A stretch of 64,000 nt of DNA, taken from positions 1-64,000 of the IMG/VR virus record IMGVR_UViG_3300044904_000300, one strand, 5' to 3'. Below, one piece after another: positions 1 to 64,000 of this stretch. This DNA is from a virus. How positions within the stretch are numbered: the first letter of the stretch is position 1; every line of letters begins with the position of its first letter. Below the pieces are notes generated by a model that searched no databases, was not told the DNA's origin, and saw only the letters and a program-made list of their open reading frames with translations. A program made the translations under genes and the position numbers.

Positions 1-12
1 ATAGCTGCTGCG

Positions 13-483
13 ATGATATCGATACTCACGTTCTCGTATTTTATGGTGCGTCCGTATCGCGGATTGTATGACGTGGTGCAGCCGGTTCGGGTAATCACCA
101 ATCCCACCGAAGTCAGCACTCTTGCGGCGTATCAGATTCATTATTGTATCGATGGTGCGCTCCCTCTTCCTATTGCAATCAGTCGAGAGCTTGAACTGCA
201 GGGTCCCGACGGTATGGTGTTTCCTATCGCACCCATCGGCTACCTCATTACAGAACGTTGTGAAACTCGGACGTTCGCATTCGGCATTCCCGCATACGTT
301 CCGGTCGGCACGTATCATATTCACTTCATTACAAGTGTTCGGGTGAACCCTGTGCGAGAGATTCGGCAGAGGTTCGTATCGGAGAACTTTGAGATAGTGC
401 TGAATAAGGTGGCTACCGTGGCCGCCAAGAAAGTTGTCGATACGGCTACGCAAACCGCCAAAGACCTAAAAACGAAAAAGTAA
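13..483 (+). CDS. Hypothetical protein with hydrophobic N-terminus (may start upstream of the window)
   Basis: 156-aa ORF with a hydrophobic start; no recognised motif. Confidence 0.55.
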   Translation: MISILTFSYFMVRPYRGLYDVVQPVRVITNPTEVSTLAAYQIHYCIDGALPLPIAISRELELQGPDGMVFPIAPIGYLITERCETRTFAFGIPAYVPVGTYHIHFITSVRVNPVREIRQRFVSENFEIVLNKVATVAAKKVVDTATQTAKDLKTKK

Positions 484-484
484 C

Positions 485-513
485 TTGACTTCTCTGCGGT
501 AACTCTGTATACT
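485..513 (+). promoter_or_regulatory. Sigma70-like promoter for primase
   Basis: TTGACT-17 nt-TATACT, 10 nt upstream of the primase ATG. Confidence 0.75.
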
Positions 514-523
514 TGTTATCATT

Positions 524-1591
524 ATGAGCCTGTGGCTTGACGAGAAATTCCTGCGTCTTCTCTCCCCATCTTTGGACCACTTCGTCCAGAAGCATCCGCA
601 TGTTTTCAACTTTCGCTGCCCGTTGTGTGGGGATTCAGAACAGAACAAACATAAGGCTCGGGGCTACTGCTTCAATAAGGCAACCACGCTTATCTACAAG
701 TGCCATAATTGCGGTGTAGCTCTGCCATTCTCGGCGCTTTTGAAGCGTTCAAGTCGCCGGCTGTTTGATGAATACATGTTGGAGAAGCTAAAAGAAGCTC
801 CCCAGCCGAAGACGGACGAGGATGTGTTCTCAGATACGTTTGCGAACGTCACAGACGGGGCTACAACGCTATGCGCTCCGGGCCCTGGGTCTAAGCTCGT
901 TCCGTTATCTGACCCTTCTACGCGGACGCCAGGACCCTTGAATCCTGTGTATGAATATGCCCGAAAAAGACGTGTGCCGGATGAGCAGATGGGACGGCTT
1001 TGGGCAACAATCCACGCGCATACATACCTCTTACCGCTCGTTGGTGAGGACAAGGCTGCGAAGGTCAAAGACGGGGAACCATATCTCGTTTTGCCGCTCA
1101 CGATGACGAGTTCAGGGCATGGTTGGTATGGGGCGCAATTCCGTTTGCTCACGCGTAAAGAATATATCACATACAAGTGGAGCGAACGGGAAACGTTGAA
1201 GGTGTTCGGCCTTGACAAGTGGATTCCAGCGGAGACCACCTACATCGTAGAAGGTCCGCTTGACTCTCTGTTTGTGCCAAATGCTTTGGCGGCCTGCAGC
1301 GCCGATCTTTTAGGCGTAGCGCACATCATGGAAGCGCGTAATGTGATGGACCCACTGGACTCCCGGGTCTTCGTGTGGGACTCGGAGCCAAGAAATAAAG
1401 AGGTTGTGCGTCTCATGCGTAACGCGATTCGTTTGGGAGAACAGGTTGTTATTTGGCCAAAGGGATTTCCCAAAGATATCAATGACGCGGTATTACAAGG
1501 GATGACGCCCGAAGATGTATTTGCTCTTATTCGCAAACGGACCCATCAGGGCTTGCGAGCAGAACTTGAGTTCGCGTCGTGGCTGAGATAG
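524..1591 (+). CDS. gp61: T4-like DNA primase
   Basis: Zn ribbon FRCPLCGDS...YKCHNCG; TOPRIM motif YIVEGPLDSLF; WP..PKDINDAV. Confidence 0.93.
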   Translation: MSLWLDEKFLRLLSPSLDHFVQKHPHVFNFRCPLCGDSEQNKHKARGYCFNKATTLIYKCHNCGVALPFSALLKRSSRRLFDEYMLEKLKEAPQPKTDEDVFSDTFANVTDGATTLCAPGPGSKLVPLSDPSTRTPGPLNPVYEYARKRRVPDEQMGRLWATIHAHTYLLPLVGEDKAAKVKDGEPYLVLPLTMTSSGHGWYGAQFRLLTRKEYITYKWSERETLKVFGLDKWIPAETTYIVEGPLDSLFVPNALAACSADLLGVAHIMEARNVMDPLDSRVFVWDSEPRNKEVVRLMRNAIRLGEQVVIWPKGFPKDINDAVLQGMTPEDVFALIRKRTHQGLRAELEFASWLR

Positions 1592-1592
1592 T

Positions 1593-2060
1593 ATGTTGAT
1601 GCATAATCACCATATCATTCCAAAACATGCCGGCGGAACTGATGAGCCCGGCAACTTTATTCAACTTACCATACCAGAACATGCGGAAGCGCACCGACTG
1701 CTTTACGAACAATATGGCCGGTTAGGAGATAAATGCGCGTGGTTGATGTTATCTGGTAGAACAGATGCGGGTGAGTTGCTGATACAAGAGTTATCGCGGC
1801 GCGCCCCGAGGTCCGCAGAAGCTCGTACCAGAATGTCTTTGGCTAAAAGGGGAAATACGGACTGGACCGGTCGCAAGCACACTTGCGAAACTCGGGCAAA
1901 ACAGTCCAAAGCGAACAGGGGGCGTGTATTCTCTTCGGAACATCGCGCAAATTTGTCCGCTGCCAAAATGGGGAATAAGCATTTTCTTGGTCACAAACAT
2001 ACACCAGAATCAATAGAAAAAATGCGTGTTACTAAACGCGCTCTCAATAAAGGAACCTAA
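1593..2060 (+). CDS. HNH homing endonuclease with NUMOD3 repeats
   Basis: HHIIPKHAGGTDEPGN..LT..EHAEAH followed by NUMOD3-like repeats (KHTCETRAKQS, HKHTPESIEKM). Confidence 0.85.
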   Translation: MLMHNHHIIPKHAGGTDEPGNFIQLTIPEHAEAHRLLYEQYGRLGDKCAWLMLSGRTDAGELLIQELSRRAPRSAEARTRMSLAKRGNTDWTGRKHTCETRAKQSKANRGRVFSSEHRANLSAAKMGNKHFLGHKHTPESIEKMRVTKRALNKGT

Positions 2061-3725
2061 ATGAGTCCTAATATGAGCCCCGACATGTCCGCCTTCGCGC
2101 TCGACGTTATGGAGCACAAATACGCACATACAAAGAAGGACGGCACCAAAGAGACGTGGAAAGAGATTACGCAAAGAGTGACCAAGAATGTCATGCACGC
2201 CGTTGATGCAGAGAAGCCCCTTATTGAAAACATACAGCATCGGATCGAGACCCGCCAGTTCATGCCCGGTGGCCGGTATCTCTATGCGTCCGGGCGTCCC
2301 TATCACCAAACCCAGAACTGTTTGATGCTCCGAGCCACAGACTCGCGGGAGGGCTGGGCGGAATTGATGCACAACGCCAGCATGGCGCTGATGACCGGCG
2401 CAGGGATTGGCGTGGACTATACAGAGATTCGTGCGGAGGGCAAGCCCGTTCGTAAGACCGGTGGGTTTGCAACGGGTCCTATGGCGTTAATGCAGATGAT
2501 CAACGAAGCGGGCCGGGGGATTATGCAGGGAGGCTCTCGTCGCTCCGCTATTTGGGCGGGGCTGAACTGGAAGCACCCGGACATCCACAAGTTCATTCAG
2601 GCCAAGAATTGGATTCCCGAAGTGCGGGACCTCAAACTCAAAGACTTCAACTTTCCCGCAACGCTGGACGGAACGAACATTAGCGTTCAACTGGACGATG
2701 CGTTTTTTGCAGCGTATAACGACGAGAAGAACCCACTGCACGCGCAGGCCCAGGGCGTCTACTGGGCGGTGATCGAACGAATGCTGAAGACGGGAGAACC
2801 CGGGCTCAGCGTGGACGGCGGGAAGAACAACAAGGAAACGCTTCGTAATGCTTGCACAGAGGTGTGTTCTGCTGACGATTCTGACATTTGTAATCTTGGG
2901 TCGATTAATCTGGCGCGGATTGAAACGCTAGATGAGTTCAAGGAAGTCATGGATTGCGCGGTTGCGTTCCTGCTTGCAGGGACCGTGTATAGTGATGTCC
3001 CGTATTCTAAAGTAGATACCATCCGCACAAAGAACCGTCGTCTCGGGTTGGGGCTCATGGGCGTCCATGAGTGGCTGCTTTTGCGCGGGAAGCCCTATGG
3101 AAAAGATGACGAACTGGAATCCTACTTAGAGGCGTATGCGACAAGCACAGAGGTCGCAAAGAAGTATGCGGACGAGTGGGAAATCAGCGTTCCGATCAAG
3201 ACCCGAGCGATTGCTCCGACCGGAACCATCGGGATTGTAGCGGAGACGACGACGGGGATTGAACCCATCTTCTGTGCGGCATACAAGCGCCGGTATCTCA
3301 AGGGCAGCACTTGGAATTGGCAGTATGTGCTGGACCCAACTGCCAAGCGTTTGGTCGAGCACGGGATTGACCCCGAGAAGATTGAGGACGCCTATGCGCT
3401 GTCCAGTTCGTTTGAGGATGTTGAGCGTCGTCTTGCGTTTCAAGCATGGATGCAGACTTATGTGGATCATGGGATTTCGTCTACAATCAACTTACCCGCA
3501 TGGGGTTCTGAGGTCAATAATGCGGGACGAATGCAGGAGTTTGGTCATCGGTTGATGAAGCATCTTCCGAAGCTCCGAGGGATTACATGCTACCCTGACG
3601 GAGCGCGTGGGGGTCAGCCGATCACCGCAGTTTCATACCGAGCCGCGGCGAAGCACGTCGGTGAGATTTTTGTTGAGTCAACGGATGTTTGCGATTTGAC
3701 GCGGGGAGGTAGTTGTGGGGCGTAA
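2061..3725 (+). CDS. nrdJ: Ribonucleotide reductase, class II (B12-dependent) type
   Basis: FMPGGRYL, TQNC, RRSA, RNACTE (N-x-C-x-E), CNLGSIN, APTGT, ISSTINLP; C-terminal C..GGSCG; no beta subunit in the window. Confidence 0.88.
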   Translation: MSPNMSPDMSAFALDVMEHKYAHTKKDGTKETWKEITQRVTKNVMHAVDAEKPLIENIQHRIETRQFMPGGRYLYASGRPYHQTQNCLMLRATDSREGWAELMHNASMALMTGAGIGVDYTEIRAEGKPVRKTGGFATGPMALMQMINEAGRGIMQGGSRRSAIWAGLNWKHPDIHKFIQAKNWIPEVRDLKLKDFNFPATLDGTNISVQLDDAFFAAYNDEKNPLHAQAQGVYWAVIERMLKTGEPGLSVDGGKNNKETLRNACTEVCSADDSDICNLGSINLARIETLDEFKEVMDCAVAFLLAGTVYSDVPYSKVDTIRTKNRRLGLGLMGVHEWLLLRGKPYGKDDELESYLEAYATSTEVAKKYADEWEISVPIKTRAIAPTGTIGIVAETTTGIEPIFCAAYKRRYLKGSTWNWQYVLDPTAKRLVEHGIDPEKIEDAYALSSSFEDVERRLAFQAWMQTYVDHGISSTINLPAWGSEVNNAGRMQEFGHRLMKHLPKLRGITCYPDGARGGQPITAVSYRAAAKHVGEIFVESTDVCDLTRGGSCGA

Positions 3726-3912
3726 TGATATGTTCAAACGAATCATCGAGTGTGAGGAATGCGGGAACGATGCGACGGTCTATACGGAGGCGAAAGAGGA
3801 AATCGCGTTCTGCCCATTCTGCGGAGAAGTCATCGTCGCGGACACCGATATGGAAGATGCAGACGAAGAGGACATGGACGAAGATGAGGATTGGCCTGAA
3901 AGTGGTTGCTAG
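3715..3912 (+). CDS. Small Zn-ribbon protein with acidic tail
   Basis: CEECG...CPFCGE followed by a D/E-rich C-terminus; sits directly after the RNR gene. Confidence 0.7.
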   Translation: MGRNDMFKRIIECEECGNDATVYTEAKEEIAFCPFCGEVIVADTDMEDADEEDMDEDEDWPESGC

Positions 3913-3924
3913 CTAAGTATCCGT

Positions 3925-4905
3925 ATGGATACATTACTTGAATCGCCGTATGGACATTGGGACACCGATAAGGTGGGCGAATTTAATGACGCCGACTTTT
4001 GGGGATTTGTGTATGAAATAGAACAGGTGTCTACCGGCCGGTGTTATATTGGTCGTAAGCAATTTAAATTCAAGCGCAAGAAGACGCTTAAAAATAAGAG
4101 TAAAACAAAAGAGTCAGATTGGAGATGGTATCGGTCGTCTAGTGAATTGGTTCAGTCGCTTATAGAGGAAACGGGACCCGAAGATTTTGAGTTCAGAATT
4201 CTTAAACTCTGTTCCGGTAAGTGTGAGTTGAATTATGAAGAAGAAAGCCTCCAACGGGAACGTGACGTTTTACGAGCCAAATTGCCTGATGGTACTCGCA
4301 AATATCTGAACAATTGTATTGGCTATAAGAATTTTGCTGGACTTGAAAAACAGACAGAAGAAACCAAACGCAAGCAGTCGTCTTCTAAAATGAAAGATAT
4401 GACGGGCCAAGTGTTTGGGATGCTAACTGTTTGCAAACAGGACATCTCTAAAGCAACTGGACAAGGCGTATTTTGGATATGTAAATGTTCTTGCGGGCAA
4501 GAAACCAGTGTCCGTGGCGGAAAATTGCGTTCGGGTCACACACGCAGTTGTGGTTGTTATCGTTCTGTGCGTGTAATTACCGATGAACACAGACACCGAA
4601 TTAGTTTGGCCAATTCTGGGCGGGTGTGTTCGGACGAAACTAAAAAGTTAATGAGTGATGCGTGGACAGATGAACGTCGAGCCGAGGTCGCGGAAGCAAA
4701 TAAGACAAGAATGACTCCTGAGGTCCGCGAACACTGTCGTCAAGCAAAACTAGGAATTCCACTTTCCGATGAGCATAAGTCTGCTTTAAGTGCGGCCCAC
4801 CAAGACCACTTTTGGTGGAACAACGGTGCTGAGTGCCGGCGCGGTCCAGAATGCCCCGGTGACGGATGGACTGCCGGGCGCCTCTCCCGCAGAACTCCTA
4901 AATAG
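3925..4905 (+). CDS. GIY-YIG homing endonuclease with additional DNA-binding modules
   Basis: GFVYEI...CYIGRKQF...ESDWRWYRSS; DMTGQVFGMLTV..W.CKCSCG module; NUMOD3 repeats. Confidence 0.82.
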   Translation: MDTLLESPYGHWDTDKVGEFNDADFWGFVYEIEQVSTGRCYIGRKQFKFKRKKTLKNKSKTKESDWRWYRSSSELVQSLIEETGPEDFEFRILKLCSGKCELNYEEESLQRERDVLRAKLPDGTRKYLNNCIGYKNFAGLEKQTEETKRKQSSSKMKDMTGQVFGMLTVCKQDISKATGQGVFWICKCSCGQETSVRGGKLRSGHTRSCGCYRSVRVITDEHRHRISLANSGRVCSDETKKLMSDAWTDERRAEVAEANKTRMTPEVREHCRQAKLGIPLSDEHKSALSAAHQDHFWWNNGAECRRGPECPGDGWTAGRLSRRTPK

Positions 4906-4931
4906 TAGACCTCTTATACCGTTCTTTCCTG

Positions 4932-4960
4932 TTGACAACAGTGGGAGAGTGTGGGATAAT
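4932..4960 (+). promoter_or_regulatory. Sigma70-like promoter upstream of the lysozyme
   Basis: TTGACA-17 nt-GATAAT with an extended TGTG element. Confidence 0.75.
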
Positions 4961-4972
4961 AGGATAACACAC

Positions 4973-5014
4973 AAACCCCGGCGCTGAATTCTCAACGACC
5001 GGGTTTTCTATTTT
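4973..5014 (+). terminator. Hairpin plus U-run in the lysozyme leader (attenuator-like)
   Basis: AAACCCCGG...CCGGGTTTT followed by CTATTTT, just before the SD AGGAGG. Confidence 0.55.
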
Positions 5015-5024
5015 AGGAGGTTAC

Positions 5025-5711
5025 ATGCGTCGATTCTTAGCGCGTGTCCTTCTGGCAGTCGGATGCGTTCTCTTCGCTCATGCGGCAATCGCACAGGAAC
5101 AAGAGCCTGAGTTATTGCCGTCGCGTGTGATCGAGTTCGTTGGTGTTCCGGCATTTCCAGAAGTGGCTACGCTATCACTATCAGCAACGCAGCAAACGAT
5201 GTCGGAGAAAGGCATCGAAGTGCTTAAGGTGTTTGAGTCATTCCGGGCTCGTGCGTATCGGGACGGGGGAGGTGGCTACTCCATCGGTTACGGCTTTCAA
5301 ACATGGAAGGGTCGTCGTGTGACGCTGCGTTATCCTGGCCGCGTGACACAGGTTCAGGCTGACGCGGAACTACAGCGTCAACTTGAGACCTATGTGGGTA
5401 TCGTGCTGGATGTGAGCACGGACCTTCCACAAGAAGCGTTTGATGCGTTTGTCAGTATTGCCTATAACCTCGGACGGGTGAACAACACCATCTGTTACAA
5501 GGTGACCCATCAGCTTCCCATTACGGTTCGGGATTTCCTGTCTACCGCGAAGGTGCGGAATCGGACCGACTGGCGGCTCCAGGGTCGTCGGACTCGGGAG
5601 TTCTTAATGATGTTGGGCGACTACGAGGCCGCGATGGCTCCTGTGGAATCTCCGCATGAGGTACGGGCGACGATGGCTGCGTTAGCCAAGCGTCCTGTCC
5701 ATTTGTTCTAG
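5025..5711 (+). CDS. GH24 (T4-lysozyme-like) endolysin with N-terminal signal peptide
   Basis: FESFRARAYRDGGGGYSIGYG catalytic motif; FDAFVSIAYNLG; L..RRTRE; signal peptide MRRFLARVLLAVGCVLFAHAAIA. Confidence 0.85.
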   Translation: MRRFLARVLLAVGCVLFAHAAIAQEQEPELLPSRVIEFVGVPAFPEVATLSLSATQQTMSEKGIEVLKVFESFRARAYRDGGGGYSIGYGFQTWKGRRVTLRYPGRVTQVQADAELQRQLETYVGIVLDVSTDLPQEAFDAFVSIAYNLGRVNNTICYKVTHQLPITVRDFLSTAKVRNRTDWRLQGRRTREFLMMLGDYEAAMAPVESPHEVRATMAALAKRPVHLF

Positions 5712-5718
5712 GAGTGTT

Positions 5719-6330
5719 ATGGAAATCGTGAAGGCGTCTGCGATGTTGCTTGACGAAGAGCCAGAGGGCGACCCCTGGCTCCGCCGACTTGAGTATTATG
5801 GGCGGATAAGCTGGAAGTCCGAGGACAAGATTACTGATGAGTCCGCCCCGCGGTTCATCAAGATGCTGCGGGATGTTGGGCATGAGTCTGTGCTGGAGCA
5901 TGTCTCGCTATCCGTCAAGTTCGTGGTGGACCGAGGCGTGTCGCATGAGATCGTGCGGCACCGGATTGCGTCTTATACGCAGGAAAGCACAAGATACTGC
6001 AACTACAAGAAGAAGGGTGTAGTGTTCATCGAGCCACCACTCCCCGACGATGACGCCAGAAAGCTCTGGTTTCATTCCGTATCTGTGGCGGAAGCTACAT
6101 ACCTTAACATGCTGGATCGGGGCATCTCGCCGCAAATTGCTCGGTCCGTGCTTCCCAATAGTCTCAAGACGGAACTGTTTATGACTGCCAATCTTCGGGA
6201 GTGGCGGCACTTCTTTAAGCTCCGTACCGCAAAAGAAGCTCATCCACAAATGCGAGAAGTGACGATTCCGCTTTTGCGACAGTTTCAGTCGGCAGTCCCG
6301 GTTGTCTTTGATGACATTACTGTAGAGTAA
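5719..6330 (+). CDS. thyX: Flavin-dependent thymidylate synthase
   Basis: HESVLEH, SHEIVRHRIASYTQESTRY, ARSVLPN, NLREWRHF..LR...AHPQMR. Confidence 0.96.
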   Translation: MEIVKASAMLLDEEPEGDPWLRRLEYYGRISWKSEDKITDESAPRFIKMLRDVGHESVLEHVSLSVKFVVDRGVSHEIVRHRIASYTQESTRYCNYKKKGVVFIEPPLPDDDARKLWFHSVSVAEATYLNMLDRGISPQIARSVLPNSLKTELFMTANLREWRHFFKLRTAKEAHPQMREVTIPLLRQFQSAVPVVFDDITVE

Positions 6331-6382
6331 CATGAGCGGATGAATTCGTCGTCGTAACTATCATAAATATGGCGGCCTAAAT

Positions 6383-6838
6383 ATGTCCATACTTACGACT
6401 ATTTGGAACTGGCTCAAGAAACTATGGAGTTGGTTTCGCGGACAGCCCACCCAGGCGGTTGGATTTCGTTGGACGATAGATACAGGTGCAACAGTCACCT
6501 TAGGAGAAAACGGTATGCCTTTGCTTCTCACCGATACACAGAAAGTCACTCTCAGCATTCAGCCCGTAGACGCAAAGGGATTTGCGGCCAAGGTGGATGG
6601 CGTTCCCGTATGGAGCGTATCGGACCCCACTATTGGTGGTATCGCAATCGTTGATGCGAACACCGGATTGAGCGCCGTGTTTACTGCGCTTCTTCCAGGC
6701 GTATGTCAGGTCAATGTGACCGCAGACGCAGACCTTGGACCTGGTGTGACGAGTATTTCAGGAACGCTTGACGTTCAGGTTGAACCGGGCCAGGCAGTTT
6801 CATTGAGCATTACGGCTGGTGCTCCGGTCGCTCAGTAA
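6383..6838 (+). CDS. Hypothetical protein: Trp-rich amphipathic N-helix plus Ig-like beta domain
   Basis: MSILTTIWNWLKKLWSWFRG followed by a beta-rich region; late promoter motifs ATAAATA (6363) and CTAAATA (6377). Confidence 0.65.
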   Translation: MSILTTIWNWLKKLWSWFRGQPTQAVGFRWTIDTGATVTLGENGMPLLLTDTQKVTLSIQPVDAKGFAAKVDGVPVWSVSDPTIGGIAIVDANTGLSAVFTALLPGVCQVNVTADADLGPGVTSISGTLDVQVEPGQAVSLSITAGAPVAQ

Positions 6839-6866
6839 CGATCGGTAAAATAGATAGAAAGGTATC

Positions 6867-7079
6867 ATGGGGCTTATTGCTTTGTTGGTGTTCATCGTCA
6901 TTGTCGTTGTGTGCGGATACTGTGCAATCTGGTTTCTTAAATGGATTGCGCCAAGTCATCCTGACATCATTGACAAACTTATCTGGGCATTGGTGGTGGG
7001 AATTTGTCTCATACGAGTTGCCCAGGCGGTTGGTTTGGTAGGACAGGACATTCAGGTGCCCCATATCCCCTATCATTAA
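6867..7079 (+). CDS. Small two-TM membrane protein
   Basis: SD GAAAGG; two hydrophobic segments. Confidence 0.65.
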   Translation: MGLIALLVFIVIVVVCGYCAIWFLKWIAPSHPDIIDKLIWALVVGICLIRVAQAVGLVGQDIQVPHIPYH

Positions 7080-7095
7080 ATAGTTACAACAAATT

Positions 7096-7773
7096 ATGAA
7101 AACTCTATTTCTTTTGATAGCGTTTGTGATGTGCCTCGGTCTCTCGGCCGAGGCACAAATCGTGTACAACCCGACGCTGGTCGAGTTCGACTCGCCGGAC
7201 CATGCGTCACTTTCTTACTATGTGGTGGAGTTCTGGCTTTCGACGGCTCCGCAAGTGGGCACGCCCGTTCAAGCTATTAGCGTTCCCGTCTCTAAGGTGA
7301 CAGTCGCTTCTATTGGGCCACCCATCCAGTATCAAATTCTGTTTACGGACATCCCCATCTACGTGCCCTTCGGGTCGAGTTACGTAGTGGACTTGATGGC
7401 TTGCACGAACACTTCATGCAGCGGAAGAAGTCCCGTGTCCGCGCAGAACGCTCGATATTCAACGTGCGTCTCCAGTTCCACGACGCTCACGCTGATGACG
7501 TTGACGCAGGGAGCTATCACCACAGGTCCGTATAATGGGTATGTGGCGATTCCGTTGACTATCGCTTCCTATCGACCGGTGCATTATGTCTCGATTGCCT
7601 TGACAGGTTCAGGATTGCCGGCGTTCTACTTTACGGGCTTTGACCTGCGAGGCTCACCAAACTTTACGATTGGTCCGCTGAAGCATAGGGGTCGCTTCCT
7701 CGTCAACATCTACGTCATGGACGAATCGGGATGTTCGGCACAGCAGGCGTCTCAGTATATCACGGTGCAATAA
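7096..7773 (+). CDS. Secreted beta-rich hypothetical protein
   Basis: Signal peptide MKTLFLLIAFVMCLGLSAEA; Cys pairs. Confidence 0.65.
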   Translation: MKTLFLLIAFVMCLGLSAEAQIVYNPTLVEFDSPDHASLSYYVVEFWLSTAPQVGTPVQAISVPVSKVTVASIGPPIQYQILFTDIPIYVPFGSSYVVDLMACTNTSCSGRSPVSAQNARYSTCVSSSTTLTLMTLTQGAITTGPYNGYVAIPLTIASYRPVHYVSIALTGSGLPAFYFTGFDLRGSPNFTIGPLKHRGRFLVNIYVMDESGCSAQQASQYITVQ

Positions 7774-7892
7774 TGAGAACCATTCGTATTTTGATTCTTA
7801 CCATTCTTCTGTTGCTTGGATGTTCCGGCGGGGGCATTTCAGCGGCGACACCTCCCGCGGCCCCTCAAAACGTTCATATAATCATCTGGTAG
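7773..7892 (+). CDS. 39-aa lipoprotein-like peptide (below the ORF-track cutoff)
   Basis: TAATG overlap with the upstream gene; MRTIRILILTILLLLGCSGG lipobox-like sequence. Confidence 0.5.
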   Translation: MRTIRILILTILLLLGCSGGGISAATPPAAPQNVHIIIW

Positions 7893-7921
7893 ACTATATA
7901 CCGGCACACTCAAAATAATAC

Positions 7922-7950
7922 TTGACAACGGCAGAATGCTGTGTTATACT
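7922..7950 (+). promoter_or_regulatory. Sigma70-like promoter heading the tRNA region
   Basis: TTGACA-17 nt-TATACT. Confidence 0.8.
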
Positions 7951-7966
7951 GTATTCCGCAATGAAG

Positions 7967-8078
7967 TTTGAACGGTCGAGGCCAAGATGTCCCGTATTGA
8001 GAACGTTAGACGTTCATAAACAGGGACCCGGTGTGGCAGGAGAAGTGGAACAGCCGTTGAGTGTTCCCGCCGTTCAAA
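7967..8078 (+). ncRNA. Unidentified Y-shaped structured RNA
   Basis: 9-bp closing helix TTTGAACGG/CCGTTCAAA; inner helices GTCCC/GGGAC and GGAACA/TGTTCC plus a GAACG/CGTTC hairpin; no ORF. Confidence 0.5.
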
Positions 8079-8085
8079 GAGTTTG

Positions 8086-8161
8086 GGTGTTGAGGACGAA
8101 CAGCAGAGTCGCCGGCCTGTCACGTCGGCAATAGCGGGGGCAGCACCCGTCAACACCGCCA
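8086..8161 (+). tRNA. tRNA-Asp(GTC), atypical T-loop GGCAGCA
   Basis: GGTGTTG/CAACACC acceptor, CCGGC-CTGTCAC-GTCGG, G73-CCA. Confidence 0.85.
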
Positions 8162-8196
8162 TATTGTGGAGTAGTCGTGGATACTAAATAATTTGT

Positions 8197-8778
8197 ATGG
8201 AAAACACAGATTATAAGGTATCCACCGAATACGATGGAAGACAGCGAAAGTTATTTCTTCGATGTTTATGTGAGGTGTGTGGTAATGAAATCTGGGCGCC
8301 CAAATACCGGTCGCGCAAGTTTTGTTCTTTGGAGTGTGCTGCGGCATCACGTAAAATAACGAAAGTTTTGGTATCATGCCATACTTGCGGTAAAACATTT
8401 TGGAAGTATCCTCGGTGTATTACAAAAAGTAACTCGGGGTTGTTCTTTTGCTCACGTAAATGTAAAGAATACGCGCAAAGTTTGGCGGGAGGCTGTAAAG
8501 AAATACAACCTGCACACTATGGAACGGGAAGTGGGTTAGAGCAATACCGCAACAATGCTTTCTGTGAATATGGTAAGGTATGTTGCGATTGCAAAGAGGC
8601 GCGAGAGCATTTACTTCAGGTGCATCACATCGATGGTGTGCGTGTGCATAACGACATTAAAAACCTTGAGGTTGTTTGTCCGACCTGTCACGTTCGTCGG
8701 CATTTGCGGTTACTTGACGGTCGTTGGGTGATGGATTTTAGGGGTCTGACGCCAAGAGAAATGTTGCAGAGTTTATAA
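8197..8778 (+). CDS. HNH endonuclease with N-terminal Cys repeats
   Basis: Several CxxC/FCS.EC motifs; LQVHHIDG..HNDIKNLEVVCPTCH..RH; late promoter CTAAATA at 8184. Confidence 0.85.
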   Translation: MENTDYKVSTEYDGRQRKLFLRCLCEVCGNEIWAPKYRSRKFCSLECAAASRKITKVLVSCHTCGKTFWKYPRCITKSNSGLFFCSRKCKEYAQSLAGGCKEIQPAHYGTGSGLEQYRNNAFCEYGKVCCDCKEAREHLLQVHHIDGVRVHNDIKNLEVVCPTCHVRRHLRLLDGRWVMDFRGLTPREMLQSL

Positions 8779-8784
8779 AATTGT

Positions 8785-8859
8785 GGGCCTTTGATGTTAA
8801 TGGGAGCATGAAACCCTTGCAAGGTTTTCGCGTCGGTTCGACCCCGACAAGGTCCACCA
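8785..8859 (+). tRNA. tRNA-Ala(TGC)
   Basis: GGGCCTT/AAGGTCC acceptor with G3:U70; AAACC-CTTGCAA-GGTTT; ACCA end. Confidence 0.9.
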
Positions 8860-8866
8860 ACAAGCT

Positions 8867-9008
8867 GCCGGAGATACAGGTGCAAGTCCTGTTCCTTTAC
8901 CTACGGGCGGGGTAGCATAAGAGTAATGCGCCGGCTAAAGGGGAAATGCGGGTTCGAATCCCGCTCCGAGGGAAACCCCCGAGGATCGTCTAAAGGGAAG
9001 GACACCCC
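8867..9008 (+). pseudogene. Cluster of degenerate tRNA fragments
   Basis: Isolated T-arm ACAGG-TGCAAGT-CCTGT; decayed body with GCGGG-TTCGAAT-CCCGC; 5' half GGATCGTCTAAAGGGAAGGAC. Confidence 0.55.
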
Positions 9009-9039
9009 AGTTTATTACGAGCAACACGCTAAAGGAATT

Positions 9040-9348
9040 ATGACGAACTTCAGTGATCTTGAATTTCACGACGTATTTACGCAAGAGCCCTCTATGCAAG
9101 GCATTGGAGCGCGTCACGTCTTTGAGAACGGCTATGGCGTCGTTCGGCACGGCGGGTCGTATGGAGGTCCTAACGGCTTCTATGAAGTTGCAGTGCTGGC
9201 GTGGGATGGAAGTTTGTGCTATGATACTCCCGTGACCAATGACGTGTTGGGTTGGTTGTCGGAAGATGGTGTCGCGGATATCATGCAGAAGGTGGAAGCT
9301 CTACCTCCCGCGCCAAGCACCAAGGGGTTCAAGTCCATCAAGAAGTAG
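9040..9348 (+). CDS. Conserved-looking phage hypothetical protein
   Basis: SD AAAGGA before ATG 9040; motif FENGYG....GSYGG..G.YEVAVL. Confidence 0.7.
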   Translation: MTNFSDLEFHDVFTQEPSMQGIGARHVFENGYGVVRHGGSYGGPNGFYEVAVLAWDGSLCYDTPVTNDVLGWLSEDGVADIMQKVEALPPAPSTKGFKSIKK

Positions 9349-9530
9349 AGTTATGTGCGCGTTGCTTGAGGATCGCAAGCAAGTAATGGCCGCGGTAACG
9401 TCCAGACAGCCAGTGCCCGCACGCCTCGGGCAGCGAACACCAAGAGTGCCGGATATCGTGCGGACCAGGTCCGCCTAAAGGGGCTAGTCACCCCGCCTGA
9501 AATTGACTACTTCAGGTTCGGCCGATTTTT

Positions 9531-9607
9531 GCTCCCGTCGTCCAGCGGACTAGGGCGCCACGCTACGAACGTGGATACCGCAGGTTCGAATCCTGCCGGG
9601 AGTACCA
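9531..9607 (+). tRNA. tRNA-Arg(ACG)
   Basis: GCTCCCG/CGGGAGT acceptor; CCACG-CTACGAA-CGTGG; TTCGAAT; ACCA. Confidence 0.92.
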
Positions 9608-9718
9608 GACAGACATATAGGTTGTGAGCGCAGCCAGAGAGTCAAAAACACTGCTGACCGGATGGTCAGAACTTTCCGCGGCTATAGACGGACGGAAAGA
9701 CGCTCAGATTTTTAGTAT

Positions 9719-9794
9719 AGGACAGTAGCTCAATGGTCAGAGCTTTCGGTTGATAACCGAAGGGTTGATGGTTCGACTCCATCTCGTCCTACCA
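9719..9794 (+). tRNA. tRNA-Ile(GAT)
   Basis: TTCGG-TTGATAA-CCGAA; GATGG-TTCGACT-CCATC; ACCA. Confidence 0.88.
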
Positions 9795-9802
9795 AATTTT
9801 AT

Positions 9803-9880
9803 GCCCAAGTAACTCAGCCCAGTCAGAGTGCTTGCCTGTTAAGCAAGGAGCCGTAGGAGCGAAGCCTACCTTGGGCGCCA
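9803..9880 (+). tRNA. tRNA-Asn(GTT), atypical T-loop AGCGAAG
   Basis: GCCCAAG/CTTGGGC acceptor; CTTGC-CTGTTAA-GCAAG; GCCA. Confidence 0.88.
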
Positions 9881-9950
9881 AACAACGCGGAGGTCGTATG
9901 TCCAGCGGAGGTAAGTCATGTTAGTGTAACCTAAAGGAGGTGAAACTAAC

Positions 9951-10088
9951 ATGGCTGGGAAGAAGATTCTCGCACAGAAGTTCGACCGGGCCGACAAGTC
10001 CCATTTCAAGGGGAAAGTCGGACACACCCGCACGGGAGCCTGCACCGCAAGGGGCAAGTGCTACCACGGGCGCGCTAAGAGCCGGTAA
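9951..10088 (+). CDS. 45-aa basic peptide whose RBS is sequestered in a hairpin
   Basis: Strong SD AAGGAGGTG; MAGKKILAQKFDRADKSHFKGKVGHTRTGACTARGKCYHGRAKSR. Confidence 0.6.
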   Translation: MAGKKILAQKFDRADKSHFKGKVGHTRTGACTARGKCYHGRAKSR

Positions 10089-10095
10089 TCGTTTT

Positions 10096-10171
10096 GGACT
10101 TTGAGCAAGTGTGGTCATTGCGGTGGTCTGAAGAACCACAGAACTCAGTTCGATTCTGAGGGAGTCCACCA
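10096..10171 (+). tRNA. tRNA-Phe(GAA)
   Basis: GTGGT-CTGAAGA-ACCAC; CTCAG-TTCGATT-CTGAG; ACCA. Confidence 0.88.
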
Positions 10172-10328
10172 CATCGTCGGCCGGTCGCTAAGGAAGTTCC
10201 AGTGGGATACTCTCCAGCACCGACGTAAAATAACATGACGGAATCCCACATTTTCACTTGACAAAAAGTATGTCCTGTGAGACAATAGCATCAACAATAG
10301 TAATGCGCCATGAGCGCAGGGAGACAGT

Positions 10329-10718
10329 ATGACAGTTACCACAACGAATGGCAAGACCTACCGAATTCAGTTCGTGCATTCCCCGCACGACGTTAAGCAC
10401 CTACGACAGGGCACGCCTGGCGGACTCCGCCAGATCGTGGACAACCTTGCGTTGAGCCTTCGCCGGCGCGTGACGCTTTGTGAACTGGCAATTTGGACAG
10501 GCGAGGAACATGTCACGGGAACTGACGACAACGGCGCCGTGCGTTGGAGCCGAGTGTTCGAGGTAATCGCACAGGGATTCGCGATCTGCCACTATTTCGA
10601 CCAGTTCAATAAGTCGGTTGGACGTGAGCAGTCGTTGAGCCGTGCGCTCAAGGTGAGCGGCCTGGATCGTCTCACGCAGGAAGAACTTGCAGCATCGTAT
10701 TACACGTATTGCAAGTAA
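10329..10718 (+). CDS. Hypothetical protein
   Basis: SD GGGAG; upstream promoter TTGACA-17-GACAAT at 10258-10286. Confidence 0.65.
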   Translation: MTVTTTNGKTYRIQFVHSPHDVKHLRQGTPGGLRQIVDNLALSLRRRVTLCELAIWTGEEHVTGTDDNGAVRWSRVFEVIAQGFAICHYFDQFNKSVGREQSLSRALKVSGLDRLTQEELAASYYTYCK

Positions 10719-10727
10719 GAGCGTTCT

Positions 10728-10815
10728 GGAAGCGTAGACCAACTGGTGGGTCAGTAGTCCTGAAAACTATCACCCCTAAGACGGGATGAGGGTTCGAATC
10801 CTTCCGCTTCCGCCA
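10728..10815 (+). tRNA. tRNA-Ser(TGA)
   Basis: GGAAGCG/CGCTTCC acceptor; GTAGT-CCTGAAA-ACTAT; long V-arm; GCCA. Confidence 0.88.
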
Positions 10816-10934
10816 AGGCAGGTCAGGTATGTAATCTGCAGGCATACCAGACAAAGTGACGGTCGAGGGTCTAGACCTTTCGGCAGGTAAACTGTCATCA
10901 TGCTCGTATTGCCGAGACGGGCACTTAAGTTTTT

Positions 10935-11023
10935 GGAGGCGTGGACTGTAGGCAAAGAGTCAACTGGTTCGAACCCAGTCGCCCCGCAAGGGGATGGGCG
11001 TTCAATTCGCTCCGCCTCCGCCA
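10935..11023 (+). tRNA. tRNA-Ser(CGA)
   Basis: GGAGGCG/CGCCTCC acceptor; ACTGG-TTCGAAC-CCAGT; V-arm CCCC-GCAA-GGGG; GCCA. Confidence 0.88.
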
Positions 11024-11027
11024 TTTT

Positions 11028-11372
11028 ATGCGACGAGATTACAAGAGTGAACAGCTAGGAATACCGTATGGTACCGCGGTTCATCAACTGCGTAAGAGGA
11101 TGTTATTTCACTTAGCGCGGCAGTTGGGAATGACTGTGTGTTTTCATTGCGGAAAGGAAATAACAGAGCTTACGGAATTCTCGCTAGAGCACAAAATACC
11201 GTGGTTGCATAATGATGTGTCGCTATTTTGGAGCGTGGAAAACATTGCGTTTTCTCATTTGAAATGCAACACTGATGCCGGTGGAAAGAAAAGTAGATAT
11301 CGTTTGGGTCATTCCCCTTCGTCGGAAACTCGGGCAAAGATAAGCGAATCTCTGAAACAAAGAAATCGTTGA
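11028..11372 (+). CDS. HNH endonuclease inserted between tRNAs
   Basis: CFHCG....SLEHKIPW.......ENIAFSHLKCN followed by a NUMOD3-like HSPSSETRAKIS. Confidence 0.75.
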   Translation: MRRDYKSEQLGIPYGTAVHQLRKRMLFHLARQLGMTVCFHCGKEITELTEFSLEHKIPWLHNDVSLFWSVENIAFSHLKCNTDAGGKKSRYRLGHSPSSETRAKISESLKQRNR

Positions 11373-11383
11373 CAATTGAATTT

Positions 11384-11471
11384 CGGACGGTGGCGTAACT
11401 GGCAGCCGCGTAGGGTTGAGAGCCCTATGGTCTAAACAACCGTGTGGGTTCAACTCCCACCCGTTCGACCA
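11384..11471 (+). tRNA. tRNA-Leu(GAG), long V-arm
   Basis: TAGGG-TTGAGAG-CCCTA; GTGGG-TTCAACT-CCCAC; ACCA. Confidence 0.9.
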
Positions 11472-11476
11472 AGAAA

Positions 11477-11571
11477 CCGGAAGACCTGTTCGATTCAGGT
11501 ACACGCGCCGACGGGTGCGTGAAGTGCGGGACGCCGCATCCAAGAATTAGTGTAATGGTAGCACGCCGGTC
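11477..11571 (+). pseudogene. tRNA fragments (T-arm and D-arm remnants)
   Basis: ACCTG-TTCGATT-CAGGT; TAGTGTAATGGTAGCACG D-arm-like segment with no downstream body. Confidence 0.45.
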
Positions 11572-11579
11572 TATTTTAG

Positions 11580-12011
11580 TTATGCTAATACCACTTTATC
11601 AAAAATGCGGAATGCTGGATGTTTTTTCGCGTAGTTGATAAGACCAGTTCTGCTTCCTGCGGCGCCGAATTTATGAGCGATTGAGTCGCTGGCTGACCAC
11701 ATTGCAAGCGCGATTTTGGCAGTTTTTGTTTCGGGGAAGTAAGTAAGATAAATGGGAACGACGGTATCATCTACGAGCCGGTCGAGTAAAGTGAGCATCG
11801 TATCGTGTGTGCAAATCTCTCGGTCCCACACATAAAGTTTCTTGGGCATAATGAGACCGCCGAGGTCGTAGACATTATCGGCCGAGATCCAATGATGTCC
11901 GACCTCACGAAGTTCTGACCGTGTCGGATTCACGTAGATTTCGGTATACCCGTAGTTGCCCTTACCGCCACGAAGGAATTTCTCGATGAGGAACTGGTGG
12001 AATGTCAACAT
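11580..12011 (-). CDS. Tandem paralog 4, putative internal virion protein
   Basis: MLTFHQFLIEKF..G..GNYGYTEIYVNPT...LYVWDRE..H. Confidence 0.75.
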   Translation of the reverse strand: MLTFHQFLIEKFLRGGKGNYGYTEIYVNPTRSELREVGHHWISADNVYDLGGLIMPKKLYVWDREICTHDTMLTLLDRLVDDTVVPIYLTYFPETKTAKIALAMWSASDSIAHKFGAAGSRTGLINYAKKHPAFRIFDKVVLA

Positions 12012-12013
12012 GA

Positions 12014-12424
12014 TTAGAACTTCTTGATGGAACTAAAGATTTTGAACGCTGGGTGTTTCTCAAGCCCTTCAATCATTTCGCGTTCGTCCTCGTCGCTCCA
12101 GCGGTCTTTTCCTGAAGCGAACCAACTGAAGGTCGCGATGCTAGCCTCGACGCCGTTGGTGGCTTTATTATAGTAGAGATAGAGCGGGATGAAGTCTTCG
12201 TTGCTCCTGATAACTTTCGGCTTGACTGCGGCGTGTTCCGCTTCATCGCGACTCCAGATGAAAAGGTCTTTGTTGGTGGCGAAGGCGCCGATTTGGTCAC
12301 CGCCCCGAGCGCACTGCATGACTTCATATTTGGTGGGGTTCTTATAGACTTCCCCGTAGCCGAATTGGCCGTCAACGCCGCAAAAGAACTTTTCGCGAAT
12401 GAGGAATTGTTTGAATGTCAGCAT
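12014..12424 (-). CDS. Tandem paralog 3, putative internal virion protein
   Basis: MLTFKQFLIREKF..G..GQFGYGEVYKNPT...LFIWSRD.AEH. Confidence 0.75.
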   Translation of the reverse strand: MLTFKQFLIREKFFCGVDGQFGYGEVYKNPTKYEVMQCARGGDQIGAFATNKDLFIWSRDEAEHAAVKPKVIRSNEDFIPLYLYYNKATNGVEASIATFSWFASGKDRWSDEDEREMIEGLEKHPAFKIFSSIKKF

Positions 12425-12426
12425 GG

Positions 12427-12916
12427 TTAGATCGTTATCGTGTCGCCGTCATAGGTGACGATTTTCTTGAACTTCTTGAGTTGCGGATGCCCCTTGACAC
12501 GACGACGCATAATTGAAAGTTCTGGGTCACTCGCTGTGGACTTTTCGAGTTTCTTGTTGTCTGCGTCCGAAAAGCTAAACGACGATGCGGAAATGGCCAG
12601 CACGTCGGGGATGTAAAAGAAGTAGCAATACAGCGGGAACCAGTTGGGTTCGAGTTTGGAAATTTCATAGCTTGCTGAATGGTGTTCGGCGTTCTCCCGA
12701 TCAAAGACATAGAGGTCCTTGCTTGTGAGAATGCCTCCAGCGTAGTAACACATCTTTCCGTAGTCTTCTTCAAGGGACCACGGAGCATGTTGCTTGTGTC
12801 CTACTTTAGTCCATTCGATTTTCGTGGGGTTCTTGTAGATTTCGGCGTACGCCGTAGTTCGCATCAAAGCCCTTGAGGAACTTTTCGATGAGGAAGTGTT
12901 CGTAGGTAAGCAGCAT
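12427..12916 (-). pseudogene. Tandem paralog 2, interrupted by a 1-nt frameshift near 12850
   Basis: ATG 12916 gives MLLTYEHFLIEKFLKGFDANYG; the family continuation YAEIYKNPT lies in another frame (GGC-G-TAC). Confidence 0.7.
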
Positions 12917-12927
12917 AGTTTGACAAC

Positions 12928-13398
12928 TTAATAGGAATCGCTCTCATTATCAACAGCCACTCGGCTGAAGATTTTGAAGGGCTTGAGTTTTCGGCAATAC
13001 CGAACAAGTTCGTTGTTTGATCCGAATTGCGCGTCACCCATTTCGCCTTGGCTGTATTCAGCAATTCGGACAGTTGCGGCCTTTGTCCTCGGGTCAAATC
13101 GGAGATAGATGCACTCCACACTATCGCCTTTATGCGGGATGTTGTGCCAAACAGTCGAGTGCGTGGCTTGTCCGCGGTCCCATAGATAAAGGTGGTCGTC
13201 GTGGATGAGACCCCCGAGGTCGATGTTTTTGGTGCCAGTTCCGAGACGATTGATGGAAGAGCTATCGTTGTTACGGTTTGCTTCGTATGCTAACTTGAGA
13301 ATTTCGAGATACTTCGGGTCCTTCCAGATTTCGGCATAACCGAAACCGTGGACCCCTTTGAGGAACCGTTCTGCGAGGAATTGAGCAAAAGAGAGCAT
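12928..13398 (-). CDS. Tandem paralog 1, putative internal virion protein
   Basis: MLSFAQFLAERFLKG..GFGYAEIWKDP...LYLWDRG.ATH; late promoter CTAAATA on the minus strand at 13404-13410. Confidence 0.75.
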   Translation of the reverse strand: MLSFAQFLAERFLKGVHGFGYAEIWKDPKYLEILKLAYEANRNNDSSSINRLGTGTKNIDLGGLIHDDHLYLWDRGQATHSTVWHNIPHKGDSVECIYLRFDPRTKAATVRIAEYSQGEMGDAQFGSNNELVRYCRKLKPFKIFSRVAVDNESDSY

Positions 13399-13585
13399 GA
13401 CGGTATTTAGAAACAAGCGGATACGGGGAAGGACTGGTGTTCGCGGCCGCTTCTGTAGAGCGACACCCACTGGACGGGCATATGTTCCGTAGGGCCTTCT
13501 CGTTTTTGAAACGATTTAAAATGTTCATAAGTATTGACATTACACGGGTTAGCATCAATTACTATGGACGTTATGAAACGATTTT

Positions 13586-13660
13586 GTGTCCTTGGCCTAG
13601 CAGCTTGGGCGTAGGGTTGTGGCCCCTATTACGCTGGTGCGACTCCAGCAGGACACCCCA
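13586..13660 (+). tRNA. tRNA-His(GTG), no encoded G-1
   Basis: GTGTCCT/AGGACAC acceptor, C73-CCA; TAGGG-TTGTGGC-CCCTA; the base before G1 is T. Confidence 0.85.
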
Positions 13661-13665
13661 ATTTC

Positions 13666-13755
13666 GGAGGGTAGGCCAATCGGTCTGGCAAGCAGTTTGC
13701 TAAACTGTCGCCTCTAACAAAGGGGCTGTAGGTTCAACTCCTGCACTCTCCGCCA
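13666..13755 (+). tRNA. tRNA-Ser(GCT)
   Basis: GCAGT-TTGCTAA-ACTGT; long V-arm; GCCA. Confidence 0.9.
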
Positions 13756-13771
13756 TTTGAAGGACGTGGTT

Positions 13772-14617
13772 ATGTTGTTTGATAATACGGGCTGGCCGAC
13801 AGCGGAAAACCCCAATTTTTGGAGTATCGTTTCGGAGCGAATCGCAAAGGAATTGCCCCTATATGCGGGAGCGGTGAAATTGTGGCCGCTGGTTTACCGG
13901 ATTCCGTTCTGGTATCCGAATATCACTCCGCTGGAAGTGAACTATCTGATCGGGGTGCAGGATCATTACCGATACGCCATATCGGAGAGTGAGCAGGAAC
14001 GGTTCAGAAAGGGATTGACGGAGCCGATGCTCGGGCATACCGAGGATAGTTACGCGCAGACGGTGTTCGATTTCGGAATAGATGACATCAAAACATCCGC
14101 GCAAGCCATCAGAATGGCGCACGAGGTCATCAAGATTGAGCAGGGCCTGAAACCCATTACATACTACGAGCATATCGTAGAGATTGGCGGGGGCATCGGA
14201 GAGCTAGCCAGGTTCTGCGTGGACTATGGGTTCACGGGACGCTATACGATACTGGACCTCGCGCCCGTGCTCGATATTCAACGAGCGTATTTGGATGGAG
14301 CGTATCCTGGTCGGTTCAACTATGCGTCCGATGTATCGGACATCCCCAAACTCGGTACCACGCTCGTTATCGGGACATGGTCGCTTTCGGAGATTGCGTT
14401 TGTTGAGCGGGCTCGTATTTGTGCGGCGTTAGCTGGCGCGGAGTGGTTCGTGATCTTTCAGAACCTCGTATTCGGGATGTCAAATACCGAGTGGTTCGTG
14501 CGGCACTTCAAGGGACTAACGAAATGTAACGCGGTGCGGTTTGAGAACATGACGTTTCACCAATTCCAGGGTGGCGCGTTTTATCTTTACGGACGGGACC
14601 AAGATCAAGCTCTATGA
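13772..14617 (+). CDS. Putative sugar O-methyltransferase (SAM-dependent)
   Basis: HIVEIGGGIG SAM motif; YTILDL..V..IQRAYL; IGTWSLSE. Confidence 0.7.
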   Translation: MLFDNTGWPTAENPNFWSIVSERIAKELPLYAGAVKLWPLVYRIPFWYPNITPLEVNYLIGVQDHYRYAISESEQERFRKGLTEPMLGHTEDSYAQTVFDFGIDDIKTSAQAIRMAHEVIKIEQGLKPITYYEHIVEIGGGIGELARFCVDYGFTGRYTILDLAPVLDIQRAYLDGAYPGRFNYASDVSDIPKLGTTLVIGTWSLSEIAFVERARICAALAGAEWFVIFQNLVFGMSNTEWFVRHFKGLTKCNAVRFENMTFHQFQGGAFYLYGRDQDQAL

Positions 14618-14858
14618 TGACGGGCAATCTTGTTGTGAGTCTCGCTACATGCGAACGGACGACACGCTCACGGATTATGCGGGCGCGGAGTTGCTCGATG
14701 TGGCGCTGGAAGATGCGCCAAGTCTTCCCGCAGGTGGTGAGGAGCATGAGGTTCAGTTCTTGCGCGTGAAGACGAGCAAGGGAACGTTTGTCATGTCCTC
14801 GCACAACGAACATAATGGCTACTACGGTGGCTTTTGGATCGTGGTTGTAAAGGAATAG
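14571..14858 (+). CDS. Hypothetical protein
   Basis: QSCCESRYM...HNEHNGYYGGF motif of a type I recall from phage proteins. Confidence 0.6.
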   Translation: MARFIFTDGTKIKLYDDGQSCCESRYMRTDDTLTDYAGAELLDVALEDAPSLPAGGEEHEVQFLRVKTSKGTFVMSSHNEHNGYYGGFWIVVVKE

Positions 14859-15066
14859 AGCCGCGTGGAGTAATGGTCCACTAGTCAGGGGTAGGTGGTC
14901 CCCGACGATAGAACCCGTGTCATTAGCGGGAAACAAAACACTCTTTGACCGGATAGGTCCGCAGTGACGGAGGCGTGAGAGGGCAACCGGGGAGTAGAGG
15001 GCGCGTTGATATCAGCGTGTAATCCCAAAGCATCGATCCGAGACCCTTCACCGTCAGCTAGTTTAT

Positions 15067-15141
15067 CGGGGCGTAGCGTAGAAGTTACGCGCTCGGTTCG
15101 GGACCGAGAGGACGCTGGTGCGAGTCCAGCCGCCCCGACCA
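15067..15141 (+). tRNA. tRNA-Pro(CGG)
   Basis: CGGGGCG/CGCCCCG acceptor; CTCGG-TTCGGGA-CCGAG; ACCA. Confidence 0.9.
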
Positions 15142-15148
15142 TAACATT

Positions 15149-15499
15149 ATGAAGCGCAAACTTTTCTCTGTAACGATAGACGATTGCCGCGTGGACACCT
15201 TTTGCACAGGAGGCCACGGCGGACAGAACCAGAACGCGAAGAAGATGGGCGTGCGGATTACTCATCGACCGTCCGGTGCTGTGGGCGAATGCCGCGAGGA
15301 GCGTCACCAGCATACGAACAAGGTTCGGGCGTTCACGCGCATGGCGGAGACCGCGGAGTTTCGGAATTGGGTGCGCCTGACTGCGGCCCAGATACAAACG
15401 GGTAAGTCTGTGGACGACCTCGTAGATGAGGCGATGAACATGGAGAACTTGCGCGTGGAAGTGAAAGACGAGGATGGAAAATGGACACCGGAAAAGTAA
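15149..15499 (+). CDS. RF-1-domain peptidyl-tRNA hydrolase (ArfB/PrfH-like)
   Basis: TGGHGGQNQN GGQ motif, VRITHRPSG, ERHQHTNK; no codon-recognition domain. Confidence 0.85.
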   Translation: MKRKLFSVTIDDCRVDTFCTGGHGGQNQNAKKMGVRITHRPSGAVGECREERHQHTNKVRAFTRMAETAEFRNWVRLTAAQIQTGKSVDDLVDEAMNMENLRVEVKDEDGKWTPEK

Positions 15500-16083
15500 A
15501 TGAGTTTGTAGGAATGCCCAAGATGGCTCGGCTCTCCCGTGAAATCATTATCACGGAGAAGATCGACGGGACGAATGGCCAGATCTTCATCGCGCCGGAG
15601 TGTGCGCCAATCACGCTTGAATCGGGCCGCGTGGTTCCGTTCCTGGTGGGATCGCGCACTCGCTGGATCTTCCCCGAGAGTGATAACCATGGATTCGCAA
15701 AGTGGGCCTATGAGAACGAGCAGGGCTTGCTTGCGCTCGGTCCGGGCCGACACTTTGGTGAGTGGTGGGGACCAGGGATTCAGCGTGGTTATGGGCTACG
15801 GGAAAAGCGTTTCAGCCTCTTCAACGTCGTGCGATGGGGGCAGCCGGAACCAGGACGTGTGTTCCATACGGTGCCGGTGCTCTACAGAGGGATGTTTACT
15901 ACGGATGCGGTCGGGACGGCGTTGGATATCCTGCGCGAAGCGGGGTCTCTTGCGTCTCCAGGGTTCATGCGTCCCGAAGGTGTCGTCGTGTATCACGTCG
16001 CGGGGAACGTCGGCTTTAAGAAAACGCTTGAAAACGACGAGTTGCCAAAATCTCTAGTGAAGGAATTTAGCTATGAAGTATGA
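15481..16083 (+). CDS. RNA ligase (nucleotidyltransferase superfamily)
   Basis: Motif I TEKIDGTN, FGEWWG, motif IV PEGVVV, motif V FKK. Confidence 0.8.
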   Translation: MDTGKVNEFVGMPKMARLSREIIITEKIDGTNGQIFIAPECAPITLESGRVVPFLVGSRTRWIFPESDNHGFAKWAYENEQGLLALGPGRHFGEWWGPGIQRGYGLREKRFSLFNVVRWGQPEPGRVFHTVPVLYRGMFTTDAVGTALDILREAGSLASPGFMRPEGVVVYHVAGNVGFKKTLENDELPKSLVKEFSYEV

Positions 16084-16306
16084 GGATGAGCGGTATATGA
16101 CGAGTAAGCAGATGGCGATTATTGCCATGACTAAGGCGTTGACGAAGGCAAAGATTCCTCACGGCATCGATGCGAACGGACACGCGCTTGTAATGTGGTG
16201 GGACTTTGAAACGACGGAGATGGTCAAGGCAGGCAGCATCAATCATTTTCGGCAGCAGTGGGTGGAAGATGCGCCGAAATCGCTTGACACCGCAGCGGAA
16301 GTGTGA
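16073..16306 (+). CDS. Hypothetical protein
   Basis: Coupled ORF with SD AAGGA. Confidence 0.55.
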   Translation: MKYEDERYMTSKQMAIIAMTKALTKAKIPHGIDANGHALVMWWDFETTEMVKAGSINHFRQQWVEDAPKSLDTAAEV

Positions 16307-16319
16307 GATACTATTTGCT

Positions 16320-16571
16320 ATGAGATTACTTACAAAGGATAGCGTTATCGTTCGTGCGGCGATGGATAGTCGGGTTTGGCGCTCGTCGGAGCGGTACCGC
16401 GCACAGCAGGACGTCGAGGCTGTGCGGGCTCATCTGGAGACCATGGCCAAGCGTCTCGCAGTGCTTGATGCGGAGATTGCAGAAATCGATGCATTTCTCA
16501 GAGGCGAGGGATTTTCGGTCGCGGAGCTTGCTGATGATTCTGTGCAGCGGCTCATGTCTGATAGTAGATAG
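16320..16571 (+). CDS. Hypothetical coiled-coil protein
   Basis: ATG 16320 follows the promoter TTGACA-17-GATACT. Confidence 0.55.
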   Translation: MRLLTKDSVIVRAAMDSRVWRSSERYRAQQDVEAVRAHLETMAKRLAVLDAEIAEIDAFLRGEGFSVAELADDSVQRLMSDSR

Positions 16572-16577
16572 TTTAGT

Positions 16578-16652
16578 CGGGGAATAGCCAAGTGGTATGG
16601 CGTTCGGTTTGGGACCGAAAAATCGGGGGTTCGAACCCCTCTTCCCCGACCA
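16578..16652 (+). tRNA. tRNA-Pro(TGG)
   Basis: CGGGGAA/TTCCCCG acceptor; TTCGG-TTTGGGA-CCGAA; ACCA. Confidence 0.92.
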
Positions 16653-16672
16653 CCTTTTCATGGGAGTGTGCT

Positions 16673-16879
16673 GTGAGTAATGTATCATCTTCGTCTAGTG
16701 CCGGAATGGGTCTTGGAGGTTGGTTGACAGTCTTGTTCGTCGGCCTCAAGCTGACCCACTGCATCGACTGGTCCTGGTGGTGGGTGCTGTCTCCTCTGTG
16801 GATTACAGCGGGGTTTGTTCTCGCGTTTATGCTCATCCTTCTTCTCATCATGATCGTTGCGGCGATTGCGGGGAAGTAA
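16673..16879 (+). CDS. Small membrane protein
   Basis: L..LF..LKLT..IDWSWWWVLSPLWI motif. Confidence 0.7.
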   Translation: MSNVSSSSSAGMGLGGWLTVLFVGLKLTHCIDWSWWWVLSPLWITAGFVLAFMLILLLIMIVAAIAGK

Positions 16880-16881
16880 GT

Positions 16882-17253
16882 ATGGAAGATACGAACTTCA
16901 TTCAGGTGGTGGACGATACCAAGAAGGAACCGGAGTCTGTATTGACTGTGACTCCTGGCGAGGGCACGGTGTTGCTTACTTCACCAAATGACGAGAAGAT
17001 GGTGTATGACATCATCGACACGGAGCACCCAGAAAACAACGCGGTGGTGGACCCTGATGCGATAAGCAAGCCGGTTGAAGTGACCCGTGAGGAAGCGTTC
17101 CAACGAGCAGCTCATGCAGCACGGATTCTGTTGGCGGAACGGATCAATAAGCGCCGGGAGAAAGAGAACCTCCGAGCGATGAAGGGACGAATCACCAAGC
17201 GCCGGAAGAAGAACACGCTGGAGAAAGCCAGCAGGAAGCGAAACCGAGGATAG
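16882..17253 (+). CDS. Hypothetical protein with basic C-terminus
   Basis: ATG 16882; C-terminus RITKRRKKNTLEKASRKRNR. Confidence 0.6.
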   Translation: MEDTNFIQVVDDTKKEPESVLTVTPGEGTVLLTSPNDEKMVYDIIDTEHPENNAVVDPDAISKPVEVTREEAFQRAAHAARILLAERINKRREKENLRAMKGRITKRRKKNTLEKASRKRNRG

Positions 17254-17254
17254 C

Positions 17255-17407
17255 ATGTTCCGTTGGCTGTGCGTATTCGGTTGGCACCGGTGGGTATCGT
17301 TCATTCCGCGTCATCGTATTTGCGAGCGCTGCTTTCGGGCTGAGCATTTGGTGTTCTACTCCGACCGCACACAAAGTTGGGTGAAAGACGACGAGCCGGT
17401 AAAGTAG
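17255..17407 (+). CDS. Small Cys/His peptide (DUF1660-like pattern)
   Basis: SD GAGGA; LCVFGWHRW...ICERC. Confidence 0.5.
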   Translation: MFRWLCVFGWHRWVSFIPRHRICERCFRAEHLVFYSDRTQSWVKDDEPVK

Positions 17408-17448
17408 TCGTATATATACCTAGTGCGCGGCAGGCGCTGCGAGGGTTT

Positions 17449-17525
17449 GGGCGAGTGACGTAACTGGCAAACGTGCGTGGCTTAGAACCACGATTTTAAG
17501 GGTTCGACTCCCTTGTCGCCCACCA
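17449..17525 (+). tRNA. tRNA-Leu(TAG), short variable loop
   Basis: CGTGG-CTTAGAA-CCACG; V-loop ATTTT; ACCA. Confidence 0.82.
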
Positions 17526-17535
17526 TTTTTAGAGT

Positions 17536-17609
17536 GCCGGATTCGATTATTGGTAGGTCCGCGGTTTTTCAGGCCGCCGAAGTCGGTTCGATCCCGACAT
17601 CCGGTACCA
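17536..17609 (+). tRNA. tRNA-Glu(TTC)
   Basis: GCGGT-TTTTCAG-GCCGC; GTCGG-TTCGATC-CCGAC; ACCA. Confidence 0.8.
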
Positions 17610-17619
17610 TATTTTTTAC

Positions 17620-17648
17620 TTGACATTCATCGCACGAAGAGCTATACT
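17620..17648 (+). promoter_or_regulatory. Sigma70-like promoter for the large ncRNA
   Basis: TTGACA-17 nt-TATACT. Confidence 0.8.
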
Positions 17649-17668
17649 GTATATCTCTTTGCGAGGAA

Positions 17669-18018
17669 TTTGACAACTGAATAATAGGACCCTGGCTGAA
17701 AACCTCGTTCTACGGGGGTAAGGCGACTCGCACAAGGGGGTGTGGGGGCACATATGGGGGCACCGAGGATAGCGTATCTGGCGGCCGTGCTAGATCAACC
17801 CTGATAGGGCACGGACAAGCGGGTAGTTAGCTGGTAGCTTATACTTTAAAGTATCAGTAGACGGCGGGCTTGAAGGTCAAATCCTTCCGTTATGCAGATC
17901 GTTTGGAACGTGCTTGCAAGCGTTTCAGACGGGAGTAACGTGGCGTAATACATTCAGAGTGCTTAAGAAAGTTTCGGGATCGATGTGGTTCCGAGGGTCC
18001 TATTATTCAGTTGTCGAA
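17669..18018 (+). ncRNA. Candidate large structured ncRNA (~350 nt)
   Basis: 24-bp terminal helix 17669-17692/17995-18018 with one G.U; no ORF of 60 aa or more inside; own promoter. Confidence 0.7.
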
Positions 18019-18024
18019 GAGGTT

Positions 18025-18124
18025 GGGAAACGAGCGGCACTAACGCTAAACGTCGGGTGTCCGTAGCGTTCGAGCGACACCTAGGCTGGTCCGGCTTGCC
18101 CGGAATGCAGCTTGCTCGTTTCCC
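18025..18124 (+). ncRNA. Pseudoknotted RNA element upstream of the vWA gene
   Basis: 11-bp closing stem plus crossing helices AACGCTA/TAGCGTT and GGTGTC/GACACC. Confidence 0.5.
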
Positions 18125-18147
18125 TACTTTCATTTCTGGAGAATCAC

Positions 18148-18849
18148 ATGAAGAATCTGATGGATATTACGTTCATCTTGGACCGTAGCGGAAGCATGTC
18201 GTCCATGAGGAACGACGTGATTGGTGGGTATGAGTCGTTCGTGAAGAAGCAGCGTGAGGAACGGGGAGATTGCGTGTTTTCTCTCGTTCAGTTTGACGAC
18301 CAGTATGAGACACCGTTTACCGCGGTGCCCATCCAGCATGTCAGCCCGAAGTTGGATTATTCCCCCCGCGGCAGCACGGCGCTTCGTGACGCGATTGGTC
18401 GGACGATCAACGCGGTTGGAGAACGTCTCCGCAGATTGAAAGAGCGGGATCGCCCGAGCAAGGTGATTATCGTAGTCATGACGGACGGGGAAGAAAACGC
18501 ATCGCACGAGTTCACTCAGCCGCAGATTAAGGACATGGTCAAGCACCAGTCCGACCAGTATCAGTGGGAATTCCTGTTCCTGGGTGCGAACATCGATTCG
18601 TTCCATGTTGCGGGAAGCTATGGTGTGCCGTCCTGGGCAACATCAAACTACACCTACACCAGTGGTGGACTCCGCGCGGTGTTTGATACTGTATCGTGTT
18701 ACGCATCGTCCGCACGAAATGGTGAGCAGTTCAACGGTACGTTGTCTGCTTGTCAGTTGAGCAACGAAGCGAAGCAGGATGCGAATAAGACGGGAACGTT
18801 TGTGTCGGGAACGCAGCCGTCAACGCCGACCGTGGCTTCGAAAATCTAA
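18148..18849 (+). CDS. von Willebrand factor A domain protein
   Basis: MIDAS motif ILDRSGSM, G.TAL.DAI, VVMTDGEEN.S; SD GGAG. Confidence 0.88.
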   Translation: MKNLMDITFILDRSGSMSSMRNDVIGGYESFVKKQREERGDCVFSLVQFDDQYETPFTAVPIQHVSPKLDYSPRGSTALRDAIGRTINAVGERLRRLKERDRPSKVIIVVMTDGEENASHEFTQPQIKDMVKHQSDQYQWEFLFLGANIDSFHVAGSYGVPSWATSNYTYTSGGLRAVFDTVSCYASSARNGEQFNGTLSACQLSNEAKQDANKTGTFVSGTQPSTPTVASKI

Positions 18850-18855
18850 GATTGT

Positions 18856-18930
18856 TGCAGGTTGGCCGAGCGATTAGGCAGCGTCCTCATAAGGCGTGCA
18901 AGATGGGTCTGACTCCCATACCTGCGACCA
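18856..18930 (+). tRNA. tRNA-Met/Ile2(CAT)
   Basis: GCGTC-CTCATAA-GGCGT; ACCA; T1.G72. Confidence 0.82.
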
Positions 18931-18937
18931 TCGTATT

Positions 18938-19316
18938 CGCGGGGGGGTGACGCGCATCTACACTACACGGGCCTGTATGCGCTAATATGACAGAGTGAAC
19001 CCGGGTTATTCTACGGAGTAGCGACGGGAAGTAAGTCTGTTGTTACCTCTTGCGAACCCAGGTTGTCAGCGGTACGCCGATAGCGGCCGCTACGCGCAAT
19101 AGCTTGAACCTTGAATGGTTCCCCTGATTGTTAGTTTGATGGTGGCCGGTAAAAGCTGGCGTATCCCAAACTATTGCCGCTGACAATTCAGTTTGCCGGA
19201 CAGAGCGAATAAGCATCCATCCTCTATGTGTGTTATTCTAGACACCAACCGCACACAACGATGTGAGTGATTTCCGCCTGGCACCCCATTAGCCTCCGCG
19301 TGAAGGGGTTTGCCGG
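18938..19316 (+). ncRNA. Candidate structured ncRNA between two CAT tRNAs
   Basis: Helices TTGTCAGCGG/CCGCTGACAA, TAGTTTG/CAAACTA, GCGCAT/ATGCGC and CGCGGGG/CTCCGCG; no credible ORF. Confidence 0.55.
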
Positions 19317-19327
19317 CATCTATTTTG

Positions 19328-19399
19328 ACCAGGGAATGCCAGTGCAATGTGAGTCTCATAAGCTCACTCTAGTAGGCGCAACTCCTACCCCTGGCACCA
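19328..19399 (+). tRNA. tRNA-Met/Ile2(CAT) with truncated D-arm
   Basis: TGAGT-CTCATAA-GCTCA; D-arm reduced to TGC-CAGT-GCA; A1.C72 mismatch; ACCA. Confidence 0.7.
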
Positions 19400-19439
19400 T
19401 TTCTACGTAGAATGCAGGGTCGCTCCCTGCAACCATTTC

Positions 19440-19517
19440 CCCTGCGTAGCCCAATTGGCAGCGGCGCGGAACTTAAAATCCCGTCCAGTGCTAGTTCGAA
19501 TCTAGCCGCAGGGACCA
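19440..19517 (+). tRNA. tRNA-Leu(TAA), short variable loop
   Basis: CCCTGCG/CGCAGGG acceptor; loop CTTAAAA; V-loop TCCAGT; ACCA. Confidence 0.82.
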
Positions 19518-19565
19518 TCCCCTACATACTATTAGAGACTCGTTATTTTCAAGAGGTAGAATAGT

Positions 19566-20456
19566 ATGTTAACAACGCTTTCGTCATTCTTTAGCAAGCC
19601 CATCGTTCACATCATCATGAGCTACTTGATCGTCCTGTGTATTGGTGCGGGACTTGGTGCCTGGAGTTACGCTCGTTGGGAGACACCTCCAACACCCGTT
19701 GTGCGGACCGTTGTGGACACAAAGTATGTTGAGGTTCCTGGTCCAGTCACGGTGAAGAACGTTCCGGTCCCGGTGCAAGACCAAACTCAGGCGAAGATTC
19801 TCTTGGCGCAGGCGGAGAAGGACAAGGCAACTATCTCCTCGTTGACAGAGACGATTGCAGAACTACATCGCATCACTGTTGCTCCACCGGAAACTAAGAC
19901 GGTCTATGTAACAACTCCTGGTGCACCAGAAGCACATTTCACGGACGGGCGCCTGACGTTTGATGCGGTCGGGCCAAAGACGCAGTATGCGCTTTCACAA
20001 AAGATGGAGTCGGAAGTCGCGGTCGGGAAAGATCGAAACGGACAGCAGGTCGTGTATTCCAAGCTCTTTGAAATTTGGCCAGGCGAGACACGCACACAAC
20101 TTACAAATACCAAGGTGGTAGTCGTATCCACAAGCCCCACGACGAAGGCTTGGTTTTTGGGTCCCTCGATTCAGGCGGGGTTTGGGTATGATGTCACGCT
20201 CGCAACAAGAACCGGAGCACTCGGTGGATTGGTGGGGGTCCAGTGGCTCAAACGCGGATACACCAAGGATGCAGAAGACTCCGTGTGGAGTGTCGCGACT
20301 CCCGTGGTCTTCATCGCATCTAAGACCATAAAGGTCGGAATTCTACCAGTCTCGGTAAACTTGGGAAGAATCCCGCACCAGCCGTTTAAAGACCTCTGGG
20401 TTTCTCCGTTGATTACGCTCCACAGCGCCGGCATAGCAATAACGGCAACATTTTAG
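19566..20456 (+). CDS. Membrane-anchored protein with coiled coil (inner-spanin-like candidate)
   Basis: SD GAGG; N-terminal TM helix followed by a heptad segment; function is inferred only. Confidence 0.6.
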   Translation: MLTTLSSFFSKPIVHIIMSYLIVLCIGAGLGAWSYARWETPPTPVVRTVVDTKYVEVPGPVTVKNVPVPVQDQTQAKILLAQAEKDKATISSLTETIAELHRITVAPPETKTVYVTTPGAPEAHFTDGRLTFDAVGPKTQYALSQKMESEVAVGKDRNGQQVVYSKLFEIWPGETRTQLTNTKVVVVSTSPTTKAWFLGPSIQAGFGYDVTLATRTGALGGLVGVQWLKRGYTKDAEDSVWSVATPVVFIASKTIKVGILPVSVNLGRIPHQPFKDLWVSPLITLHSAGIAITATF

Positions 20457-20495
20457 AGCTTGACACGGCAAACATTCCATGCTATACTATCTCTT

Positions 20496-20894
20496 ATGAA
20501 GATTGGGTTTACAGGGACCCGTGAAGGGATGTCCGCCGAACAGCGGCGAGCACTGGGTGTGGCGCTGTCTACATTCGCACACGAAATCACCGAGTTTCAT
20601 CATGGGGATTGCGTGGGCGCGGATGCGGAAGCGCACCACATTGCGGTGTATCACTTAGGGGTTGACCGAGTGTTCATTCATCCGCCTATAAATCCAAATC
20701 GTCGAGCGTTCTGCCAGTCGCCCAACATTCTGCCTCCCGAGGATTACCTCAAGCGGGATCTTGCGATTGTGCTGGCAACGGATCGATTGATTGCGTGTCC
20801 CAAAGCGGGCGATCCTGCTCCGCGGTCGGGAACGTGGTATACGGTACGGCGAGCGCAAGAGCGCGGAAAGCCCGTGCTGATTTTGAAAGCGTAG
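20496..20894 (+). CDS. SLOG/DprA-like small nucleotide-binding protein
   Basis: IGFTGTREG, FHHGDCVGAD, YLKRD..IV, SGTWYTVR.A; promoter TTGACA-17-TATACT at 20460-20488. Confidence 0.75.
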   Translation: MKIGFTGTREGMSAEQRRALGVALSTFAHEITEFHHGDCVGADAEAHHIAVYHLGVDRVFIHPPINPNRRAFCQSPNILPPEDYLKRDLAIVLATDRLIACPKAGDPAPRSGTWYTVRRAQERGKPVLILKA

Positions 20895-20903
20895 AGGGAC
20901 ATA

Positions 20904-21107
20904 ATGAAGGAAGCAGTCTATACGCCGCTAGTGCCGACAAGCATCGTGACGGGACAGAGCGGGAACGTGAAGGTCGTGTGCAAGTATTACGGGGGTCACG
21001 GACCTATGACGCACGACGAAGTGGTGAAACGCGCCATTTCACTCGACCCCGCGAAGCTCGAAAAGCCGCGGGAGCGCGTGTATTTCGTGGACGAGGACGA
21101 CAGATAA
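20904..21107 (+). CDS. Hypothetical protein
   Basis: SD GAGGGA; coupled to the next gene. Confidence 0.55.
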   Translation: MKEAVYTPLVPTSIVTGQSGNVKVVCKYYGGHGPMTHDEVVKRAISLDPAKLEKPRERVYFVDEDDR

Positions 21108-21301
21108 TGTGTTTCTTTGGGATTCACAAGTGGTCCAAGTGGACGGTGAGCAAGACTTACAAGATTTTCACCGTCAAGCGAATCATGGGGGTTACGTTGG
21201 AACCCCGCAGGGAAGTCGGCACGGGAGAAATTCAACGTCGGGAATGCGGCCGGTGCGGACAGTCCGAATACCGAGACGTATCGCAGACCATTCTTGACTA
21301 G
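21107..21301 (+). CDS. Small Cys/His protein (DUF1660-like pattern)
   Basis: TAATG overlap; MCFFGIHKWSKW...RRECGRCG. Confidence 0.6.
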   Translation: MCFFGIHKWSKWTVSKTYKIFTVKRIMGVTLEPRREVGTGEIQRRECGRCGQSEYRDVSQTILD

Positions 21302-21307
21302 CTTTAT

Positions 21308-21384
21308 CGGAGCGTGGTGCAACTGGCAGACGCGGCAAGCTCAAACCTTGTTTTCTAAGGGTTCGAATCCCTTCGCTCCGACCA
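21308..21384 (+). tRNA. tRNA-Leu(CAA), short variable loop
   Basis: CGGAGCG/CGCTCCG acceptor; GCAAG-CTCAAAC-CTTGT; V-loop TTTCT; ACCA. Confidence 0.82.
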
Positions 21385-21391
21385 ACTTTGT

Positions 21392-21453
21392 GGGCCTGTA
21401 GCCTCTGGAGAGGATTAGACTAGTAGTGGGTTCGAATCCCATCAGGTCCACCA
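21392..21453 (+). ncRNA. 62-nt tRNA-like RNA with Ala identity and no anticodon arm
   Basis: GGGCCTG/CAGGTCC acceptor (G3:U70), A73-CCA, intact T-arm GTGGG-TTCGAAT-CCCAT, single hairpin CCTCT/AGAGG. Confidence 0.7.
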
Positions 21454-21590
21454 TTATTTTACGGGGAGTCGGGTGTAAGATGACCGCCGCATCGTATGTG
21501 TTACTAGTGACCATACGTCGGACTTAATCTGAAAACAGCAGTCTATATATTGACCCCGATACAGACTATCCCCACCAGTTTTGAGGATGT

Positions 21591-21824
21591 ATGAGTCTTG
21601 ATAAAGCTATCGAACATGGGAAAGAGTTTCGGAAGCCGTATCGTAAAAGCAAAGCGTTTGACCGGTCGTGCCGTTGTGGTGGAAGCTGTCCTTGGTGTCG
21701 AGAAGATCGGCGTCTGCAGGACTTGAAGCTCCGCGCTCGGGTACCGGCGGACAAAGAGGATGTAGAAGAAACCCTTGAGGAACTTGATGAAGCCCGATGG
21801 GAGCGTTTCCTACAAGAAGACTGA
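21591..21824 (+). CDS. Conserved-looking phage hypothetical protein (Cys motif)
   Basis: SD GAGGA; MSLDKAIEHGKE.RKPYR.SKA.D.SCR..GSCPWC. Confidence 0.7.
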   Translation: MSLDKAIEHGKEFRKPYRKSKAFDRSCRCGGSCPWCREDRRLQDLKLRARVPADKEDVEETLEELDEARWERFLQED

Positions 21825-22225
21825 TGGGGTTCAAGCACATCAAGCGCCCAGAAGAGGTCTCAAAGTTCCAGCCTTCGCATGAGAACATGTTCGTCCTGCC
21901 GCCCCTGGTGACGCATGTGCGTCGAGATGACCAAGGGCGCGTGGTACTAGACGAATACCGCGATGAGGGCGGCGGATGGCACTCGATGTTTGTGTCAAGC
22001 GTCGTGCTTGTTACGGAACCGGAAGCGGAGTGGCGACGAGTCGTATGGGAACGAGCGAAGGTAACGGGATACGACGGTGATGTGTATTCGTTCTTTTGCC
22101 GCGACTCAAAGGAATCCCGAGACCATAACTTGGTGATGGAGCAGAATCAAACAGGCATTCGGTTCTCTTGGTTCGTCTGGAACAAAAAACGAGGCCCTGA
22201 GCCGCCTTCGGTTGATTGGATCTAG
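21824..22225 (+). CDS. Hypothetical protein
   Basis: TGATG overlap. Confidence 0.55.
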   Translation: MGFKHIKRPEEVSKFQPSHENMFVLPPLVTHVRRDDQGRVVLDEYRDEGGGWHSMFVSSVVLVTEPEAEWRRVVWERAKVTGYDGDVYSFFCRDSKESRDHNLVMEQNQTGIRFSWFVWNKKRGPEPPSVDWI

Positions 22226-22317
22226 GGAATAAAACTGCGGAGAATAGGGACTTTAACTCTTATATCTCGGACTCAAAATCGCTGATTTCCTGCTATAATA
22301 CATGCAGGAGGTCAGAG

Positions 22318-22503
22318 ATGACTAAACAGAATGTTACGACCGGACAGATTGTGTGGATGCTATTCAAAGCGCCGTTTTTGGGCGCGATGTTTTGCATCTT
22401 TCTCCCCGTCATCGGGATCGTGGTGACGACAGCCTTTGTGCTGGAGAAGTTGGTAGGGTTCGCAAGAAAAGTGGATAAGCATACGACAAAGCTAACGAGC
22501 TAA
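22318..22503 (+). CDS. Small membrane protein
   Basis: SD AGGAGG; hydrophobic core; upstream TGCTATAAT extended -10. Confidence 0.6.
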   Translation: MTKQNVTTGQIVWMLFKAPFLGAMFCIFLPVIGIVVTTAFVLEKLVGFARKVDKHTTKLTS

Positions 22504-22509
22504 GTTTGA

Positions 22510-22606
22510 GCCGCCGTGGTCCGAGTGGATGAAGGCTCCTGTCTTCTAAACAGGCATCGGTTTCCTAAACCGACAAACGCGGGTTCGAATCCCGCCGGCG
22601 GTTCCA
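22510..22606 (+). tRNA. tRNA-Arg with two anticodon stem-loops (TCT then CCT)
   Basis: GCCGCCG/CGGCGGT acceptor; CCTGT-CTTCTAA-ACAGG, CA, TCGGT-TTCCTAA-ACCGA; T-arm GCGGG-TTCGAAT-CCCGC; TCCA. Confidence 0.85.
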
Positions 22607-22609
22607 CAT

Positions 22610-22685
22610 GGGTCTATAGTATAATGGCTATTATAGCTGGCTTTTAACCAGACAGATGAGGGTTCAACTCCTTCTAGGCCCACCA
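22610..22685 (+). tRNA. tRNA-Lys(TTT)
   Basis: GGGTCTA/TAGGCCC acceptor; loop CTTTTAA; ACCA. Confidence 0.87.
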
Positions 22686-22690
22686 TTATT

Positions 22691-23125
22691 ATGAAGATAC
22701 CGATAGAGCTTTCACTCGCGATGTTCAAACATGCGGGCGTCTCGCGGGACGACTTGCATGAGGTGCTCTGCAACATGGCGCCCCGCTACCTGAAGGGTGA
22801 GTTCCGTAAGGAATGGCGCCCGCAGAATCCGACACGGAACTTCTGTTATGTGGTGTCGGAGTGGCTGATTTGTTATGTCGCACCTCCGGGGTCCTTCGCG
22901 TTTCGTGTTGAGGTCCCAGGCGAACACGCGAAGCATTACTTCGTGCGATGGACTGACGGCACTATTGTAGACTTGACCGCAGAGCAGTTTGATGCGTGGG
23001 AACTGGTCGATTACGCTAACGCCAAAAAGGCGTCATTCATGCACCCCAGTCCTTCGGCGAGAGCGCGAATGCTCGATTACATGATGGATACACAGGGGTT
23101 TGTGCGGAAGTTCGGTAAGGTATGA
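22691..23125 (+). CDS. Hypothetical protein
   Basis: Motif CYVVSE...H......G.IVDLTAEQF. Confidence 0.6.
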   Translation: MKIPIELSLAMFKHAGVSRDDLHEVLCNMAPRYLKGEFRKEWRPQNPTRNFCYVVSEWLICYVAPPGSFAFRVEVPGEHAKHYFVRWTDGTIVDLTAEQFDAWELVDYANAKKASFMHPSPSARARMLDYMMDTQGFVRKFGKV

Positions 23126-23304
23126 AGATCAAGCGATGCGTGGTGTGTCAGAAGGACATGCCTGACTATTGGCAGAAGATGGATGATGAGGAAGTCAAAA
23201 ACCTCGTCCGGGCGTTCGGGATTCGTCCTGTTTGTGTGGAGTGTCTTCGGGAAAATTGGATCGGGCAATTCAAACGAACAAAGTTTGCCGAAAATAGAAC
23301 TTGA
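23122..23304 (+). CDS. Small CxxC protein
   Basis: CVVC...CVEC; ATGA overlap. Confidence 0.55.
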   Translation: MKIKRCVVCQKDMPDYWQKMDDEEVKNLVRAFGIRPVCVECLRENWIGQFKRTKFAENRT

Positions 23305-23355
23305 CAAACGGCAAGGTTTGTGAGATAATGCTACTATCGTTGAAGGAGACGACAC

Positions 23356-23583
23356 ATGGAACTTGAAATGACGGATACCCCGGAAGTGACGGAAATTGCG
23401 GAAACCCCGATGGCTCGCGGAGCAAAGACCTCCAAGCAGGACCAGATGAGTCTGTCGGAGTGTGGCCAGTTCGACATGAAGAACCATGCGCGTGAAAACC
23501 TCACGGGCTGGGGCGTGATCTGCAAGGAACGGTGCGAGAATCGCAAGTCCAAGCGGGGCGAGGCTCGGAGAGCGCGGAAGTAA
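23356..23583 (+). CDS. Hypothetical protein
   Basis: SD AAGGAG; promoter TTGACA-17-GATAAT at 23302-23330. Confidence 0.6.
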   Translation: MELEMTDTPEVTEIAETPMARGAKTSKQDQMSLSECGQFDMKNHARENLTGWGVICKERCENRKSKRGEARRARK

Positions 23584-23584
23584 C

Positions 23585-23785
23585 ATGTTGAGCAAGATCA
23601 TGTGGTGGGGCTATCTCCACGAGAACGGCACGCCCCAATTGAAGCGTTGGTTCGGCGATGTGCGAGATTACACCGAGGATTGTGAGAACAACCCCTTCGT
23701 GCTGGAAGTGATTCAGCCTTTTGAAGCGGAGACTCGCGAAGAGGCCTGGGAGATTCTGGTGTCTCGGTTAGGACTTAAGAACTAG
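23585..23785 (+). CDS. Hypothetical protein
   Basis: WWGYLHENG..QLKRWFGD...Y..D motif. Confidence 0.65.
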   Translation: MLSKIMWWGYLHENGTPQLKRWFGDVRDYTEDCENNPFVLEVIQPFEAETREEAWEILVSRLGLKN

Positions 23786-23895
23786 AGTTTGTATCCACAC
23801 GGACAAGGCTTTTGGCCCAGAACTAATTCGTCGGCGGACAGTGGACGTTTTACGGTTACCTGGGATGGGCAGCGAGTGGTGATGGATACAATTTT

Positions 23896-23969
23896 GCGGG
23901 CGTAACATAAAAGTAATGCGCGGGCTTGCCAAGTCCGACAAGTGGGAGCGTTACCCATCGCCCGCTCCA
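23896..23969 (+). tRNA. tRNA-Gly(GCC), atypical T-loop AGCGTTA
   Basis: GCGGGCG/CGCCCGC acceptor; CGGGC-TTGCCAA-GTCCG; U73-CCA. Confidence 0.87.
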
Positions 23970-23973
23970 TTTT

Positions 23974-24049
23974 CCACCGGTAGCAGAGGTAGTTCATGCG
24001 CTTGGCTGCAACCCTTGAGAGAACGGTGCAAGTCCGTTACGGTGGTCTA
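23974..24049 (+). pseudogene. Degenerate tRNA-Cys(GCA)
   Basis: Loop CTGCAAC; U73; the anticodon stem has two mismatches and the 3' end is CTA rather than CCA. Confidence 0.6.
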
Positions 24050-24055
24050 GAAACT

Positions 24056-24265
24056 ATGAAAAAGCGACAGAAGATCGTGAAGTTGGTGATTTCCAGTTGT
24101 AAGGATTGTCCACACTGTAAGATTCAGTCGAGTCCTTACACGGGTGATTCGTTTGACATGGCCGACGATGATTGGCTCTGCATGAAGGCAGATAAGTTCA
24201 TCGTTGTAAGTGAACGTTTTTGGACGGCAAACAAAACACCGATTCCTCAGTGGTGCCCGCTGTGA
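24056..24265 (+). CDS. Small Cys-rich protein
   Basis: CKDCPHC...W.C...IPQWCPL. Confidence 0.65.
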   Translation: MKKRQKIVKLVISSCKDCPHCKIQSSPYTGDSFDMADDDWLCMKADKFIVVSERFWTANKTPIPQWCPL

Positions 24266-24591
24266 TTAGTCCTGTTGTAATGCTCTGCCTGTTCGTCGCG
24301 CACTACTTCGCGGATTTCGTGTTCCAGAGCGACAAGATGACCCTGAACAAGTCCAAGAGTTGGCGCTGGCTGTCTCTCCATTGCTTCATCTACGGCGTGT
24401 GTTTCCTACCGTGGGGATGGCAAGTGAGTCTGGCCTTGATGGGTACGCATTTCGTGATTGACGCGGTGACGAGCCGCCTGAATGCGTATTTTTGGGGACG
24501 AGGAGAACGACGTTACTTCTTCCTTACGCTTGGCGCGGACCAGATGCTACATATTGCATTGTTGGTGCTTGTTGCGCCATGGCAGTTTTGA
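24262..24591 (+). CDS. DUF3307-like membrane protein
   Basis: AHYFADFVFQ, LSLHC.IY, THFVID, GADQMLH. Confidence 0.8.
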   Translation: MISPVVMLCLFVAHYFADFVFQSDKMTLNKSKSWRWLSLHCFIYGVCFLPWGWQVSLALMGTHFVIDAVTSRLNAYFWGRGERRYFFLTLGADQMLHIALLVLVAPWQF

Positions 24592-24665
24592 GCTACTGTA
24601 AGTAAACGGTATACTGCGCCCCTCGTAAGGTCGCATTGCAGGTCCGATTCCTGCCAGTAGCTCCA
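24592..24665 (+). tRNA. tRNA-Thr(CGT)
   Basis: GCTACTG/CAGTAGC acceptor; loop CTCGTAA; TCCA. Confidence 0.83.
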
Positions 24666-24671
24666 GAGATT

Positions 24672-24745
24672 GCGGGCTTGGTGTAATAGTAGCATTAGAG
24701 CCTTCCAAGCTCCAGGTATGGATGCAAGTTCCATAGCCCGCTCCA
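24672..24745 (+). tRNA. tRNA-Gly(TCC)
   Basis: GCGGGCT/AGCCCGC acceptor; loop CTTCCAA; TCCA. Confidence 0.87.
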
Positions 24746-24777
24746 TTCAAGCGATACGCAGAAGGAAGAACATATTA

Positions 24778-24851
24778 GCCGCCATAGTTCAACAGCAGAA
24801 TACTCGGCCTGTACCCGAGGGATGGCCGTGCAAATCGGCCTGGCGGCTCCA
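24778..24851 (+). tRNA. tRNA-Thr(TGT)
   Basis: GCCGCCA/TGGCGGC acceptor; CTCGG-CCTGTAC-CCGAG (C33); TCCA. Confidence 0.82.
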
Positions 24852-24866
24852 TAAAAGGACGAAGGC

Positions 24867-25319
24867 GTGAACAAGAAGCTCATCGTCGGTGCGATTGCGT
24901 TGGTGCTTGTTGTGGTCTTTTTGGCGTGGCAGTTCCCGTCGAAACCTGTCGCGGACCCTATCGCATCAGCCAAGCAGTTGCTCGTAGAGAGTCACATTCC
25001 CGTGCCGCCGTATCCCGTGGAGCTAGTAGATTTCCGGCCGGCCTCGGTTCCAGCGGAAGTGGCGATGTGGGTGTATGTTCACACGCAAGTCATTTGGGTG
25101 CTGACGACCACGACCACCTATACGAGCGCGAAAGCAGGAGACCGAGGGTCGCTCATGTTGTTGGCCGCGATGCTAGTGCATGAGGGCGTTCACGCGGCCG
25201 GAAACCCGAATGAGGGTCCCGCGTATGATGCGGAGATTGATGCGTTGAAGAAGATGGGCGCGGACCAGACACTTATTCAGTTGGTAGCGCACACAAAAGA
25301 AACTGCGTTGTCGCAGTAG
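24867..25319 (+). CDS. Signal-anchored protein with HExxH motif
   Basis: SD GAAGG with GTG start; N-terminal TM; VHEGVH...E. Confidence 0.65.
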   Translation: MNKKLIVGAIALVLVVVFLAWQFPSKPVADPIASAKQLLVESHIPVPPYPVELVDFRPASVPAEVAMWVYVHTQVIWVLTTTTTYTSAKAGDRGSLMLLAAMLVHEGVHAAGNPNEGPAYDAEIDALKKMGADQTLIQLVAHTKETALSQ

Positions 25320-25324
25320 AGTTT

Positions 25325-25398
25325 GCTACGTTAGTTCAATAGCAGAATACGTGCTTGGTAAGCATGTGACGATGGAGCATAACCATCACGTAGCTCCA
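25325..25398 (+). tRNA. tRNA-Thr(GGT), atypical T-loop AGCATAA
   Basis: GCTACGT/ACGTAGC acceptor; CGTGC-TTGGTAA-GCATG; TCCA. Confidence 0.87.
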
Positions 25399-25409
25399 GA
25401 AACGAGAAT

Positions 25410-25625
25410 ATGAGAAAGCCTGCACCTGGTGAGACGGATAGAACGAAATATAGCAGTTCTTCAATGCAAACGTATGAACGTATGACGCCGATTGCGCGGG
25501 GCAGGTCTTTACGATATCGCCGGCGGAAAACGAACAAGGTGTTGCGAGAACAGGCAATGCGAAAGGCCGCATTTGACCCAACACCGCGGTTGGTAATAAA
25601 TCGCTCCCGTAGCCTAGCGGAATGA
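25410..25625 (+). CDS. Small basic hypothetical protein (overlaps the tRNA 5' end)
   Basis: 71-aa ORF; weak support. Confidence 0.4.
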   Translation: MRKPAPGETDRTKYSSSSMQTYERMTPIARGRSLRYRRRKTNKVLREQAMRKAAFDPTPRLVINRSRSLAE

Positions 25626-25679
25626 AGGCACAGGCCTCCGAAGCCTGACACGCAAGTTCGAGTCTTGCCGGGAGCACCA
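25603..25679 (+). tRNA. tRNA-Arg(CCG)
   Basis: GCTCCCG/CGGGAGC acceptor; CAGGC-CTCCGAA-GCCTG; ACCA. Confidence 0.9.
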
Positions 25680-25827
25680 AAGTTATGATGGTAAAGTTCA
25701 AGACCATTCGGGGCGGAAGAGTGTTTGACTTCTCACAAGAGGATGTGATACACTATATCTTGTCGATGCGAGTTGCCGACGTGGCAGCGTTTGTCGCCCG
25801 TCTGAAGAAAGAGTTGGCGGAACGAGT

Positions 25828-26385
25828 ATGAGTATGGACCGAATGAAGTGCCACAAGCATCCAAAGTATGAGGGTGTGGGTCAGCCCCGCTCTATGTGTG
25901 AGGACTGCTGGCGGATCTGGAATTTTGAGGAAGCGGAACGGAAGCAACGGGCCGTGGAGGAAGCGGAAGTCTCAACGATGAGCTACCAGGACCTGGCGGA
26001 ACCAGAGCTTCGGCAGCTTGTTTTGGACATCTGCGACAACAAGGTGTTCACGGATCGTCACTGCCGTAACTTTGATGAAGTGAGCCTGTGCTTTCCGGTG
26101 CTGATGTTCATGAAGCTCTGTGACCGCAAGTTCATCGCGGCCAATCCACCTGGATTGATTTGGGAGTTTTACTCCAAGGCCGCGCCGATGAGTGCGAACG
26201 GTCTTCCGATGTTCTGGTCCCTGCACTTCTTGTCACCGAATGACCAAGCGAAGCTCCACCCGATGGTGATTGCGGAGTTTGAACGACGGAAAGCGTATTT
26301 GCAGGAAGACCCCGGCGAACCCACACCTGGCACGGGCCCGTGCGGGGAAGCCAATTTCAGAGATGACGACGGAGATGGTGAGTAA
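25828..26385 (+). CDS. Hypothetical protein
   Basis: 185-aa ORF; CHKHPKY.G..PR..CEDCW; preceded by a 48-aa ORF at 25685-25831 with ATGA overlap. Confidence 0.6.
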   Translation: MSMDRMKCHKHPKYEGVGQPRSMCEDCWRIWNFEEAERKQRAVEEAEVSTMSYQDLAEPELRQLVLDICDNKVFTDRHCRNFDEVSLCFPVLMFMKLCDRKFIAANPPGLIWEFYSKAAPMSANGLPMFWSLHFLSPNDQAKLHPMVIAEFERRKAYLQEDPGEPTPGTGPCGEANFRDDDGDGE

Positions 26386-26391
26386 GTTTGT

Positions 26392-26480
26392 GGGCGGGTA
26401 GTCTCGTAGTAGGGCGAGGACGGGCTGTAAACCCGTTGGACTTCGGTCCCCCGTTGGCGCAACTCCAACCCTTCCCACCA
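26392..26480 (+). tRNA. tRNA-Tyr(GTA)
   Basis: ACGGG-CTGTAAA-CCCGT; V-arm GGAC-TTCG-GTCC; ACCA. Confidence 0.87.
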
Positions 26481-26486
26481 CATTTT

Positions 26487-26684
26487 ATGACGCATGACGA
26501 AGCGATGAGCGTTAAGGTCGGCGACGAGTTATTTTACACGGAACTTGTCGGACCGGACGCGAAAGATTCAGGAAAGTCGGTGGGGAAGGTGATGGTCATT
26601 CGTGTCTATCACGACCGACCGTATGTGTTCTTTGAGTTTGCTGGTCAACGTCGAATAGATAGTCAGTTACTAGTTCGTGAGTGA
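26487..26684 (+). CDS. Hypothetical protein
   Basis: ATG directly after the tRNA; SH3-like VKVGD.L pattern. Confidence 0.5.
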   Translation: MTHDEAMSVKVGDELFYTELVGPDAKDSGKSVGKVMVIRVYHDRPYVFFEFAGQRRIDSQLLVRE

Positions 26685-26727
26685 TTATCTTACATATGGC
26701 AAGGTATTGTAATACTAAATAGAGGAT

Positions 26728-27123
26728 ATGAAACGTTGTTCTCACTGCCATCAAGATAAAGAACTGGCTGAGTTTTCGTTCTTAAAGTCAAAACAACGGC
26801 ACGCATCGTGGTGTAAGCGGTGTTCGTCGGATGAGCGAATGAAAGCGTATCGTGATAATCGACCCGCAGAAATCGCCCGGCAGACAGAACGAAACAAAGA
26901 AATTAAAAAATTCATCCATTCACTGAAGACGGTGTGCGTTTTTTGTGGTGAATTGGAGAGGGTATGCTTGGAATTTCACCACAAGAACCCAGCAGAGAAA
27001 GAGTTTAGTATTGCCGGGGGCTATGGGTATTCTAGAGAGCACATTCTAAAAGAGATAGCTAAGTGTATTTGCGTCTGTGCTAACTGCCATCGTAAAATAC
27101 ACGCCGGAATTTTGCGGGCGTAA
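26728..27123 (+). CDS. HNH endonuclease (stop codon overlaps tRNA-Val)
   Basis: CSHC..CKRC; CVFCGE....LEFHH.NP..K...KC...CANCHRKIH; late promoter CTAAATA at 26715. Confidence 0.87.
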   Translation: MKRCSHCHQDKELAEFSFLKSKQRHASWCKRCSSDERMKAYRDNRPAEIARQTERNKEIKKFIHSLKTVCVFCGELERVCLEFHHKNPAEKEFSIAGGYGYSREHILKEIAKCICVCANCHRKIHAGILRA

Positions 27124-27188
27124 TTCAATGGCAGAAATTCTCTCTTACACGGAGAAAGTTGGGAGTTCAAGTCTCTCCGCCCGCACCA
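27114..27188 (+). tRNA. tRNA-Val(TAC)
   Basis: GCGGGCG/CGCCCGC acceptor; TCTCT-CTTACAC-GGAGA; ACCA. Confidence 0.87.
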
Positions 27189-27192
27189 TATT

Positions 27193-27266
27193 GGGTCAGT
27201 CGTTTAACGGTAGGACTGCGGACTCCAAACCCGCTGATGGGCGTTCGATTCGCTCCTGGCCCGCCA
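27193..27266 (+). tRNA. tRNA-Trp(CCA)
   Basis: GGGTCAG/CTGGCCC acceptor; loop CTCCAAA; GCCA. Confidence 0.87.
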
Positions 27267-27283
27267 TTTGAGAAAGTTAGAGT

Positions 27284-27691
27284 ATGAAAGCAACGCAGTG
27301 GAAGCAACGAAAGTGTGTCGGGGATGGGTGGATGCGAGAGTTGGTTCTTCCGTTCCTTACGATGGTTGAAGCAGCATGTCCTGATGTTGAAATCAACGAT
27401 ATTAAAGAGAAGTTCGGCACGCTCCGCATTTATGCGGCAGGCCCCGAATGGTTGTTTAACGTTGAACGAGTGTTTGAAAGTGCATCCGAGCAGTGTTGTG
27501 AGGATTGCGGACTTTGGCACGGGGAATATGACGACCGCACAAACAAGTATGCCATCGTCGCAGAGGGTCCGATTTTTCCCGATGGAGGTTGGATCAAAAC
27601 GTTGTGTTATACATGTCGGGACATCCGACAGAAGGAAGACGAGCGTAAGTTAGCGGAGAGTAAGTTAGCGGAAAGCGGGGGCGTGGCGTAA
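27284..27691 (+). CDS. Hypothetical protein
   Basis: GDGW..L....IKEKFGTLR.Y....CEDCG....W.KTLC..C. Confidence 0.7.
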   Translation: MKATQWKQRKCVGDGWMRELVLPFLTMVEAACPDVEINDIKEKFGTLRIYAAGPEWLFNVERVFESASEQCCEDCGLWHGEYDDRTNKYAIVAEGPIFPDGGWIKTLCYTCRDIRQKEDERKLAESKLAESGGVA

Positions 27692-27750
27692 CAGTAGCGC
27701 ACGGGGCCTTGGACCCTGGGGATGTGGTGCGACTCCACAAGCCTCCGCCA
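27677..27750 (+). tRNA. tRNA-Gln(TTG), atypical
   Basis: CGGGG-CCTTGGA-CCCTG (C33); TGTGG-TGCGACT-CCACA; GCCA; G7.A66 mismatch. Confidence 0.7.
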
Positions 27751-27764
27751 TACACATCTTGTGT

Positions 27765-27892
27765 GGGTCTGTAGCTCAGGTCCGGTTAGAGCATCTATGT
27801 ATTCCGAAATGGATACTAGTTTTGAGACAGGAACGCCCAATTGATAAGTGACTTGTAGAAGGTCGGTGGTTCAAATCCACCCAGACCCAGCA
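27765..27892 (+). tRNA. Ile-like tRNA with 56 nt replacing the 7-nt anticodon loop; 3' end GCA
   Basis: GGGTCTG/CAGACCC acceptor, canonical D- and T-arms, anticodon stem TCTAT (27794-98)/GTAGA (27855-59). Confidence 0.7.
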
Positions 27893-27978
27893 TCTTGCCA
27901 AGAACGAGGCGCCTGGCCGCGCCTACCGACAACATAGCACGAGGTCGGAGCAAGAGGGAAAGACACACAAGAGAAAGT

Positions 27979-28245
27979 ATGCACAAAAAGATTCGTCCAG
28001 CTAAACATACCAAGCATTTCATTCGTCAGTTTCCTCACTGCGATCAACGGGTGCTTCATGCGCCCGGAGAGTGTGAGTATTGCGACATGCACCCGGACTG
28101 GCAAGAGATTCGTGAAGCATGGGGAATCGCATTTACTGGGTACGAACCGGATGCTGGAGAGCTTCCGTGTCCGGCGACCGTAAAGCGTCCTCTTGACGTG
28201 ATCAATATGTGGGGCGGAAACGTTCCGCGCCCAGTAAAGAAATAG
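27979..28245 (+). CDS. Hypothetical protein
   Basis: FPHCDQRVLHAPGECEYCD.HP.WQ.LR..WGI.FTG motif. Confidence 0.7.
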   Translation: MHKKIRPAKHTKHFIRQFPHCDQRVLHAPGECEYCDMHPDWQEIREAWGIAFTGYEPDAGELPCPATVKRPLDVINMWGGNVPRPVKK

Positions 28246-28250
28246 AATAC

Positions 28251-28324
28251 AGCCTTTTGGTGTAATAGTAGCACGCCTGGCTCTGAACCAGGTAGTCTAG
28301 GTGCGAATCCTAGAGAGGCTGCCA
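28251..28324 (+). tRNA. tRNA-Gln(CTG)
   Basis: AGCCTTT/AGAGGCT acceptor; CCTGG-CTCTGAA-CCAGG; GCCA. Confidence 0.87.
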
Positions 28325-28326
28325 AC

Positions 28327-28523
28327 TTACTTGGATGGGTGTATAAAACGCCAGAACGCGGCGAAGCAGAAGAGATAGACGACGGACAGCACGTATTCCG
28401 CCGCCTTCAATTTGTAGATGAGAAGAAGAGAGTGCGGAACCATTAGCGTTTCTTGAGCCGGTCCCAAGCGCATGACGCGCCAAGGAATACTCCGCCGATG
28501 ATCGCTAGTGTAAAAATCAACAT
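28327..28523 (-). CDS. Two coupled small hydrophobic ORFs (28443-28523, 26 aa; 28327-28443, 38 aa)
   Basis: TAATG overlap; MLIFTLAIIGGVFLGASCAWDRLKKR and MVPHSLLLIYKLKAAEYVLSVVYLFCFAAFWRFIHPSK. Confidence 0.45.
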
Positions 28524-28675
28524 ATCGTGTAGAAAAACACTCCTTTCCAGTAAGATGTGCAAGAGGCGTTCCAGAAAACGAAGTGCTTGGGAACACAGGA
28601 CATCGCGGGATTTGGGGCAAACAAACGCGAAAAAGTTGTTGATTTCTACGACGAGGTGTGAGATAATCTAACAGT

Positions 28676-28954
28676 ATGGTGAAGAAAACCTTTGAACGCA
28701 GTATCACGGTCACCGCGGTTCAGTTCAATCCCGAGGACCCCGAGTGGCACCACAGTATTCAGGTGGGCACGCTCAACGGAAAAATCCATCACCCCGAGAA
28801 CCCTTCTTATTCGTGTATCATTCCACTTGACCACACCTATACGATTCATCCCGGTGACTGGATTATCGTAGACGACATGAACAACGCCACGGGTATCATT
28901 TTCCAGTTTCAACTCAAGGACCCAGACTTCTGGCATGTGAAGGAACTTGACTAA
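28676..28954 (+). CDS. Hypothetical protein
   Basis: V.AVQFN...I.PGDWII motif; promoter TTGATT-17-GATAAT upstream. Confidence 0.65.
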   Translation: MVKKTFERSITVTAVQFNPEDPEWHHSIQVGTLNGKIHHPENPSYSCIIPLDHTYTIHPGDWIIVDDMNNATGIIFQFQLKDPDFWHVKELD

Positions 28955-29151
28955 TGCCCCGATGGGATTTCTACTGCCAGGAATGCGGCGCGATGTATCC
29001 TGACCTCTCGTTTGCGACCTACGAGGCTTCCCAAGAAGCGGAGTGTCCCAAGTGTCTTGCTCCGTTGAAGCGGCTTCCGTCCGCACCAGGCACCTTCATC
29101 CTGAAGGGCAAGGGCTTCCATAAGAATGATTACCCAGCGTCTAATAAGTAG
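28954..29151 (+). CDS. FmdB-family Zn-ribbon protein
   Basis: MPRWDFYCQECG...CPKC..LKR.PS..F.LKG.GF.K.DY. Confidence 0.85.
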   Translation: MPRWDFYCQECGAMYPDLSFATYEASQEAECPKCLAPLKRLPSAPGTFILKGKGFHKNDYPASNK

Positions 29152-29190
29152 GTGTATGATTGTGACCGTAGCAAAGGACTGTGAGATACT

Positions 29191-30147
29191 ATGAGTGAGA
29201 CAACGAAACCGATGGGCGGCACCGAACTACATTTCGAGCGCCTTTTGGCGGCCTTCCCCGAGGAAATGGCACAAGTGCAATATATTTCCTCTCGCCCGCA
29301 GGAGTATACGCTTGAGGACAAGCCCCGCATTCTCCACCTCCACGATACCGCGCAGGACCCTGCGAGTGCGTGTCTGCGAGATAAGAGTTACCGAACCAAC
29401 TTCAATAAGATCGTCTGTGTGTCGCATCGGCAGGCCTATGACTACAGCGTGTTCCTCGGCATCGCTCCGAGTGAACTGACTGTTGTGAAGAACAGCGTTC
29501 CGCTGCTACAACCCACACTCCCGAAGCCAATAGTGGATGGACGCATCAGGTTCATCTATACGAGCACTCCGCATCGGGGGCTGGAGATTCTAGCGGTCGT
29601 CGCCCGAGAGCTTGCTAAAGTGCGCCAGGACTGGGTATTGGATGTCTATTCATCATTCAAACTCTACGGCAGAGATACACAGGATTTGCAGTATGCCCAT
29701 GTGTATGAGATGCTCAAGACAAATCCCTGCGTCAACTACCACGGGACTCAACCAAACGAAGTGGTCCGTCAGGCTTGCCTAGACGCGCATGTGATGGCAT
29801 ATCCTTCAGTCTACTATGAAACCTCTTGCATGGCAATCATGGAAGCGATGATGTCGGGATGTCTCGTCATTACATCCAGCTTGGGCGCGTTGCCCGAGAC
29901 ATGTGGCGATTGGGCATGGATGTTCCCGTATTCCGAAAACCCCGACCATGTCGCGCAACATACCTATAACATGATGATTTCTGCGTTGGACCATTACAGC
30001 GATCCTGCGGTTCAGGTCGCGCTCCAGCTTCAGAGTGGTTACTACCAGAACTTCTACTCGTTTGAAGCACGGAAACCGCAGTGGAAAGCTCTATTGGATG
30101 TGGTGATCAAAGAAGGTCGACCGCAGGAGAAGTTGGTGATCTACTAA
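29191..30147 (+). CDS. Glycosyltransferase (GT4-like)
   Basis: GGTE, IYTSTPHRGL, YPS.Y.ETSC.A.MEAM.SG.LV.TS.LGAL.ET. Confidence 0.85.
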   Translation: MSETTKPMGGTELHFERLLAAFPEEMAQVQYISSRPQEYTLEDKPRILHLHDTAQDPASACLRDKSYRTNFNKIVCVSHRQAYDYSVFLGIAPSELTVVKNSVPLLQPTLPKPIVDGRIRFIYTSTPHRGLEILAVVARELAKVRQDWVLDVYSSFKLYGRDTQDLQYAHVYEMLKTNPCVNYHGTQPNEVVRQACLDAHVMAYPSVYYETSCMAIMEAMMSGCLVITSSLGALPETCGDWAWMFPYSENPDHVAQHTYNMMISALDHYSDPAVQVALQLQSGYYQNFYSFEARKPQWKALLDVVIKEGRPQEKLVIY

Positions 30148-30392
30148 TGGGAAAAGTGCTAGAGTTTATGACGCGGGAACAGCGAGACCCGTTTGTGGTG
30201 CTGAAGACGCGCACCTTGGATACTGTGCGGGAGTTGGTGGACTACTACAAGTCAACAGGAAAGTGGGACCCCGCATCATGCGATGAGCATGTGATCCATG
30301 CAATAGATGAGTTACAAGTTGTCTGCGCGATTGTTGCGGGCAAGATTACGATAACAGGAGTGAGCGATGAACAGCCGCCGAGCGTTGGGTGA
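30147..30392 (+). CDS. Hypothetical protein
   Basis: TAATG overlap. Confidence 0.55.
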   Translation: MGKVLEFMTREQRDPFVVLKTRTLDTVRELVDYYKSTGKWDPASCDEHVIHAIDELQVVCAIVAGKITITGVSDEQPPSVG

Positions 30393-30864
30393 AGTATTTG
30401 ATACCGTTGCGAAAAAGATCAAGCATGATGATAAGATCAAGGTGCTGCAAGAGGCTGCATCCGCGCCGTTGTTCTATCTTTTGCGTCTGGCCTATAACGA
30501 GGTTCCTTGGCAGTTGCCTCCGGGTGCGCCGCCCTATAAGCCTTTTGAGGGACGCTCTGGTGCAAGCGGAACGGACCTCATGAATACGGTGAAGCGTCTG
30601 TATATGTTCTTCAAGGGCATCGAGCCGAACATGAAGCAGCTTCGTCGGGAAAAGCTCTTTCAGGATGTGCTTGAATCGCTAGACCAGAACGAAGCTCTGG
30701 TGCTTTTGGCGATCAAGGATCGGACGCTGGAAAAGCAGTATCGGCTCCCGCGCAAGGTCGTGGAGGCCGCGTTCCCGAAGTTGCTCGACCCGCCATTCCC
30801 TTTGAAGTTTGGGTGGAAACCACAGGGACCGCTCCCTGTTGTCGCCGGTTCGCGGTGGATGTAA
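30367..30864 (+). CDS. Conserved T4-like-phage hypothetical protein
   Basis: K..L....LP.G.PPYK......LY.F.KG....L..RRE.LF..LE.L...EA.LL..IKD..L pattern. Confidence 0.75.
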   Translation: MNSRRALGEVFDTVAKKIKHDDKIKVLQEAASAPLFYLLRLAYNEVPWQLPPGAPPYKPFEGRSGASGTDLMNTVKRLYMFFKGIEPNMKQLRREKLFQDVLESLDQNEALVLLAIKDRTLEKQYRLPRKVVEAAFPKLLDPPFPLKFGWKPQGPLPVVAGSRWM

Positions 30865-30876
30865 CCAGGAGATAGT

Positions 30877-31065
30877 GTGTCCAGAGATTTTCGTCACGGG
30901 ATGAAGCAAAACATGAAGTCGGGGTTCAAGAAGTCCAAGCGGGAAGAAGTCGCACCGCGAGACGACAAGGCCCCATCCAAACAGCAACGCGAGCAAACGC
31001 TACGCCATCTGGTCCGACACCAGGACCTTGATGCGTTCGAGGACTATGACGAACCCGACATCTAA
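30877..31065 (+). CDS. Small basic hypothetical protein
   Basis: SD AGGAG. Confidence 0.55.
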   Translation: MSRDFRHGMKQNMKSGFKKSKREEVAPRDDKAPSKQQREQTLRHLVRHQDLDAFEDYDEPDI

Positions 31066-31393
31066 CAACGTTGCGTTATATCGTCAGTCGGCGCCAGAAG
31101 AAGGTGGCTTCATCAACGACGCGGACGAATATACTGCGATGCGAGACTTCACGCTGCATATGGTTTATGCGGCCGACCCGCACGATCTCATGGATACGAT
31201 CCTGACCATCGCGAATGTCTGTGAAGCTCGGGCGATTACTGCGGACATCGTGCCCGAACGCGCCGAATGGTATCGGCAAACTGGGCGCCTGGCGCGGGCG
31301 ATGCTCACGATGCTCCGTCGTCCCTACGCGCTCCCGAACATCAAACTCGAAAATCCAGCACTCTATTTCCCCGATGCGGAAGGGGAGTCCTAA
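31046..31393 (+). CDS. Hypothetical protein
   Basis: SD GAGGA. Confidence 0.55.
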   Translation: MTNPTSNNVALYRQSAPEEGGFINDADEYTAMRDFTLHMVYAADPHDLMDTILTIANVCEARAITADIVPERAEWYRQTGRLARAMLTMLRRPYALPNIKLENPALYFPDAEGES

Positions 31394-31427
31394 AGGGGAT
31401 TCCGCTAAATAATCCCCGAGGTGTTAC

Positions 31428-31961
31428 ATGGCGCATCCGCTCACGATGAAGATTCCGCTGCTAGAAGGCCGACGCGAAGAAGACGAGAAAGACTGGCTAG
31501 ATTCGCACCCAGGATTTGAGTTTGGTGTGTATGACGGGAAAGAACTCGTCAGCACTCATCCAAGTATTCCGCTGGCGCGTCGGGCTGCGAAGAAAGCGAT
31601 CAAGACCGGAACGGATATACGAATACGGGACATACACAATCCCGACCGGGTATATTTTCATGAAGAGGAAGACCTCAGCGAATCCGCATATCCTGGTGCG
31701 ACCCGTGAGGAAGCTGGATTACTCGACATTCTCCAGCAGGAGCTTGGTGTGCAGCATGTCCATGATGCGTACCCGTTGATTGATTTTGAGAACCTCAAGT
31801 TTGAGATTGGTGTCGCCAAGCGCCTGAAGTTCCCCGATGTGACAGTCAAAGTCAAGCAAGGTCCCGCGTTTAGACTTTCGTTAGAACTGGCGCAGGTGTT
31901 GCTCAAAGGAAAACAGAGTAACATTCGAAGCCTCAAAAAGTATGTGAATTCGCGTTGGTAG
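31428..31961 (+). CDS. Late hypothetical protein
   Basis: Late promoter CTAAATA at 31405; SD GAGG. Confidence 0.6.
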   Translation: MAHPLTMKIPLLEGRREEDEKDWLDSHPGFEFGVYDGKELVSTHPSIPLARRAAKKAIKTGTDIRIRDIHNPDRVYFHEEEDLSESAYPGATREEAGLLDILQQELGVQHVHDAYPLIDFENLKFEIGVAKRLKFPDVTVKVKQGPAFRLSLELAQVLLKGKQSNIRSLKKYVNSRW

Positions 31962-31970
31962 GAGTAGAGA

Positions 31971-32222
31971 ATGCCCAGATATAATTATCGTTGTGTAGAG
32001 TGCGAACACACTTGGGAAGAGGACCACACGATTGCGGAGCGAGATATACCTACCGGCAAACCGTGCCCAAAGTGCGGCAAACCGGCAATCGAAAAATATC
32101 TTCCCTCAACGACCGGTCTGTGCTATACTGCTGAAAGTGGCCGACCCAAGACCTCGGATGCGTTCAAAGATATTCTGCGGAACATCAAGAAGCAGCATCG
32201 TGGGTCGCAGATCAACGTATAG
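31971..32222 (+). CDS. FmdB-family Zn-ribbon protein (T4-like type)
   Basis: MPRYNYRCVEC.H..E...I.ER..P...CPKCG; K.SD.FKD.L..IK..H. Confidence 0.85.
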   Translation: MPRYNYRCVECEHTWEEDHTIAERDIPTGKPCPKCGKPAIEKYLPSTTGLCYTAESGRPKTSDAFKDILRNIKKQHRGSQINV

Positions 32223-32228
32223 GAGCGT

Positions 32229-32930
32229 ATGTCGTTTATTCATGATTCGTCTTTGACTTTCCCTAAGCTGAAGCAGCACAACTCGTCTGTTGGACGGGTA
32301 TACCTCGTGAATGAGGGCAAGCATCTGGGTGATGTTTACCCGTCCATCACGCGCATCCTTGCAGCGAAAGAGAAGCCTGGATTGACTGCATGGCGAAAGC
32401 GCGTAGGCGCCAAAGAAGCCGCAAGAGTCTCAGCGGTCGCGACGACACGCGGAGCGAATGTCCATAAGCTGTCGGAGTGCTACTTGGGAAATGAAGAGCT
32501 TCCCGAGTATGGTCCTGCCAGCGAGGAAATGTGGAAGCATCTTCAGCCGTGGCTTGAGAAGAACATCACCAAGGTTTACGCGCAAGAGCAAGACGTGGTT
32601 TCCTATACGCTTGAAGTCGCGGGACGCATGGACCTCTTAGCGCAATACCGTGGTGTGGATGCGGTCGTGGATGTCAAGACTGCAGCCCGAGAGAAACTGG
32701 AAGAGTGGGTCGAGGACTACTTCTTGCAGACCACATTTTACAGCCTTGCGGTCTATGAGTTGACCGGCAAACGGTTCACTAAGTTGGTATTGCCAATCGT
32801 GAACCCCTCTGGGCTGCAAGTGTTTGAATCCTCGCCCGGCGAACATATGGAAGCGTTGTTCTCACGGATCAACGAATACTATAAGACCTATGAACCGGCA
32901 GCGAATACTCCCGGCTCCACTATTCTCTAA
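32229..32930 (+). CDS. PD-(D/E)XK (Cas4/RecB-like) exonuclease
   Basis: YPSIT.IL....L..WR.RVG..EA..RG..VH...E.Y; AGRMD...VVDVKT; Y.LQ...Y. Confidence 0.85.
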   Translation: MSFIHDSSLTFPKLKQHNSSVGRVYLVNEGKHLGDVYPSITRILAAKEKPGLTAWRKRVGAKEAARVSAVATTRGANVHKLSECYLGNEELPEYGPASEEMWKHLQPWLEKNITKVYAQEQDVVSYTLEVAGRMDLLAQYRGVDAVVDVKTAAREKLEEWVEDYFLQTTFYSLAVYELTGKRFTKLVLPIVNPSGLQVFESSPGEHMEALFSRINEYYKTYEPAANTPGSTIL

Positions 32931-32964
32931 CGGCTCCACGTTATAAATAGATGTGGAGGCGAGA

Positions 32965-33504
32965 ATGGAAATAGCAGCTTGTAAATGTGGGGTGTGTGGA
33001 GCGGAATTTGAACGACCGGCAAAAGAAGTCCGCCGGTGTGCTCGACGGGGTCTAAACACTTATTGCGGCACGAAATGCGCTTTGGTGGCCACGAAGCAAA
33101 ACCTTAAACGCGGAGGAAATCCGGATGCGTTGGTGCTTGCTCGGGCAGCCAGATGGGGTGTGCCCAACGAGTTCCGTGAGCATCTACGAAGAGCACGCTC
33201 GCACTCTAAGGTGCGCGGCCGCGAGTGTAACATCACCGAGGAACATCTACAAGAGGTTTGGTTGCAGCAACAAGGGAAATGTGCGTATACCGGCATAGCA
33301 CTTCTTAACCCAACGTCGCTAACAAAGGCCGAGGACCCCGGGTGCCGCGCCAGTCTTGACCGTATCGACTCGTCACTAGGGTATGTTATTGGTAATGTTC
33401 AGTTTATTTCTGTGATGATGAACTATGCCAAATCGTCCTTTACCGATGCCGAAGTAAAGAAATTTGTTGACGCCGTTCGTAAAGGGTGTTATAATTACTC
33501 TTGA
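32965..33504 (+). CDS. HNH-type endonuclease; contains the tmRNA promoter in its 3' end
   Basis: Q.GKCAYTG...SLDRIDSS.GY..GNVQF....N.AK; late promoter ATAAATA at 32943. Confidence 0.82.
   Translation: MEIAACKCGVCGAEFERPAKEVRRCARRGLNTYCGTKCALVATKQNLKRGGNPDALVLARAARWGVPNEFREHLRRARSHSKVRGRECNITEEHLQEVWLQQQGKCAYTGIALLNPTSLTKAEDPGCRASLDRIDSSLGYVIGNVQFISVMMNYAKSSFTDAEVKKFVDAVRKGCYNYS
33467..33495 (+). promoter_or_regulatory. Sigma70-like promoter of the tmRNA gene
   Basis: TTGACG-17 nt-TATAAT. Confidence 0.75.
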
Positions 33505-33845
33505 TAATTGATGACGTATTTGATGCGTCTCGCGGACCTCGGGGCAGTACCGAGCCGGTCCACCATAAAATAGCGCCGAACCTCAAAGGAGGTCACTGGG
33601 TAGCCAGACGGCGCGACAGAACGGGCCGGAAATAGATTCGACGGGAGATGACAGAGGATATCGAGGTTATCCGTCGAGCACCGACGTAAATCAGAGCAAA
33701 CACACAATTGACAACGAAATGTTGCCGATGGCTGCCTAAGAGCAGTCCGGGGTGTTGGCGTCGTACCCTGTCAAACAAAGCACGCTGCGCTAGATGGAAA
33801 CTCCTAGCTAGGGAAGCCGGCTCTCCTGAAGTTACAAACCGGCAT
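33502..33845 (+). ncRNA. ssrA: Circularly permuted (two-piece) tmRNA
   Basis: Acceptor piece ends GGAC-CTCGG-GGCAGTA-CCGAG-CCGGTCC-ACCA (33565); IVS 33566-33622; coding piece starts GGGCCGG-AAATAG-ATTCGAC (33623); G3:U70; tag GAC..GCT GCC TAA at 33710-33739. The outer ends are approximate. Confidence 0.9.
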
Positions 33846-33852
33846 TTACATT

Positions 33853-34083
33853 ATGTCCTTTACAGCACACTCATCCGAAGCATTTGCCAAGCACATCGAG
33901 CATTCAGTTGTCGTCCGAAAGATGACTTACATGGATGCGGTGCTGGACTTTTGCGCGAAACAGCAGCTCGAACCGGACATGATCGTGCCCTTCCTGAGCA
34001 CTAAGATCAAGACAGCGATTCAGTATGACGCGCAGAAGCTCCACCTGATTCGTCCGCGCCGGGAACTTCCATTTGAGGACTAG
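33853..34083 (+). CDS. gp33: Late-promoter transcription coactivator
   Basis: F...IE..V....TYMDAVL.FC....LE......L...IK..I..DA..LHLI. Confidence 0.85.
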   Translation: MSFTAHSSEAFAKHIEHSVVVRKMTYMDAVLDFCAKQQLEPDMIVPFLSTKIKTAIQYDAQKLHLIRPRRELPFED

Positions 34084-34111
34084 CCCTATTGGGACGCACG
34101 GAACCCTAAAT

Positions 34112-34672
34112 ATGGGTATGAGAACTTCCACAGGTCAGTTTCTTACTGGCACAGAAAACCATTGGCGACCAGCGCAGCCGTTCCGCGATAAAGCGTGGCT
34201 GGTGCTCAACTATACAGAGCAAAAACGCACTTGTACCGACATTGCGCGTGAATTTGGGGTGCGTCCTAACGCCATTTTGTATTGGATGAAGAAACATGGT
34301 ATTGCGGCACGTCCACAAACAAGTAACTTTGGTCCAGGACGATGTGGTGCCGACAACCCGATGTGGAACCGAAAGGGAGAACTCAACCCCAATTGGAAGG
34401 GCGGAGTTTCGGCAGAACGACAAGCATTTTATGGCAGCCAAGAATGGAAAATGGCTTGCAGTGAAGTGTGGAAACGGGACCATGCGATGTGCCAACGGTG
34501 CAAACTGGATTATGATGCGGGAATGCCGCTGCACATACACCACATTGTTTCGTTTGCGGACAAAGCACTTCGCGCAGAGCCAAGTAACTTGGTGTTGCTT
34601 TGTGAAGGATGCCACCATTTCGTTCATTCGCGTGAAAATGTATCCGGTGAGTTTCTAAAAAATGGGTTATAA
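34112..34672 (+). CDS. HNH endonuclease
   Basis: NPNWKGG; V..RD...CQRC...LHIHHIVSF...NLVLLCEGCH..VH; CTAAATA at 34106. Confidence 0.87.
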   Translation: MGMRTSTGQFLTGTENHWRPAQPFRDKAWLVLNYTEQKRTCTDIAREFGVRPNAILYWMKKHGIAARPQTSNFGPGRCGADNPMWNRKGELNPNWKGGVSAERQAFYGSQEWKMACSEVWKRDHAMCQRCKLDYDAGMPLHIHHIVSFADKALRAEPSNLVLLCEGCHHFVHSRENVSGEFLKNGL

Positions 34673-35489
34673 ACTATTGCATGGTGATGCACTTGAAACA
34701 CTGAAAACGCTGCCGTCTGAAAGTGTGCAGTGTGTCGTCACCAGTCCGCCGTATTGGGATGCTCGTGACTATCAAGTTGAAGGACAATACGGTTTGGAGA
34801 CTCACCCGCGTATATACCTTGCGAAAATGGTTGAAGTGTTCGCCCAGGTACGTCGGGTATTAAAGTCGGATGGTATTTGCTGGCTCAATATCGGCGATAC
34901 CTATTCAACAGGAAAACGCGGACGAGCGGATAGCGGCCCCGATGGGCATTTTGGTGGGCCGCGTCTAGACCCCGTCTCGCGCAAGGCACCAACGGGGTGG
35001 AAGCCCAGAGAACTCATGCTCATTCCCGCCCGTGTCGCGATGGCTCTTCAGGACGACGGGTGGTATCTTCGCTCCGACATCATCTGGCATAAGACAAACG
35101 GTATGCCGGAAGGGGCGCAATACTCTCGGCCTATTCGTTCGCATGAGCACATTTTCCTCTTGACAAAAAGCCAGAAGTATCGTTATACTCCTATTCAGGA
35201 ACCGTGTGAAACGCGGGGCGAGACGCGACCGATTCGGGATGTCTGGTCGATGCCGACCGGGTCATTCAAAGGAATGCACTTCGCAACATTCCCGAATGCG
35301 TTGCCCACACGATGTATTCAAGCTTCGACAGAGCCCGGTGATGTCGTTCTGGACCCGTTTATGGGAAGTGGAACCGCGGGGATAGCGGCGCTTTCTCTTG
35401 ATCGTCAGTTTGTTGGAATTGAGTTGAATGTTGAGTATGTCACGATGGCTCGGGCGCGGTTTGAAGAACTGCGAGGATTGGACATCTAA
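34662..35489 (+). CDS. DNA amino-methyltransferase, beta class (N4-C/N6-A)
   Basis: VVTSPPY precedes VLDPFMGSGT; IIWHK, HFATFP. Confidence 0.92.
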   Translation: MGYKLLHGDALETLKTLPSESVQCVVTSPPYWDARDYQVEGQYGLETHPRIYLAKMVEVFAQVRRVLKSDGICWLNIGDTYSTGKRGRADSGPDGHFGGPRLDPVSRKAPTGWKPRELMLIPARVAMALQDDGWYLRSDIIWHKTNGMPEGAQYSRPIRSHEHIFLLTKSQKYRYTPIQEPCETRGETRPIRDVWSMPTGSFKGMHFATFPNALPTRCIQASTEPGDVVLDPFMGSGTAGIAALSLDRQFVGIELNVEYVTMARARFEELRGLDI

Positions 35490-35899
35490 TGATCTACCTT
35501 CTTGCGGGCAACGCAGCACAAGCCGCCAACTACTGCCGAGAACATGGAATCGGACTTCGGGATGCGTCCTATGTGTCCTCACCGGTTCTCCTTCGTGGGC
35601 TTGCAGAACCAGATTACGCAGTGGTCGGAACTTTTTGGGACCATGTTCGGGCGATAGAGATTTGGAAAACGCTGTTGTCGTGTTACGCGGGAAGCAAGAA
35701 ACCGTTGCCCCAGGCGCCTCCTGCGATACAGCAATATCTTCGCTCGACGCACCTCGTACCCGCGAACATAGTCATCGGCCCAAATGCGGGGTTTGTGACG
35801 ATGCCGGGTGACCCCGAGTTAGAACCGATTGAGGACGACCCCGAACCCGAGCCGCCAAAGAAAAAGAAGTTTTCAGGGTTTAAGAGTATTCGCAAATGA
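35489..35899 (+). CDS. Hypothetical protein
   Basis: TAATG overlap; Pro-rich C-terminus ending GFKSIRK. Confidence 0.6.
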   Translation: MIYLLAGNAAQAANYCREHGIGLRDASYVSSPVLLRGLAEPDYAVVGTFWDHVRAIEIWKTLLSCYAGSKKPLPQAPPAIQQYLRSTHLVPANIVIGPNAGFVTMPGDPELEPIEDDPEPEPPKKKKFSGFKSIRK

Positions 35900-36594
35900 C
35901 AGCAGAACAGATTTTCAAATTCGCCCGCGTGTATAAACTCTACTATGCGGGCAAGTATGACTTCAAGAAATACAAGGGGAACATGAAGATGCCGCCCCTC
36001 ATCAAGCAACCCGACCGCGTGTATTACCATAAGCTCGCCAACAAGCTCACGGACGCGCAGGTTCATGCGTTGTTTTTGGTCGGGTATTTCTTCAACCCCA
36101 ACGCACACATCTCGAACCTCGTGACACCGAAAGGCCTGTCCGCGGCGGTGGAGTTTGCCACACGGGGTGAGAAGGGCCGCGAAGGACTGGAACTGGGGCT
36201 CTACGAGCTATCCAAGACTTTGGCGGACAAGAATATCGATGAATGGCTCTACGGCGAATGGATCGATGGACAGCGAGCATCTATGCCCGAGTGCATCCAG
36301 ATGACGATCAACGGAGAGCTTCCGCTGGACTTGGCGGCGCTGTTGCTTTTGATCCCGCAGCCGGAACTACACTACAACTGGACGGAACACTTCAAACAGA
36401 CTGAAGAAATCGGGCTGGGTATTGGTCCGTGGATACAGCGTCTCAAGAAGATGGACCAACTACTAGTGCCGCAGCGACCGGGATGGCGGATGATGGCATT
36501 CTATCTCGCTAAGACCTTTTGGGTCGCGATGGCGGGGCATAATACAGGGACACTTGCCCCAATTTCGGGGAAAACTGGGGTAGAGCTGTTCTAA
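35896..36594 (+). CDS. gp59: Helicase loader (gp59-like)
   Basis: Y..YKL....KYDF.KY.G..........D...Y.KLA.K; position between gp33 and gp32. Confidence 0.75.
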   Translation: MTAEQIFKFARVYKLYYAGKYDFKKYKGNMKMPPLIKQPDRVYYHKLANKLTDAQVHALFLVGYFFNPNAHISNLVTPKGLSAAVEFATRGEKGREGLELGLYELSKTLADKNIDEWLYGEWIDGQRASMPECIQMTINGELPLDLAALLLLIPQPELHYNWTEHFKQTEEIGLGIGPWIQRLKKMDQLLVPQRPGWRMMAFYLAKTFWVAMAGHNTGTLAPISGKTGVELF

Positions 36595-36660
36595 GTTGTT
36601 GGGAACAAAAGTTGCCAGTTTTCGCTTGACTTCCGCCGGCAATTAGAGTATAATTGTCTT

Positions 36661-38904
36661 ATGAATTGGATGATTACGTATGCGTGGGAAGACACCGATG
36701 CCGTTAAGGCAACGGGAGAATCCGAAGTCAAGTTCGGCGACCATTTCGTGGAGAACGCCGACACGTTCGCAGAAGCGGAAAAGCGCACACTCGCATACAT
36801 GCGAAGCTCACTGGCCCGTCAGAAGAACAAATGGGACGATGGTCGTATTCGTCATGATGCAATTTGGGACGTGAGCGATTATGCCAAGACCGTCGGCAAG
36901 TTTTATAAGCATTCAAAGATCGATGACACGATTCGAAAGTGCATTCCGAATCATGTAGCGGGAACCGACGTGCACCAGATCGCGTATGATGACCTCGTTG
37001 TCTACGTGAATAATTTCCTGCACAAGCAGAACCAACCTCTCGCTGCGTTTGGCCCCTCGACACTTCAGTATCGTGCAGGGCTGGACATCGTTGACCAGAT
37101 TCTCAACCGCGGAAAGCGCACAATTGTTGCAGACCTCTGCCCTCGTTTCGGAAAGACGACGTGGGCTGCGATGGTCGCATCAGTCCTGAAGTCGCAGCTT
37201 ACTGTCGTCGCCAGCTATGTTCTGACCAGTTTCACATCTTTCGACAAGGACCTTTCTTCGTTTGAAGAGTTTGCGGATGTTGTGCGCGTGGATACGATGA
37301 CGGACCCCTTGTATCAATCGCGTATCGAAGATGCGCTCTTCACGGGGAAGAAGGTGTTCGCCTATCTGTCCATGTGCAACGGCGGGCAGCGGCAATCGCG
37401 CATTGATTTCCTCTTTGGGCTGTCTGCTAACCGTTTGGTCTTTGTGGATGAAGCGGATTTCGGAGTGCATAAGCCCGCGCAAGTGCAACCGTTGATTGAT
37501 GCTCGGCAGGACAACGATATCGTTGTCCTCATGACGGGAACGAACAGCGAACGTGCTGTGGCTGACTGGAAAGTTGACTACATCATGACCGCGACGTATC
37601 CCGAAATGCTGGTGGAACGTAAGTTGAGTCTAAAGCCGCGCAAGAATGAAACGCGCAAGCTGAACGGGTTCAAGATCAATCGAAAGCGGGACCTCGTTGC
37701 TGTGCCGGTCGAGTTCTATCAGTTTGACCTCGCGGGGATCGTTGCCTACACGAAGAAGACGCTGGGCGCAGCGTTTGATTCTGACCTTCTGTCGTCGTGG
37801 TCGAAGTTTGCGATGTCTCCCGCGCAAGGTAAGGGTTTCTGGATGAACGTGTTGGGCAATGTCTTCCTTGGGTTGCACGGATGCCCCGAAACCAGTGCGG
37901 ATATCCAGTTTCGCCCTCGGGGATTGCGGAACGCGATGATGTTCATGAGTGGGTGCATGACTAAGGAAAATTTAACGCTTACTGTTGATTTTGCTCGTCA
38001 GGCACTCGGCCCGGGTTGGGTAGTCGTGGAAATGAGTGGCGAGACGATGACTGGACGTAAAGCGGAACGTCTTGTCAACCAGGCGATTGACGAAGCGGAA
38101 AAGAAGAATCAGAACGTGTTGGTTTTATCTATTGCGATGGGACAGCGTTCCTTTAGCGTGTCGCGGCTCACGGAAGTCTACCTTGCGTATGATGGTGGAG
38201 AGGCGGGGGCAACCGCGCAGAAGATGTCTCGCGTCTTAACTGCGGATGGTGGGCAGAACAAAATTGGTCGCGTGATTAGCTTGTCATTTGACCCGAACCG
38301 CGATGACAAGATGGACTCTGTGGTGCTGGAAACCGCGCAGAACCTCAAGAAGGCATACGGTGGAAACATCCGCGATGCGCTGACGGTGACACTCGAACAC
38401 ATCGACATGTTCGCCGGCGGCCGAACGGGGCGAGTGCGAATCATGCTTGACACATATTTGGAACAGTTGATTGCATTCAATCGTCTGGGCCGCGTGGCAG
38501 GACGTGCGGCAGACTTGACGGGTGTGACCGAGGAATTCATTCGGGCACTTGCGGCATGTGGCGGACAGTATGCCCGCGTGAAGCAGACGGAAGCGACTCT
38601 CAAGGGACGCACGGGGGTCAAGAAGAACCGAACGACCACCGCAACCCCGAAGGGTGCGTCGTGGGAAAAGCTGATGTCAAAGGCACGGGAAGCCGTGACA
38701 ACCATCGTGGAAAATGCGGACGTGCTGATTGACGGCACACAGTCCCGCGATGTGGATGCCGCAATTGCCACTGTGGATGCCGACCAGGAATATCAGGATA
38801 GTATCAAGAAGGAATTTAGGATGCCGTGGTCATTGGTGCGGGACTGCTTGACGGAAGGTATCATCAATCTGGACTTCATCGAGTTATCGCGGAGGTCTAA
38901 CTAA
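36661..38904 (+). CDS. SF2 helicase / restriction-subunit-like protein
   Basis: Walker A CPRFGKT, Walker B VFVDEAD, motif III MTGT; promoter TTGACT-17-TATAAT just upstream. Confidence 0.7.
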   Translation: MNWMITYAWEDTDAVKATGESEVKFGDHFVENADTFAEAEKRTLAYMRSSLARQKNKWDDGRIRHDAIWDVSDYAKTVGKFYKHSKIDDTIRKCIPNHVAGTDVHQIAYDDLVVYVNNFLHKQNQPLAAFGPSTLQYRAGLDIVDQILNRGKRTIVADLCPRFGKTTWAAMVASVLKSQLTVVASYVLTSFTSFDKDLSSFEEFADVVRVDTMTDPLYQSRIEDALFTGKKVFAYLSMCNGGQRQSRIDFLFGLSANRLVFVDEADFGVHKPAQVQPLIDARQDNDIVVLMTGTNSERAVADWKVDYIMTATYPEMLVERKLSLKPRKNETRKLNGFKINRKRDLVAVPVEFYQFDLAGIVAYTKKTLGAAFDSDLLSSWSKFAMSPAQGKGFWMNVLGNVFLGLHGCPETSADIQFRPRGLRNAMMFMSGCMTKENLTLTVDFARQALGPGWVVVEMSGETMTGRKAERLVNQAIDEAEKKNQNVLVLSIAMGQRSFSVSRLTEVYLAYDGGEAGATAQKMSRVLTADGGQNKIGRVISLSFDPNRDDKMDSVVLETAQNLKKAYGGNIRDALTVTLEHIDMFAGGRTGRVRIMLDTYLEQLIAFNRLGRVAGRAADLTGVTEEFIRALAACGGQYARVKQTEATLKGRTGVKKNRTTTATPKGASWEKLMSKAREAVTTIVENADVLIDGTQSRDVDAAIATVDADQEYQDSIKKEFRMPWSLVRDCLTEGIINLDFIELSRRSN

Positions 38905-38906
38905 TC

Positions 38907-40058
38907 ATGCTCGCACGTTTGAAGTTTCCTATCGCTCCGTTAGTCAACCAGATGCTCGACCGTCTGCCGCAGGACGTGTGGACCTCCGAGGTGACGACGT
39001 TCTTTGACCCGTCCATCGGGGGCGGCCAGTTCGTGCGCGAGGTCGAGCGCCGGTTGCTCGCGGCAGGACATTCACGGGCGAACGTGCGTGGTCGGGTCTC
39101 TGGGCTCGCGGAAGATAAGCTCGCGTTGAACTTTGCGACGACGACGCTGGTTGGAAAGTATCGGATTGGAGGTCTTGAGGACCTGGGGGATATGGGAATG
39201 CAGTTTGACGTTATCGTAGGGAACCCGCCGTATCGGGATGGCACCATGAACAGCAGCAGCAAACTGTGGGTCAAGTTCGTTTCAAAGGCGTTTCAGTTGG
39301 TGAAGCGGAACGGATACGCGGCCATGGTCACTCCCGCTTCCTGGTTCGCACCGAATGATGCGTTTGATGTGATGACCAGTCATGATATCAAATATGTTGA
39401 TTTGACTGCAAGCCGGCATTTCTCTGGTATCGGCAGCACATTTTCGGCATGGGTTGCACAGAACGCAACCCCGGCATTTACTACAACGTTCGCCACGAGC
39501 AAGGGCGACGTTGATGTGAACTGGAAGGGACTCACGTTCTTTCCGTCTGAGGTGACCCCCGTAACTCTACGCCTAACGCGCAAGTTCTTTTTCGAACAGC
39601 ACGACCGCCTGGAAGTTACTCGGCCGCGTGATAACGATGCTCATGATAATGGAATGCACGACACGGAGACGAAGCAATATCCGTACCGCGTATTCTACAC
39701 TAACAGCAAGTCGGTATGGAGTAAAATTCCTGCCCCCAATCACTTCGTTCCGAAGGTCATCATGAGTCGTAGCGGGTATCAAACCCCGTTCTTTTCGGAC
39801 GACTGCGGAACGAGCGAACATGGTCTCGCAATCACTGTGAAGAATAAGGCAGAGGGTAAGCGTCTCGTTCGCATCTTGTCTTCTCCGCTGTATCAGGGAA
39901 TGATGAACCTCTGCAAGTATTCGGGGTTTCAACTTCAAAGTGTGATGTCGCAGCTTCCGGCGCTTGACTTGGGCCGTGACTGGACCGATGAAGACCTCTA
40001 CGCTCACTTTGGTCTGACGAAAGCCGAGATTGCCTACATCGAGGCGAACGCCAAGTGA
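38907..40058 (+). CDS. Eco57I-like N6-adenine DNA methyltransferase
   Basis: FFDPSIGGGQF motif I, FDVIVGNPPY motif IV, TRD-like C-terminus. Confidence 0.87.
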   Translation: MLARLKFPIAPLVNQMLDRLPQDVWTSEVTTFFDPSIGGGQFVREVERRLLAAGHSRANVRGRVSGLAEDKLALNFATTTLVGKYRIGGLEDLGDMGMQFDVIVGNPPYRDGTMNSSSKLWVKFVSKAFQLVKRNGYAAMVTPASWFAPNDAFDVMTSHDIKYVDLTASRHFSGIGSTFSAWVAQNATPAFTTTFATSKGDVDVNWKGLTFFPSEVTPVTLRLTRKFFFEQHDRLEVTRPRDNDAHDNGMHDTETKQYPYRVFYTNSKSVWSKIPAPNHFVPKVIMSRSGYQTPFFSDDCGTSEHGLAITVKNKAEGKRLVRILSSPLYQGMMNLCKYSGFQLQSVMSQLPALDLGRDWTDEDLYAHFGLTKAEIAYIEANAK

Positions 40059-40435
40059 CCATCAAGCGCACTCAGGACCGCATTGACAAGATGGGGGAAG
40101 TCTTTACCCCCGTCGCGCTTGTCAACCAGATGCTTGACCGGCTGCCGGCCGACCTCTGGACAGACCCGACCAAGACGTTCCTCGATAACTCCTGTGGAGA
40201 CGGCAACTTCCTGGTAGAAGTCCTGCGTCATAAGATTGCCGCCGGCAGCACTCCGACGCAAGCCTTAGAGACGACCTATGGCGTGGAATTGATGCCAGAC
40301 AACGTGCGGGAGTGCAAGCGGCGTCTGCTGGAAATCGCGGGCAACACCAAGGCGCATCGTGCCGTCGTAGACCGAAACATCGCCTGTGCCGATGCGCTGA
40401 CCTTCAATTATTGGGCCCCGTCGCTTTTTGATTGA
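40055..40435 (+). CDS. Short MTase-fold protein (SAM-binding half only)
   Basis: GEVFTP..LV..ML, FLDNSCGDGNF, YGVEL; no NPPY. Confidence 0.75.
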   Translation: MTIKRTQDRIDKMGEVFTPVALVNQMLDRLPADLWTDPTKTFLDNSCGDGNFLVEVLRHKIAAGSTPTQALETTYGVELMPDNVRECKRRLLEIAGNTKAHRAVVDRNIACADALTFNYWAPSLFD

Positions 40436-40460
40436 CACTAAATACAAAAAGTGATACACT
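40432..40460 (+). promoter_or_regulatory. Overlapping early and late promoters of gene 32
   Basis: TTGACA-17-TACACT with CTAAATA (40438-44) inside the spacer; A-rich leader follows. Confidence 0.7.
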
Positions 40461-40528
40461 TACTATGTTCACGGTGAGTTGTGATGTGACACGACAATAT
40501 ACCAATACAAAAATACGGAGAATAAGAC

Positions 40529-41509
40529 ATGCCAAGTAACTTTTCCTCACTGCGCTCTTCGCGCAAAACCCTCCTCGACAAACTCGCAGCAGAAGTCAAG
40601 AAAGAACAGGCCAAGGGCGGCTCAAATGATGAGCGCTTCTGGAAGCTCACCGTTGACGCCAAGACGAAGATTGGCTATGCCAAGTTGCGTTTTCTGCCGG
40701 CCCCAAAGGATGAAGACATCCCGTGGGCGCGAGTGTTCTCTCATGCGTTTACCGGTCCTTCGGGCTCTTGGTTCATCGAGAACTGCCTGACGACCCTCGC
40801 TCGTCCCTGCCCAGTCTGCAAGGATAACACCAAGCTCTGGAACAGCGGCGTCGAGGCTGAAAAGGAAGTGGTGCGGAAGCGCAAGCGGAAGCTCCAGTTC
40901 ATCAGCAACGTCCTCATCATCGAGGACTCTGCTCATCCCGAAAACAACGGCAAGGTATTCCTGTTCAAGTATGGTGCGAAGATCCATGCGAAGATCATGG
41001 AACTCATCGAGCCCGAATTCCCCGACCAGACGCCAGCGAACCCCTTCGACTTTTGGGGTGGATGCGATTTCAAGTTGAAGTCGCAGGCCGTTGCGGGCTA
41101 CCAGAACTACGACAAGTCTTCGTTTGATGCGCCCTCCGAGTTGTTCGCGGACGACGATGACAAGAAGGAAGAAATTTGGGCAGCGGAGAAGTCCCTGCTT
41201 GAGTTCACCGCGGAAGGTCAGTTCAAGAACTACGAGGAACTGGCTGACCGGTTTGCCAAAGTTGTTTCGGGTGACGACGGGGATGCTCCTCGCACCGCTG
41301 CGGAAGCTGTAGCCAAGTCTCAGCCGACGCTAGAGGACGCGCAGGAAGCCGCTGTGGAAGTGGAAAAGCGGGAACGCAAGCTCCCGCCGAAGTCCAAGCC
41401 AGTTGCCAAGAAGGCAGAACCGGTTGAGAAGTCTGAGTTGGACCCTGCTCCAGCGGGAGACGACGATGCCGATATTCGGGCGTTCTTCGCGGACATGAAG
41501 GATGACTAG
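40529..41509 (+). CDS. gp32: Single-stranded DNA-binding protein
   Basis: DERFWK, RFLPAP, HAF.GP.G.W.IENC.TTL..PCPVC, LFKYG.KI..K, NYDKS.F, acidic tail. Confidence 0.95.
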   Translation: MPSNFSSLRSSRKTLLDKLAAEVKKEQAKGGSNDERFWKLTVDAKTKIGYAKLRFLPAPKDEDIPWARVFSHAFTGPSGSWFIENCLTTLARPCPVCKDNTKLWNSGVEAEKEVVRKRKRKLQFISNVLIIEDSAHPENNGKVFLFKYGAKIHAKIMELIEPEFPDQTPANPFDFWGGCDFKLKSQAVAGYQNYDKSSFDAPSELFADDDDKKEEIWAAEKSLLEFTAEGQFKNYEELADRFAKVVSGDDGDAPRTAAEAVAKSQPTLEDAQEAAVEVEKRERKLPPKSKPVAKKAEPVEKSELDPAPAGDDDADIRAFFADMKDD

Positions 41510-41552
41510 GTTGCGCGTTCCCTGAAAACGCGCTGGTGGAGGCGGAAACAAG

Positions 41553-41584
41553 AAGGCTGGGTCCTCGTGACTCAGCCTTTTTGT
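41553..41584 (+). terminator. Intrinsic terminator after gene 32
   Basis: AAGGCTGGGTC-CTCGT-GACTCAGCCTT followed by TTTG. Confidence 0.8.
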
Positions 41585-41808
41585 GCTTCAAAATGCTAAT
41601 GTTTTGGGGTGTCCCATTTTGAGACATGGAAAGCGAAGGAGAAGCGAAAGTCTCGCTAGGCTGGGTTTCTACAGCGTCTCGTCGGGAACGATACAGACAT
41701 CGTGGCCCCCGTCCTGAACCCCACCAAGGGACGCTGAACCCCTCGGTTTGGGTCAAAATGCTCCACTTCACCGACGGAAAAAGGACTAGACTTTTGCTAT
41801 TTCTTCGC

Positions 41809-43773
41809 TTAGGCCGCCGCGTTCACACCTTGCACAGTCTGAAGCGAAGCGTTCGGGTTGCGCGGATCAATACGCGGACCTTGCACCGTCGTTTGACTGT
41901 TGTTATTATTGTTGGTGATGTTGGTGACAACTGCACTTCCGCCGCCACCCGGCGCGGTACTTACCATTTGTGTCTGTGCTTGGAACGTGCCGGCCGCGCG
42001 AACTCCGCTGGGTTGGGGTCCGCCGGGCTGAGCACTATATGCCATATTATAATAGCTTGACGCTGACGTGCCATACGCATCTTGCCCGCCAAGACCCTGT
42101 TTTGCGACCCCGCTCGCGCCGATGAGGTGAGCCGCAGCCAAGTATCCCGCGATTTCCTTCGGGTCAGTATCAGGGCCGATGAGCTTTTTCTGTTCGAGTG
42201 TTTTCTTATTTCGCTCGGTGAGCGTTTTCATCGCGGCTTCTTGTCCAGCCCTATCGTTGAGGTAGTCTTCCAGTCCGCCCGGACGGGACCAAATGCTCGG
42301 GTCATGAATAGTCTCCACGCTCTGTTTGCGCTTTCTGGATATACCTGGTTTGACATAACCCGCATCTTCCAGGGCCGCCAATCCAAACTGATACTTCCCA
42401 ACATACCCAAGTGTATTGATAGCCCGATAGTCTCCACTACTCTCTCGTTGTCCTAGAGTTTCCGCAAACGAGTTGTAGTCAAATGCTCCTGTTCCGTTGA
42501 CCCTTTCAGGAGAAGTGGTTGGCGCCGGCGCGGGTGGGGCTTTCGTTACGGTTCTTGGCGCGGCCTTTCCCCACTTTCCGCCCTTACCCTGTTCGACCGC
42601 ATCCGGTGCGTTCGCTAACGCCTGCGCGGCCTTTGCGGTTTTTCCCGACTTGACCGCGTCGTCGTAGAGTTGATTACGGACGCGAAGTTCATTACCTCCA
42701 CGGTTGCGATCATTAATACCGCGGTTCTTGGCGCCCCGGAAGTCCGCACCGGTTTTGAATGCTTCTCCCCCGACAGCTTCAGCAGCAGCCGCATGGAACG
42801 CGGCGCCCAACGCAGCACCTCCCGCCAGGACCAACCCACCACCTTCTACAAACCAGTCCTTTGCGGTATCTACAAGACTCTCTATCCAGCCTTTATCCTC
42901 TTTCTTCTTGAGTAGGCCTTTCAGACCCCCTTGGCCCCCCTGTTCGCCAACCCGTTTAGCACCAAGTTCGTCTGTGCGTTCTTTCGCACGGTCCTCGGCC
43001 TGCTCGTCAGCGTTTTGCGCTTCTTGCGCGGCCGCCATCTTGGTGACTTGTGAGAGAATGCCCTTGTCTGTTTGAAGAATCGCGCTGAGAGTTTTTGTCG
43101 TTCCGGCTCCAGCGGCCGCGCCAGCACTTCCTGGCCTTCCGCCCCCAAAGTTGCCAAGCCGAGACGCGCTACCTTTACGACGCTGAGAACTATAGCTGCT
43201 TCCTCCTTCGTCCTCGGGGAGTGTGTCCTCTTGTAAATTGGCACGAGCTTCTAATTGTGCTTTCTTCCGTTCGGCTGCCTTTTCGCCAAAGCGAGCGTCT
43301 AGCGCCCGACCAATCCCGCGCTTGACGATGCTATCACTCCCTGTCAGGTTCTCGATGAAGTTCTGCTTGACGCTTTGCACCTTTTCGCGTGCGATGTTTT
43401 TGAGTGCGTGTGTTACATGCGTTTGGAACTGTGCGTGTTTCTGGCAGAAGCCCAGAAGAATCTTGAGACCATGCTCGACGCTGCTTTTGTCTTTTTTATC
43501 CATCGGCGCGTCTTTGAGATGCGCGATGGCCTCGCTGATGACCTTAGCAGTTTCGCGGAGTCCGTGCATGGACCCCATGCTGGCTTCCACCGCATCGATA
43601 TATGGTTGAATGAGAGACCTTGATGCTCGGCTGAACTGACCGAGAGCCGTCGAAAGCTCCGTAAACTCTCTATCGGGACCGGTCTTTCCGTGCGCCTCGG
43701 CCGCACCTCGGGCTTCACGGGCAGCTAAAAGAGGAGCATTTGTTCTCGGGTCCAAGTAATCTTTAACGGCCAT
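41809..43773 (-). CDS. Baseplate hub / tape-measure-like protein with lysozyme-like domain
   Basis: Helical N-terminus; RESSGDYRAIN..GY.GKYQFG lysozyme-like motif; C-terminal V.TN.TNNNNN tail; downstream of gp26/51. Confidence 0.7.
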   Translation of the reverse strand: MAVKDYLDPRTNAPLLAAREARGAAEAHGKTGPDREFTELSTALGQFSRASRSLIQPYIDAVEASMGSMHGLRETAKVISEAIAHLKDAPMDKKDKSSVEHGLKILLGFCQKHAQFQTHVTHALKNIAREKVQSVKQNFIENLTGSDSIVKRGIGRALDARFGEKAAERKKAQLEARANLQEDTLPEDEGGSSYSSQRRKGSASRLGNFGGGRPGSAGAAAGAGTTKTLSAILQTDKGILSQVTKMAAAQEAQNADEQAEDRAKERTDELGAKRVGEQGGQGGLKGLLKKKEDKGWIESLVDTAKDWFVEGGGLVLAGGAALGAAFHAAAAEAVGGEAFKTGADFRGAKNRGINDRNRGGNELRVRNQLYDDAVKSGKTAKAAQALANAPDAVEQGKGGKWGKAAPRTVTKAPPAPAPTTSPERVNGTGAFDYNSFAETLGQRESSGDYRAINTLGYVGKYQFGLAALEDAGYVKPGISRKRKQSVETIHDPSIWSRPGGLEDYLNDRAGQEAAMKTLTERNKKTLEQKKLIGPDTDPKEIAGYLAAAHLIGASGVAKQGLGGQDAYGTSASSYYNMAYSAQPGGPQPSGVRAAGTFQAQTQMVSTAPGGGGSAVVTNITNNNNNSQTTVQGPRIDPRNPNASLQTVQGVNAAA

Positions 43774-43965
43774 GTGCGCGTCTCATTTCTTCTTCTTTGT
43801 GACGTATCCGTTCTTCTTCCATCCACTGCCGCAGAAGTAGGACATACAGGTCCTTCTCAAACGGAATCATGTTCTCCAGTTCTGTCAAGTTCCATCCATG
43901 ATGTTTCATCAACGCAAAGTTCATTCTGTAGTAGTTCGAGAGCGTGTCGTGATGACACGCTAGAC
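43763..43965 (-). CDS. gp51: Baseplate hub assembly catalyst (not in the ORF track; no upstream start codon)
   Basis: RLACHHDTLSNYYRMNFALMKHHGWNLTELENMIPFEKDLYVLLL...EE, in the -1 frame relative to gp26. Confidence 0.85.
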
Positions 43966-44706
43966 GAAAAAATCCATGATCCCTGAGAGTGTGATGTCCT
44001 CAGTATAGTCGCACTTGGTGCACTTGAACTGGAACGTATGCTCCAGTCGGGGCATCGTATCAAAGAACACCCGGAACTTGTTGGCTTGCACCACGGGGAG
44101 CGACTCGACAAATGTTCGTAGTTCCTCGGGGGTGCTATCTTTCGCTTCATGCACTTCGCCCGTCGTTTCAAAAATGCTCTCGATGCAGTTGGCGATGAGC
44201 GCCACGCTGTCTACTTCCGGGTTCGTATTGTCAAACACGTTGATGTATTTTGACGTGGGGTAACGCATGACGCATCCAAAGATGTCCGTGAGCATGACCT
44301 TCTTGGTGTGCCCTTTTGGCACAACCAGTTTGATGTCGTCCAGGTTGATCTTGATGACCTCGATGTTATGACAGAGCCCATCAACTGTCGTGTCGAGTGG
44401 AAGCGATACCGGTTTGTTCTTGCATTCGTAACGGAGTTCCACGAGGTTGTTCACAGACTTGGCGCGGAGATTGAGGAACAAAAATTCCAAGTCAAACGTT
44501 GGGAGTGTATCCGCGTTGATCGCATCAAAGGTGCAGTTCTGCACGATCTGTTTGACCGCTCGGTCGATTTCAGTTTCGTCCTTGCCTTCCTGGGCCATCA
44601 GCAGAATCTTCTCTTCTTTGACAAGATACGGGCGATACTTCACGGGGCGAGAAATACTATGAAGTTTGATTTCGTATGTCGGAGTCACGATAGTTGGAAT
44701 ACTCAT
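43960..44706 (-). CDS. gp26: Baseplate hub assembly protein
   Basis: P.I.TPTYE.KL.S....KYRPYLVKEEKILLMAQE, FDLEFLFL.LRAKSV, C.KC.....LSG..DFF. Confidence 0.92.
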   Translation of the reverse strand: MSIPTIVTPTYEIKLHSISRPVKYRPYLVKEEKILLMAQEGKDETEIDRAVKQIVQNCTFDAINADTLPTFDLEFLFLNLRAKSVNNLVELRYECKNKPVSLPLDTTVDGLCHNIEVIKINLDDIKLVVPKGHTKKVMLTDIFGCVMRYPTSKYINVFDNTNPEVDSVALIANCIESIFETTGEVHEAKDSTPEELRTFVESLPVVQANKFRVFFDTMPRLEHTFQFKCTKCDYTEDITLSGIMDFFV

Positions 44707-44713
44707 GTCTCAC

Positions 44714-45598
44714 TTATCCTCTTATAGTTGGCGCAATAGTCAACGGAATTAATGTCATTTCTCCGGGCGTGCCCCGCGAACTTGTTGTTGATGATGCAAT
44801 AACATGGTCACCCTGCTGTGCTACCGAAGTAATTTCACCAGGAGGCGGACCCGGTGCCTCTCTTACTGCAGTAATTGGTGTTGCACTAGGAACCCCCTGC
44901 GCGGGTCCCTCCTCGGGAAGAACGATACTTGACCCACCCGGAATCCCTGTTGTCTCACTCGGTGTGAATACGTCCAGCCCTGATGGGGGTGTGTTTGGGA
45001 AGAAGTCTTTTGGAACTTGCCAGACCGACCATGCGCTGAACGTGAAGGTTACGGGAAGTTTGGTCACCTCACTCTCGGTGCTCCACGATACTGCGACTGC
45101 ATCGACCAGTTTGGGATATGCTCGTTCGAATTGGTACCCGATGGTAGGGTTGTTCTGTCGGTCAAACACTGCGAGATAGATTTCCCCATAGTATCCTTTG
45201 GGGTCGGAAGACCCACCGGACCCCGCAAATGTGAAGTCCCGCGATGAATTGTACCCCGCGGTCATGTCCTGTATGAGGTTCTGCCACGCATGAAATACTC
45301 GCTGGATGGGGTTGTCGCCCCCGTTGAGCGGAGTGTTGAACGTGCAATTGAGCGCGGTGAATTCTGTATGATAGGGGAACTGCTCCGTCAACCCATACTG
45401 TGTGAGTTCTGTTTCGGCGAATGATCTATCGGGAAGAGATGTTGATTCACATGCAATACCCCGCGCAAGCCAATTCTTGGCGACGAGCATAGGCCCGGTA
45501 AGCGCCAACGCTCGGGGAACGATTACCTTGCACGCGAACCGATTGCTCTGTTGGAACCCGAGGTTGAATTCGTTGAAGAATTGACTGAGTTGCTGCAT
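44714..45598 (-). CDS. Tail-tube initiator (gp54/gp19-like fold)
   Basis: NRF...C..TSLP.R.....Y...FPY; F.AWQN.I; AYP..V....VSW......L.VTF.F. Confidence 0.75.
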   Translation of the reverse strand: MQQLSQFFNEFNLGFQQSNRFACKVIVPRALALTGPMLVAKNWLARGIACESTSLPDRSFAETELTQYGLTEQFPYHTEFTALNCTFNTPLNGGDNPIQRVFHAWQNLIQDMTAGYNSSRDFTFAGSGGSSDPKGYYGEIYLAVFDRQNNPTIGYQFERAYPKLVDAVAVSWSTESEVTKLPVTFTFSAWSVWQVPKDFFPNTPPSGLDVFTPSETTGIPGGSSIVLPEEGPAQGVPSATPITAVREAPGPPPGEITSVAQQGDHVIASSTTSSRGTPGEMTLIPLTIAPTIRG

Positions 45599-46218
45599 TA
45601 GAATTTTTGCTCCGATTCTTTCCAGATGGTGCTTCTACTTTCCTTCGCAAATAGTTCCACCGGGAGCCAGAGTGCGATGTCCCATTCCGACTCTCCGACC
45701 TGAAGCATCGGGGACCGCAGGTTCTTGAAGAGATAGCGACGGTAACAAGGACGGAACTGCTCATACTTAGGGCTGGTCGCCAACCAATCATACTTGAATT
45801 TCATGCTGACTTTGAGCGGGTCTTTGCTTTTTTGCCGGCGCTCATAGAGGTTATCGAACAACCAGGCCCGCCAGTAGTAGCTCAGATAGTGAAAATTGAG
45901 CCCCGTGAAAGACTCTTGGTCTCGGTCAATCACGAGGACGAATGGAAACCGGTCATAGAATGGGAGTGTGTCTTTTCCCGACGGTTCATACAGGAAAAAA
46001 TAACAGAACCCCGGCAAGGTTCGTGAAGGTGAAACGACGCGCTTGGAGATGGGCTGTTGCTGGAGGTCGGAGAACTTTGGTTTGCCGAGCGAACGCTGCC
46101 AAGCCATTAGGTCCGTATAGAACGTCTTGAACCAGAACATCGCTCGCTTCTCCATCGGGAGCATCGCGTCGTTCTTCTCGATCTTTGCCCGGAGCGTCTG
46201 AAAGATGTTGACTGCCAT
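45598..46218 (-). CDS. gp2: DNA end protector
   Basis: Y.F.Y.P..KDTLP.YDRFP.VL.....F.GLNFHYL; RRYL...LRS; W..A..LP.E.F. Confidence 0.9.
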   Translation of the reverse strand: MAVNIFQTLRAKIEKNDAMLPMEKRAMFWFKTFYTDLMAWQRSLGKPKFSDLQQQPISKRVVSPSRTLPGFCYFFLYEPSGKDTLPFYDRFPFVLVIDRDQESFTGLNFHYLSYYWRAWLFDNLYERRQKSKDPLKVSMKFKYDWLATSPKYEQFRPCYRRYLFKNLRSPMLQVGESEWDIALWLPVELFAKESRSTIWKESEQKF

Positions 46219-47153
46219 TACTTGATTGTTCCAAAAATTTCGCGTTCGGTTAAAATAACAAATTGGGCTCCATGAAGTTTACACCATTCCTCCGCTGCTT
46301 GAAATTTAGCAGAATTAATAGCAAAGGTAACTGTTTCATTAATATGTCGTTTATGCTGTCGGTTTGTCTTGGGCGCCGCCGGCGGTTTACACTGTTTTTC
46401 GGGTTTAACTTCGATGAGAAATGTCTTATTACTTCCATCTTTGGCCGCAACACGGATAAGAAAATCGGGAAAATAGGTATGCTGCTTCAAGTCGTCTGGG
46501 CGAATATAAGGGATGCGTATTTCTTCGCTAGACCAATTAACAATACCTGTGGTGTTGTCAAAATACCGCATCATACGAAATTCCCACCCCGACCGATAAA
46601 CAATATTTGTAGAATCTCCTACATATTTTTGCGGATTGGTAGGATGAAATTTCCCCTGATTAAACTGTGGCAATGTGATATCTCCATTAGCAAATGCGGA
46701 CAACCGAGTGTCGCTCATTTTCTGTCGTGTTTCGTCGGTATGGTGTTGACTCCGCCAATTCGAACCATGTAGCGTAATATACTCCTTTGCTTGTTTTGAT
46801 TTATTTTGACAAGCCCTTACAGGATATGGTCGTTTATTTTTAGAGCCTTTTGGGCGACCATTTTTGTTTCTGCACTTTACAGTGAATATTGGAGCCCATG
46901 CGGCCTTACGTTCGTCATTCCATCCTGCTTTTGCTCGTTCACTCGCGCAGACATATGCGTGTTTTCGACAGTGAACCGTGTAGCCGTTAGTTAAATCTAC
47001 ATAGCGAGTTGGTTCTTGGCAGATAAGGCATTTCCCCGAGGTTCCCATTGATAAGTAAATATCATAGTAACTCTGTGAGGTGTGTTTGTGACTACGAACG
47101 TGTTGAGCTAATGCGCGCACCGGCATATCATTATGGCATATTTGGCATATCAT
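46218..47153 (-). CDS. gp4: Head completion nuclease gp4 with N-terminal Zn-finger/NUMOD extension
   Basis: C-terminal GKF.P.NP.KY.GD..NI.YRS.WE...WSSEE..IPY..YFPDF..EVKP.KQ; N-terminal CxxC..HxxxH and NUMOD3 repeats; late promoter at 47174-47180. Confidence 0.85.
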   Translation of the reverse strand: MICQICHNDMPVRALAQHVRSHKHTSQSYYDIYLSMGTSGKCLICQEPTRYVDLTNGYTVHCRKHAYVCASERAKAGWNDERKAAWAPIFTVKCRNKNGRPKGSKNKRPYPVRACQNKSKQAKEYITLHGSNWRSQHHTDETRQKMSDTRLSAFANGDITLPQFNQGKFHPTNPQKYVGDSTNIVYRSGWEFRMMRYFDNTTGIVNWSSEEIRIPYIRPDDLKQHTYFPDFLIRVAAKDGSNKTFLIEVKPEKQCKPPAAPKTNRQHKRHINETVTFAINSAKFQAAEEWCKLHGAQFVILTEREIFGTIK

Positions 47154-47331
47154 TAGATAGCAACCTCCACCAGTATTTAGCATCCCCTACATACTTCTGA
47201 GGGCGCTCCGGGTGATAGATTCCCTGATGATACTGCATGAGGCTATTTAGGCGATGAAAACAACACAATACGAAAGTGCGGGGGCGACCGCTTCCGCTTG
47301 CTCTCTAAATACTTACAGAGGTTAGACCTAC

Positions 47332-48336
47332 ATGGCGCAAGTTCTCACATACCCAGAAAACGTGTCCAAGTTCAACAAGTGGCTTCGCTTTGATGCGCGG
47401 AAAGGCCGCCATGTTGGGCGGGGCGTGATGGTCAACGAGGCGGGACAGACGGATAGTGTGGTCATGTGCGCTGCGATGTATCTTCCCACCAGCGCGTTGA
47501 AATCCTCGATGACCGTCAACTACGACACAACCGAGTTCTCGGGGATGATGATGGAACAAGCCGCGCAAGCCGCGACGGAAGCTGCGAATATGAAATTGGG
47601 AGAGAACGGACTGGATTCTATTGGTAACGCCGCAGAAGCAGTTTTGGGCACCGCGATGAAGCTGGCAGGCAGCCTTGGCGCGGAGAGTATTGGAGAATGG
47701 CTCAAAAAATACACCGCAAAAAAGGCGGTTGACAAATTCGGAACGCAGATTGAAGCGATGGTGGGACAGAAGGTCAACCCCCGCACGGACATCATCTTCA
47801 GCGCCCAGGATTACCGTAAGTGGAGTTTTGAATACATCCTCATCCCCCGCACGATCACCGAAGCACGAAACATCGAACAGATTGTCAACATGTTCCGGTT
47901 CTACATGCTCCCGGTCTATCGTAGTGCGGATACAAAACTTGGTGCATCGGGCGCATACATGATGGGTTATCCATATGAGTGGACCATCACCGCGCATGGG
48001 GCGGGCTCCGGGCAAGACAAAACAGGAACAGATTCATACGGGACCTTTGACTACGGAACAGACACGAATGATGCGCGGGGCAACTTGGGCAACCCCCTCA
48101 ATACTGGAGATATCAACTTGAAAGTCAACAAGATTGGTCGGTCGGTGCTTACCAATTTGTCCGTTGACCAAGCTGGTGGCGGAAAAGTCGCGTTTGTCGG
48201 AGAGGGTGGACAGAACGAACTATTTCCGTTGGTCACGCAGATGTCGCTCGAATTCCAAGAAGTCGTCCTCTTGGGACGAGACAATACGGATATTCTCGGT
48301 GGGATGCCGGCCGGCGGAGACCCAAGAAACGCATAG
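47332..48336 (+). CDS. gp48: Baseplate tail-tube cap
   Basis: LP.......Y, NP.....F....R..SF.Y...P....EA..I..I...FR..M.P; late promoter CTAAATA at 47305. Confidence 0.85.
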   Translation: MAQVLTYPENVSKFNKWLRFDARKGRHVGRGVMVNEAGQTDSVVMCAAMYLPTSALKSSMTVNYDTTEFSGMMMEQAAQAATEAANMKLGENGLDSIGNAAEAVLGTAMKLAGSLGAESIGEWLKKYTAKKAVDKFGTQIEAMVGQKVNPRTDIIFSAQDYRKWSFEYILIPRTITEARNIEQIVNMFRFYMLPVYRSADTKLGASGAYMMGYPYEWTITAHGAGSGQDKTGTDSYGTFDYGTDTNDARGNLGNPLNTGDINLKVNKIGRSVLTNLSVDQAGGGKVAFVGEGGQNELFPLVTQMSLEFQEVVLLGRDNTDILGGMPAGGDPRNA

Positions 48337-48339
48337 TCT

Positions 48340-48867
48340 ATGAACTACTTCGAATACTTTCCAGTTATCTCGTATACCTTCGCCGAGGGCAACACCTCGT
48401 GGTCGCTGAACATCACAGATATCACTCGTCATGTGACGATTATCGAAGCGGTCAAGGCCAAGATTTCCGTGTTCTATCCTTATGTGGTGCAGGACGGCGA
48501 ACGCCCGGATACCGTGGCCACCAAGGTCTATGGTGGCCCGGAATACACCTGGATCGTGCTCGTCACCAATAACATTCTCAACCTCTATGACTGGCCTTTG
48601 ACCGAAGAAGAGATGGGGCGCTACATCATCGACAAGTATGGGTCCCAGGCCAACGCGGTCGCAACGAAAAACAACTTCTATCTCACGACGCTGGGTGACT
48701 ATGTGGATTTTGTTACTTACTATGCGCTTCCGCCCGCAGAGCAGGGAGAGATCCGCACTGCATATGAGGACGAGATACAGAAGAACGAAACCAAGCGTCG
48801 TATCCGGGTCATTCCCGCCGCCTTTGTCGGGTCACTGCAATCGGAACTTGAGCGAGTATTCATCTAA
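48340..48867 (+). CDS. gp53: Baseplate wedge subunit
   Basis: YF..FP.I.Y; Y..QDGERPD.VA..VYG...Y.W.VL..N.I...Y.WP; AYE.E...NE.KR.I. Confidence 0.92.
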   Translation: MNYFEYFPVISYTFAEGNTSWSLNITDITRHVTIIEAVKAKISVFYPYVVQDGERPDTVATKVYGGPEYTWIVLVTNNILNLYDWPLTEEEMGRYIIDKYGSQANAVATKNNFYLTTLGDYVDFVTYYALPPAEQGEIRTAYEDEIQKNETKRRIRVIPAAFVGSLQSELERVFI

Positions 48868-50267
48868 TGGCCATCCGCACCGAACCCCGTCAAGTCCGTT
48901 TGAATGCGTGCAACATCTTTGCGCCAGGGTTGGCTCAACGCTTGCCCGGCACCTTGGCGGCAACGGTCGAGACTGAAGGGCTGAGTGTTCTCAAATACAT
49001 CCAACAGATCGATATCTATGAGAGCATCTTTGATAACACCATTAGCGGAGCCGTCACACTCTTGGAGAATGTTGGGCTTATTGAACTGGTGCCCATCGTG
49101 GGCGTCGAGTATCTTTGGTTGTCCTTTGAAGTCGATGATAGTGGTGTGAAACGCAAGTTTGAGCGGATGTTCCGTATCATCAAGGCGCAGGATGTTTCGT
49201 ATCCTCGTCATGACCATCGGCTCTTCACACTCCAGCTTTCCACGCACGAGTTCGTCGCCAGCGTGGCCAGCCGTATCTCCCGTCCGTATGATAAGTGGAC
49301 CTGCAAGGATGCGGTGAGCGACATCTTGCAGCGGGACTTGGGTATCACCTCGGAGCGTATCTTGGAAATCGAGGAGACCAACGGAAAGGTTTCGATCACG
49401 CTCCCAAACTACACACCCCTGCAAGCGATCAACTTCTTTGCGTTACTTTCACAGACCAAGGACACCAAGGAAAGTAACTTCGTGTTCTTTGAGACGCTGG
49501 ACGGGTTCCATTTTACGAGTATCGCCAAGCTCATTACTGACGGGCTCAAAGGGATCGCGGACCCATCACACCGCGTCTATCGGGTGAACCCAGGAGCCTT
49601 GACGGGTGGGGGCGCGACGGAAGAGGTCGCTCGCAACTCGATTTTCCGTATTTACCAGGACCAGACCTTTGATACTTTGGTGGATATCGCCGGTGGGATG
49701 CTCCGATCACAGATGATCTCGTTTGACTTTATGGCGCGGAAACTCCAGTATGTTGAGGATAGCCGCTACACCGACACATTCCCCAAGACCACGCATCTCG
49801 CGCCCGGGCCCGTGTATCCGTTGAACTATGACCAAGGCGTCTCAAAGGGCGTGCGAACGTTCACGTTTCCAACCAACGTATGGACCGCGAACGGCGCGTG
49901 GATGCAAGGGAAAGATGACGCCCCGGAACAGAAACTCTATGAGGCTATCGTGTTGCATAACCGACAGATGAAAGAGATTTCACATGTGCAGACGCTTGTG
50001 GAGCTGCCGGGTCACCCAGAAATCCGAGCGGGCTATGTAATGGACATTCAGTATCCCTCGACGCGCCCGATGGCGAACCCAGATGTAAGCCCGAGAATGT
50101 CCACACCAGAAGTCGAGACCCCGCTCTTTAGTGGTCCGCATTTGGTCACTTCGGTGCGACATATGTTCCTCCCACAGGGGTCGGGGCAGTTTGAATACCG
50201 GATGCACCTGAAAGTCAATAAGGACAGCTTCCGCACCAACATCGGTGCGTTCAAAAGCCAGGAATAA
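48867..50267 (+). CDS. Baseplate hub protein (gp27-like position)
   Basis: I.IYESIF..TISG...L....L....PI.G.E; F.FFET..GF.F.SI; located between gp53 and gp5. Confidence 0.7.
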   Translation: MAIRTEPRQVRLNACNIFAPGLAQRLPGTLAATVETEGLSVLKYIQQIDIYESIFDNTISGAVTLLENVGLIELVPIVGVEYLWLSFEVDDSGVKRKFERMFRIIKAQDVSYPRHDHRLFTLQLSTHEFVASVASRISRPYDKWTCKDAVSDILQRDLGITSERILEIEETNGKVSITLPNYTPLQAINFFALLSQTKDTKESNFVFFETLDGFHFTSIAKLITDGLKGIADPSHRVYRVNPGALTGGGATEEVARNSIFRIYQDQTFDTLVDIAGGMLRSQMISFDFMARKLQYVEDSRYTDTFPKTTHLAPGPVYPLNYDQGVSKGVRTFTFPTNVWTANGAWMQGKDDAPEQKLYEAIVLHNRQMKEISHVQTLVELPGHPEIRAGYVMDIQYPSTRPMANPDVSPRMSTPEVETPLFSGPHLVTSVRHMFLPQGSGQFEYRMHLKVNKDSFRTNIGAFKSQE

Positions 50268-50269
50268 CT

Positions 50270-50575
50270 ATGGATAGCCCACAGACATTTCACATCGGGA
50301 TGGACGGGTTCATTTGGTTTGTGGCCGTCATCGAAAGCATCGAGGACCCCGTTAAAGCTGGCCGGGTCAAGGCCCGCATTATTGGGTGGCACGATCCAGA
50401 CAAGGCCGCGGTCGCCACAAATGAACTTCCGTGGGCATATCCGGTGCTCCCGATTTCACAAGCTCGCACGATGCCGAACTGGCGTGTCGGGGATTGGTGC
50501 CTTGGGTTCTTCCTTGACGGAAAACTCGGCCAGCAGCCGATGCTGTTTGGTGTGCTTCCCGCTGTGACGACATAG
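50270..50575 (+). CDS. gp5: gp5 N-terminal OB-fold as a separate ORF
   Basis: GMDGF.WF..V.E...DP...GRV..RI.G.H...LPWA; G.W..GFFLDG...QQP...G. Confidence 0.88.
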   Translation: MDSPQTFHIGMDGFIWFVAVIESIEDPVKAGRVKARIIGWHDPDKAAVATNELPWAYPVLPISQARTMPNWRVGDWCLGFFLDGKLGQQPMLFGVLPAVTT

Positions 50576-50584
50576 GAGTTTTTG

Positions 50585-52693
50585 GTGCCAAATTTTGGTT
50601 TCATCGACGCTCGCACCGCCGCAGAACTGCTCCTCGCTCCCGCTGCACCTGCTCGCCGGAGTTCGACGGACACTAGTTCACTCAACTTGGCGCTTGGTGG
50701 CGCTGCGTCTCCGGGTTCGATCACAAGTATGGCGCAGGTCACAGGAGCTATTCGGGGAGTGCTTGCGACCGCCGAAATCTCACACTCAACGACCGCGGGA
50801 TACGCGGCCGCCTTGAACGCGACCTATGCGAACCTCCAGTCGGGGACCGCGGTGAGTGCTGCCGTTGATCCGATGTTCCTTCAAAACTCTGGCGCGACGA
50901 TAAACCTTCCCGGGCTCTCACTTGCAGCATCCTCATACGGATTGGATGCAGGGGTCCAACTTCCAGGGCCCGTGCAGTTCGTGCAGTTCTCGGGGTTGCG
51001 ACCAGGACAGATGCCGAGTGTCTCGATGGCGGGCGCGATAGCGGACCGTAAGAACCAAGTGCAGGGACTTGCAGCTCGGTTCTCCGCGTCGGCCGCGAAC
51101 CCCTCGTCAAGCGGCGTGCAACTCGCCGAGAACCCAGTTCGTTCGAACTATCCGCTACCCATAGAACTGAATGTCCCGCTGTTCCCGCGCTCGGCGACGG
51201 GTGGAGCGGTTGCACAGGAAGACCCGATCATCCAAGACAAAGCCAAGTTCCTGGTGCAGGGCGTCGTGACTGCTTCAGGGAAACCTGGGTTCTGGTCCCG
51301 TGCAGTAACTTCGGTGACTGCTTCTGTTGCGCCAGGGATCAACCAGAAGTTGGGGCAGTCCTTCGCGGATAGTAGTGGTTCCGGTGGGTGGAGTGAGCCG
51401 GCGTCACCGTATGCGGCGCAGTATCCCTATAACAAGGCGACCCAGACCGAGTCGGGGCACCTGTGGGAACTAGACGACACACCGGGTGCGGAGCGCATCC
51501 ACATCTTCCATCGTTCGGGGTCCTTTATTGAATGGCACCCGGACGGCACGGTGGTCTATAAGAACATGCGCGACGGCTACATGCTGACGATGGCCGACCA
51601 GAATGTGAAAGTGGTGGGTCGGTGCAACATCTTTGTGGGCGGGAACACAACGCTGTATTCAAAGGGTGATATCGATATTCAAACCGAGGGCGAGTTCAAC
51701 CTGCAGTGTGGAAAGGACTTCAACATCTTCGCACAAAACATCAACCTCCGAGCGAAACAAAACTTCAAGGGTGACGGCGCTATTATAGATTTGCGTTACA
51801 TCACGCTTCCGACCCAGATCATTCCGGTCATCGGTGGGCTTGCGCCAAGAGTGAATCTCGCTGCGTTGGCTGCGGACTTCCCAACGGGGAACTTCGCGGA
51901 TGTGGTGCAGGAATCGCTCGCGCACCCGTTGGACCAAACTTCGCTTGCAAGCAAACTCCAGTTTCAGTCACCGGAAGAGCAAGCAGCGCAAACCACGGTT
52001 CCCCCAAGTTTCCCACAAAACCCTTTGGCAAACCCCGAGGCTTACACTATTGCGACTCCCGCTGCGGCTGCGTATCGTGCGCGGTTCTTTGATACCCCCG
52101 AAGAGTGCGGGAACTTCTCGTTGTATGCGTCACATATTGGGCTGCAACAGGCGCTTGGTGATATCAGTATCATCGCGGACCCTCGCCAGTTGAGCGGAAA
52201 ACTTACCGGTGTCGTCCCCATAGGAAACGGAAGCGCGATAGCGTCCATCGACTTCCTCAACTTCAAGGATTTCGCGGGGCAGTTCATTTATAGAGGATCA
52301 CAGCAAGTGGGCGGAACTTCCTTTAGCTATGGAATGCTTGTGGATACGGTCTTGGCCGCGGATGTGGTTTCCCCGAAGGCTACTCCTGCAGATGCAGCAG
52401 TCGCGCTTGGCGCAACCCCCGCGGCCCTGGCGCTTACAGCAGAGACAGAGACTTTGGCAGGACAGGGTGTGATCGGGAGCAACGGAGTAAGTGCTGCAGT
52501 CGCTACGGTTCCCACAGAGGTACCCGTCGCCAATACGGTTGCACCATCACCCGCAGCGAATGTTGAACCTGTCGTGGTTCCGACAACTCCGACACCCGTA
52601 ACGGTTCCTATCGATACTTCGCCTATCAGCACTTCAAATACTGGCGGCGGGGGGATTGATAGAAGCTTCCTCGTTCGTCCACAGAAAGACTAA
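50585..52693 (+). CDS. gp5: Remainder of gp5 (baseplate spike), in frame with the OB-fold ORF
   Basis: W.EP.SPY...YPYN..T.SGH..E.DDTPG.ERI...HRSGSF.E.HPDG beta-helix start; SD AGGAG with GTG at 50585. Confidence 0.8.
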   Translation: MPNFGFIDARTAAELLLAPAAPARRSSTDTSSLNLALGGAASPGSITSMAQVTGAIRGVLATAEISHSTTAGYAAALNATYANLQSGTAVSAAVDPMFLQNSGATINLPGLSLAASSYGLDAGVQLPGPVQFVQFSGLRPGQMPSVSMAGAIADRKNQVQGLAARFSASAANPSSSGVQLAENPVRSNYPLPIELNVPLFPRSATGGAVAQEDPIIQDKAKFLVQGVVTASGKPGFWSRAVTSVTASVAPGINQKLGQSFADSSGSGGWSEPASPYAAQYPYNKATQTESGHLWELDDTPGAERIHIFHRSGSFIEWHPDGTVVYKNMRDGYMLTMADQNVKVVGRCNIFVGGNTTLYSKGDIDIQTEGEFNLQCGKDFNIFAQNINLRAKQNFKGDGAIIDLRYITLPTQIIPVIGGLAPRVNLAALAADFPTGNFADVVQESLAHPLDQTSLASKLQFQSPEEQAAQTTVPPSFPQNPLANPEAYTIATPAAAAYRARFFDTPEECGNFSLYASHIGLQQALGDISIIADPRQLSGKLTGVVPIGNGSAIASIDFLNFKDFAGQFIYRGSQQVGGTSFSYGMLVDTVLAADVVSPKATPADAAVALGATPAALALTAETETLAGQGVIGSNGVSAAVATVPTEVPVANTVAPSPAANVEPVVVPTTPTPVTVPIDTSPISTSNTGGGGIDRSFLVRPQKD

Positions 52694-52695
52694 TA

Positions 52696-54594
52696 ATGGC
52701 TATCCTCAACCCGAATACAGGTCGTGTCGTTCAAGGTGTCGCGCAGGGTCCGTGTTCTGTGGATGGAAAGATCGGTGTCGCACAATACGGGGGCTGGGCG
52801 AAATGGTTGTATGACGATACGGTCATCTATACGACAGGGAACGCAGTAGATCCCACAGATCACTCACAGGACCGCATCGAGAGCTTCAATATCAATACTG
52901 GGGCTCGCACCATTCTCACCAATCGGGGCGCCAATATCCTCGAAGCAGGAGCTGGACGCTGGTGCGGCTGGACCGACGGCACATCCGGCATCTTCGGCAG
53001 TCTCACAAATGCTCATGCTGGACTAAAAAACATCGGCCCCGACGGCACAATAGCGATTACTCCGATCTATGCAAGCGGTCTCGGGTGTCGTCTGTATTCC
53101 CCTGATGGACGGGTCACAGAGGGGCCACAGGAGGCGATGAAAGCTCTGCGCGTAACTGGTCCCACCTCTGCGATCTGGACGCTCAACGGGGATATACACG
53201 CTTTGAACGGAAGTGTGCCGGTAGGACAAGCGGGTCCAGCTTACCGGCCGAAGCGCGTTGTAATCGGGCAAGAGGAATGGATCATCTACGAAACGACTAT
53301 TGGTATTGTCGCGCACCCGTATAGTTCGCTGATGGGGTATCGAATCGCTGCGCCCGGGCAAGCATTCTGGGTGGATGTTATCGCGTGGCAGGGCAAGCTT
53401 CGTGTCGCCTATTCATCAAATGCCGCGGACACGCCACAGGGGCTCGTCGTGCGGGATATCGATATTCGCTCCAAGCGCACGGACTTGTCTAAACTCGGGT
53501 CTGGTGGGTACCAAGCACAAAGTCAATCGTTCGTTGTAACCTCATCAACGACCGCGGTTCCCGCATCTCCCGCGTCAGTTATCTTCGCGCAGAATGGGTT
53601 GCTGGAAGACGAGATTGCATATCGTCTCGCGTTAGTAGCGACGAACATTTTGGAGCCCCTGAAGAAGCAGTATCCCAACATCGTGGTGATAAGCGGATTT
53701 CGGCAAACGAACACGGGGATTGGTCAGCACGAACGGGGCGAGGCCGTAGACATCCAGATCAAGAACCAAACGGATGCGCTCTTGTATGAGTGCGCGTCGT
53801 GGATACGGGATCATCTTCCCTTTGACCAGTTGATCCTCAACTTTACAGCACAAGGCGATAAGAAACCTTGGATACATGTGTCGTTCTCGCCCACATCTCT
53901 GCGCTATGATGTGCAGACCAAGGACTATGCGGACAACTTCCACCAAGGTTTAGGGATGGTGATAGATTACACCACGCAGGAAGCCGCGACGATGTTGATC
54001 GCGCAAGCACAAGTCGATGCGTTGATTGCGAACACCCTAACGACACAGCAGGCCCGAGAGACGCGCTCTGCGACCTCTGTGGTCTATGGAGACGATGTGC
54101 CACAGACGGTGGTGCTGGTGTCGAATGCTTCGCGCCCCGAATACATAGAAGTGATCTCCAAGATCACGGACATTATGCTCCCGTATCTGGGTGGACTTCC
54201 CGAGGGAGAAGCTGCGTTTCAGATCCTGCTTCGGGTCGCGTGGCAGCTACGGGGTGAGGGTGTTGGGCTCATCATTACTCCAACCAACTCGCGGGGAATG
54301 CAGATCGCAAGCGAGGATGAGGATTTCTTTGTGAACTATGCGACCGCGAACGGACAAAGCGGGGGCTACAACTTTTCGGGGCGCTGGGTCGGCTATTCAA
54401 CGGGACAGATGTTTCAGATTCTTGGACCTCTTGGGACATTCCTTCCGCAGTGGACCGCAGCGCCAACAACCGGGACAACGAATCCTCCGTCAGCGTCACG
54501 GTGGAAGCCCGCGATAGATCCAGGTTCGCAATATACCACCGCATGGCAAACTGTCGTTTTGGCGCCCAGTTCTAACTCCGCGGTGAACTTCTAA
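52696..54594 (+). CDS. Virion protein with peptidase M15 (Zn muropeptidase) domain
   Basis: NILEPL....I...SGFR....QH..GEAVDI...FDQLIL....WIHVSF. Confidence 0.8.
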   Translation: MAILNPNTGRVVQGVAQGPCSVDGKIGVAQYGGWAKWLYDDTVIYTTGNAVDPTDHSQDRIESFNINTGARTILTNRGANILEAGAGRWCGWTDGTSGIFGSLTNAHAGLKNIGPDGTIAITPIYASGLGCRLYSPDGRVTEGPQEAMKALRVTGPTSAIWTLNGDIHALNGSVPVGQAGPAYRPKRVVIGQEEWIIYETTIGIVAHPYSSLMGYRIAAPGQAFWVDVIAWQGKLRVAYSSNAADTPQGLVVRDIDIRSKRTDLSKLGSGGYQAQSQSFVVTSSTTAVPASPASVIFAQNGLLEDEIAYRLALVATNILEPLKKQYPNIVVISGFRQTNTGIGQHERGEAVDIQIKNQTDALLYECASWIRDHLPFDQLILNFTAQGDKKPWIHVSFSPTSLRYDVQTKDYADNFHQGLGMVIDYTTQEAATMLIAQAQVDALIANTLTTQQARETRSATSVVYGDDVPQTVVLVSNASRPEYIEVISKITDIMLPYLGGLPEGEAAFQILLRVAWQLRGEGVGLIITPTNSRGMQIASEDEDFFVNYATANGQSGGYNFSGRWVGYSTGQMFQILGPLGTFLPQWTAAPTTGTTNPPSASRWKPAIDPGSQYTTAWQTVVLAPSSNSAVNF

Positions 54595-54614
54595 AAGAAC
54601 GGCTAAATACGAGC

Positions 54615-55019
54615 ATGGCAGACGCAAATTTCCAGAACGTGCGGGAGTATAAGGACATTTCGTTATCGATGGGGCTCAACCCCGTCACGAACGACATTAT
54701 TACTCTCACGGGCGCCGCGGCGGTCGTGCGGTCTATCAAGACGCTCATGCAGACTTATGCGGGAGAAGTACCGTTCTTTCCAGATTTCGCGTCCCGTCTT
54801 CGAGAACTGCTCTTTGAACCGATTGACTCGATTACGACCAGTTTGATAGAAACCGAACTTCAAACGATCCTTGACGCTTACGAACCGCGGGCGACGATAC
54901 AGACGATCACCGTCACGCCAGACCCGGACAACAACCAGTATCTTGTCCTCTTGGAAATTCAGATCGTCAATACTGCCGAGGACGTGACGTTCAGCTTGTA
55001 TCTCAAACGACTCAGATAA
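54615..55019 (+). CDS. gp25: Baseplate wedge protein
   Basis: YKDI.LS...NP...DI.....AV.RSI..L..T..GE.PF.P.F.S.L..LLFE; YEPR; late promoter at 54603. Confidence 0.93.
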   Translation: MADANFQNVREYKDISLSMGLNPVTNDIITLTGAAAVVRSIKTLMQTYAGEVPFFPDFASRLRELLFEPIDSITTSLIETELQTILDAYEPRATIQTITVTPDPDNNQYLVLLEIQIVNTAEDVTFSLYLKRLR

Positions 55020-55028
55020 GAGTGATTC

Positions 55029-56921
55029 ATGCCAGCACTTACTAACCAAATCAACATCGGCGAGCTTGACTACGATACCATCCTGCAGAACCTCGTGACG
55101 TTCATGAAGAACGACCCGGAGTTCACGGACTATGATTTCTCGGGAAGCGGATTGCGGCTGCTCTCCCGTGTGCTGGCGTATGTTATTTTTTACCAGAACT
55201 ACTACCTCTCAGCGGCCATCAACGAGTCATTCCTCGACACCGCGCAGCTTCGCAGCAGCGTGGCCGCGCACGCCCGAATGCTGGGCTACGAGATTTCGGG
55301 GAGTAAGTCCGCGAAACTCTATGCGAACGTCGCGGTCCTCTTGAATAACACCGACGCTGCAGTTATCACGCTTCCTGCACTCACGCAGTTTGTGCTCTCC
55401 GCCAATAGCAACTATACATTCTATAATACGCAGGATGAGACCCTCGTGGCTAACGCGGTCTCGGGCTACTACGAAAACTCGAATGTCCTGTTGGTTGAGG
55501 GGCGCCCACTCACGTATCGCTGGACGGTCAGCACCGACCCCACGCAACGTTTCGTCATTCCAAACGCGAACATCGACTATAACACCATCGCTGTTACCGT
55601 GCAGGCGAACGAAAATAGCAACGTTTTTACGAACTTCTATCGGGCAACGGACTATCTCACTATTGGTCCGACCGACCCGGTGTTCTTCGTGCAGGAAAGC
55701 TACGACGGGTACCCAGAAATCAAGTTCGGCAACGATGTGCTCGGGCAATCCGTTCCGATAGACAGTATCGTGATTACCAGTTACTTCATTAGCAGCGGGA
55801 CGGGCGGAAACAGCATCAGGGGACCGTTCAGTATCAAAACCGCGAACATCGCGGGATTCGCAACAGGTGCGACCTACGTGAACGCCAATAGTGCACCAAG
55901 TTCTGGTGGGACTGACGCGGAAACCCTGGATAACGCACGCTTTATGGCGCCGCAAGTCTATCAAGCCCAGAACCGTTGCGTTACCGCCGAAGACTACAAA
56001 GCCATCATCCTGCAGGAATACGGCGAGAACATCGCTGCGATCAACGTCTTCGGGGGCGAGGATGGAAACCCAGACGACCCACTCAACCGACCGAACTTCG
56101 GACACGTCTACATCGTGCTCAAACCCAAGTTGAGCGATACCTTTACGGACACGATCAAGTCCTACATTACGACAAACATCGTCAAACCGCACGCGGTGAT
56201 TGGCGTGATCCCCGAAGTCGTGGACCCCGACTATGTGTTTATCCGCGTCATCACTTCCGTGCGCTATGACCCTCGGCAAACGACACGCTCGAAACTCCAA
56301 CTCGAACAGGCGATAGATGACAGTATCGCAGCCTACGCAGAACAAAATGTCGAAAAGTTTGATACTTCATTCCGGTTCTCCAAGTTCACTCGGGTTATTG
56401 ATGATTCTGATGATGCGATAGTCAGCAGCCTCACGCGGTGCGACTTGGAAAAACGCATCTTCCCGGTGCTTGGAAACTCAAACCAGTTCACGCTGAAGTT
56501 TGGGGCCCCGCTCCGTCGCAACGGTACAGACTCGGTGATCCTCCAAGCCACTTCACATCGGTTTGACTACATCTCGGATCTAGACAGCCAAAGTTACACT
56601 AACTGCTTCCTACACGAAGAGGTCGGAAACATCTATGTTGCGGTGCTTGCGGGCACGGGAGTAGTCACCAAGATCACAAACAGCATCGGAACGGTGGATA
56701 TTGATAATGGGCTGGTCATCCTCACCAACTTTGCTCCGACTGCAATAGAGAACGGGGAACTGGATGTGCGGATTGAGGTGATCCCATCCGTGAACGACTT
56801 TACCCCAACGCTGAACCAACTATACACGCTGGACGAAACGGACATTCAAGTGCAGTTATTGAATGACTTGACCGCAACCGTCAGCGATCAAACAGCCTTC
56901 TTTGCGGGAGGCGTGGTCTAA
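55029..56921 (+). CDS. gp6: Baseplate wedge protein
   Basis: ELDYD.I..NL..F....EF.DYDF.GSG...L..LAY...Y; ESFLDTA..R.SV; QNR.VT..DY. Confidence 0.93.
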   Translation: MPALTNQINIGELDYDTILQNLVTFMKNDPEFTDYDFSGSGLRLLSRVLAYVIFYQNYYLSAAINESFLDTAQLRSSVAAHARMLGYEISGSKSAKLYANVAVLLNNTDAAVITLPALTQFVLSANSNYTFYNTQDETLVANAVSGYYENSNVLLVEGRPLTYRWTVSTDPTQRFVIPNANIDYNTIAVTVQANENSNVFTNFYRATDYLTIGPTDPVFFVQESYDGYPEIKFGNDVLGQSVPIDSIVITSYFISSGTGGNSIRGPFSIKTANIAGFATGATYVNANSAPSSGGTDAETLDNARFMAPQVYQAQNRCVTAEDYKAIILQEYGENIAAINVFGGEDGNPDDPLNRPNFGHVYIVLKPKLSDTFTDTIKSYITTNIVKPHAVIGVIPEVVDPDYVFIRVITSVRYDPRQTTRSKLQLEQAIDDSIAAYAEQNVEKFDTSFRFSKFTRVIDDSDDAIVSSLTRCDLEKRIFPVLGNSNQFTLKFGAPLRRNGTDSVILQATSHRFDYISDLDSQSYTNCFLHEEVGNIYVAVLAGTGVVTKITNSIGTVDIDNGLVILTNFAPTAIENGELDVRIEVIPSVNDFTPTLNQLYTLDETDIQVQLLNDLTATVSDQTAFFAGGVV

Positions 56922-56924
56922 CCT

Positions 56925-59900
56925 ATGCGCCCTTATCTGCCCGGCCAAGACTTCTACAACCTCATCGAGACCGCCGTTCCCGAGGTGATACGAGCGGAAT
57001 ACCCGATGTTTGTGGACTTCCTCAAACTATTTCTCACCTACTTGGAACAAGAGCGAGTGACTGCAAACACAACGGTGATGAGTGAGTATGGTGCGCTGGC
57101 GAATAACCAAATAGTTACTACGGTGTCGCTTGGGGGCGTGTCCTACGAGATGCGGAAGTTCCTTGAATACCGGGATGTGAGCACCACGCTTGACGAATTT
57201 GTGCCTCACTTCTTGCAGATGTTTGCGAAGAACTGGCCACAGCATACCTATGTGACTCCCGACCAGTTCGTCACAACGCTTCGTTACTTCTACACGCACA
57301 AGAGCCTTGAGGAAACCGCGCAGTGGTTCTTCCGGGCGCTCTTCAACGAACATGCGGACCTCTATTACCCTCGCACGGACATCCTCAAAGCCAGCGATGG
57401 AACTTGGTATACAGAAACCTCGTTCAAAGTCGGTGCTCCAGCGAACGGGTACCCTAATACAGATGTCGCGCAATACTACATGGGACAGGTGATCCGTTCC
57501 GCAACGGGACAAGCCCAGGTTGAGCGAGTGCGAACCACCGTCGTCGGGCAGTCCTTTGGGTCGTATCTGTATGTGAACGAACTGCTGCTCAATAAAGATA
57601 GCATCGTTGGGTCCTTTGAAGCGGGACAGGATGTATGGAACCTCAACAGCATCCCTGAAATCCATACGACGATCCTTCCAGGTATCACCGGCGTGGACAT
57701 CCTTGAGGGTGGTGCCGCATACCAAGTTGGGGATATCGTTACATTCAGTCAGGGCCCGGGACAAGGCGAGGGGTTCGGCGCGGCCGCGGTTGTTTCCGCA
57801 GTAGGCAAGGCTCCGCTAAACGGCGTGACGATCAACGATGGCGGCGATGGGTATGTCGTTGGTGACCCGGTGGTCTTTACAAGTTCATCGGGGACGGGAG
57901 CAGATGCGGTGATCGACCAGGTCATCACCGGAAACTTCCTGTTGGAAGACGGGTCGGGGTATATACTCGGAGAAGCGAAACTCACGGGAGATATCCAGTA
58001 TCTCGATCTTGAGGACCGCAGTTTCATCGCGCAGGACCTGACGATAGAGAAGTTCGTGGACGGGACGATTGAGATCGGCGCCGCAGATTACAGCGCAGCC
58101 GACCAACCAGACTGGACTGCCAATACGATCCTTGAGTATGTGTTCGCATCAACGGGACGTGTCGCCTTTATGATCCCTTGGTGTTTCAGGGATTTCAGCG
58201 GGAACACCGCGAATGTGACGCTGGCAAACACGATGTTGGTGGTCGATATGACCTCCAACGCGACCTTTGCGAATAACGACGCGAATGTTTATGTGATCGC
58301 CGCACCGACTGATGCTACCACCACTCGCGCCACAGCAAGCATCACGGGGCGCGTGCTTCTGTCGGAGATCGCTTCGGGCGGGAACAACCGCAACCGGCTC
58401 TATGTGACCAATACGACGATGGGGTTTGCTACGCTGCAGACCGTCAAGTATGAGGGGTCTAATAAGGTTGGAACGGGAGTCGTCAAGATCACTTCGGGGC
58501 TCGCAAATGTCGTGGGTACCGGAACGAGTTTTCTTGCAGAGGTCTCACCGAACGCGCACCTATCTGTATCAGGCGGAACCTATGTTGTGAAGTCCGTTGT
58601 GAACAGCACATTCCTTACGCTCTATACCACACCAGGGTCAAGCGTGACGGCGGCCTTTACTATCGTGCCTACGGGAACCGTGCGCTCGGTTACGAACCAG
58701 TCGCAACAGAACTTTGGGAAGATCCGTCATATTCAGTTCCTCTCACCAGGAAGTGGATACGCTGCGCCCCCGATCACGACCGCGAATGACGTGTTCGCGC
58801 TCGCGCAAGAGGTCTATTACTACGATGCTGGGTCGAACACATTCGTCGCATCGAACGGAACGATCCACGTCTTTAAGAGTGCGAACCTCGTCGCGCAACA
58901 ATCTGCGGGACAGATTACACACATCGATATGACGGATTCCGGGGTTTATTACACGGATGCGAACTCGATTGCAGTCACCGCTATTCATTCTCTGATGGTA
59001 CCGGAAGCACGGGACGCGCAACTCACAGCGAACATCGGGCTGGGATCAATCACCTCCAAGTTCGGTGCGTATCGCAATACCCAGGGATTTTTGAGTGCAG
59101 ACAAGTATTTGCAGGACGGTGACTACTATAACGACCACACCTATGTGGTGCGAGTCGCGGAATCCTTTGACCGGTGGGAGGCCATCTATAAGAAGATCCT
59201 GCATCCTGCGGGGTTCAAGGTCCTCGGAGAGTTTGTCCTCGCGGTAGATGCTGACGTGGATACACAGTTGGATGCGTTTGTCGCGGACGATGCAGTGCTG
59301 GATCTTGAAATCTTCCCCGAGGGTGCAGACATTCAGATCGGCGGCAGCGCGGACATGGAAGATACGAAACCTCCGAGCATCAGCGGAGCGAAGTTTATGA
59401 TGCTTGCGGGAAACGGGGCTCCGCTCTTTTCGTCGGATAGTGGATCAACGTGGAGTGTTCCTACGTTCACCGACCTCTCGCCCACCAAAACGGCACTTCC
59501 TGCGACACTTCGTGGTGGAAATGGCGGCGGAGCGGGCGCGCTGAACTGGGGTACAGGGTCTATCCCGTTTGCAGCGAACACGATGTATTTTCCAGTAGAT
59601 GATGGTGTGGGAAATCTTGGAATTCGTTTGTTGGCTAATGTGGGTGGCGTGCTCACATCGGAGTTTATCTTTGACTTCGCGCTCCTGGGCATTTACATTA
59701 GTGGAAACCCTGCACCAGTAGTTGCTATCGATAGTTTAGTAACGGATGGAACGACGATTTTTGCAAAGTGTGAGACATCCTCAAAAATCTTTATCGTCAA
59801 AATCCCGATTGCAGACCCTTCAACCGCGACACTTTGGGCTGCAGGGTCGGTGAGTTTGGGAAGCATCACAAATGGTGCGGTTGATGCGGACTATACGAAC

Positions 59901-60620
59901 TTTGGATACCTCGGACCGATCACCGGACCGCTAGTTCTATGGGCCCCCGATAAACTTGTGATGACGCGCTGCGATCATAGCACATTCTCGGGGATCATCT
60001 ACAAGACGATTGGTGATACGGGCGCGTGGAAGGTGGAGAGCCCGTGGACAAACTACCCAGCGACCTTGACGGTGAGTGGGGGCGACCCAAATACACTTTG
60101 GCTCACAGTTAAAGAGGGGTCTAGTTCGACAGCGAACATCGCGCTGTGGAGTCGAGATTATGCCAATACGTGGACCAAGGTGGTTACATATCAAAACATC
60201 GATGAGGACGTGACTTCGGGGCCGATGATCATTTGGACAACGGGGGAAAGTATTCTGATGGCGACGGTCGATTCCGCCGACCCAGGAAACCGTCACTGGA
60301 TGTATTCATCTAACTCTGGTGCGACATTTACTGAAGTTGGTACCGCATACTCGACGTGGGGCGACCTCTGGTATAACTATAATGCGTTCGCCGTAAGCCC
60401 AGAAGATGGCGCCGGGGTATTCACTATTGCAGAAGCCGTGGGTGTGGACTACGAGGGGCACACAACGACAAAGGTCAAACTCTCACAGTTTGATATGAAT
60501 ACGAAGACGATGACAGAAATCACGCTCACGCCCGATGTCATTCTATATCCGAGCTATGGTTCGTGGGCGGGCTTCTATCGTCCTATTCTTGGAATGATTA
60601 ATCCGGTACCCCTCTCATAA
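56925..60620 (+). CDS. Large baseplate wedge protein (gp7-like)
   Basis: P..IR.EYP.FV.F..F..YLE; FFR.LF......YP..DILKASDG.W; LQD..YY...YV....W......LHPAGF. Confidence 0.75.
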   Translation: MRPYLPGQDFYNLIETAVPEVIRAEYPMFVDFLKLFLTYLEQERVTANTTVMSEYGALANNQIVTTVSLGGVSYEMRKFLEYRDVSTTLDEFVPHFLQMFAKNWPQHTYVTPDQFVTTLRYFYTHKSLEETAQWFFRALFNEHADLYYPRTDILKASDGTWYTETSFKVGAPANGYPNTDVAQYYMGQVIRSATGQAQVERVRTTVVGQSFGSYLYVNELLLNKDSIVGSFEAGQDVWNLNSIPEIHTTILPGITGVDILEGGAAYQVGDIVTFSQGPGQGEGFGAAAVVSAVGKAPLNGVTINDGGDGYVVGDPVVFTSSSGTGADAVIDQVITGNFLLEDGSGYILGEAKLTGDIQYLDLEDRSFIAQDLTIEKFVDGTIEIGAADYSAADQPDWTANTILEYVFASTGRVAFMIPWCFRDFSGNTANVTLANTMLVVDMTSNATFANNDANVYVIAAPTDATTTRATASITGRVLLSEIASGGNNRNRLYVTNTTMGFATLQTVKYEGSNKVGTGVVKITSGLANVVGTGTSFLAEVSPNAHLSVSGGTYVVKSVVNSTFLTLYTTPGSSVTAAFTIVPTGTVRSVTNQSQQNFGKIRHIQFLSPGSGYAAPPITTANDVFALAQEVYYYDAGSNTFVASNGTIHVFKSANLVAQQSAGQITHIDMTDSGVYYTDANSIAVTAIHSLMVPEARDAQLTANIGLGSITSKFGAYRNTQGFLSADKYLQDGDYYNDHTYVVRVAESFDRWEAIYKKILHPAGFKVLGEFVLAVDADVDTQLDAFVADDAVLDLEIFPEGADIQIGGSADMEDTKPPSISGAKFMMLAGNGAPLFSSDSGSTWSVPTFTDLSPTKTALPATLRGGNGGGAGALNWGTGSIPFAANTMYFPVDDGVGNLGIRLLANVGGVLTSEFIFDFALLGIYISGNPAPVVAIDSLVTDGTTIFAKCETSSKIFIVKIPIADPSTATLWAAGSVSLGSITNGAVDADYTNFGYLGPITGPLVLWAPDKLVMTRCDHSTFSGIIYKTIGDTGAWKVESPWTNYPATLTVSGGDPNTLWLTVKEGSSSTANIALWSRDYANTWTKVVTYQNIDEDVTSGPMIIWTTGESILMATVDSADPGNRHWMYSSNSGATFTEVGTAYSTWGDLWYNYNAFAVSPEDGAGVFTIAEAVGVDYEGHTTTKVKLSQFDMNTKTMTEITLTPDVILYPSYGSWAGFYRPILGMINPVPLS

Positions 60621-60639
60621 CGTGCTCTAAATACACACT

Positions 60640-62064
60640 ATGCCAAGCATTTTAACACAGAACTATCGCACGCACCTCGCCACGGAATTGCTATCCCGTC
60701 TTGCGTGGGCGGAAACTGTCGATGACCTGACTGCCGCGGGGGCGCTCACGTCGGACGGCAGAACTACGCTTCTTACTGCGGCCAATACGGTGTCGCTCTA
60801 TGCGTTCATCGGACATACGACACCGTGGCCGACCGAGGGCGCACCCCCGACACCAGTAGACACTCCACAGGAAACGACCTACGATTACTGGCGGCACATG
60901 TTGTTTGCTAAACGGGTTCTCTCAACAGACTTTGCGTTTGTGGTTCCTCGTATTGACTGGAACGCCAACACCGTTTATACGCAGTATGATGATACTACGG
61001 TCCTTGCGAACACAAATTTCTATGTTTTGGTGCTGGACGATGCGGGCGGAACCCCTGCATATCAAGTATACAAATGCTTGTGGAACGCTGGTGGAGCGAA
61101 TAGCACGTATCAACCGACAGGAATCGATAGCGACCCCCAAACCTATGATGACGGATACGTTTGGCAGTATTTGTATTCGTTAGCAACGACCACGGACGAC
61201 TTCCTCACCGACGACTGGATGCCGGTATACGAAACCTCGTCTCTTCAGGCAGTCGCGCTTGCAAACCCTGGCACTCTTCCGAGAGCAGTTCCGTTCGTAA
61301 TCGTAACGCCTGGCGCGAACTATAATGCCAGCGTGAACGCCGTCTGCACACTTACGGGAGATGGCGCGGGAGCATCCGTCGCAAACGGCGGCATCGCAAT
61401 CGTTGGCGGCACCGTCCAGAGCGTCACCCTGCTATCGGGGGGCACGGGCTATACGAATGTCGGCTCTATCAACATCTATCAGTCTGGCGCAAGCCTAGCG
61501 ACGGCCAGAGCGATTATACCCCCGTATCCGAATCACGGTTACGATAACGTCCACGAGCTACAGGCAAAGCATCTAATGTGCGTTGTCGAGTTCTATGGAG
61601 ACGAAGGTGGGAAGCTCACCGTTAATAATGACTTTCGGCAGATTGGGTTAGTCGTCAATCCACTTTTGGCAAACGGAGTGCTTGCAACGGACACCAAATA
61701 CAAACAAACGTGGGATGTAACGGTGCAGGCGGGCGCTCCAACGTATAACCCTGACGATGTGGTGATAAATACCACGAAATCTCCGTCACCATTCGGAGTG
61801 GTCGTAGATACGTTGGCAGGAGAGGCCGGAAAGAAGATCATTCGCTTGACGGACGTAAATGTGCAGGGCTTTACGACGCCGTTCGGCGAAGGCGATACAC
61901 TCAACGTTGTCGAATCTTCTCCTTCAACAGTTTCAGCAGACGCCGTGAGCAACCCAGAACTACTCCCGTATACTGGAGAAGTGCTGTATGTGACGCAGCG
62001 TGTTCCTGTGACCCGAACCGCGGACCAGACACAGGAATTTAAGATCGCATTACCTTTTGGGTGA
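60640..62064 (+). CDS. gp8: Baseplate wedge protein
   Basis: Y.FIG....W......P; VVPR.DW..NTVY..YDD; VYKCL.N; DGYVW.YLY; NDFRQIGL..NP; late promoter at 60627. Confidence 0.88.
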   Translation: MPSILTQNYRTHLATELLSRLAWAETVDDLTAAGALTSDGRTTLLTAANTVSLYAFIGHTTPWPTEGAPPTPVDTPQETTYDYWRHMLFAKRVLSTDFAFVVPRIDWNANTVYTQYDDTTVLANTNFYVLVLDDAGGTPAYQVYKCLWNAGGANSTYQPTGIDSDPQTYDDGYVWQYLYSLATTTDDFLTDDWMPVYETSSLQAVALANPGTLPRAVPFVIVTPGANYNASVNAVCTLTGDGAGASVANGGIAIVGGTVQSVTLLSGGTGYTNVGSINIYQSGASLATARAIIPPYPNHGYDNVHELQAKHLMCVVEFYGDEGGKLTVNNDFRQIGLVVNPLLANGVLATDTKYKQTWDVTVQAGAPTYNPDDVVINTTKSPSPFGVVVDTLAGEAGKKIIRLTDVNVQGFTTPFGEGDTLNVVESSPSTVSADAVSNPELLPYTGEVLYVTQRVPVTRTADQTQEFKIALPFG

Positions 62065-62090
62065 TGCACCCTGTTCTTATAAATAGAGTT

Positions 62091-62729
62091 ATGCTCTATA
62101 CTATCTACAAGACCACAAACTTGCTGTCGGGGAAAATATACATCGGCGCCCACAAAACAGAGAATATTGATGATGGGTACCTTGGTTCGGGTATTCACAT
62201 CAAACGGGCTTTGAAAAAGTATGGAAGACGACATTTTGTAAAAGAGATACTCTTTGTTTTTGATACACCAGAGGAAATGTTTGCGAAAGAAAAAGCGTTA
62301 GTTAATGAAGAGTTTGTTAGCAGGAGCGATACATACAATAAGATAGTTGGTGGAGAGGGCTCGACTGACCTTCGTAACTGGACAGAAGAACGACACCAAA
62401 AGATATCTGCGGCGACTAAAAAGCAGTGGAAGAACCCGAAGTTCCGTGAAATGATGCTTCAAGTTCGTCATCGTTGTCGCCCGAGTATTGCTACAAAACA
62501 AAAAATATCTATTACAAAACAGGGTCACTCGGCTACGGAAAAAACCAGAATAGCGTGGAAACAAATTAGCGCAAAAAATCGTGGAAGGATCTGGATTAAA
62601 CACGATAAGTTACAGCAATGCTGTTATGTCCCTCTAACGGATTTTGCAAACTACGAACTTAGCGGGTGGGTTCGTGGTCGCATTTATCACCGGCGAGCAG
62701 AAGAAAACAACTATGGCTCTATCAAATAG
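62091..62729 (+). CDS. GIY-YIG (Seg-like) homing endonuclease
   Basis: YTIYKTTNL..GKIYIG.HKT....DGYLGSG..I..A.KKYG...F..EIL; YN...GG; ATAAATA at 62079. Confidence 0.9.
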   Translation: MLYTIYKTTNLLSGKIYIGAHKTENIDDGYLGSGIHIKRALKKYGRRHFVKEILFVFDTPEEMFAKEKALVNEEFVSRSDTYNKIVGGEGSTDLRNWTEERHQKISAATKKQWKNPKFREMMLQVRHRCRPSIATKQKISITKQGHSATEKTRIAWKQISAKNRGRIWIKHDKLQQCCYVPLTDFANYELSGWVRGRIYHRRAEENNYGSIK

Positions 62730-64000
62730 CACCACTCGCATCTTTCGGACCACATATTTCGATGACTACTATGCCCAGTCAAACACGGACCCCAACCTCT
62801 TTCGGGGCGAGGACTTTGATTTTAACCGCATTCTATTTCGTCCGCGATACGCGGTCCAGTCCCGCGAACTGACCCAGCTTCAGACCATTCTTCAAGCACA
62901 GATTGAGCAGCTTGGTTCAGCAAACCTCAAGCATGGGCAGCCGGTCTATGGATGCGAAATGGCGATCAATAACGGTGTCCGCGCTGGTAAAGTGCAGACA
63001 ACCGATAACGTCGCAGCGTTCTTTAGCCGCACGCTAGATGCGGGCCAGAAGATCGAGTCCGTCGATGTGCCGACGACCACCGCGTCGGTCCGAGGCTATG
63101 TGGCGATTGATGAGGGCTATACAGACAACTACTTGGTCTTCACGTATGGAAGTGATGCGGCATTCAACCCGAACGATGTAGTCAGCATTATCGGGGGCAC
63201 GGAGAGTGCGACGTTCTCTAGCGATAGTGACGCTTTTAGCGATGCGTCGGTGTTTAGCGTAGCAGGTGGTGTGTTCTTTATCTCCGGGTTCCTCGTGCGG
63301 TTCAAACCCGCAACTATCGTGCTCGACCATCAGTCTAGCGCCCCGGATGCGGTCGTGGGGCTGCTCGTTAGTGAAGAGATCCTTGATGAACTGGACGATG
63401 TAGTTGGGGAAACGCTCCTCGACCCAGCGAACCAGAATGCTCCAGGTGCTCACCGGTTCCGCTTGAGCTTGGCGCTCGCAAGTTATGGGTTAACAGTAGA
63501 GGTTCCCACAAACTTCATCCAGTTGGCTAAAGTGGTCAAAGGCGTCATCCAGTATACACAGACGGTTTCGGAACGCTACGTCAAGTGGTCGGAACTGAAT
63601 GACTTGCTCGCTCGGCGCACGTATGACGAGGCCGGGAACTACATGATCAAGTCGTTCTCACCGGTTATTGGTGATGACCCAGACGCAGAAGATCACTTCC
63701 GTCTCGCAGTCGGCGCGGGAAAGGCTTATGTTCACGGGTGGGAAGTCAATAAGACGACCCCGACAAACTTGTCTATCCGCAAGGGACGGACAACGCAGAA
63801 CGTGGATAGTCAGAGTATTGCGCTCCAGGTCGGAAACTATGTGCGAGTGCGTTGGGTTGGTGCGGCCGTTCCCGGCACGTATTTCTGTAACACCATCGCA
63901 GTAGATTTGCACACAGTCCCGTCGCAACAGATTGCCGGCGCAAATGACGCGACGTATGGCCTGTCCAAGATCGGAACGGCCAAACTCCGAATGCTGGAAG
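62713..64000 (+). CDS. Large virion structural protein (DUF4815-like), truncated by the window end
   Basis: YFDDY...F.RILFRP..AVQ.RELTQLQTILQ.QIE; YDE.GNY....F; V..GKAYV.G.E; absent from the ORF track because it has no stop in the window. Confidence 0.82.
   Translation, partial: MALSNSTTRIFRTTYFDDYYAQSNTDPNLFRGEDFDFNRILFRPRYAVQSRELTQLQTILQAQIEQLGSANLKHGQPVYGCEMAINNGVRAGKVQTTDNVAAFFSRTLDAGQKIESVDVPTTTASVRGYVAIDEGYTDNYLVFTYGSDAAFNPNDVVSIIGGTESATFSSDSDAFSDASVFSVAGGVFFISGFLVRFKPATIVLDHQSSAPDAVVGLLVSEEILDELDDVVGETLLDPANQNAPGAHRFRLSLALASYGLTVEVPTNFIQLAKVVKGVIQYTQTVSERYVKWSELNDLLARRTYDEAGNYMIKSFSPVIGDDPDAEDHFRLAVGAGKAYVHGWEVNKTTPTNLSIRKGRTTQNVDSQSIALQVGNYVRVRWVGAAVPGTYFCNTIAVDLHTVPSQQIAGANDATYGLSKIGTAKLRMLE

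Follow-up and report, generated by a model that had tools for sequence, protein, structure and literature searches.

A putative structured RNA closed by a 25-bp helix in the tRNA island of an uncultivated T4-type phage

We describe an element in the tRNA island of an environmental phage which is very probably a real and conserved structured RNA. It was recognized at two loci: in the window, which is the whole stretch of 64,000 nt that was analyzed, and in L004, a locus on the IMG/VR contig 3300043174_000026 that was found via relatives of the vWA protein encoded next to the element. The best reading is that the two copies belong to a new and rare family of structured phage RNAs, with two members to date, that occupies the niche of ROOL and GOLLD. 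More specifically, we favor, with moderate confidence, a structured non-coding RNA gene of an undescribed family, in which a promoter would drive the synthesis of an RNA of around 350 nt that would be excised at its terminal helix (P1) and act in trans. The anatomy of the element, its conservation, its strand and its compensatory changes were observed on the two sequences. The coordinates of all features are collected in Table 1.

Table 1. Features of the structured element and of its neighborhood (positions in the window).
Feature	Position	Strand	Description
tRNA-Leu(TAG)	17449-17525	+	ARAGORN, Rfam tRNA; also the upstream neighbor in L004
tRNA-Glu(TTC)	17536-17609	+	ARAGORN, Rfam tRNA
Sigma-70-type promoter	17620-17648	+	TTGACA-17-TATACT; 11/12 consensus positions
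P1, 5' arm	17669-17693	+	Pairs with 17994-18018
Hairpin A	17695-17724	+	3-bp + 6-bp stem, UCU loop, flanks GAAAA and GUAA
Four GGGGG tracts	17714, 17736, 17744, 17756 (within 17714-17760, 47 nt)	+	Two are Shine-Dalgarno-like
Hairpin B	17727-17746	+	7-bp stem, loop AAGGGG (17734-17739)
16-codon frame AUG-UGA	17754-17804	+	Begins 5 nt past the third G5 tract; probably not coding
Central-domain closing helix, 5' strand	17758-17770	+	Pairs with 17952-17964; RNAalifold consensus
Long arm with internal loops	17771-17828	+	Apical loop CAACCCUGA (17796-17804) invariant
Arm closed by GCUGGUA/UAUCAGU	17830-17858	+	U/A-rich tip
Variable three-way domain	17860-17946	+	Closed by ACG/CGU (17861-63/17944-46)
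Hairpins in the three-way domain	17872-17887; 17899-17932 (long)	+	Palindrome UUGCAA (17914-17919) in the loop of the long hairpin
Central-domain closing helix, 3' strand	17952-17964	+	RNAalifold consensus
3' hairpin	17975-17993	+	8 bp (four G.U), 3-nt loop, stacked on P1
P1, 3' arm	17994-18018	+	Inverted repeat
Structured insertion, ~106 nt	18022-18127	+	14-bp closing stem; fold -50.9 kcal/mol, z -3.0
vWA (YegL-like) gene, 233 aa	18148-18849	+	Pfam VWA E 3.4e-07; phrog_7371 E 6.8e-60

The window is the start of a 136-kb record (IMGVR_UViG_3300044904_000300) estimated to be 75% complete. The source virus is a distant T4-type myovirus, uncultivated and derived from an environmental metagenome. 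Its record carries baseplate wedge and hub genes of the T4-like type, and its gp6 is around 33% identical to the gp6 of T4-like phages of Methylophilales, Pelagibacter and cyanobacteria; a search for kin via this baseplate protein gave no close relative in IMG/VR. ARAGORN identified 28 tRNA genes at 8.7-28.3 kb, to which Rfam adds a few. Three tRNA-like genes recognized by the Rfam model and missed by ARAGORN are located at 23896-23966, 27677-27747 and 27765-27889, and one of them is 125 nt long with a large insert. Equally absent from the ARAGORN output is a circularly permuted, two-piece tmRNA of the alpha type at 33463-33824 (Rfam tmRNA_permuted, 103.4 bits; alpha_tmRNA, 57.9 bits).

The structured element lies inside the tRNA island, and its promoter begins 11 nt past tRNA-Glu. 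A consensus promoter had been claimed at this very position by an earlier note made on the DNA alone, and only one of its consensus positions deviates. Such promoters are found five times in the window and seven times in the 136-kb record, always on the + strand (TTGACA-N16-18-TATACT-type sites at 7922, 17620, 20460, 35160, 40432, 105678 and 125776); as judged from their sequences, the seven probably mark early transcription units. At the element, transcription is predicted to start near 17653-17656. The promoter of L004 reads TTGACA-17-TATATT, with both hexamers conserved and the spacer and the leader divergent.

L004 is syntenic with the window and contains, in this order, tRNA-Leu(TAG), the promoter, a 336-nt copy of the element and the vWA gene, the latter encoding an ortholog with 67% protein identity. 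The element is 78% identical between the two loci over 356 nt and forms the longest alignable block of the region that they have in common. Its conservation matches that of the tRNAs (78-88%) and exceeds that of the flanking protein genes (65-73%). It is unevenly distributed: identity is above 90% in P1, in the 5' third and at the 3' end, and two arms and the three-way domain are variable. Between the RNA and the vWA gene, the window carries the 106-nt insertion, which is absent from L004 and single-copy in the record; from its sequence it looks like a lineage-specific addition and not a part of the conserved RNA. A U-rich run follows the 3' arm at this insertion. L004 is devoid of tRNA-Glu(TTC) between tRNA-Leu(TAG) and the promoter (L004 2593-2610), so that these two close phages differ by the gain or loss of one complete tRNA gene. 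Similarity between the loci ends at 18950, just past tRNA-Met. A second non-coding block, put forward in the earlier note at 18938-19316, could not be aligned with L004, and unlike the ~350-nt RNA it has no support from this homolog.

The strand of the element was evaluated by folding. The + strand folds with an energy of -146.6 kcal/mol as compared with -114.4 ± 5.4 kcal/mol for shuffled sequences (z -6.0), and the - strand with -99.1 kcal/mol (z -3.5), the + strand being 47 kcal/mol more stable. Base pairs were then counted on a trimmed alignment (A2) of the two sequences, window and L004. The consensus structure comprises 88 pairs. Of these, 12 are doubly compensated, 11 have a single altered base and form another standard pair, and none is broken; this count is flattered by the derivation of the structure from both sequences. 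Sliding the partners by 1-3 columns left 0-1 compensated pairs instead of 12. Because the consensus count is flattered, we performed an independent test in which only the window sequence was used to predict the structure, which was then mapped onto L004. On the + strand, this minimum-energy structure gave 10 compensated pairs, 12 pairs changed on one side and kept, and 16 broken pairs, most of which fall in the poorly aligned variable domain. On the - strand, the corresponding values were 4, 7 and 23. None of 100 column shuffles reached the 10 compensated pairs observed (2.8 ± 1.6, maximum 9), a comparison made on only two sequences, for which no formal covariation statistic of the R-scape type is possible. 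The fraction of kept pairs was 0.58, against 0.42 ± 0.05 in the column shuffles. The covariation among homologs that the earlier note had proposed as a check is thus present in the one homolog at hand; the nearly invariant 5' third is without covariation support either way. Together with many G.U pairs that occur on the + strand only, these data argue for a + strand RNA rather than a DNA cruciform.

The most conspicuous motif of the element is P1. Its arms constitute an inverted repeat of 25 nt, 96% complementary and separated by 300 nt, which is the sole near-perfect long-range inverted repeat in the 64-kb window. The 21-nt core of the arm occurs at only two sites in the window (0 expected in shuffles), and the element is single-copy in the whole record. 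On the + strand, P1 consists of 24 Watson-Crick pairs and one G.U pair. The helix and its single G.U are therefore as the earlier note had described them, but the length given there, 24 bp, falls short by one pair. In L004, 22 of 23 pairs of P1 are unchanged and the remaining one is doubly compensated (U-A to C-G); pairs are thus changed at 1/23 in P1 versus 22/65 in the other helices. Because the sequence of P1 is nearly invariant, we consider as a lead that something may read this sequence and not only the shape of the helix. RNase III accepts helices of about 20 bp, and P1, with 25 bp, exceeds the regular duplex of roughly at least 20 bp that is taken as its criterion. The conservation of the P1 sequence is not explained by RNase III recognition alone. 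No RNase III gene is encoded in the phage record.

Analysis of the two sequences with RNAalifold shows that P1 closes four branches: hairpin A, hairpin B, a central domain and the 3' hairpin. Hairpin A is nearly invariant between the window and L004, with one compensated closing pair, and hairpin B forms in L004 as well, with an identical loop, once the register is shifted by one base. On both strands of the window, the four G tracts of this region are the only case of four tracts of at least four G in a 70-nt span, and they are found in L004 as G5/G4/G4/G5. A G-quadruplex was considered as the minimum-energy state, and ViennaRNA with G-quadruplex terms does not choose it. The tract in the loop of hairpin B corresponds to AAGGGGGUG and, by its sequence, could form nine pairs with the canonical anti-Shine-Dalgarno, which we retain as a lead. 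The phage genes use ordinary ribosome-binding sites of the GGAG type, and the GGGG type was seen in 0/37 long genes of the window surveyed.

The central domain holds three arms. Its closing helix has 11 pairs; in L004, two of them are doubly compensated, three differ in one base only and none is broken. In the long arm, the inner stem CCGUGC/GCACGG is converted to CUGUGA/UCACAG in L004 through two compensated pairs, and the apical loop CAACCCUGA is identical while its flanks change. As another lead from the sequence, this loop could form a kissing interaction of 4 bp with the AAGGGG loop of hairpin B. The arm at 17830-17858 has its closing 7 bp invariant; its tip differs, with a 4-nt insertion in L004, and is a hairpin in both phages. 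Across the three-way domain the MAFFT alignment is unreliable, and the domain was folded separately in the window and in L004, which gave the same layout. A stem GAAGG/CCUUC is replaced by GGGAG/CUCCC in L004. The 3' hairpin contains one compensated pair, and its G.U pairs correspond to A.C mismatches on the - strand. Two palindromes, UUGCAA in an apical loop and CAUAUG in a junction (17752-57), are kept in the window and in L004. A canonical 11-nt tetraloop receptor was considered at UAUGG/CUUAAG and rejected, as L004 does not preserve it. The local hairpins named in the earlier note are all present in the minimum-energy fold, and two of them covary in L004. Its statement that the interior has no open reading frame of at least 60 aa also holds, none being found in 17694-17993; a 67-aa GTG frame (17985-18188) clips only the 3' end and crosses the 106-nt insertion that L004 lacks.

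We then compared the element with described RNA families. A cmscan search of positions 16500-19500 against Rfam 15 (4227 families), run with permissive filters and a cutoff of E <= 10, yielded tRNAs and, beyond these, just two matches at chance level; at gathering thresholds, the whole window gave tRNAs and tmRNA only. There was no match at E <= 10 to ROOL, GOLLD, OLE, HEARO or raiA, nor to group I introns, RNase P, T-box, 6S, SRP or Y RNA. A resemblance of GUGGUUCCG to a T-box is seen by eye only and is accompanied by no model match. The tmRNA of the phage is the separate gene mentioned above, and Rfam has no tmRNA match at the element. A retron RNA is unlikely since the record, about 75% complete at 136 kb, has no RVT_1 match and thus no reverse transcriptase detected; the neighbor of the element is the vWA gene. 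Likewise, a Y-RNA particle is unlikely despite the adjoining vWA gene because no TROVE/Ro match exists in the record, and Rfam gave no match either. By every available test, all of them made on the sequence, the element is unrelated to ROOL and GOLLD. The earlier note had left the choice between a short member of the GOLLD or ROOL families and a new large phage RNA. The former option is not supported, as cmscan found neither family, while the latter fits: the element is discrete, conserved and strand-specific, lies behind a conserved promoter in a tRNA island, and belongs to no described family.

The element is also rare. A covariance model (R1), obtained from the full-length alignment of 364 columns after trimming the outer 10 bp of P1, matches the window and L004 only. 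It gave no match in 13 + 50 other whole viral records with a related vWA gene, in 80 metagenome loci, 57 GTDB genome loci and 14 pattern-match loci (151 loci in total), or in 5 whole MAGs; of these, 137/151 loci and all 63 records were reached through vWA homologs. Searching 50,697 GenBank phage records by blastn in distant mode yielded tRNA-Leu matches only, and the extra matches from exact-pattern scans of IMG/VR with conserved 16-21-mers fail model R1. In a complete scan of IMG/VR for the vWA family (527 stretches), L004 was the only close relative, the next being at most 53% identical. A metagenome scan with patterns from the vWA alignment gave relatives of at most 50% identity among the matches listed (at least 600). 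A larger protein collection contains 15 vWA proteins (P0002-P0016), carried on ENA, Logan and JGI contigs, which are 55-73% identical to the vWA protein of the window over the full alignment (A3) and 59-77% identical by best local match. A previous survey of IMG/VR for candidate structured RNAs retained only motifs seen in three or more distinct regions (PMC10690425), and a family of two members would therefore have been dropped.

From this anatomy we propose a pathway in which transcription, RNase III processing and action in trans are inferred steps. The host sigma-70 RNA polymerase would start early at the promoter and make the RNA of around 350 nt. Since no terminator follows the element in L004, the RNA most likely leads a polycistronic early transcript that would continue through the vWA gene, tRNA-Met and beyond. 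Host RNase III, which is specific for double strands, would cut P1 and free the RNA, as it frees the rRNAs from their precursors; by this analogy, excision at P1 by the host enzyme is probable. Once freed, the RNA would work in trans, as a folded particle binding a protein, the ribosome or its own copies. For excision at P1 and trans action the chances appear about even, and any one specific partner is, at best, improbable. A search for antisense targets in the rest of the phage genome revealed only chance-level complementarity of 10-13-mers. One doubtful elaboration, drawn by analogy, is that the element represents a third and smaller class of 'ornate' RNA of tRNA islands, forming an RNA-only particle. 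Such a particle might self-associate through the conserved palindromic loops UUGCAA and CAUAUG, as GOLLD, ROOL and OLE do, or might hold the host 30S subunit by means of exposed Shine-Dalgarno-like G tracts beside an AUG, with the nine possible anti-Shine-Dalgarno pairs of AAGGGGGUG.

The main rival to a trans-acting RNA is that the element serves the vWA mRNA as a cis-acting 5' leader, working as a riboswitch-like sensor or as an element of stability or translation; we regard it as unlikely, yet deserving attention. The element fits the usual layout of riboswitches, in which a long structured leader stands between a promoter and a gene. The promoter-RNA-vWA order is common to both phages, and in L004 the vWA ATG lies 13 nt past P1 without a terminator between them. 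However, the unrelated 106-nt structured insertion separates the RNA from the vWA gene in the window, showing that the distance to the ribosome-binding site need not be fixed, and in neither phage does this site pair with P1. Moreover, neither an Rfam riboswitch match nor an alternative terminator/antiterminator pairing was found, and model R1 has 0 matches in the 63 other viral records and 151 loci, most of which bear vWA genes. We find it very unlikely that the element acts at the DNA level, either as a MITE with 25-bp terminal inverted repeats or as a protein-binding or recombination site. Arms that are almost invariant between the phages around a variable middle are the pattern expected of transposase-bound ends, and the earlier note had itself envisaged MITE ends with target-site duplications. 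Yet there is neither a second copy in the 136-kb record nor a target-site duplication flanking the element in the window or in L004, and both phages carry it at the same syntenic site. In addition, conservation in the 5' interior equals that of the arms, the conserved promoter points into the element, and the strand-specific compensatory changes and G.U pairs of the interior would be needless for a DNA element.

Just as little credence is given to a messenger for a 16-residue peptide, translated from a G-rich Shine-Dalgarno-like tract and with a structure of secondary importance. The AUG, the length of the frame and the stop are kept in both phages, with the G5/G4 tract 5 nt upstream of the AUG. 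Nevertheless, five codons differ between the window and L004, four of them with a change of residue, and most of the changed bases fall in pairs counted as kept; for these reasons we read the frame as non-coding. It spans 51 of the ~350 conserved nt, and its putative GGGG ribosome-binding site is of the type absent from the genes surveyed. Finally, that the element is a very divergent or reduced form of a known large RNA (ROOL, GOLLD, OLE, HEARO, RNase P, Y RNA or retron ncRNA) is scarcely credible. Its ends do pair as in RNase P RNA, Y RNA and retron ncRNA, and it shares with ROOL and GOLLD a niche near phage tRNA islands (Kretsch et al., 10.1101/2024.12.08.627333). Against this stand the Rfam searches, negative at E <= 10 with lax filters and at gathering thresholds over the whole window, and a length that is half that of ROOL. 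The record contains no reverse transcriptase and no Ro/TROVE protein, and the RNase P signature GGAAAGUCC is absent, as assessed by eye against its consensus.

The favored reading, a trans-acting RNA of a new family, invites comparison with several known systems. Like ROOL and GOLLD, the element is phage-encoded, lies in or beside a tRNA island, has many helices for its size, and has no associated protein and no known function. It differs from them by the lack of any sequence or structure match, by its size (~330 nt versus ~580 and ~800 nt), by its 25-bp closing helix and by its source, a T4-like environmental phage here and phages of Lactobacillales or of the rumen there. Symmetric kissing contacts through palindromic loops join the copies of GOLLD and those of OLE (10.1101/2024.12.08.627333). 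The two palindromes conserved here may be their counterpart, a parallel drawn from sequence only.

As regards P1, processing stems for RNase III bracket the 16S and 23S rRNAs and the T7 early mRNAs. The element resembles these by its long duplex flanking a stable RNA in what is predicted to be a polycistronic transcript; it differs from the T7 sites in that P1 is devoid of their typical internal loops and has an unusually conserved sequence. The tRNA cluster of T4 encodes the species 1 and 2 stable RNAs, of ~120-140 nt, which share a transcript with the tRNAs and are matured by the tRNA-processing route. As in that case, a non-tRNA RNA is found among the tRNA genes of a T4-type phage, with co-transcription predicted here, but the element is larger and no sequence relation is expected. 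The bacterial Y RNAs (YrlA, the partner of Ro/Rsr) provide another parallel, as their ends also pair into a long conserved stem. Ro60 ends in a vWA domain, and the gene next to the element likewise encodes one. The element is, however, about three times as large as a Y RNA, the neighboring vWA protein is of the 233-aa YegL type, and, as stated above, neither a TROVE/Ro gene nor an Rfam match points to this system.

Large structured RNAs without a protein partner are rare, and the phage examples, ROOL and GOLLD, are still without a known function. The weight of the present finding is limited by the two members and by an RNA known from its sequence alone. A much smaller RNA of the same niche, with a promoter, an excision helix and compact conserved loops, would be easier to work with in asking what such RNAs do in infection, be it the sequestration of ribosomes, tRNAs or defense proteins, or the assembly of particles. 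In this phage lineage, the structured RNA would add to an RNA toolkit of about 30 tRNAs, a permuted tmRNA and an RNA ligase.

A separate observation concerns the vWA gene. At least one tRNA gene is located within 1.5 kb of a YegL-like vWA gene in 21/81 viral loci (L174-L253; also L008, L013 and L017), and in several unrelated large phages this gene lies within dense tRNA arrays. This suggests a recurring link between YegL-like vWA proteins and phage tRNA islands. In GTDB, relatives of the vWA protein with 40-62% identity (L103-L159) come mostly from MAGs of Acidobacteriota (Pyrinomonadaceae, Acidobacteriaceae), Armatimonadota, Planctomycetota and Verrucomicrobiota. Such a distribution hints at a soil or freshwater setting, which is odd beside the alpha-type tmRNA taken as a clue to the host.

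Follow-up and report, generated by a model that had tools for sequence, protein, structure and literature searches.

The window comprises the first 64 kb (64,000 nucleotides) of an IMG/VR virus record of 135.8 kb, which is classified as a provirus and is approximately 75% complete, and carries a large array of tRNA genes. ARAGORN identified 28 tRNA genes in the record, all of them within this array (8.7-28.3 kb) and none elsewhere. One of these genes (22510-22606, plus strand) was called as a tRNA-Arg(tct) of 97 nt, and the same interval matched the Rfam tRNA family RF00005 at 46.7 bits, above the threshold of 29. It is followed after 3 nt by a gene for tRNA-Lys(UUU) (22610-22685, plus strand, ARAGORN), and this tRNA pair is adjoined by an ORF that matches the YunG-like protein family PF24585 (22691-23125, plus strand).

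Most of the tRNA-Arg gene is canonical. The acceptor stem of 7 bp is formed by GCCGCCG (22510-22516) and CGGCGGT (22596-22602) with a G1.U72 pair (ARAGORN), the D arm (22519-22536, sequence and ARAGORN) combines a 3-bp stem (GTC/GGC) with a loop that contains G18, G19 and A20, the T arm (22579-22595, GCGGG-TTCGAAT-CCCGC, Rfam and ARAGORN) has a loop matching TTCRANY, and the discriminator U (22603) precedes an encoded 3′-CCA (22604-22606). The style of the D arm is that of the same phage's tRNA-Arg(CCG). Between the D arm and the T arm lie two anticodon-type arms separated by 2 nt, each with a perfect 5-bp stem and a 7-nt loop. Arm 1 (22538-22554, CCTGT-CTTCTAA-ACAGG) carries the anticodon UCU preceded by C32 and is canonically placed relative to the D arm; arm 2 (22557-22573, TCGGT-TTCCTAA-ACCGA) carries the anticodon-like triplet CCU preceded by U32 and stands in canonical register with a 5-nt linker and the T arm. 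Both loops contain U33, C35, U36, A37 and A38. The linker itself (CAAAC, 22574-22578, Rfam and tRNA alignments) matches a type-I variable loop in size, its last base being C48. These boundaries are exactly those given by the original prediction, which had also described the normal acceptor, D (with A20) and T arms and the CCA end now seen in the sequence and in the ARAGORN call.

The probability that a second hairpin of this kind arose by chance was estimated at ~1e-6, from ~1e-3 for a perfect 5-bp Watson-Crick stem and ~1e-3 for five fixed loop positions, and chance is therefore not a plausible source. The two-arm tRNA-Arg gene is real. ARAGORN and Rfam detected no further tRNA-Arg gene with anticodon UCU or CCU in the 135.8-kb record, which extends to the whole of this record (~75% complete) what had been proposed for the window, and none of three further tRNA matches found in the window by Rfam alone is an Arg tRNA.

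Inspection of the region between the D and T arms identified a diverged tandem repeat of two 19-nt units (22533-22551 and 22552-22570, both plus strand, 74% identical). Each unit runs from the 3′ strand of the D stem (AGGC) through position 26 and the 5′ half of an anticodon stem to a 7-nt loop and a final AC. Tandem Repeats Finder called no repeat at this divergence, and another repeat search returned both 19-mers. Aligned to ordinary phage tRNA-Arg sequences, the gene is a complete type-I tRNA-Arg plus ~19 extra nt. Because of the repeat, arm 1 is in register with the D arm while arm 2 is in register with the 5-nt variable loop and the T arm, so that either register gives a canonical geometry. 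In the ARAGORN fold the first GGC pairs in the D stem, arm 1 (UCU) serves as anticodon arm and arm 2 falls in a 24-nt variable region, whereas Rfam reads arm 2 (CCU) as the anticodon arm, assigns a normal 5-nt variable loop and places arm 1 within a 30-nt D-loop insert. In keeping with this, removal of 22533-22551 leaves a canonical CCU tRNA of 78 nt, and removal of 22555-22573 leaves a canonical UCU tRNA, also of 78 nt. The view that the second stem is a variable region therefore holds for the ARAGORN fold, but the element is one half of a diverged 19-nt tandem repeat and Rfam reads it as the anticodon arm. Similarly, the claim that this is not a simple recent duplication stands in so far as the two stems differ in sequence, yet a duplication (old and internal) or a fusion, diverged with compensation, is still the reading that would account for the arrangement.

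The YunG-like ORF (22691-23125) was used as a probe, yielding 84 related loci from metagenome and viral collections. One of these, L008, is a 1.9-kb JGI metagenome contig that contains a 97-nt tRNA-Arg of the same two-arm design (622-718), followed by tRNA-Lys(UUU) and then by the YunG-like ORF. The proteins encoded by the two YunG-like ORFs are 53% identical, the flanks of the two tRNA genes cannot be aligned and the adjoining tRNA-Lys genes differ at many positions, while the two-arm tRNAs are 88% identical (12 differences). All 25 base pairs are kept and none is broken. Double changes that preserve pairing are seen at four pairs, two each in the acceptor stem and arm 2 (TCGGT/ACCGA in the window, TTCGT/ACGAA in L008), so that the covariation check proposed for the second stem gave a positive answer. 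Three further pairs have changed on one side with pairing still intact; in the acceptor stem, a G.U to G-C replacement accompanies the two double changes. The two genes do not differ in arm 1, in either 7-nt loop or in the 23 nt of 22533-22555. At the discriminator position 73 the window has U and L008 has A, and the D loop has GGA in both. Judged from these two sequences, both of them metagenomic, all helices including arm 2 are shown to be under structural selection.

As L008 is an independent assembly with the same design and compensated stems, it excludes both an assembly chimera, which the original prediction had listed as an alternative, and a drifting pseudogene. Neither uncompensated stem damage nor confinement to a single assembly was observed. 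Loop 2, whose randomization in homologs would have counted against that prediction, is unchanged in L008. Since ~30-40% of the unpaired positions other than loop 2 have changed, the seven unchanged bases of loop 2 correspond to p ~0.03-0.08. The estimate becomes p ~0.03-0.1, a modest significance, when account is taken of four of these bases (UU/AA), which can extend the stem to 7 bp with a CCU triloop (RNAfold). Conservation of loop 2 is itself only suggestive.

Further relatives provided a view of the ancestral locus. In L071/L072 (63% identical in protein) and L003/L037/L038 (61%), an ordinary tRNA-Arg(UCU) of 77-78 nt precedes tRNA-Lys(UUU), so the Arg-Lys pair is syntenic in these loci as in L008. 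Alignment of these single-arm genes to the two-arm gene covers both ends and arm 1, and what they lack is precisely the 2-nt linker and the 17-nt arm 2. Because the syntenic UCU genes carry a single arm matching arm 1, the ancestor of the locus was therefore a single-arm UCU tRNA. We envisage an ordinary type-I tRNA-Arg(UCU) ahead of tRNA-Lys(UUU) that gained 19 nt, either through duplication in tandem of the anticodon-arm region within the gene, after which U34 became C and the stem diverged, or through a deletion that would have fused the gene to a neighbouring CCU paralog. In a tree of the YunG-like ORF the window, L008 and the single-arm lineages fall in one poorly resolved clade, with L008 on a long branch. 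A single origin of the two-arm form in the window and L008 is possible on this phylogeny.

To assess how widespread the design is, several searches were performed. Covariance model R1 scored ~117 bits for two members (117.7 bits for the window gene) and no more than 54 bits for all else among 85 sources and 5 whole viral records, and in this set, which does not extend to the contigs of the closest protein relatives (P0002, 83% identical, P0003 and P0006), it found no third two-arm tRNA-Arg. Pattern scans of IMG/VR and of 185,579 GTDB species genomes produced chance matches only, and no tRNA. A megablast search with 3 kb detected no near-identical relative in cultured phages, blastn with the tRNA matched only ordinary tRNA-Arg genes of cultured phages through the half of the molecule from arm 2 to the T arm, and no relatives were found through the upstream ORF (19566-20456). 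A literature search found no published description of a tRNA with five arms or with two anticodon arms, in agreement with the earlier statement that no described case was known. Based on these surveys the design appears to be rare, with only two instances of the two-arm tRNA-Arg known, in two diverged phages.

The gene was compared with several kinds of known tRNA. Ordinary type-I tRNA-Arg genes of phages (Aeromonas phage 4_4572, Providencia phage PSTCR5, Virus Rctr197k and L071/L003) align with it end to end over the acceptor stem, the D arm with A20, the T arm and the 5-nt variable loop. They carry C32 with UCU and U32 with CCU, as do loops 1 and 2, and the anticodon arm of the tRNA-Arg(CCT) of Virus Rctr197k is identical to arm 2. 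However, they have one anticodon arm and a length of 73-78 nt, in contrast to two arms in tandem and 97 nt. Class II tRNAs (Leu, Ser, bacterial Tyr and Sec) resemble the ARAGORN fold in having a stem-loop between the anticodon and T stems, and in this fold the variable region exceeds 10 nt (24 nt) and contains a 5-bp stem. Unlike these tRNAs, the gene belongs to an isotype other than Leu, Ser, Tyr or Sec, its extra arm ends in a 7-nt anticodon-type loop rather than a short one and is followed by 5 unpaired nt instead of 1-2 before the T stem, and the arm derives from a copy of an anticodon arm. Nor is the extra arm a known identity element for ArgRS (PMC9976931).

An architectural parallel was found in L120 (IMGVR_UViG_3300009537_000056), where ARAGORN and Rfam identified a 92-nt tRNA-Ile(UAU) (2168-2259) with a variable-region hairpin whose loop CTGATAA reads GAU. 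This gene likewise has five arms, U34 in the first arm, a 7-nt second loop presenting a sibling anticodon that differs only at position 34, and a place in a phage tRNA array; the pairing of sibling anticodons on one body is shared by Arg UCU/CCU and Ile UAU/GAU. It differs in having a second stem of 4 bp and no sequence homology to the Arg gene. Also, L120 has a separate tRNA-Ile(GAU) (5237-5310), whereas the Arg phage has no separate CCU gene, and position 34 matters to the synthetase for Ile but not for Arg. A BLAST search of the cultured phage collection gave no match to the two-arm tRNA-Ile. Single-arm tRNA-Arg genes can be aligned with the Arg gene but the Ile gene cannot, indicating that the two share no common descent as two-arm genes and that the two-arm design arose more than once.

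Archaeal split and tri-split tRNAs such as the Caldivirga tRNA-Gly(UCC/CCC) share a 3′ half between isoacceptors that differ at position 34, and are made as separate transcripts joined by bulge-helix-bulge splicing machinery. Here too, two position-34 isoacceptors can be drawn from shared tRNA parts, but from one contiguous gene without a bulge-helix-bulge and in what is probably a bacterial host. Engineered tRNAs tagged with hairpins or aptamers differ in that the chassis is a synthetic allo-tRNA and the aptamer is not a copy of an anticodon arm (PMC7590224).

The bacterial Arg identity set comprises A20, C35, U/G36 and A/G/U73, and does not include position 34 (PMC9976931). As had been pointed out for the window gene, A20 is present in the D loop and C35 and U36 in both anticodon-type loops, and this holds for both homologs, with U73 in the window and A73 in L008. 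No ArgRS gene was found in the 135.8-kb record. With the identity set satisfied by arm 1 and the D loop, and with no phage ArgRS, the host ArgRS should charge the tRNA, presumably through A20, C35 and U36. In ~38,000 codons of the phage, AGA occurs 137 times and AGG 97 times, and the tRNA would be expected to decode AGA, as well as AGG by wobble. A separate candidate, a class-II Ser- or Leu-type body with an Arg anticodon that recodes AGA, was rejected because the D arm matches that of tRNA-Arg(CCG) from the same phage as well as that of the tRNA-Arg(UCU) at the syntenic position.

On balance, we favour the interpretation that the gene encodes a working tRNA-Arg with a UCU-decoding cloverleaf, in which arm 2 is a selected accessory arm and not a second decoder. 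In such a molecule the UCU arm would stack on the D arm and the CCU hairpin would protrude in the manner of a class-II extra arm. Class I synthetases such as ArgRS approach the tRNA with the variable region facing solvent. Moreover, hairpin tags on engineered tRNAs are described as compatible with translation (PMC7590224). Several points speak against the accessory-arm interpretation: only two instances are available, conservation of loop 2 is of modest significance, Rfam favours the arm 2 register, nearest-neighbour folding assigns arm 1 an ensemble probability of only ~5% in both homologs, and the five unpaired nt after the extra arm are unlike natural class-II tRNAs. As a control for the folding, 169 ordinary phage tRNAs from the same loci were analysed, and 15% of them gave an anticodon-stem probability below 0.1. 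The low value for arm 1 thereby loses most of its weight, such predictions being unreliable for tRNAs.

We infer three candidate roles for arm 2. Ranked highest is a spare or decoy loop acting in cis against host nucleases that cut anticodon loops of tRNA-Arg, followed by a stabilising or marking extra arm whose loop would be held by the UUU/AAA extension of the stem, and then by an alternative anticodon. Phage tRNAs have been found to counter tRNA-cutting defences (PMC10264068, PMC11555353). With an RNA ligase gene inside the tRNA array and an RtcB gene at 132 kb of the record, a decoy or spare loop directed at anticodon nucleases is plausible in context, although any protection conferred by a decoy in cis would be limited at most.

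Several other explanations were considered. The two canonical registers, and the choice of arm 1 by ARAGORN and arm 2 by Rfam, could reflect a bistable tRNA in which one gene serves both AGA and AGG by adopting two L-shaped conformers, a possibility that we regard as unlikely. One conformer would form the D stem with the GGC at 22534-22536 and present the UCU arm; the other would use the GGC at 22553-22555, place the CCU arm in the canonical position with a 5-nt variable loop and leave the UCU unit as a hairpin in the D loop. The predicted energies (-33.3 kcal/mol in the window and -32.3 in L008 for the former; -37.0 and -33.3 for the latter with its inner hairpin) are similar, the latter fold being computed as equally or more stable, but folding is not discriminating, given that 15% of the 169 ordinary tRNAs fall below 0.1 for their anticodon stem. 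The 23 nt with two possible partners (22533-22555) show 100% identity in the two homologs, with covariation confined to helices elsewhere; this agrees with bistability but is weak evidence from two sequences. By inspection, L008 retains the inner hairpin of the second conformer only in part, with a consistent change at one position and one pair lost. C32 is present in loop 1 as in genuine UCU genes, U32 in loop 2 as in genuine CCU genes, and a separate CCU tRNA is absent from the record; against this, U34 of the UCU anticodon may already read AGG, and the two-arm tRNA-Ile of L120 lacks such an alternative fold. A tRNA able to switch its anticodon has no precedent known to us. Refolding to present CCU is possible in geometrical terms, with no support beyond that. 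It is more doubtful still that arm 2 is the sole decoder of a tRNA-Arg(CCU) in which the UCU unit is a 19-nt D-loop insertion with another role or none. Such a molecule is what the Rfam alignment depicts, with arm 2 as anticodon arm and a 30-nt D-loop insert, the BLAST matches to ordinary phage tRNA-Arg cover exactly the half from arm 2 to the T arm, and the predicted ensemble probability of arm 2 is ~99%. However, it is arm 1 to which the orthologous UCU tRNAs at the syntenic loci align, the phage, which uses AGA more than AGG, would have no AGA reader of its own, and arm 1 is a perfect, invariant anticodon arm (5 bp, 7 nt), which an idle insert would not stay.

The likeness to the tRNA-Ile with UAU and GAU, in which the U34 arm also comes first and the sibling anticodon differs at position 34 only, raises the idea that arm 2 displays an acceptable anticodon to the synthetase while arm 1 reads the codon. 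For Arg this is very improbable, as position 34 is no determinant in bacteria and arm 1 itself has C35 and U36 (PMC9976931), and sister phages manage with single-arm UCU orthologs. That the Arg case goes unexplained in this way argues against charging by proxy as a general explanation. The gene might instead specify a precursor from which one 19-nt unit is excised and the ends rejoined by the RNA ligase or RtcB, yielding a 78-nt tRNA-Arg(UCU) or tRNA-Arg(CCU). Either removal leaves a canonical tRNA, the record encodes both a PF09414 RNA ligase and RtcB, and another tRNA of the window has a 58-nt insert in its anticodon loop. Nevertheless, the predicted folds contain no bulge-helix-bulge (3-4-3), Rfam scans gave no group I intron or other intron family, and no endonuclease candidate was identified; with arm 2 discarded, no evident constraint would fix its loop sequence, although its stem could covary as a processing signal. 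Altogether we give the precursor model very little credence. A non-functional, drifting accident, whether a slipped duplication, a deletion that fused two tRNA-Arg genes or an assembly chimera, is strongly disfavoured and to our minds scarcely credible. It would fit the origin of the arms from a tandem repeat and their rarity, with no further copy in the IMG/VR or GTDB pattern scans, but the two independent assemblies differ at 12 positions with 0 of 25 pairs broken and four changed on both sides, and the neighbouring sequence is far more diverged than the two-arm tRNA.

Textbooks divide tRNAs, whose architecture is among the most conserved in biology, into type I, type II and armless mitochondrial forms. 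None of these classes accommodates a natural tRNA that has two anticodon-type arms and is under selection, and the two-arm tRNA-Arg is a new form of this architecture, the arginine member of an unpublished two-arm class. Since ArgRS does not read position 34, display to the synthetase, an idea that might apply to the second arm of the Ile gene, cannot explain the Arg case. This points to some other shared cause, such as protection against nucleases that cut anticodon loops, a structural mark of phage tRNAs or genuine dual decoding. If the bistable model were true, one phage gene would supply two arginine isoacceptors, and if it held more broadly, the two-arm tRNAs (Arg and Ile) would form a phage-specific class with one body and two anticodons. 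If arm 2 is functional, it would offer a natural scaffold for engineering tRNAs with extra handles. There is also a warning for annotation, in that ARAGORN and Rfam pick different anticodon arms, and potentially different anticodons, for one gene.

Other unusual tRNA genes were observed in the window and its relatives. Genes for tRNA-Leu (anticodons TAG, TAA and CAA; 17449-17525, 19440-19517 and 21308-21384) are only 77-78 nt long, with a variable loop of 4-5 nt and A73. Short tRNA-Leu genes, including one with GAG, were also found in L071 (1973-2050, 4835-4912, 6302-6379 and 8077-8154). Because tRNA-Leu without the class-II long arm is common to the window and L071, it is conserved in the clade. 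Genes for tRNA-Tyr of 91-96 nt were called in L003 (6555-6650), L037 (11363-11453) and L071 (12079-12169), with no tRNA-Tyr call in the window. In a related phage, L074 (IMGVR_UViG_3300038393_000457), class-I tRNAs for Thr, Gly, Trp, Lys and Ala have 80-85 nt and an enlarged variable region (6023-6104, 7789-7873, 8124-8207, 12425-12507 and 2018-2097); those of Gly, Trp and Lys resemble a short hairpin, with a GAAA loop in Gly and Lys. An enlarged variable region is common in L074, and related phages accommodate additional hairpins in this part of class-I tRNAs, which speaks for the accessory-arm interpretation.

The window interval 27765-27889 matched the Rfam tRNA model at 48.2 bits and was missed by ARAGORN; it has an Ile-like body in which a 58-nt insert replaces the anticodon loop, and may be an intron-bearing or otherwise processed tRNA. 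Two matches from Rfam alone (23896-23966 and 27677-27747; 38.9 and 40.2 bits) have aberrant T loops and are not Arg, and one of them has a GCC (Gly) anticodon loop. As further context, an RNA ligase gene (PF09414, 15481-16083, plus strand) lies inside the tRNA array, and an RtcB gene (132051-133094 of the whole record, G000) is located near the end of the record, where it could be host flank if the provirus call is right; together they suggest a capacity for RNA repair. A vWA-domain protein is also encoded inside the array (18112-18849), adjoining non-coding stretches, and recalls by analogy the Ro60 / Y-RNA / RtcB modules. Finally, a phage permuted two-piece tmRNA is present (33463-33824; RF04321, 103 bits; alpha_tmRNA, 57.9 bits), and its alpha-type permuted form hints at an alphaproteobacterial host.
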